From positions 124,001 to 188,000 of the forward strand of contig CT868045.1 in NCBI GenBank assembly GCA_000165425.1: a stretch of 64,000 nucleotides of DNA, read 5' to 3'. Shown in pieces: positions 1-64,000 of this stretch. Numbering within the stretch: the first letter of the stretch is position 1; each line of letters begins with the position of its first letter. A program made the position numbers and the translations under genes. The notes below the pieces were generated by a model, which was not told where the DNA came from, did no database searches, and saw only the letters and a list, made by a program, of their open reading frames with translations. The DNA comes from Paramecium tetraurelia. Its lineage: Eukaryota.

Positions 1-820
1 TGACAACACAATTGTTATTTGTCTTTAATAAAGTGCATAATTGTGGTATATCTTAACATCCGTTGAGGAGGTCATTTACAGTACAGGTAGGAAGGTATGC
101 GTTGCATTACAAGTGAGTACTATTGGTGTTGGGAGCATTGGCACAGGTTTTTTCTTTGCATTTGCTCTAATCCCAGATGCATGATTTGGTTTAATCAAGA
201 TTTGTTACGCAGGCTTATTGAATTTTTTGATTTTCACAATTATCTTGGCTGGTTTCACAACCTCCTCCTTCCTTGACTGTGCATGTTTTCAATTGTTGCC
301 TGCATAACAAATCTGTGTTGAGAAAGAGAGGCAATAAATCGCAGGTTGTAGGGTATTGACAGGTGGAGGTTTGGGAGTTCCAGGTGCAATACATCCCGTT
401 TTAATCTTTTAGACAGCTCATCTGGTTTGAATAATTTGTGCAGTCGTCTAAATCTATACATTTCTCTCCGTCTGTTATGCATCTCGTAGATATGTTTTAG
501 CATATATCATTTGAGGTGAAGAAGAAGAGAGAACATCCAGGAAATGAGACACATTTGTCTAAGATATTGGCACAACCTTCAGTGCTTTTGCATAGATCAA
601 TTGAAATGAGTTCGCAATATGTTTTGATAGATTAAACTACTGGGACGTCTGAACATTTGGTTCCATCCCAAGAGCAATTAAGAGAGTGACAATCTTTTTC
701 ACTCTAAACTTGCAAGCAAGTACAAGATTTGTTTGAAGTAGATAGGGTGCTGACCTCAGTTGTAGTCTGCGAATGAACATAGTATTGTAGCAAGATGAGA
801 ATCAAAGCGGCTTTGTTCAT
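1..820 (-). CDS. Cys-rich secreted surface-antigen-like protein (Paramecium surface antigen/mini-antigen periods); 3' part runs off the window
   Basis: ATG at 820; MNKAALILILLQYYVHS signal peptide, then periodic Cys/Trp units (CTCLQVQSEKDCHSLNCSWDGTKC, CQNISTRCITDGEKC) under code 6. Confidence 0.8.
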
Positions 821-981
821 CTTTTATATTTAAAATATAACTATGTAATTCATTTAATGATGATTTATATATTCACTTTTTGTAGTCATTTTTCACTATG
901 CCCAACCATGATCCCTCAGTTAACTATTCATATGATCTTATCACACACAATCTATTAAAATTAATAATCCACTTTTATAAT

Positions 982-3900
982 ATGTAATCTGGACAGCTCT
1001 TGAATTTGTAAAGGCTCGAAAGATAATACTTACAGACACTATCCTAAAATGGATGGGAATCTCCAGTTGTAGTTAATGCAGCCGTTGAATTTGCCAACAC
1101 TTTGTTAAGAGATGGAAGAATCCTATTAAAATCAGGTAACAACCCTTAAGCAGAAATGTTCTTCAATCGAGCAAAAGAAGTAGATAAAAATATAACCAAA
1201 TTTAGATTACAACTCCAATTTCAAACACCAGTGGGATATTTTATACACCCAATTTTGTTCGGGCAAGAGGTAATGCAGTATTATAGATTGTCTAATTGTA
1301 TGAGTAACAAAACCAATACCAAAAGGCGTGGATGAATATCAAAGAAGTATTGCCCTTTATGGAGAAGTTTGCTTATACAAAAAGGATAAATATTAGCGAG
1401 GATGATCAAAATGTTTTAAAAATATATGTCTAATTGCTGTTTCATGGCTGCGAGGTTTGTAGAATGATGCATAGAAAAGATGATATGTTGGATCAATGTA
1501 ATAAATATGTTGAAATTTTGCATCGTTTGGGTATCACCTTCGACTCTTTGCGTAATCTTACCAAAGATGAATTTCATTAAGAATTCAAAAAATGGTTTTT
1601 GTTGTTGGCTAAGGCTTTCTATTATATTGGCAAATCGCAATTCAAAGTTGGATTTGAGAAGGAAGCACTTCGAAATCTCTATAAATCCTGGTAAATTTTT
1701 GAGATAATCTATGGAATCGATGCACCTGCTACCATTAAGGCCAGGGATAAATACGAGAAATTGAGTTAGAAAATGGAATTTGAAATGCTGATGGAAAAGG
1801 AGAAGGTAGACTTTTAAGAATTCAAGGATGATATCCAAAAGGATGTCGGATAAGAACTGCTCAAAAAAGTGGCTACACTTAAACCAAACAAAACATTTAA
1901 TGTATACATATTTCACTTATAACAAGCATCACATCATTCAATAAGTTAAGTCATATTAACAAATCGTAGGTCAGTTATCGCAACACACAACCAAGTACCA
2001 GATGCCAGAATATGTGAAGAAGGTTCGAATGGAATATGAGGAGAAATTGAGAACCATATCATTTCAATAGAAATACGACGATTCCAGCAACAAATATAAG
2101 CAATATCAAATCAAGAATAAGAAGTCCTCATCTAGAGCTGTCTCCACTTATAATCAATCCCTTTTGCCTCAAGATCGACTATTCTCCTCTCCCAAATTGT
2201 CCAATCACACTCAATCCAAAAGGACCAGTCTCTATCAATTGGACAATCATCTGGATTAATATAAGTAAATTTAATGTAGATTGTGTTAGAGAACAATTGC
2301 AAACTACAGAGTTGAAGAAGGATTCGATTGATGAACTATTGTTATCCAGACCCATGATCAAGTCTGAATATGTGTTACATAGAAAGAAAAACGATAATAA
2401 ACAAAATGATTCAGCCCAGCCTATTAAAAATACGAGTAAAAAGAAATTCAAATCGAATAGATTGATACCTCGTATTCTCAATAAATAAAGCACTCAACAC
2501 ATCCATATTAAATCTGACTCGTAATAGAGTGAATAAAAAATACATAAGTTATAAACCATATAAGACTAAAACTTCTAATTGTAAAATGAGGATCAGCATG
2601 ACCCTACTACCGAATCTGTTCTATTCTAATAGTAACAATAATAGTAACAAATTATTTAAGTTCCTTTTATCTAGAAAGTTTAAACTGAAGTGTCAGAAAA
2701 AAACGAAAATCTATTCGCAGATTTACTCAATAAATACACAATGGAATAACTCAACTTGGCAGCTTCTATCATTTAATCCTGCTATAGGAAATACACTAAA
2801 ACTATCAAGTAGGTTCAATCACTCCAAACTATTGAATTGACTCCCATCAATCTGCAGAAACCAATCATTGTCACTTAAATAAGCGAAAAGGTTGAAAGCC
2901 AATAGACGGGTCGCAATTTAATGAAGGTCTCTATGAAAGACATGAAAAGTTCGTTCAGAAGAAGAAACTTCGGATTCGATTCTATAGTTAGGGAAATCAA
3001 GAATACTGATTCCGATTAAAGTACCTCTAATAAAGCTAAAACTGTATGTTTCATCAATTTCATCATAGTTATTCTAAATCATCAAGGAATTTTACAATCT
3101 CCCTGAATAGGAATTGTACTTCCTATCAAAGTTATTCTTTGATTCTGAAATCAAGATTTGGAAACTCTCCAATATCTGCGTTAGGGCCTATAGTGATGCT
3201 AATTCTTAGGTTCAAGACACTGAGGAGCAAGAGCAAATACAGAACGATTTTACTCCTGGCGAAATTTGTATTTATTTTATAATGAATCTTAATTAGAAAA
3301 CTAATTGCAATACATCATGAACATTTTCGCCGACGTTAGATCTATCAAAGCATTACAATTAATAGTATACTTTAAATTGTCTAATGATATGTAACATTAC
3401 ACACTCAATTTCAAAATTAATAATTTTGCTAATTACTTAGATGAATATCAACGATGGTTTTCAAAGGACCGTCTTCAAAATTTTAATGGTTTGTTAAGTA
3501 TATATTGCAAACAATAATCCCTTTATTAATCTAATAAATGTCAAGTTATTGTATTTTAATCATCTGAATGTGTTCAGGAAATTGTTGCCAAACTATTATA
3601 CTCCCTAAAAAATCATTATTATTTAATTAGATCTGTCGTAGGGTTTAAAATAATCTCAATGAAAGATGTTATATAAAATCAAATGCAACATGATATTATT
3701 GACATTAGGTCCTATTACAAAAACAAACAAATCGAAAAGGAGAACAAAAGATAAATGCTATTGAAATAATTAAAAATTGAACCAATTAAAATAGTTGAAC
3801 ATTAAAAATAAGAACTACCATCAATATCATCATCTAGAAATAAACGACAATTGCTTTTTAACGATGAAATTCAATGCTCCAGAGAACAAAGCATTATAAT

Positions 3901-6900
3901 TTAAGAATCAGATGATAATAAATCTGAAAATTCAAAAATTATCACATCATAATCTCCATCTGATTAAAAACATTACTCCAATCATTTACAATCCATTGAG
4001 AACATCTCAGAGAAAGATATTATTCAAGAAATCATCCCACAAAGGAATCCAAAGAAACAATATTCTGTTATTCATAACAGAAATACCTTGACTAGTCCTA
4101 GATTTGACTCTTTTATGGCTTCTTAAGCAGTGATCCGTAATCCTATTCAAAGAAAAACTCATGGCAGTCAATTTTTGGAATTTTCGAGAAAATAGAAAGT
4201 AGACTTGGTTAAATAAGACGAGTTTAATCTTGAACCTCCAGTCTCCAAATAAAGTCTGGATGAATAAATTAGAGATAGAACACATTCAGATATATAATTC
4301 GTCAATGATTTTCTATCAGAATTTCAGTTTGCCAATTTGGCTGATTTTGAGGAATACCAACCGAAAGAAGGGCCAATTATTTCATTTAAAAACTAATTTG
4401 AAAATAAATCCACTTACTTTCCACCAAGAGGTTTAATAATCTACCCAGAACCTGAGCCATTTCTGCCTGAATATCCAGATTCATTCATTATGTTGAATGT
4501 CACTTTAAGGTAAGACAAATAAATAAAAACTGGATTTGTCTTGTACGAAGAAGGTCAAGTGTATTTGATAATTGACAATGGACATGGGAATGTTCAAAAA
4601 TAAAGTATTTCAATTGATCCTGGTATCAGATTACCTAACAGAAAAAAGAAGCTAGAAATCTTGGAACATTTGCAAGTGAAAAAAGAAACAAGTTAAAAAC
4701 TGTCTCTAGTTCAAGAATTGCAATAAGAGAATCACAGACACAATTTAATAATGCTATAGAGATATGTTAGAAGGATGCATCATTATGATGAATACATTTA
4801 AAATGAAATACATCAATAATTATATAGCAATCATGTAATACCTCCGACATCCATAAAGTGTTTGAGTTACTTAAATAAAACAGTTTCATTATAGTTGTTA
4901 GACAGTCAAAATAAAACAGAAACTGAAGAGGGCATTCAAATAGTAATTGAAACTGGAGTTGCTCAATCCAATGAAGAAGTAATTGATGGTAAGTCGTTTC
5001 ATTGTTATAGATCGAAGTTCAATATAAGCAAAAACAAATTTTACTATTTTTAAACCAATTTAAGCTTGAAAGTTGAAGTTTGCTTTAAAGAGACCAAGAT
5101 TCTAGACACAAAACTCTTGTATCTGAGTGAACAATAAGCAAAGTAAGACTTGCTTGTTCTAAAGAAAAACATGCATGAATTGATCAGTCATTCAAAGGTT
5201 TTGGTCAAGATTACACTCTACAATCTGAATTAGAATCAATATTTTTATAGAACAATTGATTCCCCACAAGACATTGAGAAAATGCTTCATATTTTCATTA
5301 AACCATAATTGATGGGTTATTAGATAAAATCATAAGCCAAAATACAAAGAAGATTAATAGGAAGGGCATTGCAATTCAATAGATAGTTAGTATGCTTAGA
5401 GGACAGAAATAGAGATAAGTTTAGCGCATTAGATTAGTTTTTATTGATGTACATCATCGATCCTTTGCAATTCATAAAAAACGAAAACCATAGATTATTA
5501 AAATAGACAATACTCTTTTATTATTTCAAATAGTAGTTGAAATTGACTCTGATATCCTCAAGCCGTTTAAGATATTTCATGAAAACATATTTCCATCGCA
5601 AAACCTTTAATGCTTAAAGCAGAGTGAGTAATATTGGCAAGGTTTTTGTGGAATGCGAAGTGTATTAATTCAATAAGTTTTATTCTGATTAATTAACCAA
5701 TGATCACACTTATTTCTACTTTCAAATAACCCCTTAAGAGAGTAGAACCAAAGTGTTTAAACTAGTTTTGGACTTTGCTGATATCAAAAGTATATGCAAT
5801 AAGGTTGTTTTACAAAACTGCTTTAAAGACAAAGTTTTGCATCAAATCATTAAAATATTGACTGCTTACTTAGTATGCTACAGAACCAACACTTATCATG
5901 GAATCAAAATCCCATTGTCATATATAGCCAGTCAATCCAAGTATGATCTTCACAATACATTCACTGAAGTAACATATGGAAGCAACATCCTTGAAGAATA
6001 GCAAAATGGCAGAACCTCTCATCCAAAATTGTCGATCTTAATCAGTGATCCTATACTCAGAAAAAAGTCTTAAGCCTAGATTATGGATGTGTAAATCGAT
6101 AATTTATAAATGCCTGAAGAAGCTAACAAAGTACTCAAAAATACTACGATGTTGACTCCTATTTTTAGAGGATAGAAGTTCATTTACAAAACAACCAAAA
6201 TTGTGAATAACATGTATGTCATAATCACCATATCTTATTTGTCTCTCAACAAATTTCAAATAGGATTGTACATACCACAAACCTGTAGGAATTTCAGTTG
6301 TTATATTTCATCAAATGATTTCCAAAATATGAGTCCTCTCTTTTTAGAATCAATATTCCCATCCAGTCTAGTGACCAAGGAAACTATTGATTAATTTTAC
6401 ATAAATAGATGGAAATTTTCTGAAATGAACAAGATCTTTGAAATGGCAGTCAACCATCCTGATGAGTTTGAAGATTTCTATAGTGAAATGCGCAGCTAAG
6501 CTAGAGCTATCCCCCAATCAGAACTCTAAAAACTAACTGAGAGCAGGGTTTCCATTAATAATGAAGAGGAATTCTTAGAAAAACCTTATGATGAAACTCC
6601 TAAACTGCTCGAATCTTTTAGCGATTAAAGTAGATAAAATGCGAGATCCTCTACTTAACCACCTGCCTTTGTGAAAAAATAATTCTCCAAGCAATTTTCA
6701 GTATAGAACTCTATTGGCCAATCAAATCCTATGAGGTTGTCACTGCCATCAGCTTAATTTCAATAGAAGACAGATAAAAGTCTATTTTATAGAAATAGTC
6801 CAAGGATCTCCCATTAATGTAGCATGGAAAATCTGTATTCAAGTGATAAAGATTTGTTTTTTAATCAAATACTTGTTAGGAAGAATAACCTAGACATGAT

Positions 6901-7779
6901 CTCTACTTTCGAAATTAAAATTTGGGAATCACTTATTGACAGAGTTTAAATTACTAAGAATTCATAAAATCGATTTATTCTTAATTTAGATACTTTTAAG
7001 GGAGTCTTACGAGAAAATCTATATACGCAGGTGGTTTATTTGGGTAATGAAGTCAATGCCTTATTCGAAGTATTTGTTGAAAATGTCAGAAAACCATTTA
7101 ACATGTTGAAACCTTATATGCCTATCAGATTAAATGAGAGTTAGAACTTTTAGTTGTATTAAAGAATCACTCTCTTTGAACAGCCTCAAATTGTCAATTT
7201 TAAACTGATGCTAAGAAAAGTATTATACAGTTATTATAACGATGAAAGGAGGAATTTGTAGAATTTAAAATTGAATGATTGCAGTGTGGATCAATATGAA
7301 TTCATAGAATCAGATATTTAGAAGTGTTCAGTTTACATGTTAAATAAATTAAAAAAATAGTTGAAATTGAATCCCTCTAAATTTATTATTTAAGAAGTAC
7401 AAGGAGATGAAAAATGCCCATAAGTAATTAAAGTCAATGCAAATTATCAATAATATTCCTCATTCAAAGTATTATATTTATCCCTAATTCTTAGTCTTAT
7501 TAATATACATTGCTTAAAAGGATGGTGTTTACTATGAGACCTACTTTAATATATGTTTCAATATTTTATCAAGAAAAGAAGAAAAAGTTTTGGTTATACT
7601 TTGAAAGTATGAAAAATTGCAAAAATACAACTGTTAAATATAGTTTAAAGGATATTTAGCATTGCATACCGAATGCTATTGGATTGTTGAATTTGGGCTT
7701 ACATTAGGAGTTAGGGAACAGAATATTTCGGAGTTTTAAAAACAGACTTTTGGTATCCACACATCAGTAATTGTTATGA
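982..7779 (+). CDS. Very large (~2200 aa) hypothetical protein with N-terminal TPR-like helices; several tiny introns
   Basis: ATG 982, intron ~1180-1205, TPR-like LAKAFYYIGKSQFKVGFEKEALRNLYKSWQIFEIIYG; frame open in sampled stretches; ends CAG TAA TTG TTA TGA at 7779. Not every splice was verified, so it could be more than one gene. Confidence 0.55.
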
Positions 7780-8353
7780 AATTTATATTTATAATTACTA
7801 ATTGTTATATGAAGTTATAAAATAATTAACCTTAAATGAAATGAAATTCAATTAAAAGAGTAATAAACTAATAGAAAGAAAAGAACTTATATTTCTGTTA
7901 TTAATTTGTAAATCTTATAATAGACATAACATATCATAAATACGGAAGATTTTTAGACTTTAGTGCACTGGGATTTCATAATTAAAAATTTAAATGAATG
8001 TATCATTGATAGTAAAATAATTCTAGATTATTAAAAAGTAAATTATATTATATTTAATAATTTGATTGATTACCTAAGGGTGACTATAAAGAAGGATATT
8101 CAATTATGAATTGTATAATGGTTAATTTAACTATACTTGAAGTAAATATATGCAAGGAGAAATTAATCAATAAATTCAAACTGAATGAGGGATATAATTA
8201 AAGTACTTTGCTAGTGACACATAAATGATGATTCCTACCTATTTAATAGACATTTTTGGTAACAGAATGATTTTAGTTCTTTTAACGTAACATTGATTAA
8301 TGTTAAATAAAGTTATGCTTTTGATTAAATATTTAATATTAATATAAATATCA

Positions 8354-9260
8354 ATGGAGGAACATCAATTAGTGATTGAATAATTGGAAAACATGAAGAA
8401 TTTAAAGCAGTTGTTCCATAAAATGAAGAATGGAAACATACGGATTGTTGATGCCTTTTCAATCGTGATTTATAAATTGATTAGACAATTTAGACCCTCC
8501 AGTTCAGAATATTTAGTGCTTCTTTAGGAATTGTTTTATTTGTCAATAGATATGTAATTGATTCACACAAGCGATGTAAATATGCGTAACAACATTAGCA
8601 AGTACTAAAAGTATTGCTAAAGTAATTTCCGACATCTGAAAAAGTATAAAGGTTGAAGGGATACTTGTTAGAAGCCAATGGAGAGGATGAAAATGCGTTG
8701 GTAGTATACGAGAAGATGTTGTCTGAGAATTTGATGGATCAAAACACAAGAAAGAGGAAAGTAGCATTGTAAAGAGTAATGAATGTGATAAATATATGAA
8801 AGAGACAAAACAATGTGGATTAGGCAATAGCCTTATTGAATACTTTTCTCACTTCATTTCCCAATGATGCTGAAGCTTGGCTTGAATTAGCAGACATCTA
8901 CTAAGAACATCTGAACTACTCTAGGGCCTAATTCTGTCTTGAAGAAGTCTTGTTGCTGAATTCGCAAGATCTACATTTAGCAATTAAATTAGCAGAAGTA
9001 TTAGTCTTCATTCTAAATACAAGGTCAATTATTCGAATCAGAATTACACATAGGCCAAGAACTATTATTGCTTTGTTCTATCCAAAAACCCAAATGAACC
9101 AAGATGCTTGTGGGGTCTATTGCAAACAATAAGAAAGAAGAAGAGAGAAGGAAATGATAAAGACCTAGGGACAATTGTTATATAGGCCTTACAGAAAATC
9201 TACAAATAACAGCCAATCAAATATCCATTTGAAAAAGTCGCCCTTGAAATACAATAGTGA
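8354..9260 (+). CDS. EMC2: ER membrane protein complex subunit 2 (TPR, TTC35-like)
   Basis: [61 protein letters not shown] match the EMC2 pattern. Confidence 0.85.
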
Positions 9261-9284
9261 GATAAATAAATAACATTGTCTTTA

Positions 9285-11849
9285 TCAATTTCTTAATTCC
9301 TACATCACCTCTGTTATGAGATGATTAAAAACTAATTCACTCAGCTCTAATGTCACCTCTGTATGTTCTTCATCAAATTCTTGCCATCTATCATCATTTT
9401 CAAGTACCTAATCCTTCAACTAATAGACTTACTTCCTGCTTTAACAATTTGTCTAGTCTCTCTTCTCTCACCTAAGGCAAGATATCATTGTCTATCTAAC
9501 TTCCTTGTGGCAATAGTATCCCACAGAGAGTCTCAGCCCATTGCACTACTTTGGATGCAGAGTGATTCAAGGTCTCATCCAAATCTTTAACTTGCCTGGA
9601 AATCACATTCCTTCTCCAAGGCAATGGCTTTCCTTTGATTCCAAAAGGTCTAAAGTAATCCAATGATTCATTGTAAGCATCAAAAATGGCTTTATTGTGA
9701 ATTCTCTCCATCTCATTGTTACAAACCTCTTCCTAACTTATCCTCTCTTTTTGTGTAAATATCTCTAATCCCAAAACTGCCTAATGAATGAAACCCCCAT
9801 CTATTGATTATTCAATCATTTCTTCAGTCAACCGAAAAAACCTCAAGATTTCGAAAGGAGAAGGACCAATACCCAAATTTACAATTTGCAAAAACTGATC
9901 CTGATAGTGATTTCTAACTATTAATTTAATGTCTTCCAAATATTAGCGAATATATCCAACATGAGTCTATACATACTATAAATTTTCTATCTATCCTTAC
10001 TCTTCCATTTCCAATGGAACATCCCTTACTTAAATAAATTATTACTTCTAATCCTTGAATGTATGAAGAAAGAGTCTTGTTTGATTGATTCGAATTGTAG
10101 GACACTAATTGTTATTCCTACTCTTACTAATGCACTTTCTTTTGTGGTTCAAGCAAGTTCTCTTCGGAAGAACTCACTCTCAAAAGCTAAATGTCTATAA
10201 ATAGTACAATACATTGATCTTCAAATCATTAAGTTAATTTTTCAATAGATTGCTTTGACTTAAACTTAGAGGCATCATTTTATTGAAATTATCCACACCT
10301 AACTTTTGCACAAATTTCAGATCCTTCTACGTTTTCTGAATGGTATCATAGGCTTTCTACCACCCTTCCTTTATCGCTTATTTATTGTGTTCCAATAATT
10401 CAAGTTCCTTTTCGCCCCACTTCACAATCTCTTACTCTTTTACTCCGAATGAACGAGGTGATATCCTCTCTTTAATCAACAAATCCTTCAGTATATTTTT
10501 TTCTCTTTATTCTCTTTCCTTAATCAATTATCCTCTAAGTTATAAGATCTATCCAATTTATGTAGGAAAAACATCCCTCCTCTCCACAATCAATTTAGAA
10601 GGCTTTAATTTTATCTAGGGTATTTCAAAGTTTTCTGTAAACGCATTTAATTTATTGTATTCAGCATGTTTTATCAAACTGTCAATCAAATCAGATAAAA
10701 CAATCATGTCTTATTTGACTTACAATTTTTCCAAGAATTCCCTAAGATTACTCCATCTAGTAATTTCTTAATTTTTGAGTTTCTACAATTGTTATAATTT
10801 AACATTTTTTTTATCTTTTTTCTGTTTTGATATCTTTCGAATCTTGTGTCCTCTAAACCATCTCTAAATACAGATTGCAGCCTGATCCTTCATTTCCTAT
10901 TCATAATTCCTAGATTCTCTCATTGAAATACCATCACTATTACTTTTCAAAGTTTTATAACGAGCCTCTAATTGCTTGAATTATTCTTTTAATGACTTTG
11001 GCCCTCCAGATTTTCTAGATGTGCTCTTACGATTTGCTACATAACTCAACATCAAGGGTTTTGCACTTGCTTTGTTGGAGGTATCTCTCGGAGGGGATCT
11101 ACTATTGGATAAGGAATTGCGTTTTGCGATTTCAGCCAGAGATCGCAGATTCTCATCAATGTGCTTACGTTTTTCAGCAAAGGATTATTATTTGACAGAT
11201 TCAAGTTAGGAGTAAAACTTTTTCTTTTCTTTCATATAGTGTTTCAATTGTTGTGGATATTGGTGTCTTTCGGGTGTGAGTGGCTGGTGATGTGAGTGTT
11301 CAATGGATGACATACGATTGCCTACACACAAATATAGCAACAAAATATACGCTCAAGAATTTGGTCGATTCTCCTGGTTCCAATTTTATTCAGAAAGCTC
11401 AAACCAAGCCTATCACGATGTTCTTAAATTGAGCTTGGTTTATCATTGAAGAATGTGGCTGCCTTTTTACGACGAACATATTCTGGAGATGAAAACTCAA
11501 CGGTTTAACTTTGAACCCTTTCAGCACTCACGCTCTTTTTAATCTTAGAGGATTTCTTCTTCTTTTAATACAATTATTGACTCTTTTTTATGGCCGCAGT
11601 GCGATCTAAAGATTTCTTTTTCTTTATCTTATCAGTGCTCTTGCCAACTTTGAGTTCACTTTAAGATTACTTAATGTGGGATTTCAAGTTGTCAAACTAC
11701 ACTATTTGAATTGGATCAACGGCACTTGTATCCTAATCCGATGGACCAATAATGTCCACTTCAGAAGCCATTTTCTTTTTCATCAATTTCCCACTCAACT
11801 TGATTTGATTTGAAATTCTTCGTCCTTTTACGGGTGAATTGTTTTACAT
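9285..11849 (-). CDS. IQ-motif coiled-coil protein with C-terminal DUF4378/CEP350-like domain
   Basis: IQ motif AAICIQRWFRGHKIRK (~10840-10885); C-terminal HNKAIFDAYNESLD...PLPW...ELSELVFNHLITEVMQEL. Confidence 0.65.
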
Positions 11850-12588
11850 TAAATTTAATTAACAGCCAAGCGCTTAATCTATTTTATTATGATGTTTACA
11901 AATCATCATACTTAAGTACCATATCATTTAGAATGCATCCTAAAACACTTCGGGAAACTGAAAATAATATACACAACAACTGTTATTCTATAAATATCAT
12001 AATTTCAAATTGAGTTTTAATTGAAGATAAATCTACTCAGAAGTGGTAGAATAAAAGCCTGATTTAAAGATTGAAGATGTATGAATGAGTTTGCATAATA
12101 ATGGAGTATAATTAGATAATACAAGTATTTAATGCTCTTTTCTAAATAGATAAATCTTGAAACTAAAATAAATACATTTCTTACGAATAGATTTAATAGA
12201 ATTATAAAGGATTTGAGAGCATTAGATTTATATATTGTACTAACAATATATAGATGGAAAGAGAATTGCTATCATAAAAACAAGTAAAATAGATATTTAA
12301 AGGAAGCAATCATATGATTAAAGTGAGTCAGCATATCCTAAAAAGGATTTAACAAATTTAAATAAGAATAGATAGATGTAACTTATTTATCATCAATTGT
12401 AGTAATAATTTAATTAGAATTTCAAAGAGTAATCGAAAAATGGAACAATATGAAATATAATAATCTCAAGAATGTCATTATTGAAATCTATATTTCGGAG
12501 TTGTTAAATAGAAGTAAAAGATAAGTTTAAAATTAAAATAAAATAATTCTAAAATTTTGATGTTATTTTTATACATTATCAATATTTA

Positions 12589-15012
12589 TCACTAGACCGT
12601 CATTCCTTGGGTTTCTGGATCTTTTGGTGCAATCTTAGAGTTTGGTTGATCTCCATCTTTGAAACCATAATTCTAAATTCTATAGGCTCTCAATCCAACA
12701 CAGCAATTTGCCAATGATCCGAAAAACATGGAAACACCGATAATGATTATTAAAATAGTTGTTCTGGATATTCCTGGAATGAACACAACACATAGACCAT
12801 CTAACACATTATTGAATGATTACTAAAATATTGATATAAATGCTTACCTTCAAAAATGAACAATCAACTCCATTTAACAATTCATCTAAGTGTTACATAA
12901 TAGTATCGGCATCAGCAATAAAAGTGTTAATTTTACCCATATAATCTTCAAATGTCTTAGAGACATCAGCATTTAAAGTTAAGACATTCTATTCTTTAGT
13001 GACAGAATTTGACCACATTGAAGTTTATTTATTGTATTGTGTCTTCAAAACAGCAGTTTCAGCCAAACCACTCTAATCAGCACAAGAAGGTGTGGATGAT
13101 GCTAAATACGAAGGATGCCAGCATTTCTGGTTAAATGTTGATCCAGTGTCTGAAGCAGATCTCATTGGTAATAATCCATCTGCACATTTGGAAACTGCCA
13201 ATTCAACACAACCTGAGTTTGATTTGAAATTGTTGAATTTATCAAAAGCTGCCTTTAATGGGACATAGTCTGCTGGTTTTGCATCAAAGACTGTGCCATC
13301 CTTACAATTTTGAACTGCTAACAGATTGTTATTCAATTTGTCATTAAAGTCCTTCTTCTAGTCGTCAAATGAAGAGTATTAAGTCTGGAAATCAGAGATT
13401 TATTCTTTAAAATTAACCAAAGGATCAGTAGCTGAGGATAAGTCCATGACTTCGAATAGAGATTTGGCTGAATCAGGGAAGAAACAGGAAGATATAATCT
13501 CCTTAGTTTCTCCTGCATCGATGAAATCGGTCTGTTAATAAAATTCATAGTCATTGACAAATGAGTCAAGATAATAGCAGACTTCAGCAAATATCACAGA
13601 AGATGGATGTAATAGGAGAGCTATCAAGAAGCATAAGATCATCAAAATGACATAAATGCACCAAGTAAAGTGAAGTAATCCTCTTACTTTATAGATCTTC
13701 AATAAAACAATCAAAATGATAGAGCAAATTGATACTATGCTTAGACCCAATCCTACACCAAATAATACATTAAGAGCCAAGGATGCATAGGTTCCAGCAT
13801 TTTCTAAGACTTTAGTATTGTCATAAAGAGTTGTGCTGGCATCATTAATATCGTTTATAAATCCGTCAATTGTACTACTTCCACTTTCTAAAGTACTAGT
13901 ATCAAAGGAATCTCCTGAGATATCACTAGCATAATCTTCCAATTGCACTGATGTTTCAATCATTCCATCATAATATGAAGACAAAGCATCTGGTTAAGGA
14001 GTACATTTTAAATAGTCTTTGTATGTTGACGCCAAACTATTGTAATTTGAAGTATAGGTAGAGGCTTATGAATCTGATGAAGCCATCAAAATATAGTCAA
14101 ACTAACCAAATAGAATAATATAGATACAAAGTTTTGTGAAGACAAGTAACTCTCAGCTCCACCATCTAAAACTGGCAATGCTGCATTGGTTGCTCCTCTT
14201 TTCATGCTAGAATTTGATATCAATTATATTTTACTTATTATTGGCTGTGATCACATCAGTCTTTTTTTGATTGATTGTTTTCGATGTCTTACCAGAAAAT
14301 GTAGTTTTTAGTTATTTTTAAAAGTCCGATATCTCAGTATTTATAGAATCGATACTATCTGCAAGACCAGATAAACCGGGAAAGGCTCCTTCTGAATTTC
14401 CATATACAATATCATAAAACAATGATATCAAGGAACAACGAGCAGACTTCATACCTTTTTCTACGTCACCAGAATAGGATAATCCTGCTATTGATGCTGC
14501 GAACAACAATAAATTCAAGATTAGAGCAAAACCAACTGGAACATAGAGTTCCATTTTGGATAGTTTGTCATGTTCATAGTCTCTCTTGCAACATTTCGAT
14601 GGTGGACATTTTCTAATAATATTAATTGTTCTCTTACTTATCACAACAACAATAGCAACAATAGAAAATCCAACCAAATATAGATATGATCAAAAATATC
14701 GCCCATGGGATTATATATCTTAACAGATTCATGACCAAGTTGATGTCTGCATTTTGCTCATTAACAGCCTTTGTAACATCACTTCTGATATTTGTATCGT
14801 AGAGATTATCGAGTATTTATTATGCACTATCCCTTTCTGATTAAGTTACTACAAGATCTAGAATTAAAATGTATTTGTTATTTACCTTCTGTACAAGCCT
14901 CCTCTTTTTATGTTTTGACATCCAAAGTGGATTCAGATGCTTCGAAGTTCTAAAGTAATAGAATTAAACCTAAGAAAAGTGAAGAGTAAATGAGTTTTTT
15001 GGCAAGTTTCAT
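12589..15012 (-). CDS. Multi-pass membrane protein with large Cys-containing extracellular loops (prominin/tweety-like topology)
   Basis: Hydrophobic N-terminus, about five TM segments (e.g. LALNVLFGVGLGLSIVSICSIILIVLL, LLHFTWCIYVILMILCFLIALLL), TGA at 12589. Confidence 0.65.
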
Positions 15013-15486
15013 ATAAATATATTATTGATTTTGCAAGATTTTATCCAAATTTTTAAATCTGGAAATGACGCACTTGTTTCTATTAAATTTGATCCTATAT
15101 AATTTATCTCAATTAACTAGACGGTCACAGTATAATTTAATGAAGAAAGAGGAGATTTTTAAATTAAAAAAGCAAAACTGTTGTCAATTTAACTAGAAAG
15201 AATATTACTCTGTTATGATTGAATAATCATCTCCTCTATTAAATTCTTGGCGCAGTAAATACAATAAGTTCATAATCACAAAAAAGAGCTATTTAAATTT
15301 AAATTGCTTAATAATATTATGAAATCTCATATAAAAAACTAAGATAATTATCATAGCTTGAAAGTTTTAGAGCATCAGTTTAAATTTCTTTGAATAAAAT
15401 ACGAAAATAGATTTTTTAGTGACAACATTTTTAATTATGGAAGAAAAATAACGATTTTATTTGAAATTAATTAATAATATATACAT

Positions 15487-16255
15487 TCATTATTTTGCCT
15501 TGATATCTAGTATTTATTAAAACTTGGATTCTTTTGGTTTTCCATATTTTTATTCGAATTCTTTGGATTTTAGTCTTTATGCATCCTCTAATTTTTATTA
15601 TAAAAATTATTAAGATGACTTACTCTATTGCATCCTACCCATTAGCAACGTTTCTTGTTGTTCCAAATAGTTCATTAAATTTTCTTAATCCATCATAGAT
15701 TTAGATAACTGATGTTTAACTTTTTTTTACTCCTCTTCAAATTTCTTAACTCTGTCGTCCCAATATAATTAATAATTATATTTCGATTAAAATTCATCCA
15801 ATTAGACTTTGTTTCTGTTTGTTCTCCTTTCCTAATACATCTATTGCTTCTGCTCTTCGATCGATTTTTAGTGAATACTACTAATCTTCTTCATCTATTT
15901 GGCTTGTTCCTCTCGTTCCCTATCAACCTGAGCCTTGGCTGTTTTGATTGCCTTGTTGAGTTAATATCTCTTGATTAAGTTTTCCTCTTTTTTTCTTTGC
16001 TCACTACCTGGATTATAAAGAGACTCCTTAGCTGATTTTAGCTTTAATAATCCTTGATATTAAAAATACTTCATCTACAATGTCATCATGAATCTTTTTC
16101 TTCTTATACACAATCTCTAATTTCTTGTTTGGAGGTTTCAATAGTTATTATTATTTAATGAGCATATTGACCCTCCCCATCAATTGCTCTATTTATCTCT
16201 GCTACTCCACATTCTATTACTTTAATGCCAAAATTGTAGGGTCCTAATAATTCAT
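15487..16255 (-). CDS. Hypothetical Gln/Glu/Lys-rich coiled-coil protein
   Basis: MNYQDPTILALKQQNVEQQRQIEQLMGRV..., tiny intron ~16033-16070, ends KAKQ-TGA. Confidence 0.65.
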
Positions 16256-16538
16256 ATATAAAATAAAAATTAATTACTCATCTTTTTGCAATTGTTATAG
16301 CAATTCAATATATTGTTTATCGAAATTATCTGGCTACTCTTTTTTTATTTCAATTTACAAAGAACGCACAACTCAAGGTTAATTTTTTTATTCGGTTTTT
16401 TTGCATTCTTCATTTAAGCCTTGATGTTATGTATGAAAAGCAGTTATGAAGCGATTAAAACTATCGAATTTAATAATAATTAGAGCTCAATAAGTTGATA
16501 AGTTTCTTGTGTGATTTAATTTATAGATTAAATTAAAA

Positions 16539-17819
16539 ATGCTAAAGGTCAATTCCAAATCTAGGACAACCCTAGCAAGCACTCCATAATCTACAGCGGA
16601 AAGTAATCGATAGAATCTCTTAATTTGGGATCAGATGTTTGGAAATTTTAACAATCCTCTTAAATCTAAAAATCAGGCATAGAGATTGGCCGCATAAAAA
16701 TATTAATTGATGAACGATCCAATATGTACTTCATCTCCTTTGCATAAGCCAAACCCATTTTCGTTTAATGAAAAGCTAAGATAAGGTTTTCGAGAATATT
16801 TATGCGGGGAACGTTCTGCTCTCAACTTAGTTAATGAATGCAATCACTTGAATAGAAAGGAAGCCAAGTTAAAAAGTAGGATAAAACTAATTAAAAGAGC
16901 CAATATGTTCGCAAATTAGTTGTAAATTGGAAACAAATACAAGTCACTACATTAACAAGGACTTACAGATGAAGAAATTGAGAAAAAAGTGAGGGTCTTT
17001 TAAAGATTTGAGAAGATTAAGAAACTAGTTTAAAAGAATTCTCAGACAGAACCGAACGAAGAAAACAACCTTAGAGATGTGTAACTTTTTAGACAACTTT
17101 ATGAGGTGAGTGAAGAGAACAAAAATAAAATAAAGCAAAGAAATCTATTAACTGAGAGAGCTGATGGGTAGCGTGAATTTAATAATGTAAAATACAAAAC
17201 TCATGGGTAATTAAGAGTTAAAAAAGTGGAATAATAAAGAGGCAATACTGTTAGTTGCGAAAAGAAATCATTTATTAAGTAAAAGGTTCGAGATGCTATT
17301 AATGAACAATTGAGAGGATTTTTAAAGGAGCGATAATAAAAGGAGAAGGATATTTTGAACAAAGCCAAAAGGAAAATGCTTATGAAGAATAATCAGTATC
17401 AAGGGTTTTAAAAGGAGAAATATATTTTGAATGATCCTCTCAGTAAGGATGTTAAATTATACGCTTATATGTTTATGAAGAACAAAGACAAAGGAGCAAG
17501 AACAGACATATCAGAGAGAATGTGCAATACTTCCAGAAATGAGGAGAAACCAAAACATTTCATAAAGAACTTCAACAATGAATTAACATCTCGCAATGTA
17601 AGCATGTCTAATGATTCATCTCTTAATTCTATGCTAGAAATCAATATAGACAATATGTATAGAACAAGCAATACTATATAAAGTTAAATTCTTTAAAGCG
17701 ATGCTGAAAAATTCGTCAGAAGGATTAAACAATTTTAAAAAGTCTAATAACTCAATTTTGAAATCATCAAAGTGAACCAACAGAAACTTTCAAGTGAACG
17801 AAAGTCCATTCTGTTTTGA
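16539..17819 (+). CDS. Hypothetical basic coiled-coil protein
   Basis: MLKVNSKSRTTLAST..., 23-nt intron ~16726-16748, ends RKSILF-TGA. Confidence 0.65.
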
Positions 17820-18044
17820 TTATAATATATATATCGATTATATTTATCTATTGCGAATCTTAGAGTAATTGGATCCACTCAAAATTTGAAATAAGAAATG
17901 TTGATCTCTTCGTTGAATTGAATAAATGCCAATGGATTTGATATTTCGATTAAATTTAAAAAAGATTTCATAAGTTGATAATACAACCAATTTATTATTG
18001 CAAATCAATAATTGCATAAATTTAATTATTCATAGAAACCAATT

Positions 18045-19114
18045 TCATCTTTACAAAAACCGTTCTAACATCGCTTTTATCATCTCATCCATTTAAGTGT
18101 GATATGATATGGCTCTATTGCCTATTTGAGTAGCTTATTCATATTATTTTTCACCTATTTCAAATAGGTAATTATCATATGGCAATTCCATCACTTCTTT
18201 CCAAACTGTGAAGTGCAATTCTAAGGATATGATGAGGATTACATTCTAATCTTCGCAAGAGAGCAACGTATTAATCCTTAGCGTTGACATGAGTATTTTT
18301 GGATTCGGTAAAGAAGAGTTCCTTATCCAATAAATCAAAAGAAGATTCAAGTTAATCATTCATCATTTTGATGAGATATTCAGATATTATGCTTCGCATT
18401 AAACTAACTAATTGGATAGATTCTTATTTCTTATTTGGATTTTATTTTTCTCTGAAGAGTTTGTCAACACTCTTCATAAAGAAATCCACCTCTTAACTTT
18501 ACATCTATTTGAAAGAGCCTATCATAATCTTTGACTCCAATAACTCCAATGTCTTGTATATGTCTTACTCGTCATTCGATTCCAATACTAATTTAAATGA
18601 TTAATTTTAATATACCTTCCTAGATCTTTTAATGGAGATAGTTGAACTCTTCGAATCTTTTACTTATGTCTTCTGGCTATTAGTGTTTTAGCTTGGCCAG
18701 CTCTTTGATATCACCTTCGATTAATTTTTCCTAAATTTAATTATAAATTTACTTTATCTGCAATTATTCGTTTTATCTTTTCTATGACTTCCGGAAATGT
18801 TTCCCTCAAAAACTATTTTATCTCTTCTTTCTCATTTTTGCTGCTTGTCTATTGCTACTTGAAGGATTTGATAAACTAGATTATGACTTTGGCAATACTT
18901 CTTGATAATGCTCCTTGTAAATTGTAAGGCTTTCGGCTTCAAATTCAAGATTGCCCTTTTATATCATCTCCAACTTCTCCAAAGCTGTATAGTATTCCAA
19001 TTAGGATAGGAATTCCTTTATCCCATTCATCTTGTTATACAAGTCCATCAAGTGCTACTCCTGTTTATGCACATATGCAAATGCATTAATTGATAGTAGT
19101 ATAATTAATAACAT
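18045..19114 (-). CDS. Hypothetical secreted helical protein
   Basis: Signal peptide MLLIILLSINAFAY; tiny introns; ends AMLERFLQR-TGA. Confidence 0.6.
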
Positions 19115-19122
19115 ATTTAATA

Positions 19123-19862
19123 ATGAATAAAGAAGGTCCTGGTTTCTTGTATAAAGTATATTCTATTTTAGAGGTATCTCATTCAACCTATTCAAGCATT
19201 CAGATTACGACGATATCGTGAGTTGGAATGACAATGGAGACGGATTTCAAGTGAAAGACATCAATATTTTTCAGAATGACATCTTGCCCAATTACTTTAA
19301 ACACTCCAATTTCGCCTCTTTTGTTAGACAGGTAACACTGATTTACAAGATTATAAGTTGAATATGTATGATTTTCATAAGACAGAGAAGAATTCCTTTA
19401 AACATAAATTGTTCAAAAGAAATTAGAAGTAAAAATATTTTAAAGACAATAAAGAGAGTTGCTTCCCTAAATTAAAAGAAAAGTCAATGATTAAATCATC
19501 ATACTGCCAAACATCGAATAAATTAATCAAGACTTGTCTATGTTAACGTTGAGAAACTAAGAGTTGGAGTCTCTGTTTACCTACATCATTCAACAAAGTG
19601 ATAAATTAAAAAAGGAGAATGCCTTTTTATGGTAAGAATTAATTAAGATAAAGTAATACTTATTCAGATTTACTTATCTAGATAAAAAAACGATCACTAA
19701 TAAGAAAAACTATTCGATTGGCTCACCAATAACATCACTGCAGAGTCTCTCTTTAAAATTCTAGAAAAAAGCATTACTAAAAGGGATCTCATTAAATTGG
19801 TAACGAGAGTCTTTGGACAAGATCAGCAAAATAAAAAAATCAAAAAAGACTATATCATTTGA
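19123..19862 (+). CDS. Heat-shock-factor family transcription factor (HSF DNA-binding domain plus heptad repeat)
   Basis: [49 protein letters not shown]; introns e.g. 19174-19196. Confidence 0.92.
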
Positions 19863-19886
19863 ATTATCTTATCATTATGACATATT

Positions 19887-20245
19887 TCAAAATACTGAGC
19901 ATGAAGTTATTCTTATGCCTGGTGGTGAAGCAGGCATATAAACTACAATTTTAACATTCTTTGTTTTATCCCCATTTTTCAACTAAGCTGAAATATAATA
20001 ATTGCTTCCATTCACAATCTGCTATTCCACATTCAATACCTTATCCCATGAATATCCAGAAGTCCCCCCACAAGATGCTAATTACTATCTAAACAATTAG
20101 AACTTTGAAAATTTTGTTTTGCAAATGCTATTGCCTATCCCAATCCTTGATCATTTGAATCTGGCTTGAATTTACCTCCTGCCATCGGTCTATGTTCTCG
20201 GCAAAAAATGCTTGATAACACTATTAATAATATCAATAATTTCAT
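19887..20245 (-). CDS. Secreted cystatin-like cysteine protease inhibitor (~110 aa)
   Basis: Signal peptide, N-terminal MAGG, QxVxG motif (EQQIVNGSNYYI), C-terminal VVYMP; one 26-nt intron. Confidence 0.75.
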
Positions 20246-21162
20246 TAATTATAATAATAATTTATTAATTGAATGTTTTTATAATCTTAATTCCTCTATT
20301 TGAAAAGTCACTTATCTAATACTTTTTATTAATATAAGTAATACAAACATAAGATGATTTTAATCAAGAATATACTTTTATCATCAAACTAAATTATTGA
20401 TTTATTAATCTGAAAGCAAATTTAGTCTTATTTTTTAGGTCATATTGTACTTATACTAATACCCTTATTGAAAAACAAAAGCCAGCATTTCTAAGAGAAA
20501 ATTATAATTTATAATCAAAAAATTAATTATTTAAGGATATCTTATGAAACAAGTTAAATAATTGATATTGCTTTTATAATATTAATTTATATGAATGTAT
20601 GATGATTTTCGAAATGGAAACTGTTATTAAAATATATTAATTTTATAAGTATGAATTAAAGCAAAATTATCCAATTTTTAAATTTAGATAAAGAAATGGC
20701 GTTTCTAGTAACTTTTTAATCCGAAATTCAAATAAATTCAAATTCTTTTAGATCTAAGGTTTTGGAATTATTTTAATTATTATAATAAAGCATGTTTTTC
20801 TTAGTAAATAGTGGTTATTTTCTATCTTTTAAGTAAATGATTGATTTAAGGCTCACATAATATTTGCCCTATGATCAGATATTAAAAATAAGCTATTTCT
20901 TCTAAAAAGACTAGTAGAATGTTCTCTAACTAAAGCATCCACTATTAACTCTATAATTTATTTACAATAACTAACATTTTTATATATTACCTGCCAAAAT
21001 AAAATTTTAATTGAAATATTAATGATAATTTAATATCATTTATATGATATGTACGATGTATTAATATCATAATTTTAGATTGAATCTAAGATCTACGTTA
21101 ATATTTTGAATTATTTATTTATTTCATGAATTAATTATTTAGTAGTAATATGATTAATATTT

Positions 21163-23043
21163 TCATTTTTTACTTATTATTTATATATTAGACTTAAGAT
21201 GGGCTGATGAGCTAGACCCTCTTTTAATTTCCATAGGTCTCCAAGACGTCTACTGATGGAGAGAACTCTATCCTTTTTTTTGAAAATTCAAGGTCGACAG
21301 CATATTTAGGACCTATAATATAGATTGAAAATATATACTTAATTTTTATCGAATGCTGGTCTGTCTGATAAAACTGATGTATAGGTTGGTTGCTTTTCCT
21401 AATTTCTATTTTAAGGTTTATCTCTGATTAAATTCTAGAACGACTTGCGTAGTAAGGAAAGAGGCATAATGTTTTAAGGAGTTAAGGACATTTTTTGACT
21501 AAATTTCTTTTGTTTTTCAATATCCTATAAATTTAATTTTAGATTCTTTTTTTTATTAATTATTTTATTGTTATTACTATTAGAATTAATATTTTAATTA
21601 GTGTTGCTTTATTTTCTCAATTATAGTAATTTTAAGTCAATTATGTGATCACTCTATACTCTTAATTTTGGTTTGAATTAAAACACATCTTTTAATGATT
21701 CATTAACGAAATTAAAAAAATCAAAGAGATCATCACAACTATTTAATTCTCCAGCATCATTTTTTTAATTTAAATGGCTAACATCCATTTACAAAAACTC
21801 TTCATGTATATTCGTGTCTTTCAAATTAAAAGATATGGGCATTTCTTTAATTGATTAAGTCTAAATAGCAGACCAATCAATAGAAGTAAACCAAGGATTT
21901 TTTTTGAGAGTATTAAAATCATGAATTCTCTTATTAAAGTCCTTTTCTAGCAAATTCTAGAGTAGATAAAGCACATCAGGACTTAGCTCATCTGAAAATG
22001 TGATCTCTTCATTTTGAATCTTATAGAAGATCTCTTCTGTATTTTAAGAGTAATGAGGAGGTATCCCAAGAAGTAATTCATAAAGCAAGCAACCCAAGGT
22101 GTAGAAATCAGCTGGATAGGAGTAACCTTGTCGATTGACCACTTCAGGTGGCATATACTCAGGTGATCCACAAAAACTATTTGCCAGTTGGTCATCCTTC
22201 AAATCAAGTTTAGAGAGTCCAAAATCTGTGAGTTTAATATGACCCTTAAGATCAATTAAGATATTCTCAGGCTAATATTTAAAATTGGATATGTTACTTT
22301 AAGATCTCTATATAAGATGTTATGTTGATGCAAGTCTTCTAAAGCACAAATAACTTCACTTATATATAGTCTTGCCTCCTCATCTGAGAAGCGATAATGT
22401 TGAAGATGATAAAACATTTCACCTCCAGGTAAATATTCCATTAGAAAACAGAGATGATCTTTGATTGCGAAGGTTGCATACAATGGGATTACAAATTTAG
22501 ATTGATTCAATACTTAGGATAAGATTTTCTTCTCTCTCAGAACTTGCTCCAAGCGTCTGCAATCAGTTATGTATTGTTTCTTTATCATTTTAAGTGCAAA
22601 CAATCGACCGGATGCACAATGTCGAACCAAATAAACTTCAGATGTTCCTCCTCTTCCTATGCAATTTTCAAATTTGAAATCTCTTAGACTCAATGTTGAT
22701 TTAGGTTATGGTTTTCCGTAGACTGCAATTAAATTTTCTTATTTAATCTTATCAATTGATAGTTAGGCTCATTTATCATTGGAATGCTTACCTCTTTCAT
22801 TGGGAATTGACAGTAGGTAATCTAAGGTGATAGAGTGAGAAGCTGTTCTTAATGCCACAATCTATTAAGCATTAGGTGTTTCAGGATGTTGATATAACTA
22901 TTAAATTAAAATAATATATTGACTTTGTTCATCAACTCAGCAGCATTCTTTTCAATAGAAATCTCGATGCTCACTTGTTTATTCTAACAACTAACAATCA
23001 CATTGATATTTTTTAAGGATAGATTTCGTTTATGATCTAACAT
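21163..23043 (-). CDS. AGC-group Ser/Thr protein kinase
   Basis: IGRGGTSEVYLV, FALK, YRDLKPENIL, TDFGLSK, SFCGSPEYMPPE; 3' end less certain. Confidence 0.88.
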
Positions 23044-23123
23044 ATTTGAACAATCAATTATAATTAATAGTATTTTATTTGTTTAAAGTGAAATTCAAAT
23101 AATGATGAGCTAATTAACAATAT

Positions 23124-24448
23124 TCACAAATCAATTTTCACAAAATCAGGCAATGACTCTCCTATATTTTTGAATTTGAGATCTCCACTAATCAACTTTT
23201 CCAAACTTCCCTCTAAAATAATTGTTAAGTAATCAAAATACTTATGGCTTCAAATGTCATCTCCCCATCATGAACAGCAAATCGCTTTCTTTTAGCTGGA
23301 TTCAATAACACAATTTTTGATTCTCCTTAGAATTCTAATGTTGAACCCCACTAAAATAATTATACCCAATTAAAATTACTTTCGATTCTGTCTTTGCATC
23401 TAGCCACATAAACTTGAAAACTGTTCCTCTGTTGATATTTCTCTCATATAATGCGTTCAACCTCTTCAATGCATCTACCAAACTGTTGTCTCTAATGAAA
23501 TGTTAAATAAACAAATTACGGTTTATCTCCATTGTTCAATAAGATTACACAAATCGCACTATCAATCTTTAAACAGATATCATTTGCAGATCTTTGATGT
23601 AATTGAGGAACAACTTGCATCATCCATTCCTTTGTCGCAGCACTATCAGCAGATGATCCACCTCCTGGGACAAAGACTTCGCTGTGAACATTCAGGAAAT
23701 CAAACATAGGCTTAAACTTATATTCTCCTGTATATGGAAATGGTTTTTTTTCATGAGTCTTTACAAGTACCATCTTAGGGAATTCTTTGATATTGTATTT
23801 ATCTAGCAAAGCCTATTCAGTTGATCTCACTATACCAAACGATAATTTTTTCTATTTGACATTTAATAAATAGACATACCTCAAATTCGACGCTCAATCC
23901 CTTGTAAACAAGTGGGAATCCTTTCTTCTCACTAAATAACAACACTTTGGGAACTGTGGGGTTTTCATTTATAAATGTGTTGATGTTAGCCTCATTAATC
24001 TCGATAGCATTGTTGTGGATGTATTTTGAAGCCAACTTCAGGATTCCATCAATTTCAAGAGGACCCTCGTAATCAATGGCAGGAACAGGATATGGAGGAT
24101 ATACTCTAAATGTAGGATATTTAGAGACACTCTCTTTCTAACAAATCCTTTCAGCTTCGTCGCAATCACATGAGGCTATTCTGAAAATGCCTTTATATTC
24201 ATTTGTAAATTTATCATATTTTGTTGCAAATGATTTACTTTCCCCATCTAACGCATCAAATTCACATATATACCTGAGAATTTGTAGAAATGAACTATTG
24301 TAACATATTTTGTTGTTTGTCTTATTTTGTTAATCTATTTCTCAAAATTTATTTCATTCACAGGTGTGACATATGACTTTTTTACATCATACAGTTATTT
24401 TGCTAAGGTGCAGGAGAGTAAAATGAAAACCAAAAAGCTTGTCTTCAT
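23124..24448 (-). CDS. ER thioredoxin-fold/PDI-like protein lacking the CxxC active site
   Basis: Signal peptide; VTPVNEINFEKQI..IVHFYKFSDGES..IASCDCDEAERICQKESVSKYPTFRVY; C-terminus KIDL. Confidence 0.8.
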
Positions 24449-25147
24449 TTATTTTTTATTTTATTAATTCCACGTAAGAATAAAATTTTAATCTTAAAAG
24501 AACATTCTATCAGAAAATTTGTAATATAAATACGAAATATTATATTATAATTTTTCACTATCAGTAGTTGTGTATAAAACTGTATTTATGAAGATATTCC
24601 ATAATTCAACTTACAACCTCTCCTGTTAATTTAGTTTAAACTATAAATTCGTTAAGTAATAATCAATTCTACTTTAAACAAACTCAACAAATTGTTCTAA
24701 GGAACTTTATGTTCTTCAAATTTAGGAGACAAATTCTAATTTACAAATTCATGTAAAAAGTAAAAGAGAACCATTTAAATTCCACTTAGCCTAAATCTTC
24801 AATATATTTTTGGATCAAACTATATTAATTCTTTTTAAGTGCAGTAAAGATTCGCATTAATTATTATAAAATGGCAAATAAAATATTGAGTTTCAAATAA
24901 GATTGTTAAATCTCAAATATCCAGAGAATGAATGAACAGACACTTTTATCATTTGTTTTCTAAGCATGAATATATTTATATTTAAATAATCTTTTATTTA
25001 TTTGGGAGATAGCATAAGTAATGAATGGAAAAATTTTAATTAGGAAAATGAAAATAAATGAAATTAGTATGTTAAATTCTTATTGGCAATCTTGTATAAT
25101 TTGAATTAGATCAAATCCAGTTAATTCAATTTATTGTTATTAATAAA

Positions 25148-25984
25148 ATGAATAAATCATCGCTTCAGTCACCAATCAAATAATAACATCGAAAGATTAT
25201 TTCTTAACAGTAAGGCAGCAGGCCATTCCGATTCTTGGATAGATTGTAGCTGTTCACAAAGCATAGGATACCACTTATTGAGGAGACTCCATAACGAAGT
25301 GAGCGATAATCAAGAAGATTGAAAAAGTACTATTCGGCAACGATGAGAAATTCTAGCTGCAATTGTGTGAATTGTGGTAAGAACAATTCATTTATACAAA
25401 AGACTTTTCAATTATTTCCCTTCGAAAGCAAGTATGTTGAATTAATTTTATACATCTTAGTTTCAATCGAAGAAAGAGACTCTACAGGAGGTTCAGGAAG
25501 TACGTTCATTGTGTGCAGTTCATCATTCGATACAAGATTGTATAAAAAATACGAGACCGACAAAGGAATAAAATGAAGAAGGCAATCAACTAGAATGTTC
25601 ACATACACAAGCCTTCTGCTGTAGCCAATTTGCTTGCGGAAGGAATTAAGTAATTTTTATGAGTTGGAGTAAAGGTAATTGAGACAATAACACCATGTTG
25701 AAGTTTTGAATGAACATGATTCTGACGAGGAGTTCTATCATTTTAAACCCAAGATGCTTCAAAATCGTAAGTCCTTTGCTCATTTCCTCTCATCTCCCAA
25801 GGGATAAAAAAAGTTGGAACGAGTCTACTATGTCAAATAAGCCAATAGACCCATTAGTTAATACATTGCCAATCGCTCAAAGCCGTCTACTACCCAATGT
25901 TCTCCCAAATCTATCTTGCCTTAACTGAGTTCATTATATGATTTCAAAAACTCAATCTCGGTCAGACATATGAAAAAATTCTGA
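25148..25984 (+). CDS. Hypothetical basic protein with CNCVNCG motif
   Basis: MNKSSLQSPIK..., two tiny introns, ends HMKKF-TGA. Confidence 0.6.
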
Positions 25985-26055
25985 TTACAACATTTATTTT
26001 TTTAATTATACCCATAGAATAGTTCCCATAATTTAAATATTAATAAATATATCCC

Positions 26056-26741
26056 ATGAGAACATACATCGATTAATCCTAACGCAGACTCCTAGACGAT
26101 AACTTCAATTTGAAATCGTTTCGTTCTCAAGCCAAAGACAAGTGGAATTTGAGTTTGACGAGTGATTTGAATTAATCGTCTTTCAATTCTGTGAGGTAAG
26201 AACTACCTCTTATGAAAGAAAGGAGAATCGTTAAGGAGTGCCATCCTTCGACAATTTGCAAGTAAGGATTCGGGACTTATCTTAATCGCGTCAGACAACT
26301 TTAAATTATAATTCTAACGATAATTTTACTCCCTAGAAGAATCTTTACTCTCCTCATAAAGCCTATGGGATGAGATAAATGTAATCTGCATTTAGCCAAT
26401 ATATTCAGAATTTAAACCACCTTGGGATAGAATACAATGACTAATTCAAATGAAAAGCAACCTCAAAATTCGAAATCTCAATCTTCTCAATAGAAGCTAT
26501 TTTAAAGGCCGAGTGATCCTCTATAATTGCCATTGAAAGGGTCATCTAGAAAACAAGGAAGACTTTTGTCTGATGCAGTACAATTAAATGAAATCGTGGC
26601 ATTGCGAAATAGGATTGAGTCATCAGTAGTTAGTAGATCATCATTGACTTCGACGTACACAATTACATTCATAAATCTAGTTATATAAGTGAGTTAGTGA
26701 AATTGGCCTAATCCATCACCACATCTCTAAAACAAGAATGA
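26056..26741 (+). CDS. Hypothetical protein
   Basis: MRTYIDQSQRRLLDDNF...; last exon YISELVKLAQSITTSLKQE-TGA; internal splice not resolved. Confidence 0.55.
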
Positions 26742-26812
26742 GTGATGTGAATTTCATATGGATTCTTTTCATATGAAATAATTATATATAATATAGGGAA
26801 TATTCAATCTTG

Positions 26813-27277
26813 TCATATCTCGTATTCTTCCCAGGAGTTTTCTTCCTCCAGAATTTCTTCCACTGGTCTTGGATCCTCATAAAACAACTCTTCCCATGTC
26901 ATAGCATATCTATATTTATCTACACAAATGTATCTCATTCCAATACCTTTCAATGCGTCCTGCAACAACTTCTTTCTGCTTCTCTCCAATGTTGGTTTGT
27001 ACCAAACTCCATATCCCCCAATTTCTATATAGCATTACTATGACAATTACACCTCTTATTGACTTCTGCCTATGCTACAAGTTCAGCCTCCGAAAATTGT
27101 CTTTGTTTATAATAAGCCCACTTTCCAAAGAAATAATATCTGCCCCCATAGAATGCTGTAAATGCAACTCCTCCCAAGACAATAAACTTGATGATATTGT
27201 GACAAATGTACAGGTCTGATTCTTCTCAACCACCATGCATTGGTTTCCCAGACAAAGTTTGTCCACTAATAAACCAT
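26813..27277 (-). CDS. Small single-TM aromatic-rich protein (~127 aa), candidate mitochondrial inner-membrane subunit
   Basis: MVYQWTNFVWETNAWWLRRIRPFIVLGGVAFTAFYGGRYYFFGKWAYYKQR...EENSWEEYEI after removing 2-3 tiny introns. Confidence 0.7.
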
Positions 27278-27304
27278 TTTTATATTAATAATAATAATAT
27301 ATTA

Positions 27305-29939
27305 TCATCTGTGTCCTTTCGGTGGCAACTATTATGCTGATCTTATTGGTCTCACAGAATTAGATTGTTGCGATTAATTATCAAACTATTTCATTGACTT
27401 TTGAATCTGCTTATTCAATCTCAAATTTAATTCTTGATCTTCTTAACTATCCTCTGCCTCCTCATCATACAGGTTGTGTTATTCATAGAACTCCCTATCT
27501 TCCTTGCTCATCTTCTTATTCTATTTCTTCTCCTCAAATAGCAACTCCCCTATATCCTACTCCTCCAAAGTGTAATGCTACAATAATTGTTGTTCATCGA
27601 ACTATCTCATTGTATTCGAGTATTTCTTAGCCGACTACGGCAATTTAGGTAATACCTATTGAGTATTTGACCCATATTGGGGAGCTGCTGATTGAATATC
27701 CCTCTTTTTGGCATCAATTTTCGGTTTAACAGCCTTATATTTTGTGGTTTCCTTATATTTGTTGAAGTCTATCATTTGATTCAATTCATGCTTTGTACAC
27801 TTGGGAGAGTAAGCCTCTATTTCTTTGACTTACTCTTCAAATGTATTATGCATATTAACATACTGAGGATCAAATATCTCCATCCATTCAGGAGGGAAGG
27901 GATTGCAATTGTAGTAATTGTCATCAGGAAAGTATACGTTATTATATTTATACAGATTCAATTTGCCAGTATTATATTGTCCATCACAAAACTAAAGATA
28001 GAGAAATATAATTACCAATCCAACTTAGAGATTCAATATGCAATAATGGCCATTTGCAAAAAACAATAGAACTTAAGCTCTGTGTCTCTGACCTCCCATC
28101 TATGAATTTTTAAAGTGATGTATGGTTTTTGTAGATCCCTCTGCCACGTAATTAACCCACTCTGAACCTTAACACAATCTCATCTTAATCTCTGTTTCTG
28201 AGAGGAACTTCTCAATGTCTGTAGTTTCACTAAAAAAGTAATGGACTCTGATGACATTCAATTTTAGATTCTCATCGTTGACTTAAGCAAATTAATCATC
28301 GATTTATCCTTCTGGAATATCGATAGAATCTGATCTCTCAATTCCACTAAATCTAAGTTATTTTTATTGTGATTGTGAAGTTTGTTATTTATTTGATTTC
28401 AAAGTTTAATAGTTATCGTCTTTGATGATGTGTGTTTTAAATGATGATTTTGATTGATGTAAACGATATTGCAAAACTATGTTCTTTAGGTCGGTAACAG
28501 GATTACCATTTAGATCTATCAATTTCTTACCTTACAAATCGACCATCTCTAAATAGAAGAGCAACCTCCATTGATATAGTTATTCATTCAATAAAGCTGG
28601 TCTATGTTTTGGTTTACTATCCATAGGAACTCTGATGATAGCATCCCCTAATGGAATGTTCTATGCTATGGCGAATTTCTGCTCAATTTCAACTAATTCG
28701 TGTTCTCCAACGATCAACATATAACAAACATCACATACTCTACAAGGTCTGGTAGATAAATGAGATACTTTTATATTGGTCAAGTATTTATTTCGCTTTT
28801 TTAAATGTTACACTAATTCCCATAATAACTTATAGGTAAGTGTTTTGCTCGCATCGTCTTTTTTGAATATGATGCCACACAACTTGCAATAGACTGAACA
28901 AGTCAATTGATCAAGTGTCTTCTTTCCTTAGCCCACTCCCTGAATTTCACTCATGGAGATAGCATTTTCCATAATCAATTATTTGCAATTGAATAACCAG
29001 ATTCTTCCCTCTGGATCTTAGAGAAAGTCAAAGACACCCGTTTTGATTCTGACAGGGTAATTCTTCTCCAAATAGGTGACAATCTATTCGCAAACCTTCT
29101 CGTATTCATAGAGTCCCACTCCCTTGATTTATTGAATGGTGAATGAGTTTTATTGTTCTGTGTTGATGGTGGTTTTATTGGTGATAGATTTTTTGGGATT
29201 GGGATCGTATAATTCCATAACGTTCATGATTCGATAACCGTAATTGGCATGGGAGGATTTTGAATTCTTAGTGTAGAATACTAATCGAACTATGGTTGCT
29301 TTCATTACCCTTGAGATTACGAATCGCTGCTCTAATTTATTGTTATCTAATTAAACTTTTCTCTCTTTTTATTATCGGAATGTGTAGACAGCCTTAGACA
29401 TATTCCAATCCTACCCTGTTTGACCTCTACTTATTATGTACGGATTATCCTAATTCGTAAACACATTGGTTCTCGCATCAAATCTGTCATCTTTAACATG
29501 ACGTTTCAAATATTCCTCGTGAAATTGATGCACCTAATTTAATGGACTTATACTTTATTCTCGAAATCCTAATATCCTATGTCCGTCTTTCTCATCAATT
29601 AGCCCGTTGTTGGGTCCGTGTACATCAAAATGTATGTTTATTCAAAACACATTACACTTTCAGGGATGTTGACTCTTATTTGTTCAGTCGGCAATTTTCC
29701 CAGAGCCAAAGCCTTGTAGAAAAATATTCCTATTAAAGGTTAATGGATTCAAATTAACCTGGTTTGATGGGCCATTTTTGATAATAGTCATCATTCGGAG
29801 GATTGAATAGAATTTTATTCAGAATCTATTGCCAATGCCTCTCCTTCTTCTCGGCTTCAGTTTCTATCTTTGGAGGACTCAATTGCACCGGTTTCTTTTG
29901 GGTGATTTGGGCCTCTGTTAATAAAAATGTATCAGCCAT
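27305..29939 (-). CDS. Hypothetical protein with split Cys cluster (CSVYCKLC...CRVCDVC), possible Zn-binding
   Basis: ATG 29939 MADTFLLTEAQITQKK; Cys motifs ~28730-28900; acidic/Gln-rich tail; ends LPPKGHR-TGA. Confidence 0.6.
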
Positions 29940-30253
29940 TTTATATTATAATTTAAATATTTCAACTCTATAGTTTATGATAATTTATTGTGCATTACCT
30001 TAATTGTAATTTAAGATTGGTGCCATACTCACTCGTTTCTATTGTTCCACTTCTGAGTTTACCCCTTGTCCCCTCCTTTTCCATTGAATTAATTCTCAAA
30101 TTGTGCATAGATAAATTGCATCTTCGTTGACGCTTACTGAAAGAAATGCTTATTGGCTCATAATATAAATAAGGTCCAAATTTAATTAAATCAGTATTCT
30201 TGTTATTAACTAAATAGGGAACTTTGGGAAATTTATTATATCAAACAATAAAA

Positions 30254-32638
30254 ATGATTTCGTAGTAACACATTCTTATGAGTGATATTTGCTAATTGGG
30301 ATTGCTAGTTTACATCAATCTAGGTACGCATTTTCAAATTAAGATAGCCAACTCATTTCTTTAACTCTTCCTTCAAAGTATTCTTTATTCAAGTGGAATA
30401 ATCATCTCGCTTTTATGCTACTTTTTGAAAAAGGATACTTGGAATAAAAAGTTGGAAATCATAGGCATAATCTTGAAGATCATCTCGTTGTGGTTTGCGT
30501 AATAAGAAAGTTAGGAATTCATGCTTTGCTCATTAATTTAAAGCTAAATGTTTTTTAAATCTATTGACATAATAAAACAGCCACAATATCCAATTATGAT
30601 TGTGTTTTAAATGGCTTTCAATATTTTTCAGATCAGAGGAGTCATCAATAACATTACGATAACATCCCTAAATTTAGTCTAGGTTATTATATTTATTGTA
30701 TGGTTATACAGAGTGTAAAAACACAATATAATAATAGATTAGAGAGTTAAATTGTAAGAAGCCAATGTTATTATAGAAATTGATGAAGGCAGGGATTCTT
30801 TAAAATAACATTAGAAATTCATTCAAACTTCCTCAACAAAAAGAGTGATTCTGCCTCAGAATTCCTTAATATTCAATTAAGAATTGGAACTGATAGACTG
30901 CTAAATGGAGTTCGAGAAATTGATGAATCATCAAAGCTATTGTGATTAGGCGATTCAAATAATGTTAAGTTTAAGGTTAAATTATATTTTCGAGAATTAA
31001 ATCAAGTCTTGCGAATTAAAATAATTAATGGAGCAATTATCGCTAGATCAAAGGATTTTGGGAGTCATCGATAAAAACGATTACATAAAATACGAAGATC
31101 ATTTAGTGCTTCTGAGTTGTTTATTATATGAGGACATCAAATGTTATTAGATTCAAATAGAGCAGGTGCCATTCAAATTGAAGAAGATAGAAATGGAGGA
31201 ATCTATGGAAGTGGATATGTGTAGATCCTTGTCTCACGAACTGGGAACCAATTTAAACAGCATAATTACATTTACAGCTATGGCTTTGGAAGACGATAAA
31301 GTGGATAAGTACACTAAATTGAAGTTTTTGGATCCTATATGGATTAATTGTGAGTAATTAAGTCTAATAGTTGGGTCAATACGAGATTATAATTTAATTA
31401 ATTTGTAGCAATTTTCATTAAAATTAGAAGAATTGGATGTAGAACAAGAAATTAAATTTATGGTATCTTTATTTTCAGAAAGCATTGAAAGTAAATAAAT
31501 AAAAGTAGATTATAAATTTGATTTGCAATGTTTTACTTTAGTGGGAGACAAAACAAGATTCCGATAAGTTCTATTTCAATTACTTTAAAATGCCATAAAA
31601 TATACATTTCAATCATCCATTACGATCGTAGTCGTCAATGACAATTTGGAGTGCAAGGTATTGATTGAAGATGATGGTGTTGGGATGGTAAAGATTTAAT
31701 AAATCAATTAGAGTGAAGATGAGGCAAATAATTTAAATTCGTTATTGAAATCCAACAAGTTCATTCGAGTCTCAGAACAATCTGTGGGTATTGGATTGGG
31801 TTTAGGAATATCGAATCAATTGGTCAAGAAAATGGGGAATCAAGACAATCAAATAGAACTAAAGAGGATGGCCAAAGGATGTTAATTCAGTTTTGCCATA
31901 AAAAACCATTTTTATGAATTAACCAAAGAGTTCACGAGGAAGAAATCATCTCGATTGACTAATAGAAGCAATTAAACAATTAGATTTATTTCTGCCAATT
32001 CTTATTTCGAGAATTAGATCAAGGAATAATCTATTTGTTTGAAAGGAAGTATCAATCAAAATAATACAAAAATGTATGTGATTCCATCAACAAAATAAAT
32101 TAGTTTGAGTCACGAGATTAAAAGTTAAAAAGAAGAAGATAGCGTTTTATCAATTCATCCCCCAATTTTAAGTCCCAAATTTTAATAATCTATAATCCAA
32201 TGCAGTTTAAAAAGCGATTGTTGTTCAAGAGTATTAATTGTTGATGATGAATATTTCAACATTTAATGTTTAAAATTGTTAATGACTAAATATTAATCAA
32301 AATGTGATTCTGCTTATAATGGAAGCGAAGCAATAAACTAAGTGTTGAATAAGAAAAACAACGCCTGCAAAATTTGTGGAAATAAATACTATAGTTTGAT
32401 ATTTTTAGATATCAATATGCCAATTATGGATGGATTTAATACTGTGAAAGAATTAAAGAGAATGATGGGCTAATAGATCATTAATAAGGCATTTTGCATA
32501 GCGAACACTGGGTTTTGTGATTTGGAGACTAAATTGAAGAGTTATGAGTCAGGGATGGACTACTATTTAACTAAACCTTTAGATTAGAATGAATTGAATT
32601 CGATTTTGAATGATATATTTCCTATGATTGACTACTGA
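30254..32638 (+). CDS. Membrane hybrid histidine kinase (TM - HisKA - HATPase - receiver)
   Basis: SLSHELGTNLNSI, DKTRFRQVLFQLLQNAIKYT, IEDDGVGM, GIGLGLGIS, VLIVDDEYFN, IFLDINMPIMDG, YLTKP; start inferred by comparison with the paralogue. Confidence 0.9.
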
Positions 32639-32747
32639 TTATAATGAATATGTACTATAATTAATTAAATTGAATTGTGTATTGGGGATGTTAATATGAA
32701 AAAAAATTAAATCATTTTAAATAAATTATTAAAAAATAAAAATTCTT

Positions 32748-33150
32748 ATGCCATCAAAGAGAAGAAATAATGGTCGTTCCAAGAAAAATAGAGGACATGT
32801 CAAACCAGTTACATGCTCCAATTGTTGCAGATTAGTTGGCAAAGATAAGGCCATCAAGAGATTCACAGTCAGAGACATTGTTGATGCATCATCAAAAAAG
32901 GATATCTTGGAAGCATCAGCTTATGACACCAAATAATAATAGTCAATTCCAAAATTGTTCGACAAACTCTAAGTAGTGTTTATATTAACCAGAATAGTAT
33001 TGCGTATCATGTGCTATCCATGCTCGTATTGTGAGAGTCAGATCTTCTGAGGACAGAAAAATTCGTGTCATTGAAAGAAAACGACCTGTTTAATAAACAA
33101 CTTAAAAAAAGGATGCCCCCAAGGTTTAAGCTCCAGTCGCAGCTCAATGA
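32748..33150 (+). CDS. RPS26: 40S ribosomal protein S26 (eS26)
   Basis: [46 protein letters not shown]; intron 32973-32997. Confidence 0.97.
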
Positions 33151-33258
33151 TCTATATATTACAAACATACATTAATAAATTTAAATTTCCTATTCAATCA
33201 AGGGCTTTCTAATTATGTGAGTATAAATAATTTAAAAAAAAATTAATATCTTCAAAAA

Positions 33259-33759
33259 ATGACACATAGTTATGGTTTGAAAAAAGGTACAAGAAGCAAG
33301 TTTGCTAAACCCTTCAGAGGACATGGAAACATTAGCATTCGCAAAACACTCCAAACCTTCAAAAGAGGTACATTCCCATCATGAATCTTAGGTGATTTCG
33401 TCGATATTTTGGTTGATGGTGCATAACACAAGGGTGTCCCCTTCTAATATTATCATGGACGTACTGCCAGAGTATTCAATGTCAATCCAAGAGGAATTGG
33501 TGTCTCATTACAAAGAAGAGTCAGAGGTAGATATGTCGAGAAGAGATTCCATGTCAGAGCTGATCATTTGAGACCATCAAAATGCAGAGAGGAATTTGTT
33601 AAGAGAGTCCAAGAGAACGATAAAAAGAAAACAGAAGCCAATAAATAAAAAAAACATATTTCAACCAAAAGACAACCAGTCCTCCCAAGAAATGCTGAAG
33701 TCGTCAAACCAACAGCTACAGTCTTTTAACATCCAAAAGCATTTGTAGAAATTATTTGA
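33259..33759 (+). CDS. RPL21: 60S ribosomal protein L21 (eL21)
   Basis: [52 protein letters not shown]; intron 33368-33391. Confidence 0.97.
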
Positions 33760-33963
33760 AATATAATACAATAAGTATATCTATACATCAATATTTAATA
33801 TTAATTATTAGATGATCAACAAGAACAGTCTTTACTCCTTTTTCGAATGATCCTTCTCTTCTCTCATTACTTTCCACCTCCATTCCTCCTTTGAATTTCA
33901 TTATATGAGATTTATAATATTGCTTAGATTAATATTATTTATAATTTTTGAGAATATTCATAG

Positions 33964-35707
33964 ATGTAATCCAAAGACTTTTAATTGTAATTAGATTTTT
34001 AAGCTTTAAGAGAATCATAAATACAACTGGACAATATTATTGATCAAATTTAAAAATAAAAACAATCACAATCCTTAAAATTAAATTAACTTTCATCATC
34101 CAATTTCGAATTCACTTAAACCTTATAGTAATTTGCTATTTCCAATTCCCCCATCAAAGACACTGATAATAATAGTAAATTACCCAATTCAAAGGATTCT
34201 GAATAAGAGAAGCTGAAAATTTAGAAGGCTGATGATTTGAAAAAGAAAGGGAACAATTACTATTGTAATGCTAATTATTAATAAGCCATCCTCATGTATA
34301 CTGAGGCTCTGCAATTGATTTAAGATAATGTGGTCTTATGGCTCAATAGAGCTATCTCATATATCAAATTAAATTAATTTCATCAAGCAATTGAAGATTG
34401 TTCAAAAGTATTGGAAATTGCTAATTAAGGGAAGGATGCCTTGAAGGCCAATAGTGATAACTGTTTTAAAGCATACTTAAGAAGAGCATTTGCATACTTT
34501 AAGGTGAATTAATTTGCTCTCGCTCTATCCGATATTGAGTAGGCCTTGATTATTGATCCAAAGAGTTTAGAAGCTGAGAAGTTGAAAATGGATGTTGAAA
34601 GATAATGTGTACAAAAATAGAAGAGTTAATAAGAGATCAATAATGTTACTCCCAAGAAAAAGATTGTTGATTCAGAATTGAATTATTAGGACGTTATTGA
34701 CAACTTCTTTTAACAAAAAGACAACTTTGATCTCTTTCGAGCATTATAAGTGATGTAGAAGAATACTGATGAAGCAGCTGCCTATTTCTATGATAAGAAG
34801 GGAATTGAAACTTTAATATAAATAATTTAATCGGATGAAGAAGTCTAACATGATTAATACAACGTATTTTATCTTAAAAAATTAGTTGATGGCTAGTCTC
34901 CCAGCAATGATCTTATAATGCTATTAAGAAAACAACTAGTTATACTAAGAGTAATTCATAAGAAAATACAATGGAGTTGATCTCTTGATTCAGAAAATAA
35001 TCAGCTTGCTAGATAAGGCCAATAATAAAAAGAATTCAGCAATTTACGATTGCATCAAAGATTATATTGATGCTTTAAATATTATGACAGATAACAAAAT
35101 AAGGAATCTTATTTAATCAAATCCAAATTTTGAAACCAAATTTTATTCTTAAATATTCTGTCCAATCCTAAGTCTACATCAAACTGAAATCGAACTAACA
35201 ACCTCATTATTAAGTTTAAGTGCCAACCTATGTTTTGATGTAAATAGTTCCATTAGAATTGTATTTTATAACAAATTTGATGATATGATAATTGCAGTGA
35301 TTCAAATTTTAGAAAATGCTAAATTGAGTCTCTCCTCATGTAATTTACTAGTATAATTGTTTAATTATTTGTCAAACTTGTTAATTGAAGAGTAATTTAG
35401 ACAAAAATTTCTGAGCCAAGACTTCAATAAAGAATTTTTTAAATAGTTTTTCGATATTTTAAAAAAACTTGATTTGCATTTTAAAGAACTGTTATAAATT
35501 TAATTAGGCTTTCTAATTAATCTTTTGTATCAAAATGAGATAATCCATTCCGAGTATCTGATATTTGAATTGAGAACTCTGCCTAGCTTATTTGCATAAT
35601 TTAGTCTATCTAAAGATGCGATAATTTTGGAAAGAATAGAAATTCTTCAATCCTTTTTATAGATTCGAAAATATTATTTATTTAATTAGAAAACCAAAAG
35701 CAATTGA
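33964..35707 (+). CDS. TPR + ARM-like helical repeat protein (TTC12-like)
   Basis: Three TPRs (ADDLKKKGNNYY..AILMYTEAL; LWLNRAISYIKL; KAYLRRAFAYFK) followed by Leu-rich ARM-like helices. Confidence 0.7.
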
Positions 35708-36688
35708 GATGAAAATAAGTTGATAATTTAATTCAATTTGATGTGTTTATATTTTATTATATAGTATTATAAACAATTAGAATTCTTATTAATTATTTAT
35801 ATTAGATTTGGAAGTTTGATTGTTTAGAACAATGATTTCTAAAGAATGAATTCATCAAGGTAATTTTATTTGATAGAAGAACACCTATCTTAATGAAGTC
35901 ATTATTTTTAATTTCAAATCAATTAATTACTCAGTTTAACTCATAAGCATTGTAAAAATACTAAGTTCTTAGAGATTGAAACAAATATTGAAATATCATG
36001 GATTCTTGAAAGTGGATAATAATTGATGAATTAAGTGAAAGGTAAGAAAAAAATCATTCAGTATGATATTTAATTACTGAAATTTTACCACAAATAACAA
36101 ATAGATAGTTGGTATAAGTAAATGGATGTCTGACTATGGTAATAGTATTATTTTAGAAAGTTGATATACTGTTATGTGCAACTTAAAGGAATTGTTAAAA
36201 TCCTTCAGATCTATAACTATATTAAGACATACTAAGTTTAATGTTTGGATATCTAAATTTAATTACAATTTAATCAGAAATAGTTTTCTGGAATAATTCC
36301 TTATTTTTATAATAAGGAGATTTATCAAGAATTTTTAATGAAGAATTGAAATTAATTAAAAATCAATTTATCAATAAAAACAAGAACTATAATAGCATCT
36401 AAGATCAGAAATTTACTTGCCTTATGAAGTGGAAAAAAAAGACGATCAATTCCTGGTTTAAAGATTTTGAATATATTCTATATATGAAATTTGCACTTCA
36501 ATCAAAAGAAATAAATTATAATTTCAAAATATTTAATCAACTACCAAGCGGGTTTAAAACTAAAACAAGGGGCTGTTCTAGGTTCTTTAGAGTTTTAAAA
36601 TCTTGTAATTAGATGCCACATTACAAAAGCATTAAAGTTAACTGATTTCTACTTTTAACTGCTCTTATTCTTAATCCTAATTCCAATA

Positions 36689-36997
36689 ATGACCGACTTA
36701 ATTAATTTAATAGTAAAATGTATAATGTAGAACCCATCAGTTTATCAAAATCATAAACTTCAGAATGCTGCTTAAATAACAGAAGTACCACTTTAGCACA
36801 TAATAAGATAATCGCTTTTGAAAAACGCATAAAATCTTTGTAGAGTCATTTACCTAGATTTTTAAGAAGTGAACTTCTTTATAACCATTTTGGAATATTG
36901 CGTTGGGTATTTTGAATAACAGAAGCTGATTGGTTTGAAAGAATACTATCTTAAATAATTTTTGCATTGTCTGTTAAAGCACCTCGGATATAAATGA
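36689..36997 (+). other. Possible ~102-codon ORF or pseudogene remnant
   Basis: Open frame MTDLINLIVKC...LLKHLGYK-TGA in a long intergenic stretch; no recognisable motif. Confidence 0.25.
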
Positions 36998-37158
36998 GGT
37001 ATATATTTTGACAGACATATTGATTACAACGCTAGAGTCTGAAATAGTTTGTCTGACAGCAGCAAACTTAATATAGAATGATGACAAAAAAAGAGAGAAA
37101 AATGATGAAAGTTCATAAGAGATCTACTTATATGTTTTAATTCAATTTATTATTAAAT

Positions 37159-37455
37159 TCATATTCCTTTTTTCAATATTGAAGTAGTTGGATATCTAAA
37201 GAGTTTAAGGTTTGTTCCAGTTTGTTTTTGGTAGAGAATCAAATCCTCGCTCACCATAACTGGAGGATCTGATTCTTCAAACAAGAGGACAACTTCTAAT
37301 TCATTGAAACTGACTTTTCTTGATTCCTTTTTTTCGGAATTCAATCTATTGATAAAAAAGGTTTCTCTAAATTCTTTGACTTGAGAAATACTCGGCTCAT
37401 CTTCATAATATACTTCATCTATGGATGTGTCTGTGCTGGTGTATGAGCATTGCAT
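37159..37455 (-). CDS. Small protein (98 aa) with RVxF and SILK motifs, candidate PP1 interactor
   Basis: MQCSYTSTD..ESRKVSFNELEVV..TTSILKKGI-TGA; intronless. Confidence 0.65.
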   Translation of the reverse strand: MQCSYTSTDTSIDEVYYEDEPSISQVKEFRETFFINRLNSEKKESRKVSFNELEVVLLFEESDPPVMVSEDLILYQKQTGTNLKLFRYPTTSILKKGI

Positions 37456-37743
37456 AGTTTGAATATTTTTATTAATATTAATAAGATTTGTGGTGTAATT
37501 ATCAACAACATTAAAAAGTGAGATTACATCTGTATATAAATTTAATTTCAATTATAATCTAAAAATACCAAATATTTATGAGTGATTATTATTGATTTTT
37601 ACATAATAAATTGAGTTTATTAAATTAATTAAAATGTTTGTAAGTTACTAAATCCATTAAACTTCATTCTCTTTTATGTATAAGAATAAAAAGCGATTTA
37701 CATAAATGTTAACAATTAATTTATAAAATGAGTTGTAATGATA

Positions 37744-38638
37744 TCAATTCTTCTTCTGATTAAACTTCCCATTTGATATTTGAACCTTCTCCAATCCATT
37801 TTTCTTATTTATTTATTATTTATTATCTTTCAGAATTGACTCCAAGAACTTCCGATCAGAGTATCTGTTTAATAGCTCTTTTGAATCATTTCCATTCTAT
37901 TATTAATATTGATGCTTGAAATTTTTCATCAAAATTAGAGTGTCCTAATACACATCTTAATTAATTGATTGTATGTTAGTCACTTCGCATTTGCCTACTT
38001 TTTGGGGTGAATACTACTGAGTGGCTCCCGAATTGAGTTTTTACATATTATCAACACATCTATCGTACCACTCTGAGAGATAAAGGAATATGTGATGTTT
38101 CTCCTTTGAAAAATATTTTAAATTAAGATACTTTAATCTTAAGCTTGGGATTTAGACGAAGCTTCGATTATGCTGTCACATCTAATTGAGACTACTACGG
38201 CACCAACAAAGGATTCAGCAACACTGTGGCCTATATTGGCATACTTCATTTTATATTTATGGTATATACATGACTTCATCAATTTACTTTGGACCTTCTT
38301 GAGTCTCACTGCTCTTTGTCTCCTGGTTTGGCTTGAATAATAAGCTTTAAATACCTTGGAACGCTTTCGTTTCAATAAGGCTGCCTTAATAAAAACTAAA
38401 GTTAAAGGTGACTTACCTCCTCTAATTTTTGTTATTCTTCTATCCTCTGCAAATACGATTTCAATTTTCTCTCCTCTCTGCTTGATGCCTGTTCCTTTAT
38501 GTAATAATTTTAATTTGATGATTATTTCCTATTCCCCAATCGATGAACCTTATATTATTTCCTCTATTGTCCTTCCTATGAAGATGGTTGACTGAGGTTA
38601 TCCAGACTTTCAGGCTTAGATAGATCATTCGCACTCAT
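37744..38638 (-). CDS. Hypothetical protein
   Basis: MSANDLSKPEKSGQP..; three or more tiny introns; ends FNQKKN-TGA. Confidence 0.6.
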
Positions 38639-39126
38639 TTTTTTATTTTATTAAATTCAAGATTTTTAATGAATTTTTAAGCCCTTTAATATTTTTATTT
38701 CCTCAATAATCCTCAACACACTATCATTTCACATAAATCCCTTTTTTCTCTCTATTGATCTATCTTTTTTATTACTAATTTATATATATTATTTATTTAA
38801 TTACAAATAATTAACAGCCAAATACACTATCTTCTACTCAAATCCATATCTCCAAATCCCTCCACCTCCATTAAATTACTTCTCCATGTTATTTTTATTT
38901 CATTATAAATTTCTATCTTCTCTTCACAAAGACTTAATAAATACATTAATAATTTTGGTATTATAAACAAAAAAACTTCATTCATTCACTAATTCAAATT
39001 TTATAAATTTGAGTCTCCCTCGCTTTTCCACATTATGGTATTAAACCAAACTTAGAAAATACACAAACAAGTCATGATTATTAAATAAATTTATATTTTT
39101 TATAAATTGATTTATTCATAAAACAA

Positions 39127-39977
39127 ATGCTCATCGCATTCTTTTTAGCGTTTTAGCATGTCTTAGCAGATTGCATAGAAAATTCATATTTCACTTATCC
39201 AAATTAGGCTGAATGGGTTTATGTATTCATCTTCTTTATTTACTATTAGGCTGTAAAGAGAATCTCAATTAAATTAGAGGGAGAATATGTAATAGGATAT
39301 GGAGATGATTATGAAGTCAAAGATAAATCAAAGATTTAAATCAAATAAGTACCAGGAGGCTTAACATTTGGACCATCTAATTTTGAGATATATTGTCCAG
39401 CTCTTCACAAATTATCCAATAAAGATTTAGTGAAATGCGAAATCCAATTAAACATGAAAGAAATAAATGCCACCTCTGTTCCTTCTAAAGCATTGTTTGT
39501 ATTCTCAGTAGAAATAGATAATGGCCTTAAAGAAAACCCTGTGTTTGCAATTGAAAACAATTTCTAAATGAGATTGAAAGATTTTGCTAAATAATTGGAA
39601 AATATGGCATATTACCTTGAGTACGAGAATTGTGATCAAATGGTCTATTTATTGCCAGATTCATTACCAATTTCATCAGAACAGGTTGCATTGCTCTAAA
39701 AATACTCAAAAACGTTACCTGATGATAGTCCAACAACCTAAATAACCGAGTCAATCAAGGGGTAACTGTTTGTTGAAAATTTCTCAATCGATTCAGGTTC
39801 AAAAACTCATCTTTATGGTCTCGCCGCCATCATTATTGGTGTAATAATATTGGCAGCAATCAGAGCTTTTAAGTAAATATGCTTCGAGTATTTTATAGCA
39901 AAAAGCGAGAATAATCATAATAGAATGATCCTACTAAACAACCATTAAATGAATAAGAACTACCAAAGTTAGCTTGA
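39127..39977 (+). CDS. Type-I membrane protein with degenerate alpha-carbonic-anhydrase-like domain
   Basis: Signal peptide; FTYPNQAEW, FEIYCPALHKL, CEIQLNM, LFVFSV, ENCDQMVYLLPDSLPISSEQVALL parallel alpha-CA motifs; C-terminal TM LYGLAAIIIGVIILAAI. Confidence 0.6.
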
Positions 39978-40061
39978 TCCTATATTTTTATGCATTTTTT
40001 ATATCATCAAATTTCTTATCATTTTGAACAAATATTTTATTATTATAAATATAAACAAAGG

Positions 40062-42597
40062 ATGTAAGAAGCCAGATAGTTATTAATATCTAAAAACTAT
40101 GATGAAGCATTTACAAAATATAATTAATTGCTTAGTGAGAATATAGATAATAATAACAAATCAATATGCGCCTTGAATTGTGCGATATGTCTCATTAATA
40201 AATAAAATTATGAATAGGCTATGGAATTTATTGAAAAATCTATAACTTATAATCCCAAATATATCAAGGCATATTATCGAAAGGCATAAGTTTTAATTTA
40301 AATGAAGCAATATGAGGAGGCTTTGTAAATAATATAAAATTTAGATCCGTGTTAAGAAGTCAATGAATTAAAAGAACTTATTAAACTGCAGTTTAGTGAT
40401 CCTATGTATGTAATAAATGATCTAAAGAGTTGTGCAACTGAAAAGGATGCTATCAAATTCTTTAATGAATTGTATAGCAAATAAGATTACATTAATTATG
40501 ATAAATTAATGAAGGAAAATGGATTTTGTTAATAGATTCTCACTTAAAAATTCGTATTCTAATAAATGAAATACATTTAATATTGCTTTATCAAATCTCA
40601 TATGCAGTATTTACCTAAGTGGTTACAGGAATACTTATTAGCCAATTTCGAATTTTATTGCAAGTCTGAATAAGCTTCAAAAGTTTATGAATTAATTAAC
40701 ATATATTGTTCATTATTTTCTCATTTCCAAGTTAATTAGTAAGTGTTAGATTTGATAATTGAAAATTAATACTTTTTCCTAGAGAAATACTTGAAATGCA
40801 CTGTTTAATTGTTTGTCTAAAATCAAAACCCTGTTGTCAGTGTAGAATTCATTGAGAAGGTAGCTTATAAGGCTAAAAAGGCTGAAGACTTTGACACAAA
40901 TACTGAAATGTATTATCTAATTGTTGATCTAATTATATTATTGACAAAACCAAAATTAATACACTTTGGCTTTTTAAAGAGGGACACTTTTAGATATCAG
41001 GACTTATTGATCTTAATAGGAATCATCAGCAATAGCTAACTGGAATCAATTAGAAAGACTTATACAAATTTGGCGATAAAGTTATTGAATACAATAGAGA
41101 AAAAGTTGAATAAATTGAGATACATCAACTTAATAAACTAAATACTAATGATGACATTAAATAACTTTGAATTCAACCAAGAAATCAATGATAATTCTGT
41201 TAAATTGTCTGAAACATTGCTAGATTATATATAAGAATATAGAAAAAGTAAACAATTCAATTAAAATATCAAAAAGTTTTGCTTGCTCTTTCTACTTTAG
41301 AGTAAAGGTAAATATTTGTAATTGTATGAATATATTCACAAGGCAGATTGCGAAATCTTGTTGGAACACATATTCGAAGATCATAATATCGAAATTGATG
41401 AATCTATAGTGTTATTATAATTTATTACTTAATTTGATGATATCAAGATTATGATAATGCAGAAGAGAGAGCAACTTAAAAAGATTTATAATAACATAAA
41501 TAATCAATTTAAATTGGAAGGTAAAACATCACTTCAGAAGTTAAGACAATATCAGATTTTAGTAGGTTACTTTAATATCTTATTATAATTGACTACGGAT
41601 AGATCTGCTGAAACAAAGGAAGAACAGAAACAGAGATTCTAGATTAATGATGAATAATATGAATAAAATCGTTAATTTGCTAAGTAGTATTAATAAGACA
41701 TTTCTGAAAAGTATTTTACTTATACAAACGAATACATCATGAAAGAATAAATTGTAAAATTCATAGCTCTTGAAATGAGAACAATTCAATTACTGTCATC
41801 ATTTATATTTTAATATTAAGACATACTAAACAATGAAAATGTTGTATCGAAATTACTTACTTAATTTAGTTCTGAAGATTAAGTTCATTAATACTTATTT
41901 GATAAATAATGTTTAAAATTAGTATCGAAATCTATCTTATCAAAGAATGAATTTGGAATTCCCTATTTATGTAAATAGATGAGAAATGCAAATCCAGAAT
42001 TATTTGATTTTAAGGAGGCATAATTGATATGTGATGCTCTCTTTGTTTGTTCTTAGAATGCCACTCATGAATTATTGACATTTTATGCATTATTGGGAAT
42101 TGTGCAATTGACATCACTGGGTGATTTTATTGTGGATAGAATCATGGATTAGAAACAATACATATAAATATAGAATTTCCTAATGGATGAGAATAATTAT
42201 ATAGTTCATGCTAGTCTAGAGATTTTTAACAATATATCTTTGAATGAAAAGTTCTTAGTACTTTTGGAGGATAGTAAATTGCCTACATTTCTTCAATTAG
42301 TATAAGCTTTGACAAAACAATTCTATGAGAATATTGAAGGTAAGCCTGGATAGAATGAAAAAGACTTCAGTCACCCTAAGTAAATATTATAAACATTGTT
42401 GGGATTGATTTCAATAATTTCATAAGTGTTGATTGTTCAAGATTATTTCAAAAAGGAATTGCCTCTGATTGTAGATAGATAGTTTTATAATAGAGTCCTA
42501 CCTTATTCGAATGAGAACCAAATAAAAAAAGTAATAATTGTAAATATATTGATAGATCAAGATAGTTTGGGAAGAGTACGGATATAAACATCATTGA
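40062..42597 (+). CDS. N-terminal TPR + ARM/UCS-like protein (UNC-45-like myosin chaperone candidate)
   Basis: Three TPRs (..YNPKYIKAYYRKA); C-terminal LLTFYALLGIVQLTS..IQNFLMDENNYIVHASLEIFNNI resembles the UCS domain. Confidence 0.6.
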
Positions 42598-42646
42598 ATA
42601 GTTTGATTAAATTTAAAATTATAATATAAGTATCATCAAATTTACA

Positions 42647-45119
42647 TCATCCTCTTGGAAATATTTTGGTTGCTATGCTCTTGAAAGTAGCTATGTTCAA
42701 GGGTTTAGTCATAAAGTAATCTATACCAGCATCATAGGCCTTCTCCTTAGTTTCCAGATCACTGAAGCCTGTGTTGGCAATGACGTACACCTTTTTAATG
42801 ATTCGATTTTGCATCATTCTTTTGATAACTCTGACTGTTTCAATTCCACCCATGATGGGCATGTTGATATCAAGGAAGATCAGTTAATACCAGCAATTTT
42901 GGCATTTGGGACAGGGTTTGACTAATTTGTTGTTTATTAGTTCGAGTGCCTCCATTCCATTATAGGCTTTATCACTGATGGCAGAGTATTAAGACATTAA
43001 CATCTATAAGGCCATAATATTGAAGTATTCGTCATCAACAATTAGGACTCTTGGACAGCAAGTGCTCTTTAGCGAATAGGCTTGAATAGTATCTTAGAGT
43101 TGGGGTATAATAGATTGTATAGGTTGAAGAGTCTATTTGTTTTCATCGAATTCTTTGGAATAAACAGTGAGATTGCCATCGTCTAGATTGGATTGTCCAC
43201 TGAAAATAGATTTAAAAGTGGCTTAGCTGAACTTGATTTGTACATCATTGATGTTTTCATAATATGAATTGATAGTTTGAAATTTGACAATGGTTCTATG
43301 AAAATTAGATTGTAGTTTTTCGATGTTATCTTTGAATTCAGTCATATTTTTAATGAAGAAATAAAAACATGAGCCAGATTTATTTGAAGTGAATTGAATT
43401 TTGCAATCTTCATCAGCATTCAATTTTTTAACAAGTAAATTGCTTATAAAGAGTCCAAGACTTGATCCTATACTATTGTCAGAGACTCTCAACATTATCC
43501 GTTGCTCTAAGATTCTCCTCAAATTACTCTCCTCTTGAAAACCCTAATATAAATATTAATATTCTAACCATGCCAATTCCAGTATCCTTGACCATGATTT
43601 CATAAGAATACTCCTTTTGTTTGATCAATATTTAGATACTGCCAGTGATGGTAAAACGAACAGCATTAGACACTAATTGAAAGATCACTTAACGAAATCG
43701 ATCGCGATCATTGAATATGGGAACTAATTAGGAAATGAATGATACAAGATTCTGTTGGTAAAATCAATTCGATTCCTTTTTATTGGCAAGTGGGTTGGAA
43801 GAAGTCTACGATTTCTTGGATTTACTCCCGAATGTTGAATGTTGATAGACTCAGATAGAATTGATCAGTTTCAATTGAACTATAATCTCTGATGTTGGAG
43901 ATGATCAAATTCAATTACTGACTATTGGATAGGATTGGCTAGACAATGTTGTCTTTGACATCTTGTGTGATTGATGACTTTTAGAGGGCAATTTCTGATA
44001 AGCTTTGGATGCAATTGAGATTGGTTCCTAGTTCGTGAGATAGGGATTTGCACATGTCGAAAACGTTGTTGTTGATCTCGATGGTGAGTTTAGGAACAAG
44101 TTGAAAATGCATTATATAATACATTTATCTTCTGCCCATCAAACCGAAGACGTTTATCAAATACTTCTGAATGTCGAAGACTTGTCCTTGCATCTGGAAT
44201 GTCTAATAATAATAATCAGAATTAATCTGAGTTTACAACTGGTTCTCCAAGACCTACCTCAAAGTCACAACTCCTTTTTAAGACACAAGCGATTGCTGAC
44301 TGTTGTCTAGTCTTGAGATAAACTTTACTCCCTAATCCAATAGGTGATTCACTATTTCTTCCTAGTCATCTGTGGATTCAATCGATTTGTCAAATATTTT
44401 AAGATCGAAACTGTAGAACTTCATTTTTAAATCTGCTCCCATGACTAAGTATTTCTCGTATGATAACCATTTACTTATTAGATTAAATATTCTTACTAAT
44501 CTAGCCATGGTTCGTCGTCCATCATCTTCAACGAATTTATCATCGGCATGCTTCTTCTGGATTCTTGGATGATCGCAAAGGTTTGTTATATTTACCCCCC
44601 TCCAGTTGAGACTTGAGCAAAGGATTGCTGAAGTTTATCTCCCTCGGACAATTTCCCTTAATACAAATTTTAGACTATCCAAATAACAATTTGCATGAAG
44701 TTTATGAGTTAATCATATCCTAAATTAATAAAATTGTTGAATTCGAATAAATTTAGAATCATCATACAAGCAAATGAATATTGTAGCGATTTTCTTTTGT
44801 AACTTTCTTAGGTCATGTAAATTTAAAATAGGATTAGAAGGTTTTGATTGGTGCTCAGCCTGACATCCATAATCCAAACAATCACTATCTTTCCCAAAGA
44901 TGAAACCAAATTCAATTTGTATTTCATATCGACTTGCCATTCAACAAATACTAGTAGTTGTTGTAACATTACAAATAATCCAAATCCAACCATCAGAGAA
45001 ATCGTTAATAACTAACCTAGTCCGTCCTCAAACGATTAAAAAAGCAAGATTGAAATCATAGCCAAATCCATTACAATGAATAAGAAAGTATTCACAATCA
45101 ATAATTTTTTATATACCAT
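42647..45119 (-). CDS. Membrane hybrid histidine kinase, paralogue of 30254-32638
   Basis: SLSHELGTNLNCI, DRDRFRQVIFQLVSNAVRFT, VKDTGIG, GSSLGLFIS, VLIVDDEYFN, IFLDINMPIMGG, FMTKP. Confidence 0.9.
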
Positions 45120-45137
45120 TTAATTAAATTAATAATA

Positions 45138-47699
45138 TCATTTAATTTTTCTTCTACTGAGAATCTTCTCCATCATTGATTTGTCCTCTTCCTGCAAAGT
45201 ACATAAAATTAATGGTTCCATGTTAAAGTAATTGTCATTCTTCCGTCTAATCATATTAATAACCAAATTACCCTCCTGTTCGCTTCCCCAAAACAGTGGC
45301 CAAATCCCTGAACATCTCCTGTAAACAATTACGTCTCTTCTCCAAAATCGAGTATTTGTGATTTATCCTCTGCACCGGAGGAAATGCCTTCAAATAGAAA
45401 TCCACTCTCTGCGTTGTCAAATATGCTCTCTAACACAAGACATCCACCAAATTGATTAACTCCTTAAAATTACTAGTCTTGATATTCTAATTCCACCAAT
45501 TCGCAATCTAATCCCCACACTCAGGCATATCCAACATATCCAACAGACTCTTCATCTTATAATCTGGCAAACCACTATCAAAGAACCCTTAGCACACCGA
45601 TCTGTAGGCGAAATACTCTCTAAAGTCGTGCATCAATTGAAGCCAAGTCTTAGGCAATAAATAACTCTACGGTAAAACACTAAATAGTTGAATGATTGGA
45701 GGCTTCTTCAATTCGATTTCCATGAACTCAATTGTGACCTAAGGTTGATTCAGTTGTTTCTTGAATAACCCCTTTGGCTATATGATTGATTGAGGGTCGA
45801 TCACCATTTAGTTAAAAGGAGAACCACCTTAACATCATGTTTCATAATTACCATTCATCTAAATGATCTATTTGCCTGGTTTCTTAATACTTGTTAACAG
45901 AATCTCTCCATAACTAACTGAAAGTGGATTCAAAGTACCTAATTTCTCCATATGAGCAATAAATTCAATGACTAACACCAATTATTAATCCTTCTTTGTT
46001 GGCACGCATCTCAAAATTATTGGATAATCAACTAAAAATAGCCATCTATGTCAATGTTATCAAATTATACTTATCAGGGGATGAGGGATCAGCTTAGCAA
46101 GGTACAAAGACTGTATTACCAATAAATTTTTAATTTACTTTATCAAACAAACACATTGCTACTTCTCTCAACCTAAATGATTTTAAATCACACTTCTTTT
46201 CATCTGGAGATGGTAAACCAGCAGCCAAATGGAATTTAATTTCGTAAAAGACCAATGGAGGTGTCTGAGTCCTAATTTTAATTTATAATCTACATATCAA
46301 TTAAGGATCTTTAAAGATTGTACTTTTAGGCCTAAATCAAATTTAAATCTTCATATAATAATCCACTGCTGTCCAGTTGAGGTGAGAGACAACTGGAAAT
46401 TGTGTTCAAACCCTTTTTATTCTGAGCAAAAATAAAGGAATAAGTGAAGTTCTTAGGGATGCCCTAGAATAGTTCTCTTATCCCTGTAATTGAAAGGTTC
46501 TTGAAGTTGTTGATCTTGGTGAGAAGTGTCTAAGACTTAGGAGTATGTTGTGAGAACGGTTTATCCAAGAAATTGATGAGTTCGTCTTACTCGATGAATC
46601 CACTTCCATCCTCATCAATTTCTTCAAAGAGATCTATTAGATCATTATTATCTAGTAAGATTCCTAATTTCTTAAACACCTATTGCAATTGAGCCATGTC
46701 CAACTCATTTCTATTGGCATCTGTTAAGATATTATATTCACTCTAGATTTAAGCAAACAGTTCGTCTGTGGACAATATGGCTTTCATCAATTAATCCTTA
46801 ATAATGACATTGAATTCCATTTTCGATATCTTTTCATCATGGTTCTTATCAAAGACTTGAAAATATTAATCCAATTCTTGCGGAGTGGGATTGATACCAA
46901 GTTAGAGCAAAGCAATATTCAATTCCTTGGGATCCAACCATCCATTTTAATTTGAATCAATTGAGTTAAATAAATCCTCAATCTATTAATCTAAAGTAGG
47001 TTCATTATTTTCATTGACTTCTTTCTAGAATCTCACTGGTTTTAATTGCTAAGTTTAGGCAGGTTGTTGATCTTCATTGTTCTAGTGCTCAGACATATTA
47101 TCTTCTTATTTATTTTCAGCTATCTATTTTTTATACTCTTCTATGTAATTCTCTTGTTGCGAAAGTTGTTACAAATCTTGTCGTTGAAATGATCTTTTAT
47201 CGTTGGCTCCTTATTTGAGAGCAGTTTGAGCATTGAGAGTATGATGCACATTGATTGATCGTTGACTCGAAGAACTCGACATGTTGATGTGTTATGAGCT
47301 TCCTTATTAATGCTATTGAGATTGGAAGATGTTTGAATTCTGATTATTTTGAATTGGCATCTCCGATTATCCTTAGGAACCCTCCATATTATCTGAGCTT
47401 TGATTGAGGATGATCTGTGTTTTTTTTTTGTTTTAATCGATTATGTTAATTTTTAATTATCTTGCCAATGCAGACAAAGTAGTAATTTCTTGTATAAATA
47501 GCTTTTCCTTCAATGCCACTATTTCTTCTATGTTTATATCGATAATTATATTTTTAACAACTTCTTCGAAATTAGTAAAGGTTATCTACTTCTATTAGTC
47601 TGCTTTGGCAACAAAGTCACACCACAATCCTTTCTCTTTAATTTCTCTAGTTAGGACACTTGAGATGTCTTTGTAGACACTTTCTAAATTTTAAGCCAT
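45138..47699 (-). CDS. EF-hand protein fused to a nephrocystin-1 (NPHP1)-like C2/helical C-terminal module
   Basis: EF loops DSNQNGWLDPKE, DKNHDEKISKME, DEDGSGFIEQDE; then LSPQLDSSGLLYEDL, GLPSP, VAMCLFD..FIGN, LVIEF, MNGGSPF..IDP, QPQV, LDMPE..W in NPHP1 order. Confidence 0.7.
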
Positions 47700-47833
47700 T
47701 TAAAATATATAATAACTATATTAAATTTGTAATGAAATTATAATGAGATGGGTGGAGTATATGGGATTGTAATTGGGAAGCAAGGAGTGTGTTCTTTTTT
47801 GATTATTAAAATTATTTTCAAGATTAAATTAAA

Positions 47834-48262
47834 ATGTCTGGTTTTATGAGATTAACAAAAATCAATAGGTTAATGCAAAGGTCGGAAGAGAATATGAAAA
47901 ATTTGAAGTCCTTGTATGCACCTCAATTTAATCGAGGGTATGATGACGATTTGACTGTGATTGGCAGAATGAAGTAAATCCATTGATCTCATAAGCGTAG
48001 TTGGATGAAGATCAGGCAACCCAAAATGTATCCTACTGGCAAAGAGGAAGAAACATTCTAGGCTAGAAATATCTAGAGATTCCCTGAACTCAGAGATAGC
48101 TTGTCAAATGAAATTGATCAAGTGCTTGAATTCTTGAAATTGAGAAACAATGAAAAATTGTCGAAAACATTAAAGAATGTTAAAGGAAACAATGTTGATG
48201 AGAAGATATTTAGAGCAATGGAATATGACATAAACTCATTTAAGTAATTAGAGGAAAAGTGA
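47834..48262 (+). CDS. Small basic hypothetical protein, possibly mitochondrial
   Basis: MSGFMRLTKINRLMQRS..; one 22-nt intron; ends QLEEK-TGA. Confidence 0.65.
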
Positions 48263-48508
48263 TTATATTCAAAAGAGTAAATATAAACCACATTCACAAC
48301 ATTTGGCTATCCCTATATAATTCGAATAATTATTTATTCACAATTATCTTTTAATTGTGTTAATATATATGATCCAATTATTCAAATATATCTCCCATTA
48401 AGGTTCTGTATACAAATATAGATTGTTTGTAATTAGAGATTAAAGAGAGAAAGGGAGAGTAATTATTGAAATTTAAGGATCGATAATAATTTTAAATGAT
48501 TCTGAATA

Positions 48509-49752
<1,244 letters not shown>

Positions 49753-49766
49753 AAGTTAATTATATA

Positions 49767-50857
49767 TCATTCAAGAAAATTACAAAGTAACGCACATCTT
49801 TTTGGTTTGGCTTTGTGTTTTATCATTATTCTGCTCCTTCCTGATTGCAAAAAAAGCGTCTCGTTTTTCTCTATTCTCCTTGCTTTCTACAACTTGATTA
49901 GAGTTCCGAATTTAGAATTCTTGTCCTCAATGTACAACTTCTCATTCCTACAGAGCTATTACAACTATCGTACCTCACAACAAATGCAAGATGAGTTCTG
50001 CTAATCGTTATCTCACTAATCTTGACATTGCTCTCATGACCTCGTCCCACTGTCAAAGTTGTCAGATCCTTAAAATTCAAAACCAGGATAGTCTAATTTT
50101 CAATATCTTCTAACACAACATGGTATTTTAGATTTTCGAGATTATACAATGCTAACACGCTTGTCCCTGTGTACACTATGGAAGGATAGAACGATTAGCA
50201 AATTTCACATCTGACACTCTTAGCATTTATTCTAAATTTGTGTATGTTTGTTACTCAGTACAATATTGAGTTTGTTTCGCTTACATTTTCCCAAATAGCC
50301 AAGTCTTCAAGCAATCATAATGCACGTACTTGGTACTACCACAACAACGACATAATGATAACAAAGGATTAGAAGTGTTGCAAGTATGTCCCAAACATAT
50401 TCGGCACATATTTGATGACTCAAATAATGAGGCTTCTACATTTTCAATTTGACTAGCTACATTTTGGTAATGTGTCAAATGTAAGTTGTTTTCATTGCTA
50501 ATACTTAGCACTTTCAGCACCTTCTTCCCTAACTTTATCACATCATTCTGTCTTATTTGTTACTCATTCTTTGACTGAATCCATAAATCCTCAATCTTAT
50601 CTTTATCTCCAATAACGAATTATCCTACAATGCAGTGGCCAAATACTACCATCGTCAATTCTGACATTGAATAGAGTCCTTACTCCATCCTTTCTACTCA
50701 AATTCTAATCAAAAAATGTTTCATTTTCCCCATTTCTACAAAATATTCCAGGTTCGTTTATCAAATATTCCTATATTCTATAATTTTGCGATTCTCCATC
50801 AAACAATTCATAATTCGGCTTATCCCATGTTGTTATTGTTACAATAAGCTCCCCCAT
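49767..50857 (-). CDS. FHA + RINGv (C4HC3) + FHA E3 ubiquitin ligase
   Basis: CRICLG..LLSLCRCCGSTKYVHYDCLKTW..CEIC; FHA VGRGHESNVKISEITISRTH..DKNSKFGT. Confidence 0.88.
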
Positions 50858-51387
50858 TTCAATTAAAATAATTAAATTATTACAAGAAGTATCATACGCA
50901 AAATTTATTCAGTAATGTGTTATATTATGCACATTTATAAATAAATACTCATAGACTCCCTAAATTCCTCCTCAATCCAATTCTCTATCTTGCGTTACTA
51001 TTCCATATTCCACCCATATTCCACAGTTCTCTCTCCATTCCCCATAGCCAAGTTACTATATGCCTCATTCAAGCACACCCACAACATTCCCTGGAGACAA
51101 TCATTATTAAAAACTGGGTTCTGCCCATTTTTTTATGGCATGCTTAATAATTCAATTATTAATATTTAATATCTTTCTGAAGACTTTATGAATTTAAAAT
51201 CATGTATTGAAAGATTTATTTTATGTAAACCTGTTTAAATAATTGTGTTATCATAATGTGATTAGTTATTCTTTGAATCTAAACTAAGTTTATTAATAAG
51301 GATTATAGATATATATCTAAGGGAGTATAGAAATAATGCATTAATTAACCTGTGTAATATCAATTAGATATGTAAATTATTAATAAA

Positions 51388-52296
51388 TCATTATTCATGA
51401 ATAAATGCAACAATCACTGTTATATCGTCACTCTTTCCTCCCATATATCTTAGCCTACTCTGCTTAGCATGCTGAGCGAAAGGTGAATTGTATTTAGGAT
51501 CCAAAGATAATCTATAGGCATAATTAGCAATTGACTTAGCCAATGCTTAAGGATTATTAGGTTCGGTCTTAATAACATCTTCTATGACCACTTGAATTTA
51601 TTAAGCTGACATATTATCAAACAATCCATCAGTTCCCAAGACTAATAAGTCTCCAACCTAAACTTTATGAGTCTCATCTGTAGCTACATTTGGATTGTCT
51701 CCTTCACTTCCAATCTACAATTGATTAATCAAGATACTTGATATGGGAAATTGAATGATTTCTATTATTCTTGAGATTTGTAATTCAATTGATATTTATC
51801 ATCAACTTTGCGATAAATGGCAAATCCTGAATCTCCGACTAAGGAGGATTTCAATTCACTTTTATTTAATGCTACCACACAAACCGTAGTGCTGCCCTTT
51901 GCTTTAGTTACCTTATGAGCTGCAATTATATATTTTTTAGGGTTCTTAAGATCTTCAGGATTCTACTTGAAGGCTTCCTCTAATTTTTTGCATAATTCTT
52001 TGCTATACAACCCTGGATCGATTCCCAACTAAATTCAACTTATCAACAATATCAATTACCTCAGCCCATCCACCAACACCATCTGCTACAACAAGGATCT
52101 TTTTGTCTGCAAATAGAGCATCTTCACCTCCCTTATGGACTTTCTCAGGATGAGGTATCATATGAGATCCATAATTGAAATAGTATTCTTTGGTAGTACA
52201 AAAATTGGTTTGTGTTAGGGTGGTCAATCCAATGGCTGATGCTGACCATACTATTTAATTTCTTAATTATCTCAAATAATTTAAAGAAGGCCTCAT
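51388..52296 (-). CDS. PTC7: PP2C-family phosphatase PTC7, with transit-peptide-like N-terminus
   Basis: PHPEKVHKGGEDA..VVADGVGGW, GSTTVC, GDSGF, QQKSFNFPYQ, GTDGLFDN, GGKSDDITV. Confidence 0.9.
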
Positions 52297-52338
52297 AATT
52301 AAATTTTAATATTAATGCTTCTCTATTATTATAATATT

Positions 52339-53001
52339 TCATAAATGTGCCTTGTTGACCAAATTTTGGTTAGCGTAGTCCCAATTCACTAAATTAGTTA
52401 AAAACAAATTTGCATAATCGACTCTTCTATTCTAAAAGTCCAAATAGTATGCATGTTCCCAAACATCTAATGTAATCAAAGGATTGTATCCGGATGTTAT
52501 GGGGTTGTCAGCATTCGATGTCTTGACAATACTGACTTTTCCGTCCTTCTCTACTAACCAGGTCCATCTATTGAGAATTAAGAATATTCTTATACCCTGA
52601 TCCAAATTAACTCAAAGCGGCATCTGTGAATGCCTTGCTGAAGGAATCCAAACTGTCGAAGCTTTACAATATCAAATCTTTAACTTATCCAGTTGCAGGG
52701 CCACCACCTTATTATTTCATACTTCTCCAATAAAATCTAATGACTTAATTTTCTAAGATTACGTGTGATTCCAGTTTTGAGCTGCATTATTGAAAATGGC
52801 AACTGTGGCTGGATTTCCAAAAGTATTCTTTACTACGTCTGTAAGACTTTGAGTTTCATAGGGTGTTCCTTTAGTGAGTTCGTTCAACTTGTTCACGTAT
52901 CCAGCATGATGTTTTCCATAGTGAAAACTGATGGTGTTTGCTGAAATATGTGGAGCCAAGGCATCCTAAGCATATGGCAATGGGTCAAGAACGAATGACA
53001 T
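52339..53001 (-). CDS. Fe/Mn superoxide dismutase, Fe-type signature; C-terminal AHL
   Basis: [49 protein letters not shown]. Confidence 0.93.
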
Positions 53002-53129
53002 TATGATATTTTATTTAATTTATCAAATGCCTTGCCTCTAAATCCTTTAATAACACTAATAAGATATGTTCGTTTAGATATATATTGGGAGAATATATAA
53101 TAATCTTATTTAAAATAAGTAAATTTTAA

Positions 53130-54398
53130 TCATCTTACCGATTAAACCGAAAATGTAATCGGTTCCATTTCTTATTCCTACCCTCTCGATTGACGACCAC
53201 CCTCATTGCTCTAGGCTATCTCATCTGCAGTCTACTTCATTCTTATGATATTCAAACTCAGAATCATCACCAACATTAATATGGGAACAGACATCAACGA
53301 AAGGTAGAGCATGTTATAATTGTATTGATTCCCCAATTCACCCAAACTTACCTTGTCTCTGCCTAAAATATATATAATAAAATTTATACTATAGTAGATT
53401 GATTGAGCAATGCCTACTTTTTTAGCTTCTAGATCATAATGAGTATAATACTTCTGCAGAAATACTACTCCGAGAATGATTTCGTCATCGTTGTCCAAGT
53501 TTTAGAAATTCAAATAACACCTGTATTACAAAAAATAGTTGTATCCGCAATAGGAGATGTAATCCTAGGGAAGTAGGGTTAGGTTTAATTAAGAATTAAT
53601 ATTAAGAATTAGATGTGGGAATTGAGTAGTGTAATGACATACTAATTCATGAAAATAATTATGTTTTACTTATTCGCAATGTAAATTATAGTCATCGTTA
53701 AAAATGTTATGCAGACTATGAAACTTTCTGGTCGACAACATAATTTTGGATGTGCCACTATCAAACAAGATTAATTATTTATTTGACTCCAACATATATT
53801 AGTGAGTGTCATTTGAAACAAGGACAGAATTGGCATAAACATTCCATAGATCACTCCTTGTAGTATTGACATAATGGAGTTGTCCCACATAATTAGATGG
53901 ATTTGGCTTACCTAAAGTCAACAAGGAATTGGCAGAGCAGATTTAATCGCTCAACAATAATCCGAACTATTTAACATCTATGATTGTGTGATTATACAGG
54001 AGGTCAATAAGATTGGCATCCGAATCAGGATACTACTTGCTTAAACCAATGATTCCATCGGCAATAAGAGATTCTAAATCTTGTACTCTCTCAACTTCGA
54101 CAACTGATAAATTGAGTGATTGATTGCCGAATTCGAACAATTGTGTGAATTAGGTACCATAGATGCTTCCCAAACCATAGTCTAATCTCTTTTGCATAAT
54201 CGCTTAACACTTATTGCATTCATAATATTTTCTCCTATCGTTTTGTTTTCCAAATATCCAAAGCGTATCGCTTCCTGTGTCCACAATTAAATTATAAGTG
54301 AAATTATTGGCTGTTATTGGAACACTATAATACACCTATTGCAAATTGATGAGCTGAACATCTAGCGATTACACAGATGCTATTATAAAAATTATCAT
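53130..54398 (-). CDS. Pepsin-family (A1) aspartic protease with C-terminal TM anchor
   Basis: LIVDTGSDTLW, YGLGSIYG, DGIIGL, ILFDSGTS, IILGVVFLQKYYTHYD; TM MLYLSLMSVPILMLVMILSL. Confidence 0.9.
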
Positions 54399-54411
54399 AT
54401 TTAATAATTAA

Positions 54412-55790
54412 TCATAATCCTGTTTGAACTCTCATCTCGTTACAGAGTTTTTATACCTCTCTAATTGTCTTTAATGGTATATCTTAATCTCTTTAAATAT
54501 TTAAGGGAATATCTGATGTGAACCTGAAACTCAACATACGATAAATCAAATAATATGTTGGATTATTGTTCATGTATTTTTACAACCATTTAAGACAACT
54601 ATATAATTTTAAGAGAAATTTCTAAACATCACAAGTACAAGCCTTTTGAAGGTTAATTTCACCGTAAGTATCTTAAAGAAATTTTGTAAATTCAACTAAT
54701 TTCTCTTGACAAAATTCAATGGACTCAATTAAGGCATGTCCATTATTTATTAATAGATTGATCATTGTCATACCTAAACAAAAGAGATCTTATTATCTAG
54801 CAATCCTCCACGCCTGTATAACCTCATTTGGATTTACAATTTTCCCTAAAATTTGGTAGGGAGTTTTAAAGAATTCAGCTTCAAATTCTGGTCTTGATAA
54901 CTCCTATTCTTAAATTTTTTGAGAGTAACCGAAATCACAAAAACAAATTTTGATCCCTTTTTTTACATAGATACATTATGGATTAAAATTTACCATTCCT
55001 TATAACTTAAGCCATCTGTTAATCCAAAATACTAATTGATCAATATGTTCATTTCCAAACCTCCTTTCGATTAACTAACGTCTTCCGTTAGGTTATAAGT
55101 CTTAAAATTACATATTTAGAATGCATTGCAGATTCGTGTAATCACGAGTGATATTTTATTCCATATAAGATGTTTATTGATTATTTCCTAAATTCTACCT
55201 TAATTGTTCGAGCCCTTACTCAATTGGTAATTCTATGTCATTATTCTCACTTGAATAACAGAATTAATATTCTTCGTGAAATAAGATATTGCTAGGTTGC
55301 ACATCCAAATGGAATATCCAATTTTTATGAAAATAGTTTAATATGTTGAGTAATCGATTACAAATAATAGTAATTGTCTCTAAATTTAATCTGTGCGGGT
55401 GCTAATTTTCCCAATAAAGACAATCCATATCAAGGGTGCCCATATTCATATATGCTGTTGTGATCCACAACATATATTAATTATCGCATTTATCATTCTA
55501 AACTTCACATGTATAACCGCTGATAGCCAATTCTTGCAAACAATAAAGTTCATTCTAAATATATTTATTTTTACTTGATTCATTCCTCTCAACACATCTA
55601 ATGTTAAGATATTATTTTTTAAATTTAAGAACTTATAGACTCGGTCTTCACTCTTTTTACAAATTCCTTGACTTCCTTCCGCAATTTCGACAAGTTGAAA
55701 ATTTTACTATAACTCTTTCATTTAATCCTATATTATTTAATCTGCTACGTTCAAAGGAATTTCTTATTACATTATTAATTATAATGACAT
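54412..55790 (-). CDS. Divergent protein kinase-like protein with long insert
   Basis: IAEGSQG, VYK, HLDVQPSNILF, CDFGYS, DLFCLG; start may be 55790 or 55772. Confidence 0.7.
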
Positions 55791-57013
55791 TACCAAAATT
55801 TTCATTGCTTGCTAATAAATTGGCCCAAATACGAGCCAAACAGCTAGCCTTAAATTTTAGAGAGGATTAACTCAAGCCTTTGATTTTATCAGATTCGAAA
55901 ATCAATTAATTGGTTCCAAACTTCTTTACAAGTCAAAATAATTTCGAGTTGTTTGAGCTCAAAGATGAATACAAGACAATACCTGACTCCCAAAACTTTA
56001 ACAGTACTAGCAACACATTTACTTAATTGAAAATACCTATAGGATAGAATTAGAAATTAAGAACCCAATTTACTAAATTATAAACAAAATATGCAAGAAT
56101 AGGGAGACTATTGGAAGTGTTAGATTTATAAGTAGGTTTTGTAGGATACAAACATGCCTACGCTGATTTCTCTAATCGCTAAATAACAATAGCAACATTA
56201 GGAGTTTACGATTTTCTATTCTATAAATAAGAATTTGATTATAACAAAGACATTATAATGAATTCCTATATAAGTTATGTTGGCAAATCCTCAATTGAAG
56301 TTAATAGTGATTTATTTTAAGATAACTAATTGGCTGCTACAGTGTCCTTCGTGATGGTAAGTAGGAATGCAGAAAAGTATGACTAAGCTCAGCCTGTCCC
56401 GCAGTTGTTGGATGAATTGCATCCTGACATTAAGGAATCCTGCTTTATTCGCAAACAGCTAGGAAAACTGAACTAATAAAGGCGAATTTAAGAGTCCAAA
56501 CTATAATAGGAACCACCTAATCAAAATGAATCAAGATATTTGCATGATATGATGAAAAAAAGAGATGATAGTCTCTTTATAAGTCAAACAGAATTAGATA
56601 AGAACATTATGATGCATACTTAAGATAGAAATCTCCATGGTAAAGCCTTTGGTGGTCATATAATGAAGGAAATCATTGAATTAGGTTGGCTTGTGGGTTA
56701 TAAACATGCCATTGGAAATGATGTGTTCATCATCCACATTTTTGATGTAACTTTCCTTGCTCCAGTTGCAATAGGTAGTATAATCAATCAATCCGGAAAG
56801 ATCTGTTATGTAGAAGACGACATAATGATAATTTAAGTGTAAGTGGATGTCCACAATTACAAAGATAGCAAGGTAACAATTTTGAAAACATCTGAAGTCT
56901 ACTTGGCTATGAAATCATCAGTGCCAATCAAACAAGTTTAGCCGTAGACATACGAAGAAGCAATGTTATTCTTGCATGGCAAAAGATTGATGGAAAAATT
57001 GAAATATGATTGA
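55784..57013 (+). CDS. Double hotdog-fold acyl-CoA thioesterase (ACOT9-like)
   Basis: ARIGRLLEVLD, IATLGVYDF, ISYVGKSSIEV, MHTQDRNLHGKAFGGHIMKE, FLAPVAIGS, PQTYEEAMLFLHGKR. Confidence 0.88.
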
Positions 57014-57284
57014 ATATCAAGTATTAACTTCTTAGTGTTTTCATTAGAAATTCTATTCTAAGCACATTCTTTTATAAACTAATCTTTTTCAATCGGAAAG
57101 GATAAAACAGAACTAAATTCTCTAAGAATACTATTTATTATTTAATTAATTTTACTAAGCTGATAATAAAAATTCCAACAGAACTGTAATATCAATATAA
57201 TTGTAAATAGATTGTGATATTGAATAGTAAGTAATCTAAGGTAATCGATTGAAAAAAAAAAAATTTTGACATCAATATAATTTA

Positions 57285-57871
57285 TCATTATAATTCTGTT
57301 TTTATTTATGTAAATCAAGATATGATTTACTTATGATCTAAGATTATGGACTTGAATACTTGATTTATTAAGATAATTTAGGTGTAAATGTACAAGTATT
57401 AATAATCTATTATTCTTTCTCTTCTTTAAGCTTTTTTATTTTCAATTGCTTCTTTTTTTGAAATATTTCATTTCTATCAACTACTGATAGGCCAACCCAA
57501 TCTTTGTAATGAGATAAATCTTGTTTGATCGAACTCTCTTAATGTTTTAGCTCTCTGAATTCGGAAATCTACTTAAAAAGAGCCATGGATTGTGGTCTGT
57601 ACATTTATTATTTTGTTATAGTTTTTGGAGTCTAACTCTGAGTGGAAGTTGTTTCTGGAACCTTAGTATGTTTTTGCGTTTGTGCTTGAACCTTGGGCAC
57701 TTGAGGTTTAACGAAGAATTTCAAATTCATAAATATGGTCTTTTTCATCTACTAATTTTGTAAATGAGGTTTATAATCCATCTAATTCTTTTTTTAAGTA
57801 CTCATCAGATTACTTAATCTTGATAAATTTTCTTTTAAGGTGTAGTCATCCAATGCTGTTGATTAATTCAT
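57285..57871 (-). CDS. Hypothetical basic protein with CTFTPK motif
   Basis: MNQSTALDDY.. open frame of ~195 codons, KLKEEKEQQIINTCTFTPKL. Confidence 0.6.
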
Positions 57872-58056
57872 TACTACTAATTTATTAATATCATTTTTAA
57901 TTCATTATTAGATTATATTGATAATCATACACACTATTCTCACTTCATTTTAATAATATATAAATGCTTCAAACTCATATCTGTATTATATAATTAAAAA
58001 GCTCGTTGCAAAAAAAGATATTTATTTGTTTTATATTTTATTTATTGCTTTCCATC

Positions 58057-61000
58057 ATGAGTAAGATATTTTTGAGAGGCGGAGGTTGTGGAGCCTCTAA
58101 AAAAATTTAGAAAAAGCACGAATAAGAAATGGAAAGAGGGAAACAAAAAGTTGATTTGACCCAAAAAGAGAGAATGGCTAAGCTTATCCAATAACATAGC
58201 GAAGTTATTTTCAAAAACTCACCAATTGCTATGAGTGAGAAGAAGAAACTGATGTCCAGCTTCTAATTCTTCTTGGATAACAGGTAAGAATTGTGGGGAA
58301 TCATAGTGGATAAGGAGGAATCATCCCAAATTATTGACATCATCTTAACAAATCTCAAACCACTATTGGAATCCTTAAAAATCCTCATTAAAGGGTTCGT
58401 AGCTTATTCTGTCTACTTATCTCAAATCATCTAACTGTTATCTTGGATTGTCTTTTGTTTCTATACCAATGCGCACTCGAAAAAAGAAAATAAGGACAGA
58501 TTTATGAATGTCAAAGATTAAACTGAATACTTAGAGTTAATCACCCAAATAAAGACAGAAATAGATATAGAAAAAAACATCGATAAATACTAGAATAACT
58601 TAGAATACGAACTTTACATTATGGAGTCAATATTTACCATTGTTCCGACTGACAGTGATGAAGCTTAGGAAATAGCAGCTTCCTTTCTTATTGGGGCAGC
58701 TACCTCGTTTCTTTCCTTCTCTATCAATGATCAATTCTTGACTAGTCTAAAGAAGGGTGTTATCTACATTTACAACGAGCATGATAAAGCCAGCAGAAAG
58801 AAAATTCTTAAGGTCATTTTTGCTTTATTATAACTCAAATATGAAATCATAAACAAGATTTAGAAAAGCGAGTTAAAATAAGACTTCATTCACTTGGATC
58901 GATTAAATACAGTTTATAAGGAAGTAGTCAGCAAATCTTCAGACTGGCAAGTCTGGTGCACATGGACTAAAGTGTTATCTTAATTATTCTAATAAAAACT
59001 GATACTCCCCCTGGAAAAAATATAGAGCCTTAAAATATCAGATTAACATTATATTCATAAAAATGAAAATACAAAAACATGCTGGTTGAATATTGACAGT
59101 AGATTAATTGAAAGTGATGCAACTGCAAAATTAATATATCAAAATACAGAAGAATTATAAGAACTTGGTAGATTGTAATATTCAATTTTATACGGATATC
59201 AATAAATGCCAAATTTTGAATCATTATACTCCTCCAAACTCACATAATCGATAGAAAAAGAGAATTTTGATGCATTTCAATTCAATTTAAGTTCAGTGTC
59301 AATTATGTTGCATAATGCTTAGGAAATCAAAAAAGCCCAGGTCTAATTGCAATAGCATGTTGAATTATTGAGTACGACAAACAAATCTAAGGTTTAAGAT
59401 ATTGAAAACCTTCTTGTCAAAGCAATTAATAACACAATCTTATTGTTGGAGTCCATTTATTCATTGCATGAAATTGAAAATCCAAGAGATAATGAATTAG
59501 ACTCTCCAAAGTAATAATTAGCGCAACAAAGTGTAATTTTTTTTAGTCAAAATTTATAAAATCCATCCCCTGGTAAAAAAAATGACGATGATAATGTATG
59601 GTTAGATGAAATTGTCAAATTGAAAAAAAGTTTAGGCAAAAAATTTATCACCTTCTTCTTAAAAAGTTTACTTCTCAAAACTAACAATTAATCAAAAGAA
59701 AAGGCATTAATAGATGACGAAACAAAAGAAGAATACAAAATAGACTTCATCTTAAATTAATCAAAAAAAGAAAAAGATTAAATTATTCAAGAGGATTTTT
59801 AATAATATTAATTTAATGTATTAGATCTTTTGGAAGAAATTGAATTGAGAAGAATCAAAAAAAAAAAAACTAAGACTCCTAATTATTCTCAAATTATCGT
59901 TAATTATAAGTAGGATCCATTTTAAATAGAAACTCTTTAGTTATTGTAGACGAGACTCAAGTATATCAAAATTAAACCTTCTAAACATCAAATGAAGAGC
60001 GAGGAAGAATACAAATTTGGATTTAAAGAAGGAATTAATTTGTTATAGGAAGGATCAGCATTCCTTCGATGGAATCTAAGATTGCTAGTTAGAATGAAGT
60101 TCTACATTTAAGAACTAAGTTCAAACTAACATAATGACAAGTAAGCAAATTAACAAACAAATCAAATAATAGACTCCTTAAAAGGATTTTCATAATAATT
60201 ATCTTCAATAAAAGCTATTCAAAAATGCATTAAGTTTTTTTATAGCAAATATGAGGCTTGTATAAAGTATTAACTAATTGGAAAGGTCTCATAAAAAAGA
60301 AATGTTATATATTAAGTTTTGAAAACTATAACTTTAAAAAAGTTTGAAACTCTCAACATGGTTTATTAAATTCACAAGGAAGCAATAAGAAAAGTAAAAA
60401 ATGTAGGAGTAATTTACATATGCTAATCAATATTTTAAGCTATCTAAAATGAGCATGAGACATTTCTAGAAGATATTGTTCAACTTAAAAGGGCTATTTA
60501 AATGATCATCGACATATTAAATGCGAATGAAAAAAACAACAAAAAAGACTAGGATGAATTCAAAATTTTTTTAAATAATGATATTTTCAACTAAAATTAA
60601 ATAGAAGATCCAGAAAATCATTCTACATGGTTGGCAAATAAGGATGCCCTTTTTAAAATAACTTTATATTATTAAAATTATTGCCAATCTAATAAAAATT
60701 GGTAGAAAAAGAATAAAAATTCCTCTTAAGATGTTACTTAGCAAATTGAGAAGAAATAATAATCGATAAAAGATTACATTGAAAAGATTGAACTAGCTTA
60801 AGGTTACAAAACGATTTAGGAGGAAGATGACACTTTTAAAACAGAATTATATAAAGAAGTAAAATAGCACCTAAATTCTTTATTAGAGTTAACCATCTAA
60901 AATGAATAAGACAATTTAAATGCTGAATGGAATTCTCCTTTAAAAACGAAAGAATTTTTTAATTCATTATTTAATATCATAAAGGACATTGAACATTAGG

Positions 61001-64000
61001 TTTAAGTCTAATTCGGTAACCTAAAATTTATTAATCAATAATAGGGAGTATTTTAGACATTAATAAATAATTCATTGCTTCTTAGAAAAGCAATTAGTTT
61101 ATATCAAAACAAAATAGAACAGAATGAAAAGAAAATTTAGGAATTGGTTGGGAATTATGAGGAGAAATTACCTGAATAAATATTTGATCTAACAAATCTA
61201 TAGAAAATATTTAATGAAGCAAAATTACATCTTAGTCCTAATCTAAAATCAGAAATATTCTTCATCTTAACCCAAATATGGAAAAAGGAAGATGTAACAT
61301 CAGATCCAAGTTACTATGATTAATTTAAAGAAGCAGCAAGTGACTTAATAAACTCAAATAAATGGAGAGTTCGATAATCATGCATATTTGAATTGCTCTA
61401 GTTTAAGCAGAGTTGTCTGACATAGGCTACAGTTGATTTGGCCAGAGGATTATTAGTAAAATGTTAAATATATGAAACTGATAGAAGAAATAAACAATTA
61501 TTAGATGATGAGGACTAAAATCAAGTAGTGAACATGATCTAGTAATGTTGGGCCTAATCAGAAGAGGATGTCTAAATAAAAATTAAATAAAAGCTAGAGG
61601 AATTGAATGATATCGCCTATAAAATAACAATAGAAACCAAATAATACGAGAAATCTAAATACAAGAAAAGGTATGTTGAATTAGAAAGTGAAATATAAGG
61701 CATTGTAAAGAATGCTGAGAGTCTTGGAAATTCACTCGGTACGAGTTTACTCTTCTTTTAGGATATCAAACATGATTTAGTCAACATTTAATCTTAGTTG
61801 AAGAACTTATAAGGTTCAATTGATTAAATCCATAAGGATATTCAATTATTGTAGGGTAGAAGTATAAAAGACTTACTCATAATTAGAATGTAAAGAGTGT
61901 TGCAATAGAGGATTATTTTGAATTCTGAAAATGTGTATGTGCCAATCAAAACGAAAGAGAAGCAAGTGTTAGAAAATCATGAAGATGAAGAGACTCCATT
62001 ATATACTGATGATTTATTTAGCAATGGAGAGATAAATGAATTTATTTGGAAGTAATAGAAATTGAGTCTATTGATTCATGGATAAGCTGGTTCAGGAAAG
62101 AGTACAGCCGCTAGAAAGATAGAGGAATTCTTATGGTTACTATTTAAGAAGAATATGAACATAGCAGAGTCTATCCCTATTATTCCTATATTTGTATCTT
62201 TGCCTTAATTGAAGGATCCAATATCTATGGCTATGGAAGAAACCCTAAAATCAGACAATTACAGATTCAATGAGAAATAGATCATCGAATTTAAAGAAGC
62301 TATTGAATAGAACTAATTTAAAATAGTGATCATTATGGATAGTTATGATGAAATCAAATCAGAATTTACAAATAGAAATCTTATTCTCTCAAATAAATTG
62401 TATAAATGGAGATGCCAATCAGATGAATTGAGATTTCCAAAAATAATTACAACGTCAAGATCAGAAATGTTCACTAATACTGACTATAGATCCTGGTTTT
62501 TACCAGAATCTGAAAATCTATATTTGTATAAAGAAATTAGATTGTTAAATTTTACTAGCGAATAAGTGAACTTATACATTGAATACCATACCATTTTTTC
62601 AGTCAAAAAAATCATTAAAGATTTCTTTTTTAATAATAAGGATAATTCCGGATTTTTTGCATTCGAAGAATTATTTAATGAAATAATTAAAGTTATCAAT
62701 GACAAAGAATAAGAAGATGATAAAAAGGATTAATAATTCTTATTAACTAAAAATTAGATTGAACGAATCTTATCTCTGTGTGAGAGTTTTGTCAGTGGAG
62801 ACATAGCAATAGCGATGAAATAATCTTTAGAGGAAGTTTGGTGTAAAGAATATTATATCAAAAATATAAAACAAATGGATATAGGTTCCTTGTTAGAAAC
62901 ACCATTTATGATTGAAATTGTAGCATCTGTTTTACCTCAAATGATTAAGCATAGATAAGAATTAAATACTTTGAAGGAATCATTTATGAAAAAGCTTTCC
63001 TAATAGGATGAAGTGTCTAAAGAGTAATTGTCAAAAGAATGGTCTAAGATAATTAGCAATGAAAAGTTCTTAGAAGAATATCTAAAGGTCTCAAATGATA
63101 CTGAAAGAGATCTAATTATCTCAGAATTTTTTGGGAAACCTGATAATTCTACAATTGTTCAAGATGCTCTTAAATTAGATCCTCTTTGTTCATATGATTT
63201 TTACGATTAATTTTTTGCTTAGTATTTTAAGAGATAAATAAATAAACTTAGAGAATCTGGGGAATCCTTAGTTTACATTTCAAATTTATCTGATCTTTGG
63301 GAATTCACACACAGATTAGCAAATGATATGACGTTAGATTCATTAAGCTAAGTACAATACATACCACGCATATTCTTATTCCAAAAAAATAGAGATGCTG
63401 ATTGGAGAGATGTTTATTTCAATGATGAATAAGAATAAGGTTAAATTAAAAAGTTATTTAGAAAGATAATGCCAATAAGATAAAAATATGGAATATACTC
63501 CTTCAATCATAAATCCTTATAGGAATTTTTAGTGGCCAAGTGGTTAATTCAATCATTAGAATAATTTAATTTTAATTTATCTGAAGAGTAAATTGATGGC
63601 TAACTCGATGATTTATGTGTTCATAACTTATCTAAGGATTTCATGAATGGCGTTGTAAGGTTTATGGTTGATAAATTAAATCAAAATTAGTATTTGCAAA
63701 AGAAATTATTTGAAATTGTCCTTCTAACTAAAAATAAATAACCAAATGATTAATATAAAGAACTAGATTCAATTAAGATAAGTTAGAATATCAAACTAAA
63801 GAGAGCTTAAACTCAACTTATGGCCTAGCTAAAGGTTTCGCAAGCCTAATACTCAGACAAAGAAAAAACTTAAAGGGTCATCCAAGCAAGTTCTAATAGT
63901 TTATATCTTCTTCATTTATTAAAGTATCCATTTACTGAAGATCTGAGTTCAATTAAAATTAATGAAACTGATTTGCTCAACAGTAACTTCTTTGGAGCAA
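58057..64000 (+). CDS. Very large NACHT-domain STAND NTPase (NLR-like); 3' end beyond window
   Basis: Same frame at sampled points from ATG 58057; Walker A HGQAGSGKST (62077-62106), Walker B VIIMDSYDE, IITTSR, ETPFM, winged-helix YSFNHKSLQEFLVA, start of pentapeptide-like DLSSIKINETDLLNSNFFGA. Confidence 0.9.

What the first reader, a model, noticed from the sequence alone, without database searches (positions are those of the whole stretch)
58057..58104. Ubiquitin-tail mimic LRGG followed by a cryptic myristoylation motif at the N-terminus of an NLR-like NACHT protein
Seen: the protein starts MSKIFLRGG-GCGASKK. Established: LRGG is the C-terminal tetrapeptide after which deubiquitinases cut, and G-C-x-x-S-K at a free N-terminus is a classic N-myristoylation plus Cys-palmitoylation signal (MGCxxS). 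Inference: cleavage after LRGG removes a 9-residue cap and exposes Gly for post-translational acylation. A host or pathogen DUB-like protease could thus license membrane targeting or activation of a ciliate immune-type STAND receptor, although no ubiquitin fold is present.
Basis: partly seen in the sequence, partly recalled or inferred. Interest (0 to 1): 0.85.

Follow-up and report, generated by a model that had tools for sequence, protein, structure and literature searches.

The report
Cut-and-lipidate tag on Paramecium NACHT proteins
The first sixteen residues of this giant Paramecium NACHT protein hold a Leu-Arg-Gly-Gly-Gly-Cys motif that is the best-kept feature of the whole family's front end, even in a bacterial relative. 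It most likely marks where a short leader is cut off so that the new end can receive fatty-acid membrane anchors, but neither the cut nor the lipid has been shown.

Summary
Under the ciliate code, window 58057-58104 reads MSKIFLRGGGCGASKK at the start of a Paramecium NACHT-WD40 protein of more than 1981 residues.

- **Conservation.** All 28 family members with a readable N-terminus carry L-[R/L]-G-G-G. These are Paramecium paralogues down to about 20% identity, one Neptunochlamydia protein and one bacterial metagenome protein. The motif is followed by C (24 of 28), then x-x-S/T (21 of 28) and K (14 of 28).
- **Flanks.** The leader in front varies from 2 to about 117 residues and is not conserved.
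- **Alignments.** In two alignments the only invariant columns were L, G, G, G and one residue inside the domain.
- **Structure.** The motif lies in a disordered tail ahead of an all-helical solenoid domain.

Best reading (about 45%): an LxGG-type cut exposes Gly10 for N-myristoylation and Cys11 for palmitoylation, as a constitutive maturation step. No ubiquitin fold, no protease in the same protein and no published description were found. Cleavage, lipidation and the protease itself remain untested.

Earlier scan notes describe LRGG leader joints in giant viruses, on other DNA and not in this family.

The parts
58057..58071 (+). Variable leader MSKIF (annotated start codon plus 4 residues), proposed to be removed
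   Evidence: Orthologue leaders differ (MSMIF, MNNNTIY, MFISF; MQ or MI in paralogues). Positions -8 to -1 are unconserved in 28 proteins.
58072..58083 (+). L6-R7-G8-G9, an LxGG junction (ubiquitin-tail-like), the proposed P4-P1 of a cut site
   Evidence: L 28/28, R 26/28 (L in the 2 bacterial proteins), G 28/28 and G 28/28. Invariant columns in A2 and A5.
58084..58104 (+). G10-C11-G12-A13-S14-K15-K16, the proposed N-myristoylation (Gly10) plus S-palmitoylation (Cys11) signal once Gly10 is exposed
   Evidence: Third Gly 28/28, C 24/28, S or T at position 5 in 21/28, K at position 6 in 14/28. The PROSITE-type pattern passes in 23/28 against 23.4% of internal Gly. A Cys lies within 4 residues in 27/28.
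58162..58992 (+). All-helical solenoid domain (residues 36-312) of no known family, always found directly behind the motif
   Evidence: AF2 model with mean pLDDT 83 and pTM 0.79, helices 36-312. Only generic HEAT/ARM-like fold matches. No Pfam or PDB sequence match.
62068..62379 (+). NACHT NTPase core (residues 1338-1441), with Walker A GQAGSGKST at 62080-62106 and VIIMDSYDE at 62326-62352
   Evidence: Pfam PF05729 at 28.4 bits against a 26.7 cut-off. Motif positions.
58057..63999 (+). Intron-free reading frame of the NACHT-WD40 gene as far as the window reaches (1981 of 2830 residues). The pentapeptide and WD40 parts lie beyond the window.
   Evidence: RNA contigs are identical to 58161-58794 without joints.
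57872..58056 (.). A+T-rich spacer between this gene and a divergent minus-strand ORF (57272-57871). It leaves no room for an upstream ubiquitin exon.
   Evidence: ORF list. RNA depth from the neighbour falls to near zero in the 57846-57886 bin and is zero from 57887 to 58091 in 3 RNA runs.

Best explanation
The motif is a two-part maturation signal shared by a family of Paramecium solenoid-NACHT-WD40 proteins. Step 1 (inferred): an endopeptidase that reads Leu at P4 and Gly-Gly at P2-P1, the specificity of ubiquitin-tail and papain-like LxGG proteases, cuts between Gly9 and Gly10 and removes a short, unconserved leader. Step 2 (inferred): the new N-terminal Gly10, in the context G-C-G-A-S-K-K, is myristoylated by N-myristoyltransferase. 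Cys11 is then palmitoylated. The lipids tether the helical domain, and with it the NTPase, to a membrane. Because every paralogue and two bacterial homologues keep the junction, the cut is most likely made constitutively by a host-cell enzyme and not triggered by a pathogen. In the chlamydial protein the leader of about 117 residues could serve bacterial export before removal in the host; that last point is speculation. What is shown: the sequence, its extreme conservation compared with its flanks, its place in a disordered tail, and the absence of a ubiquitin fold or a conserved catalytic set in the same protein. What is not shown: the cut, the lipids, the protease and the membrane.
For: 1. 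L-x-G-G-G is present in 28 of 28 assessable proteins. These include 14 of the 14 proteins returned and 14 of the 18 representatives of 200 aa or more.
2. The only invariant columns in A2 were L6, G8, G9, G10 and Q70, with R7, C11 and S14 at 90% or more. In A5 they were L, G, G, G and one Trp. The consensus of the 45-row A3 shows LRGGGC as its only run.
3. Positions -8 to -1 are unconserved and leader length varies from 2 to 117 residues, or up to 162 in gene models that look over-extended.
4. With the third Gly as acceptor, Ser or Thr sits at position 5 in 21/28, against 7.7% for 1448 internal Gly of the same proteins. The pattern G-{EDRKHPFYW}-x(2)-[STAGCN]-{P} passes in 23/28 against 23.4%.
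5. The residue after the acceptor is C in 24, and V, V, S or N in the other four. Three of those four have a Cys 2-4 residues further on. The fourth reads GNSSSK. That spread is what is recalled for myristoyl plus palmitoyl versus myristoyl-only proteins.
6. Residues 1-30 have block-mean pLDDT 47-55 ahead of a confident helical domain. In the bacterial homologue the motif lies in a stretch with pLDDT below 50.
7. Precedents exist. AvrPphB, ORF4 and NopT process themselves to expose embedded fatty-acylation sites (abstract of PMC2708883). The rubella papain-like protease was assayed on LSRGG and RLRGG peptides that have no ubiquitin body (passages of PMC9271420). [quoted passage not shown]
Against: No experiment or read-out here shows a cut or a lipid. 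I know of no eukaryotic endopeptidase shown to cut LxGG behind a leader of only 2-7 residues without a ubiquitin fold. Five of 28 proteins fail the acylation pattern in the LRGG|G register (M, P, F, F or W at position 5). The loose pattern passes about as often in the other two registers (25/28 and 22/28), so the exact cut position is not fixed by sequence. The conserved Ser is the only thing favouring the third Gly. The 28 proteins are not independent: the tree shows about four deep Paramecium clades plus the bacterial pair. The true 5' end of the mRNA, and so the leader length in this gene, is unresolved. Nothing is known about the localisation of any family member. Searches found no paper on the motif.
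Confidence: 0.45

Rival explanations
1. The N-terminus is not cut. LRGGGC is a docking or hinge motif, for example for a palmitoyl-transferase acting on Cys11 alone, or for a partner protein that grips the flexible tail.
For: No protease is known for such short leaders. Cys is kept in 24/28, and a Cys lies within 4 residues in 27/28. Five of 28 fail the myristoylation pattern. The tail is disordered, as short linear binding motifs usually are.
Against: This does not explain why the residues in front are free to vary in length from 2 to 117 while L, G, G, G are invariant. It does not explain why Ser sits exactly four residues after the third Gly in 21/28. It does not explain why the one protein without Cys reads GNSSSK, a form recalled from myristoyl-only proteins.
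Confidence: 0.2
2. Licensing or tripwire. The junction is a bait for a pathogen's or symbiont's ubiquitin-tail protease (clan CE or papain-like). The cut happens only on infection and switches the NACHT protein on by sending it to a membrane.
For: The NACHT-WD40 architecture resembles NLR-type sensors. LxGG is the site type of viral papain-like proteases (passages of PMC9271420). Cleavage-activated NLRs exist (NLRP1; title and abstract start of PMC7857732). Earlier scan notes e1-5981988 and e1-5523392 report LRGG leader joints in giant viruses (untested here).
Against: Baits in NLRP1 and CARD8 lie in rapidly evolving regions (abstract start of PMC10249858). Here the site is invariant across about 18.6 changes per site of tree. 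It is also kept by two bacterial homologues, which a symbiont would hardly do with a tripwire. No homologue was found in viral contigs. No immune role is shown for any family member.
Confidence: 0.12
3. Self-processing. The protein cuts its own N-terminus, either through a hidden protease domain or through an N-to-S acyl shift at Cys11 as in hedgehog or intein domains.
For: The junction always travels with the helical domain, in ciliates and bacteria alike. Gly-Cys is the hedgehog-type scissile pair (recalled). AvrPphB is a self-cutting precedent.
Against: Among 15 full-length members no Cys, His, Asp or Ser is invariant or nearly so in the roughly 1330 residues ahead of the NTPase. Only four Glu are. 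The domain behind the motif is a helical solenoid, not a Hint or papain fold. Cys11 is replaced or displaced in 4 of 28.
Confidence: 0.06
4. Chance or gene-model artefact: the motif is not at the true N-terminus, or it has no function.
For: There is an in-frame upstream ATG at 57964. RNA depth is too low to place the 5' end. Several family gene models are clearly imperfect.
Against: Composition gives about 6e-8 per position for L-R-G-G-G (my product of the frequencies), yet 28 of 28 proteins have it. A longer leader would not remove the motif or its conservation. There are no reads at 57887-58091 and a divergent neighbour gene lies close by.
Confidence: 0.02

Closest known systems
AvrPphB, ORF4 and NopT (YopT-family type III effectors) with embedded acylation sites
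   Same: A leader is removed inside the eukaryotic cell, and the new N-terminus is a fatty-acylation site that sends the protein to the plasma membrane (abstract of PMC2708883). The Gly-Cys start of that site is recalled. The chlamydial homologue P0037, with its leader of about 117 residues, has the same layout.
   Different: Those effectors are papain-like proteases that cut themselves. Here no catalytic residues are conserved and the domain is a helical solenoid. The cut-site context differs: LxGG here, whereas the AvrPphB site is recalled to follow a Lys.
Post-translational N-myristoylation after caspase cleavage (BID, actin, PAK2, BFSP1)
   Same: An internal Gly becomes an N-myristoyltransferase substrate only after endoproteolysis (BFSP1: abstract starts of PMC6713518 and PMC10297038; BID, actin and PAK2 recalled).
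   Different: Those cuts follow Asp, are made by caspases during apoptosis, and occur in unrelated single proteins. Here the site is LxGG, sits 2-117 residues from the start, and is a family-wide feature.
Ubiquitin-like precursors and LxGG sites of papain-like and clan-CE viral proteases (ISG15 and NEDD8 precursors, coronavirus PLpro, adenain, rubella RubPro)
   Same: The same P4-P1 pattern (Leu-x-Gly-Gly), and in several of these a Gly at P1'. Rubella LSRGGG and RLRGGG come from passages of PMC9271420. ISG15 and NEDD8 LRGG|G, PLpro and adenain are recalled.
   Different: No ubiquitin fold precedes the site. No such protease is known in Paramecium for this substrate, and nothing was found nearby.
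N-terminally acylated plant coiled-coil NLRs (for example RPS5) and protease-sensing NLRP1/CARD8
   Same: STAND or NLR-type proteins whose N-terminus carries lipid anchors (abstract start of PMC11467418; listing of PMC3801107) or a protease site that controls activity (PMC7857732 and PMC10249858).
   Different: Plant NLRs start directly with Met-Gly (recalled), so they need no cut. NLRP1 and CARD8 baits evolve fast and act through FIIND-dependent degradation. No FIIND, CARD or coiled-coil CC domain was found by Pfam here.
LRGG leader joints on giant-virus proteins
   Same: A variable N-terminal leader joined to the cargo through Leu-Arg-Gly-Gly, read there as a protease site.
   Different: Different organisms and unrelated cargo proteins. 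No acylation motif was reported behind the joint. Those notes are unchecked, and no viral homologue of this family was found.

Membership tests
NACHT / STAND NTPases | Match to the NACHT profile above the curated threshold | tested here: met
   PF05729 at 28.4 bits against a 26.7 cut-off, residues 1338-1441.
NACHT / STAND NTPases | Walker A GxxxxGK[ST] and a Walker B hydrophobic run ending in D..DE | tested here: met
   GQAGSGKST at 1342-1350 and VIIMDSYDE at 1424-1432. Walker A is invariant in 15 full-length members.
NACHT / STAND NTPases | C-terminal repeat (sensor) region | tested here: met
   WD40 and beta-propeller matches plus a pentapeptide-repeat match in orthologue P0003 and paralogue P0006. 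This part lies beyond the window.
Co- or post-translationally N-myristoylated, palmitoylated (dual-acylated) proteins | A Gly with a free alpha-amino group at the N-terminus | not testable with these tools
   In the primary product the candidate Gly is residue 10. It would be free only after a cut that was not observed.
Co- or post-translationally N-myristoylated, palmitoylated (dual-acylated) proteins | Sequence context G-{EDRKHPFYW}-x(2)-[STAGCN]-{P} (pattern recalled from PROSITE), ideally Ser at position 5 and Lys at 6, with a Cys next to the Gly | tested here: met
   GCGASK in the window. 23/28 family members pass, 21/28 have S or T at position 5, and 27/28 have a Cys within 4 residues. 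Background is 23.4% and 7.7%.
Co- or post-translationally N-myristoylated, palmitoylated (dual-acylated) proteins | Lipid actually attached | not testable with these tools
   Needs metabolic labelling or mass spectrometry.
Ubiquitin-like modifier precursors and ubiquitin fusion proteins | A beta-grasp ubiquitin fold directly in front of the Gly-Gly | tested here: not met
   The leader is 5 residues (2-28 in most paralogues) and residues 1-30 are disordered. There is no room upstream. The bacterial leader has no Pfam match above threshold and is modelled as helices at low confidence. That last model alone would be inconclusive.
Ubiquitin-like modifier precursors and ubiquitin fusion proteins | Leu-x-Gly-Gly tail at the processing site | tested here: met
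   L 28/28, x = R 26 or L 2, G 28/28 and G 28/28.
Self-processing effectors of the AvrPphB/YopT type | Papain-like domain with a conserved Cys-His-Asp set | tested here: not met
   No Cys, His or Asp is invariant or nearly so ahead of the NTPase in 15 full-length members. The fold is a helical solenoid.
Protease-bait (tripwire) NLRs of the NLRP1/CARD8 type | Fast-evolving bait region and FIIND-type self-cleaving module | tested here: not met
   The site is invariant across the family. No FIIND or CARD match in Pfam scans.

The most novel reading that the evidence does not exclude
A dedicated Leu-x-Gly-Gly endopeptidase, deubiquitinase-like or clan-CE-like and either the cell's own or a symbiont's or virus's, gates the lipid anchoring of an entire family of NLR-like NACHT-WD40 proteins in Paramecium. 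Membrane recruitment and activation would then depend on protease activity. A chlamydial symbiont carries a copy that uses the same gate inside its host. This would be a protease-to-N-myristoyltransferase relay on STAND proteins, and a route to innate-immunity-like sensing in ciliates.
Probability: 0.15. Interest if true: 0.9.

Novelty: new variant of a known kind. Interest (0 to 1): 0.7.

Why it matters
Lipid anchors that are hidden until a protease exposes them are known from a few apoptotic substrates and a few bacterial effectors. Each of those has its own cut site. Here the same idea appears as the defining, most conserved feature of a whole family of NLR-like NTPases in a ciliate, and it is joined to the cut-site grammar of the ubiquitin system without any ubiquitin fold.

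If the cut and the lipids are confirmed, three things follow:
- It would point to an endopeptidase that reads a bare LxGG peptide, a substrate class not assigned to any eukaryotic enzyme that I know of.
- It would give the first handle on where these unstudied ciliate STAND proteins act.
- It would explain why a chlamydial relative keeps the same junction behind a long leader.

It also yields a simple, searchable sequence rule, M-x(1-60)-L-x-G-G-G-[CN]-x-x-[ST], for finding more such proteins.

Tried and rejected
- **Collection scans.** Two scans of genome contigs for the bacterial homologue found nothing. The metagenome scan returned only the contig of P0035. The viral-contig scan found no relative.
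- **Third word-indexed search.** This 'near' search was swamped by chance candidates and returned only 2 proteins, not even its own query members, so it says nothing.
- **Fold and family of the helical domain.** Foldseek on PDB gave no match at E <= 0.001. VIA-align gave a best Z of 12.1 on a nuclear-pore solenoid, within the range the tool calls common for helical repeats. ESM Atlas scores were all below 0.9. The PDB sequence search gave nothing below E 0.047. PADLOC gave nothing for the window protein.
- **Upstream ubiquitin exon: rejected.** The spacer is 185 bp, the neighbour gene is divergent, and there are no reads.
- **Signal peptide or lipobox reading: rejected.** It would depend on the T-rich in-frame extension from 57964. 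Other members, including MQLRGGGC and the bacterial leaders, have no hydrophobic stretch before the motif.
- **P-loop or RGG-box reading of GGGCGASKK: rejected.** The segment is disordered, and only L, G, G, G, C and S are kept.
- **N-terminal Cys exposure (GGG|C): rejected.** Cys is displaced or missing in 4 of 28.
- **RNA 5' end.** Three raw RNA runs gave depth of about 2 or less over this gene and none before 58092, so the start of the transcript is undecided.
- **Direction of gene transfer between Paramecium and chlamydiae.** The tree only separates the two groups and has no outgroup, so it is undecided.
Full report
**What is there**

The window is low-GC DNA. Long genes appear only when TAA and TAG are read as Gln. 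The closest named proteins are from Paramecium octaurelia, primaurelia and sonneborni (95, 84 and 73% identity over the first 400 residues). The window is therefore macronuclear DNA of a Paramecium aurelia-complex species.

At 58057 an ATG opens a frame that runs to the end of the window. The stored whole protein has 2830 residues and matches the window's 1981. Its parts are:
- a Pfam NACHT match above threshold at residues 1338-1441;
- Walker A at 1342-1350 and Walker B at 1424-1432;
- in the full-length orthologue and paralogue, a pentapeptide-repeat stretch and WD40 propellers further on.

The 1330 residues ahead of the NTPase match no Pfam family.

**Is the motif more than chance?**

In the window alone it would be a curiosity. 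LRGG occurs twice in six frames against 0.415 expected. The comparison with relatives settles the matter.

- The three orthologues read MSMIFLRGGGCGASKK, MNNNTIYLRGGGCGTSKK and MFISFLRGGGCAATKV. Two paralogues at 35-37% identity read MQLRGGGVGC and MQLRGGGCVS.
- A profile of the first 480 residues, searched against 1.84 billion representatives, gave 34 hits. Sixteen are fragments of 53-121 residues and cannot be judged.
- Of the 18 hits of 200 residues or more, 14 carry L-x-G-G-G. One has F-A-G-G-G-C (P0015). One lacks the motif, where the gene model looks frame-shifted; that is my reading of the residues only (P0028). Two start inside the domain (P0034, P0036).
- A second search returned 14 long proteins, and all 14 have the motif. 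One of these is from Paramecium bursaria.
- In total, 28 of 28 distinct proteins with a readable front end have L-[R 26 / L 2]-G-G-G. This is followed by C in 24, G in 19, any residue, S or T in 21, and K in 14. The eight positions in front show no conservation.
- In an 11-sequence alignment at 18-26% identity to the window protein, the only invariant columns were L6, G8, G9, G10 and Q70. In a 20-sequence alignment headed by a bacterial member they were L, G, G, G and one Trp.
- The family tree has at least four deep Paramecium clades plus a bacterial pair. Its printed branch lengths sum to about 18.6 changes per site by my addition.

The motif is the most strongly selected element of the whole N-terminal region.

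**The bacterial relatives**

Two members are not from Paramecium.
- P0037 is a 1450-residue NACHT protein of Candidatus Neptunochlamydia sp. REUL1. It is alignable from the helical domain through the NTPase.
- P0035 is a 461-residue ORF that reads through with the bacterial code on a 1750-base metagenome contig.

Both carry a leader of about 110-117 residues that is conserved between the two. It ends in ...LLGGG, followed by CGVS or NSSSK. The leader has no Pfam family. It is modelled, at low confidence, as helices and not as a beta-grasp fold.

**Anatomy around the motif**

The AlphaFold model of residues 1-350 (45-row alignment, mean pLDDT 83, pTM 0.79) puts residues 1-30 in a low-confidence tail. 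Residues 36-312 form a bundle of twelve helices. Fold searches give only generic HEAT/ARM-like solenoid matches. Sequence searches of the PDB and of PADLOC give nothing.

Upstream of the gene there are only about 185 A+T-rich bases before a divergent minus-strand ORF. That ORF is covered by RNA reads up to about 57860, and no read lies between 57887 and 58091. There is no room for a ubiquitin-coding exon.

**How it most likely works**

The pattern of what is fixed and what is free reads like two adjoining enzyme-recognition sites.
- **Front half.** Leu-x-Gly-Gly has Leu and both Gly fixed and the second position free (R or L). This is the P4-P1 rule recalled for ubiquitin-tail hydrolases, coronavirus PLpro and adenain. 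The rubella protease paper uses LSRGGG and RLRGGG and shows turnover of bare LSRGG and RLRGG peptides (passages).
- **Back half.** G-C-x-x-S-K is the classical context for N-myristoylation with adjacent palmitoylation. Taking the third Gly as acceptor puts Ser or Thr at position 5 in 21 of 28, against 7.7% for internal glycines of the same proteins.
- **The four proteins without Cys next to the Gly.** They have VGC, VSC, SSIC or, in one bacterial case, N. A floating Cys and a Cys-to-Asn swap are what one sees among acylated proteins (recalled).

I therefore favour the following sequence of events: a cut between Gly9 and Gly10, myristate on Gly10, palmitate on Cys11, then membrane tethering. 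The cut is probably constitutive, because all paralogues and the bacterial members keep the junction unchanged.

A leader removed to expose an embedded acylation site has an exact precedent in AvrPphB, ORF4 and NopT (abstract). It has another in caspase substrates such as BFSP1 (abstract starts).

**What speaks against it**

- Nothing here shows a cut or a lipid.
- Five of 28 fail the pattern in this register.
- The loose pattern passes about as often with the first or second Gly as acceptor (25 and 22 of 28).
- Leaders as short as Met-Gln or Met-Ile leave a protease little beyond P4-P1 to hold.
- I know of no eukaryotic enzyme shown to do this without a ubiquitin body.

**Rivals**

- **An uncut docking or palmitoylation motif (0.2).** This does not explain the free leader or the fixed Ser spacing.
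It fits the NLR-like architecture and the LxGG preference of pathogen proteases. It fits poorly with an invariant site that a chlamydia also keeps, since known baits evolve fast (abstract start of PMC10249858).
- **Self-processing (0.06).** It lacks any conserved Cys, His, Asp or Ser in 15 full-length members and lacks a suitable fold.
- **Artefact or chance (0.02).**

**Novelty**

Four literature searches turned up no description of this motif or of acylation of ciliate NACHT proteins. The searches were Paramecium with NACHT, LRGG with N-myristoylation, the strings LRGGGC and LRGGG, and deubiquitinase with myristoylation and N-terminal glycine. They cover only the held library.

Earlier notes of this scan describe LRGG leader joints on giant-virus proteins. 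They concern other DNA and other proteins, and I did not test them.

I class the finding as a new variant of a known kind, namely protease-exposed lipid anchors. It is here joined to ubiquitin-tail grammar and fixed across an NLR-like family.

Noticed in passing
P0037 (Candidatus Neptunochlamydia sp. REUL1) and L001:352-1737: A chlamydial genome encodes a 1450-residue homologue of this Paramecium family (helical domain, middle region and NACHT). A bacterial-code metagenome ORF encodes the leader plus the helical domain only. This suggests gene transfer between ciliates and chlamydia-like bacteria. The tree separates the two groups (100/100) but cannot give the direction.
   Followed up: partly
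window 57964-58056: An in-frame ATG lies 31 codons upstream of the annotated start. It would add a T-rich, hydrophobic extension (MLQTHICIIQLKSSLQKKIFICFIFYLLLSI). No RNA read covers it, but depth is too low to exclude its use.
   Followed up: partly
window 57272-57871 (minus strand): A divergent 199-codon ORF is covered by stranded RNA reads up to about 57860. It shares a spacer of about 185 bp with the NACHT gene, presumably a bidirectional promoter region.
   Followed up: no
window 18485-18496 (minus strand): This is the only other LRGG in the six-frame translation (…VKLRGGFLYEEC, followed by a TGA stop). It is internal, has no Gly-Cys behind it, and looks coincidental.
   Followed up: no
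P0009-P0013, P0015, P0018, P0022, P0028, P0031 (Paramecium gene models of 275-818 aa): Many family members are annotated as short proteins without NACHT. P0013 (639 aa) sits in the same 90% cluster as the 2827-residue NACHT protein P0041. Several of these are therefore probably truncated or split gene models or pseudogenes. P0015 (FAGGGC) and P0028 (no motif) share an odd upstream part.
   Followed up: partly
P0002 versus P0003-P0005 (beyond the window's end): The stored model of the window's own protein is 2830 aa and ends differently from its 3107-3149-aa orthologues. The gene's 3' end, outside the window, may be mis-modelled or truncated.
   Followed up: no
P0003 residues 1975-2019: A pentapeptide-repeat stretch sits between the NACHT module and the WD40 propellers (Pfam PF13599, E 6.3e-05, below the curated cut-off). 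This is an unusual spacer for a NACHT-WD40 protein.
   Followed up: no
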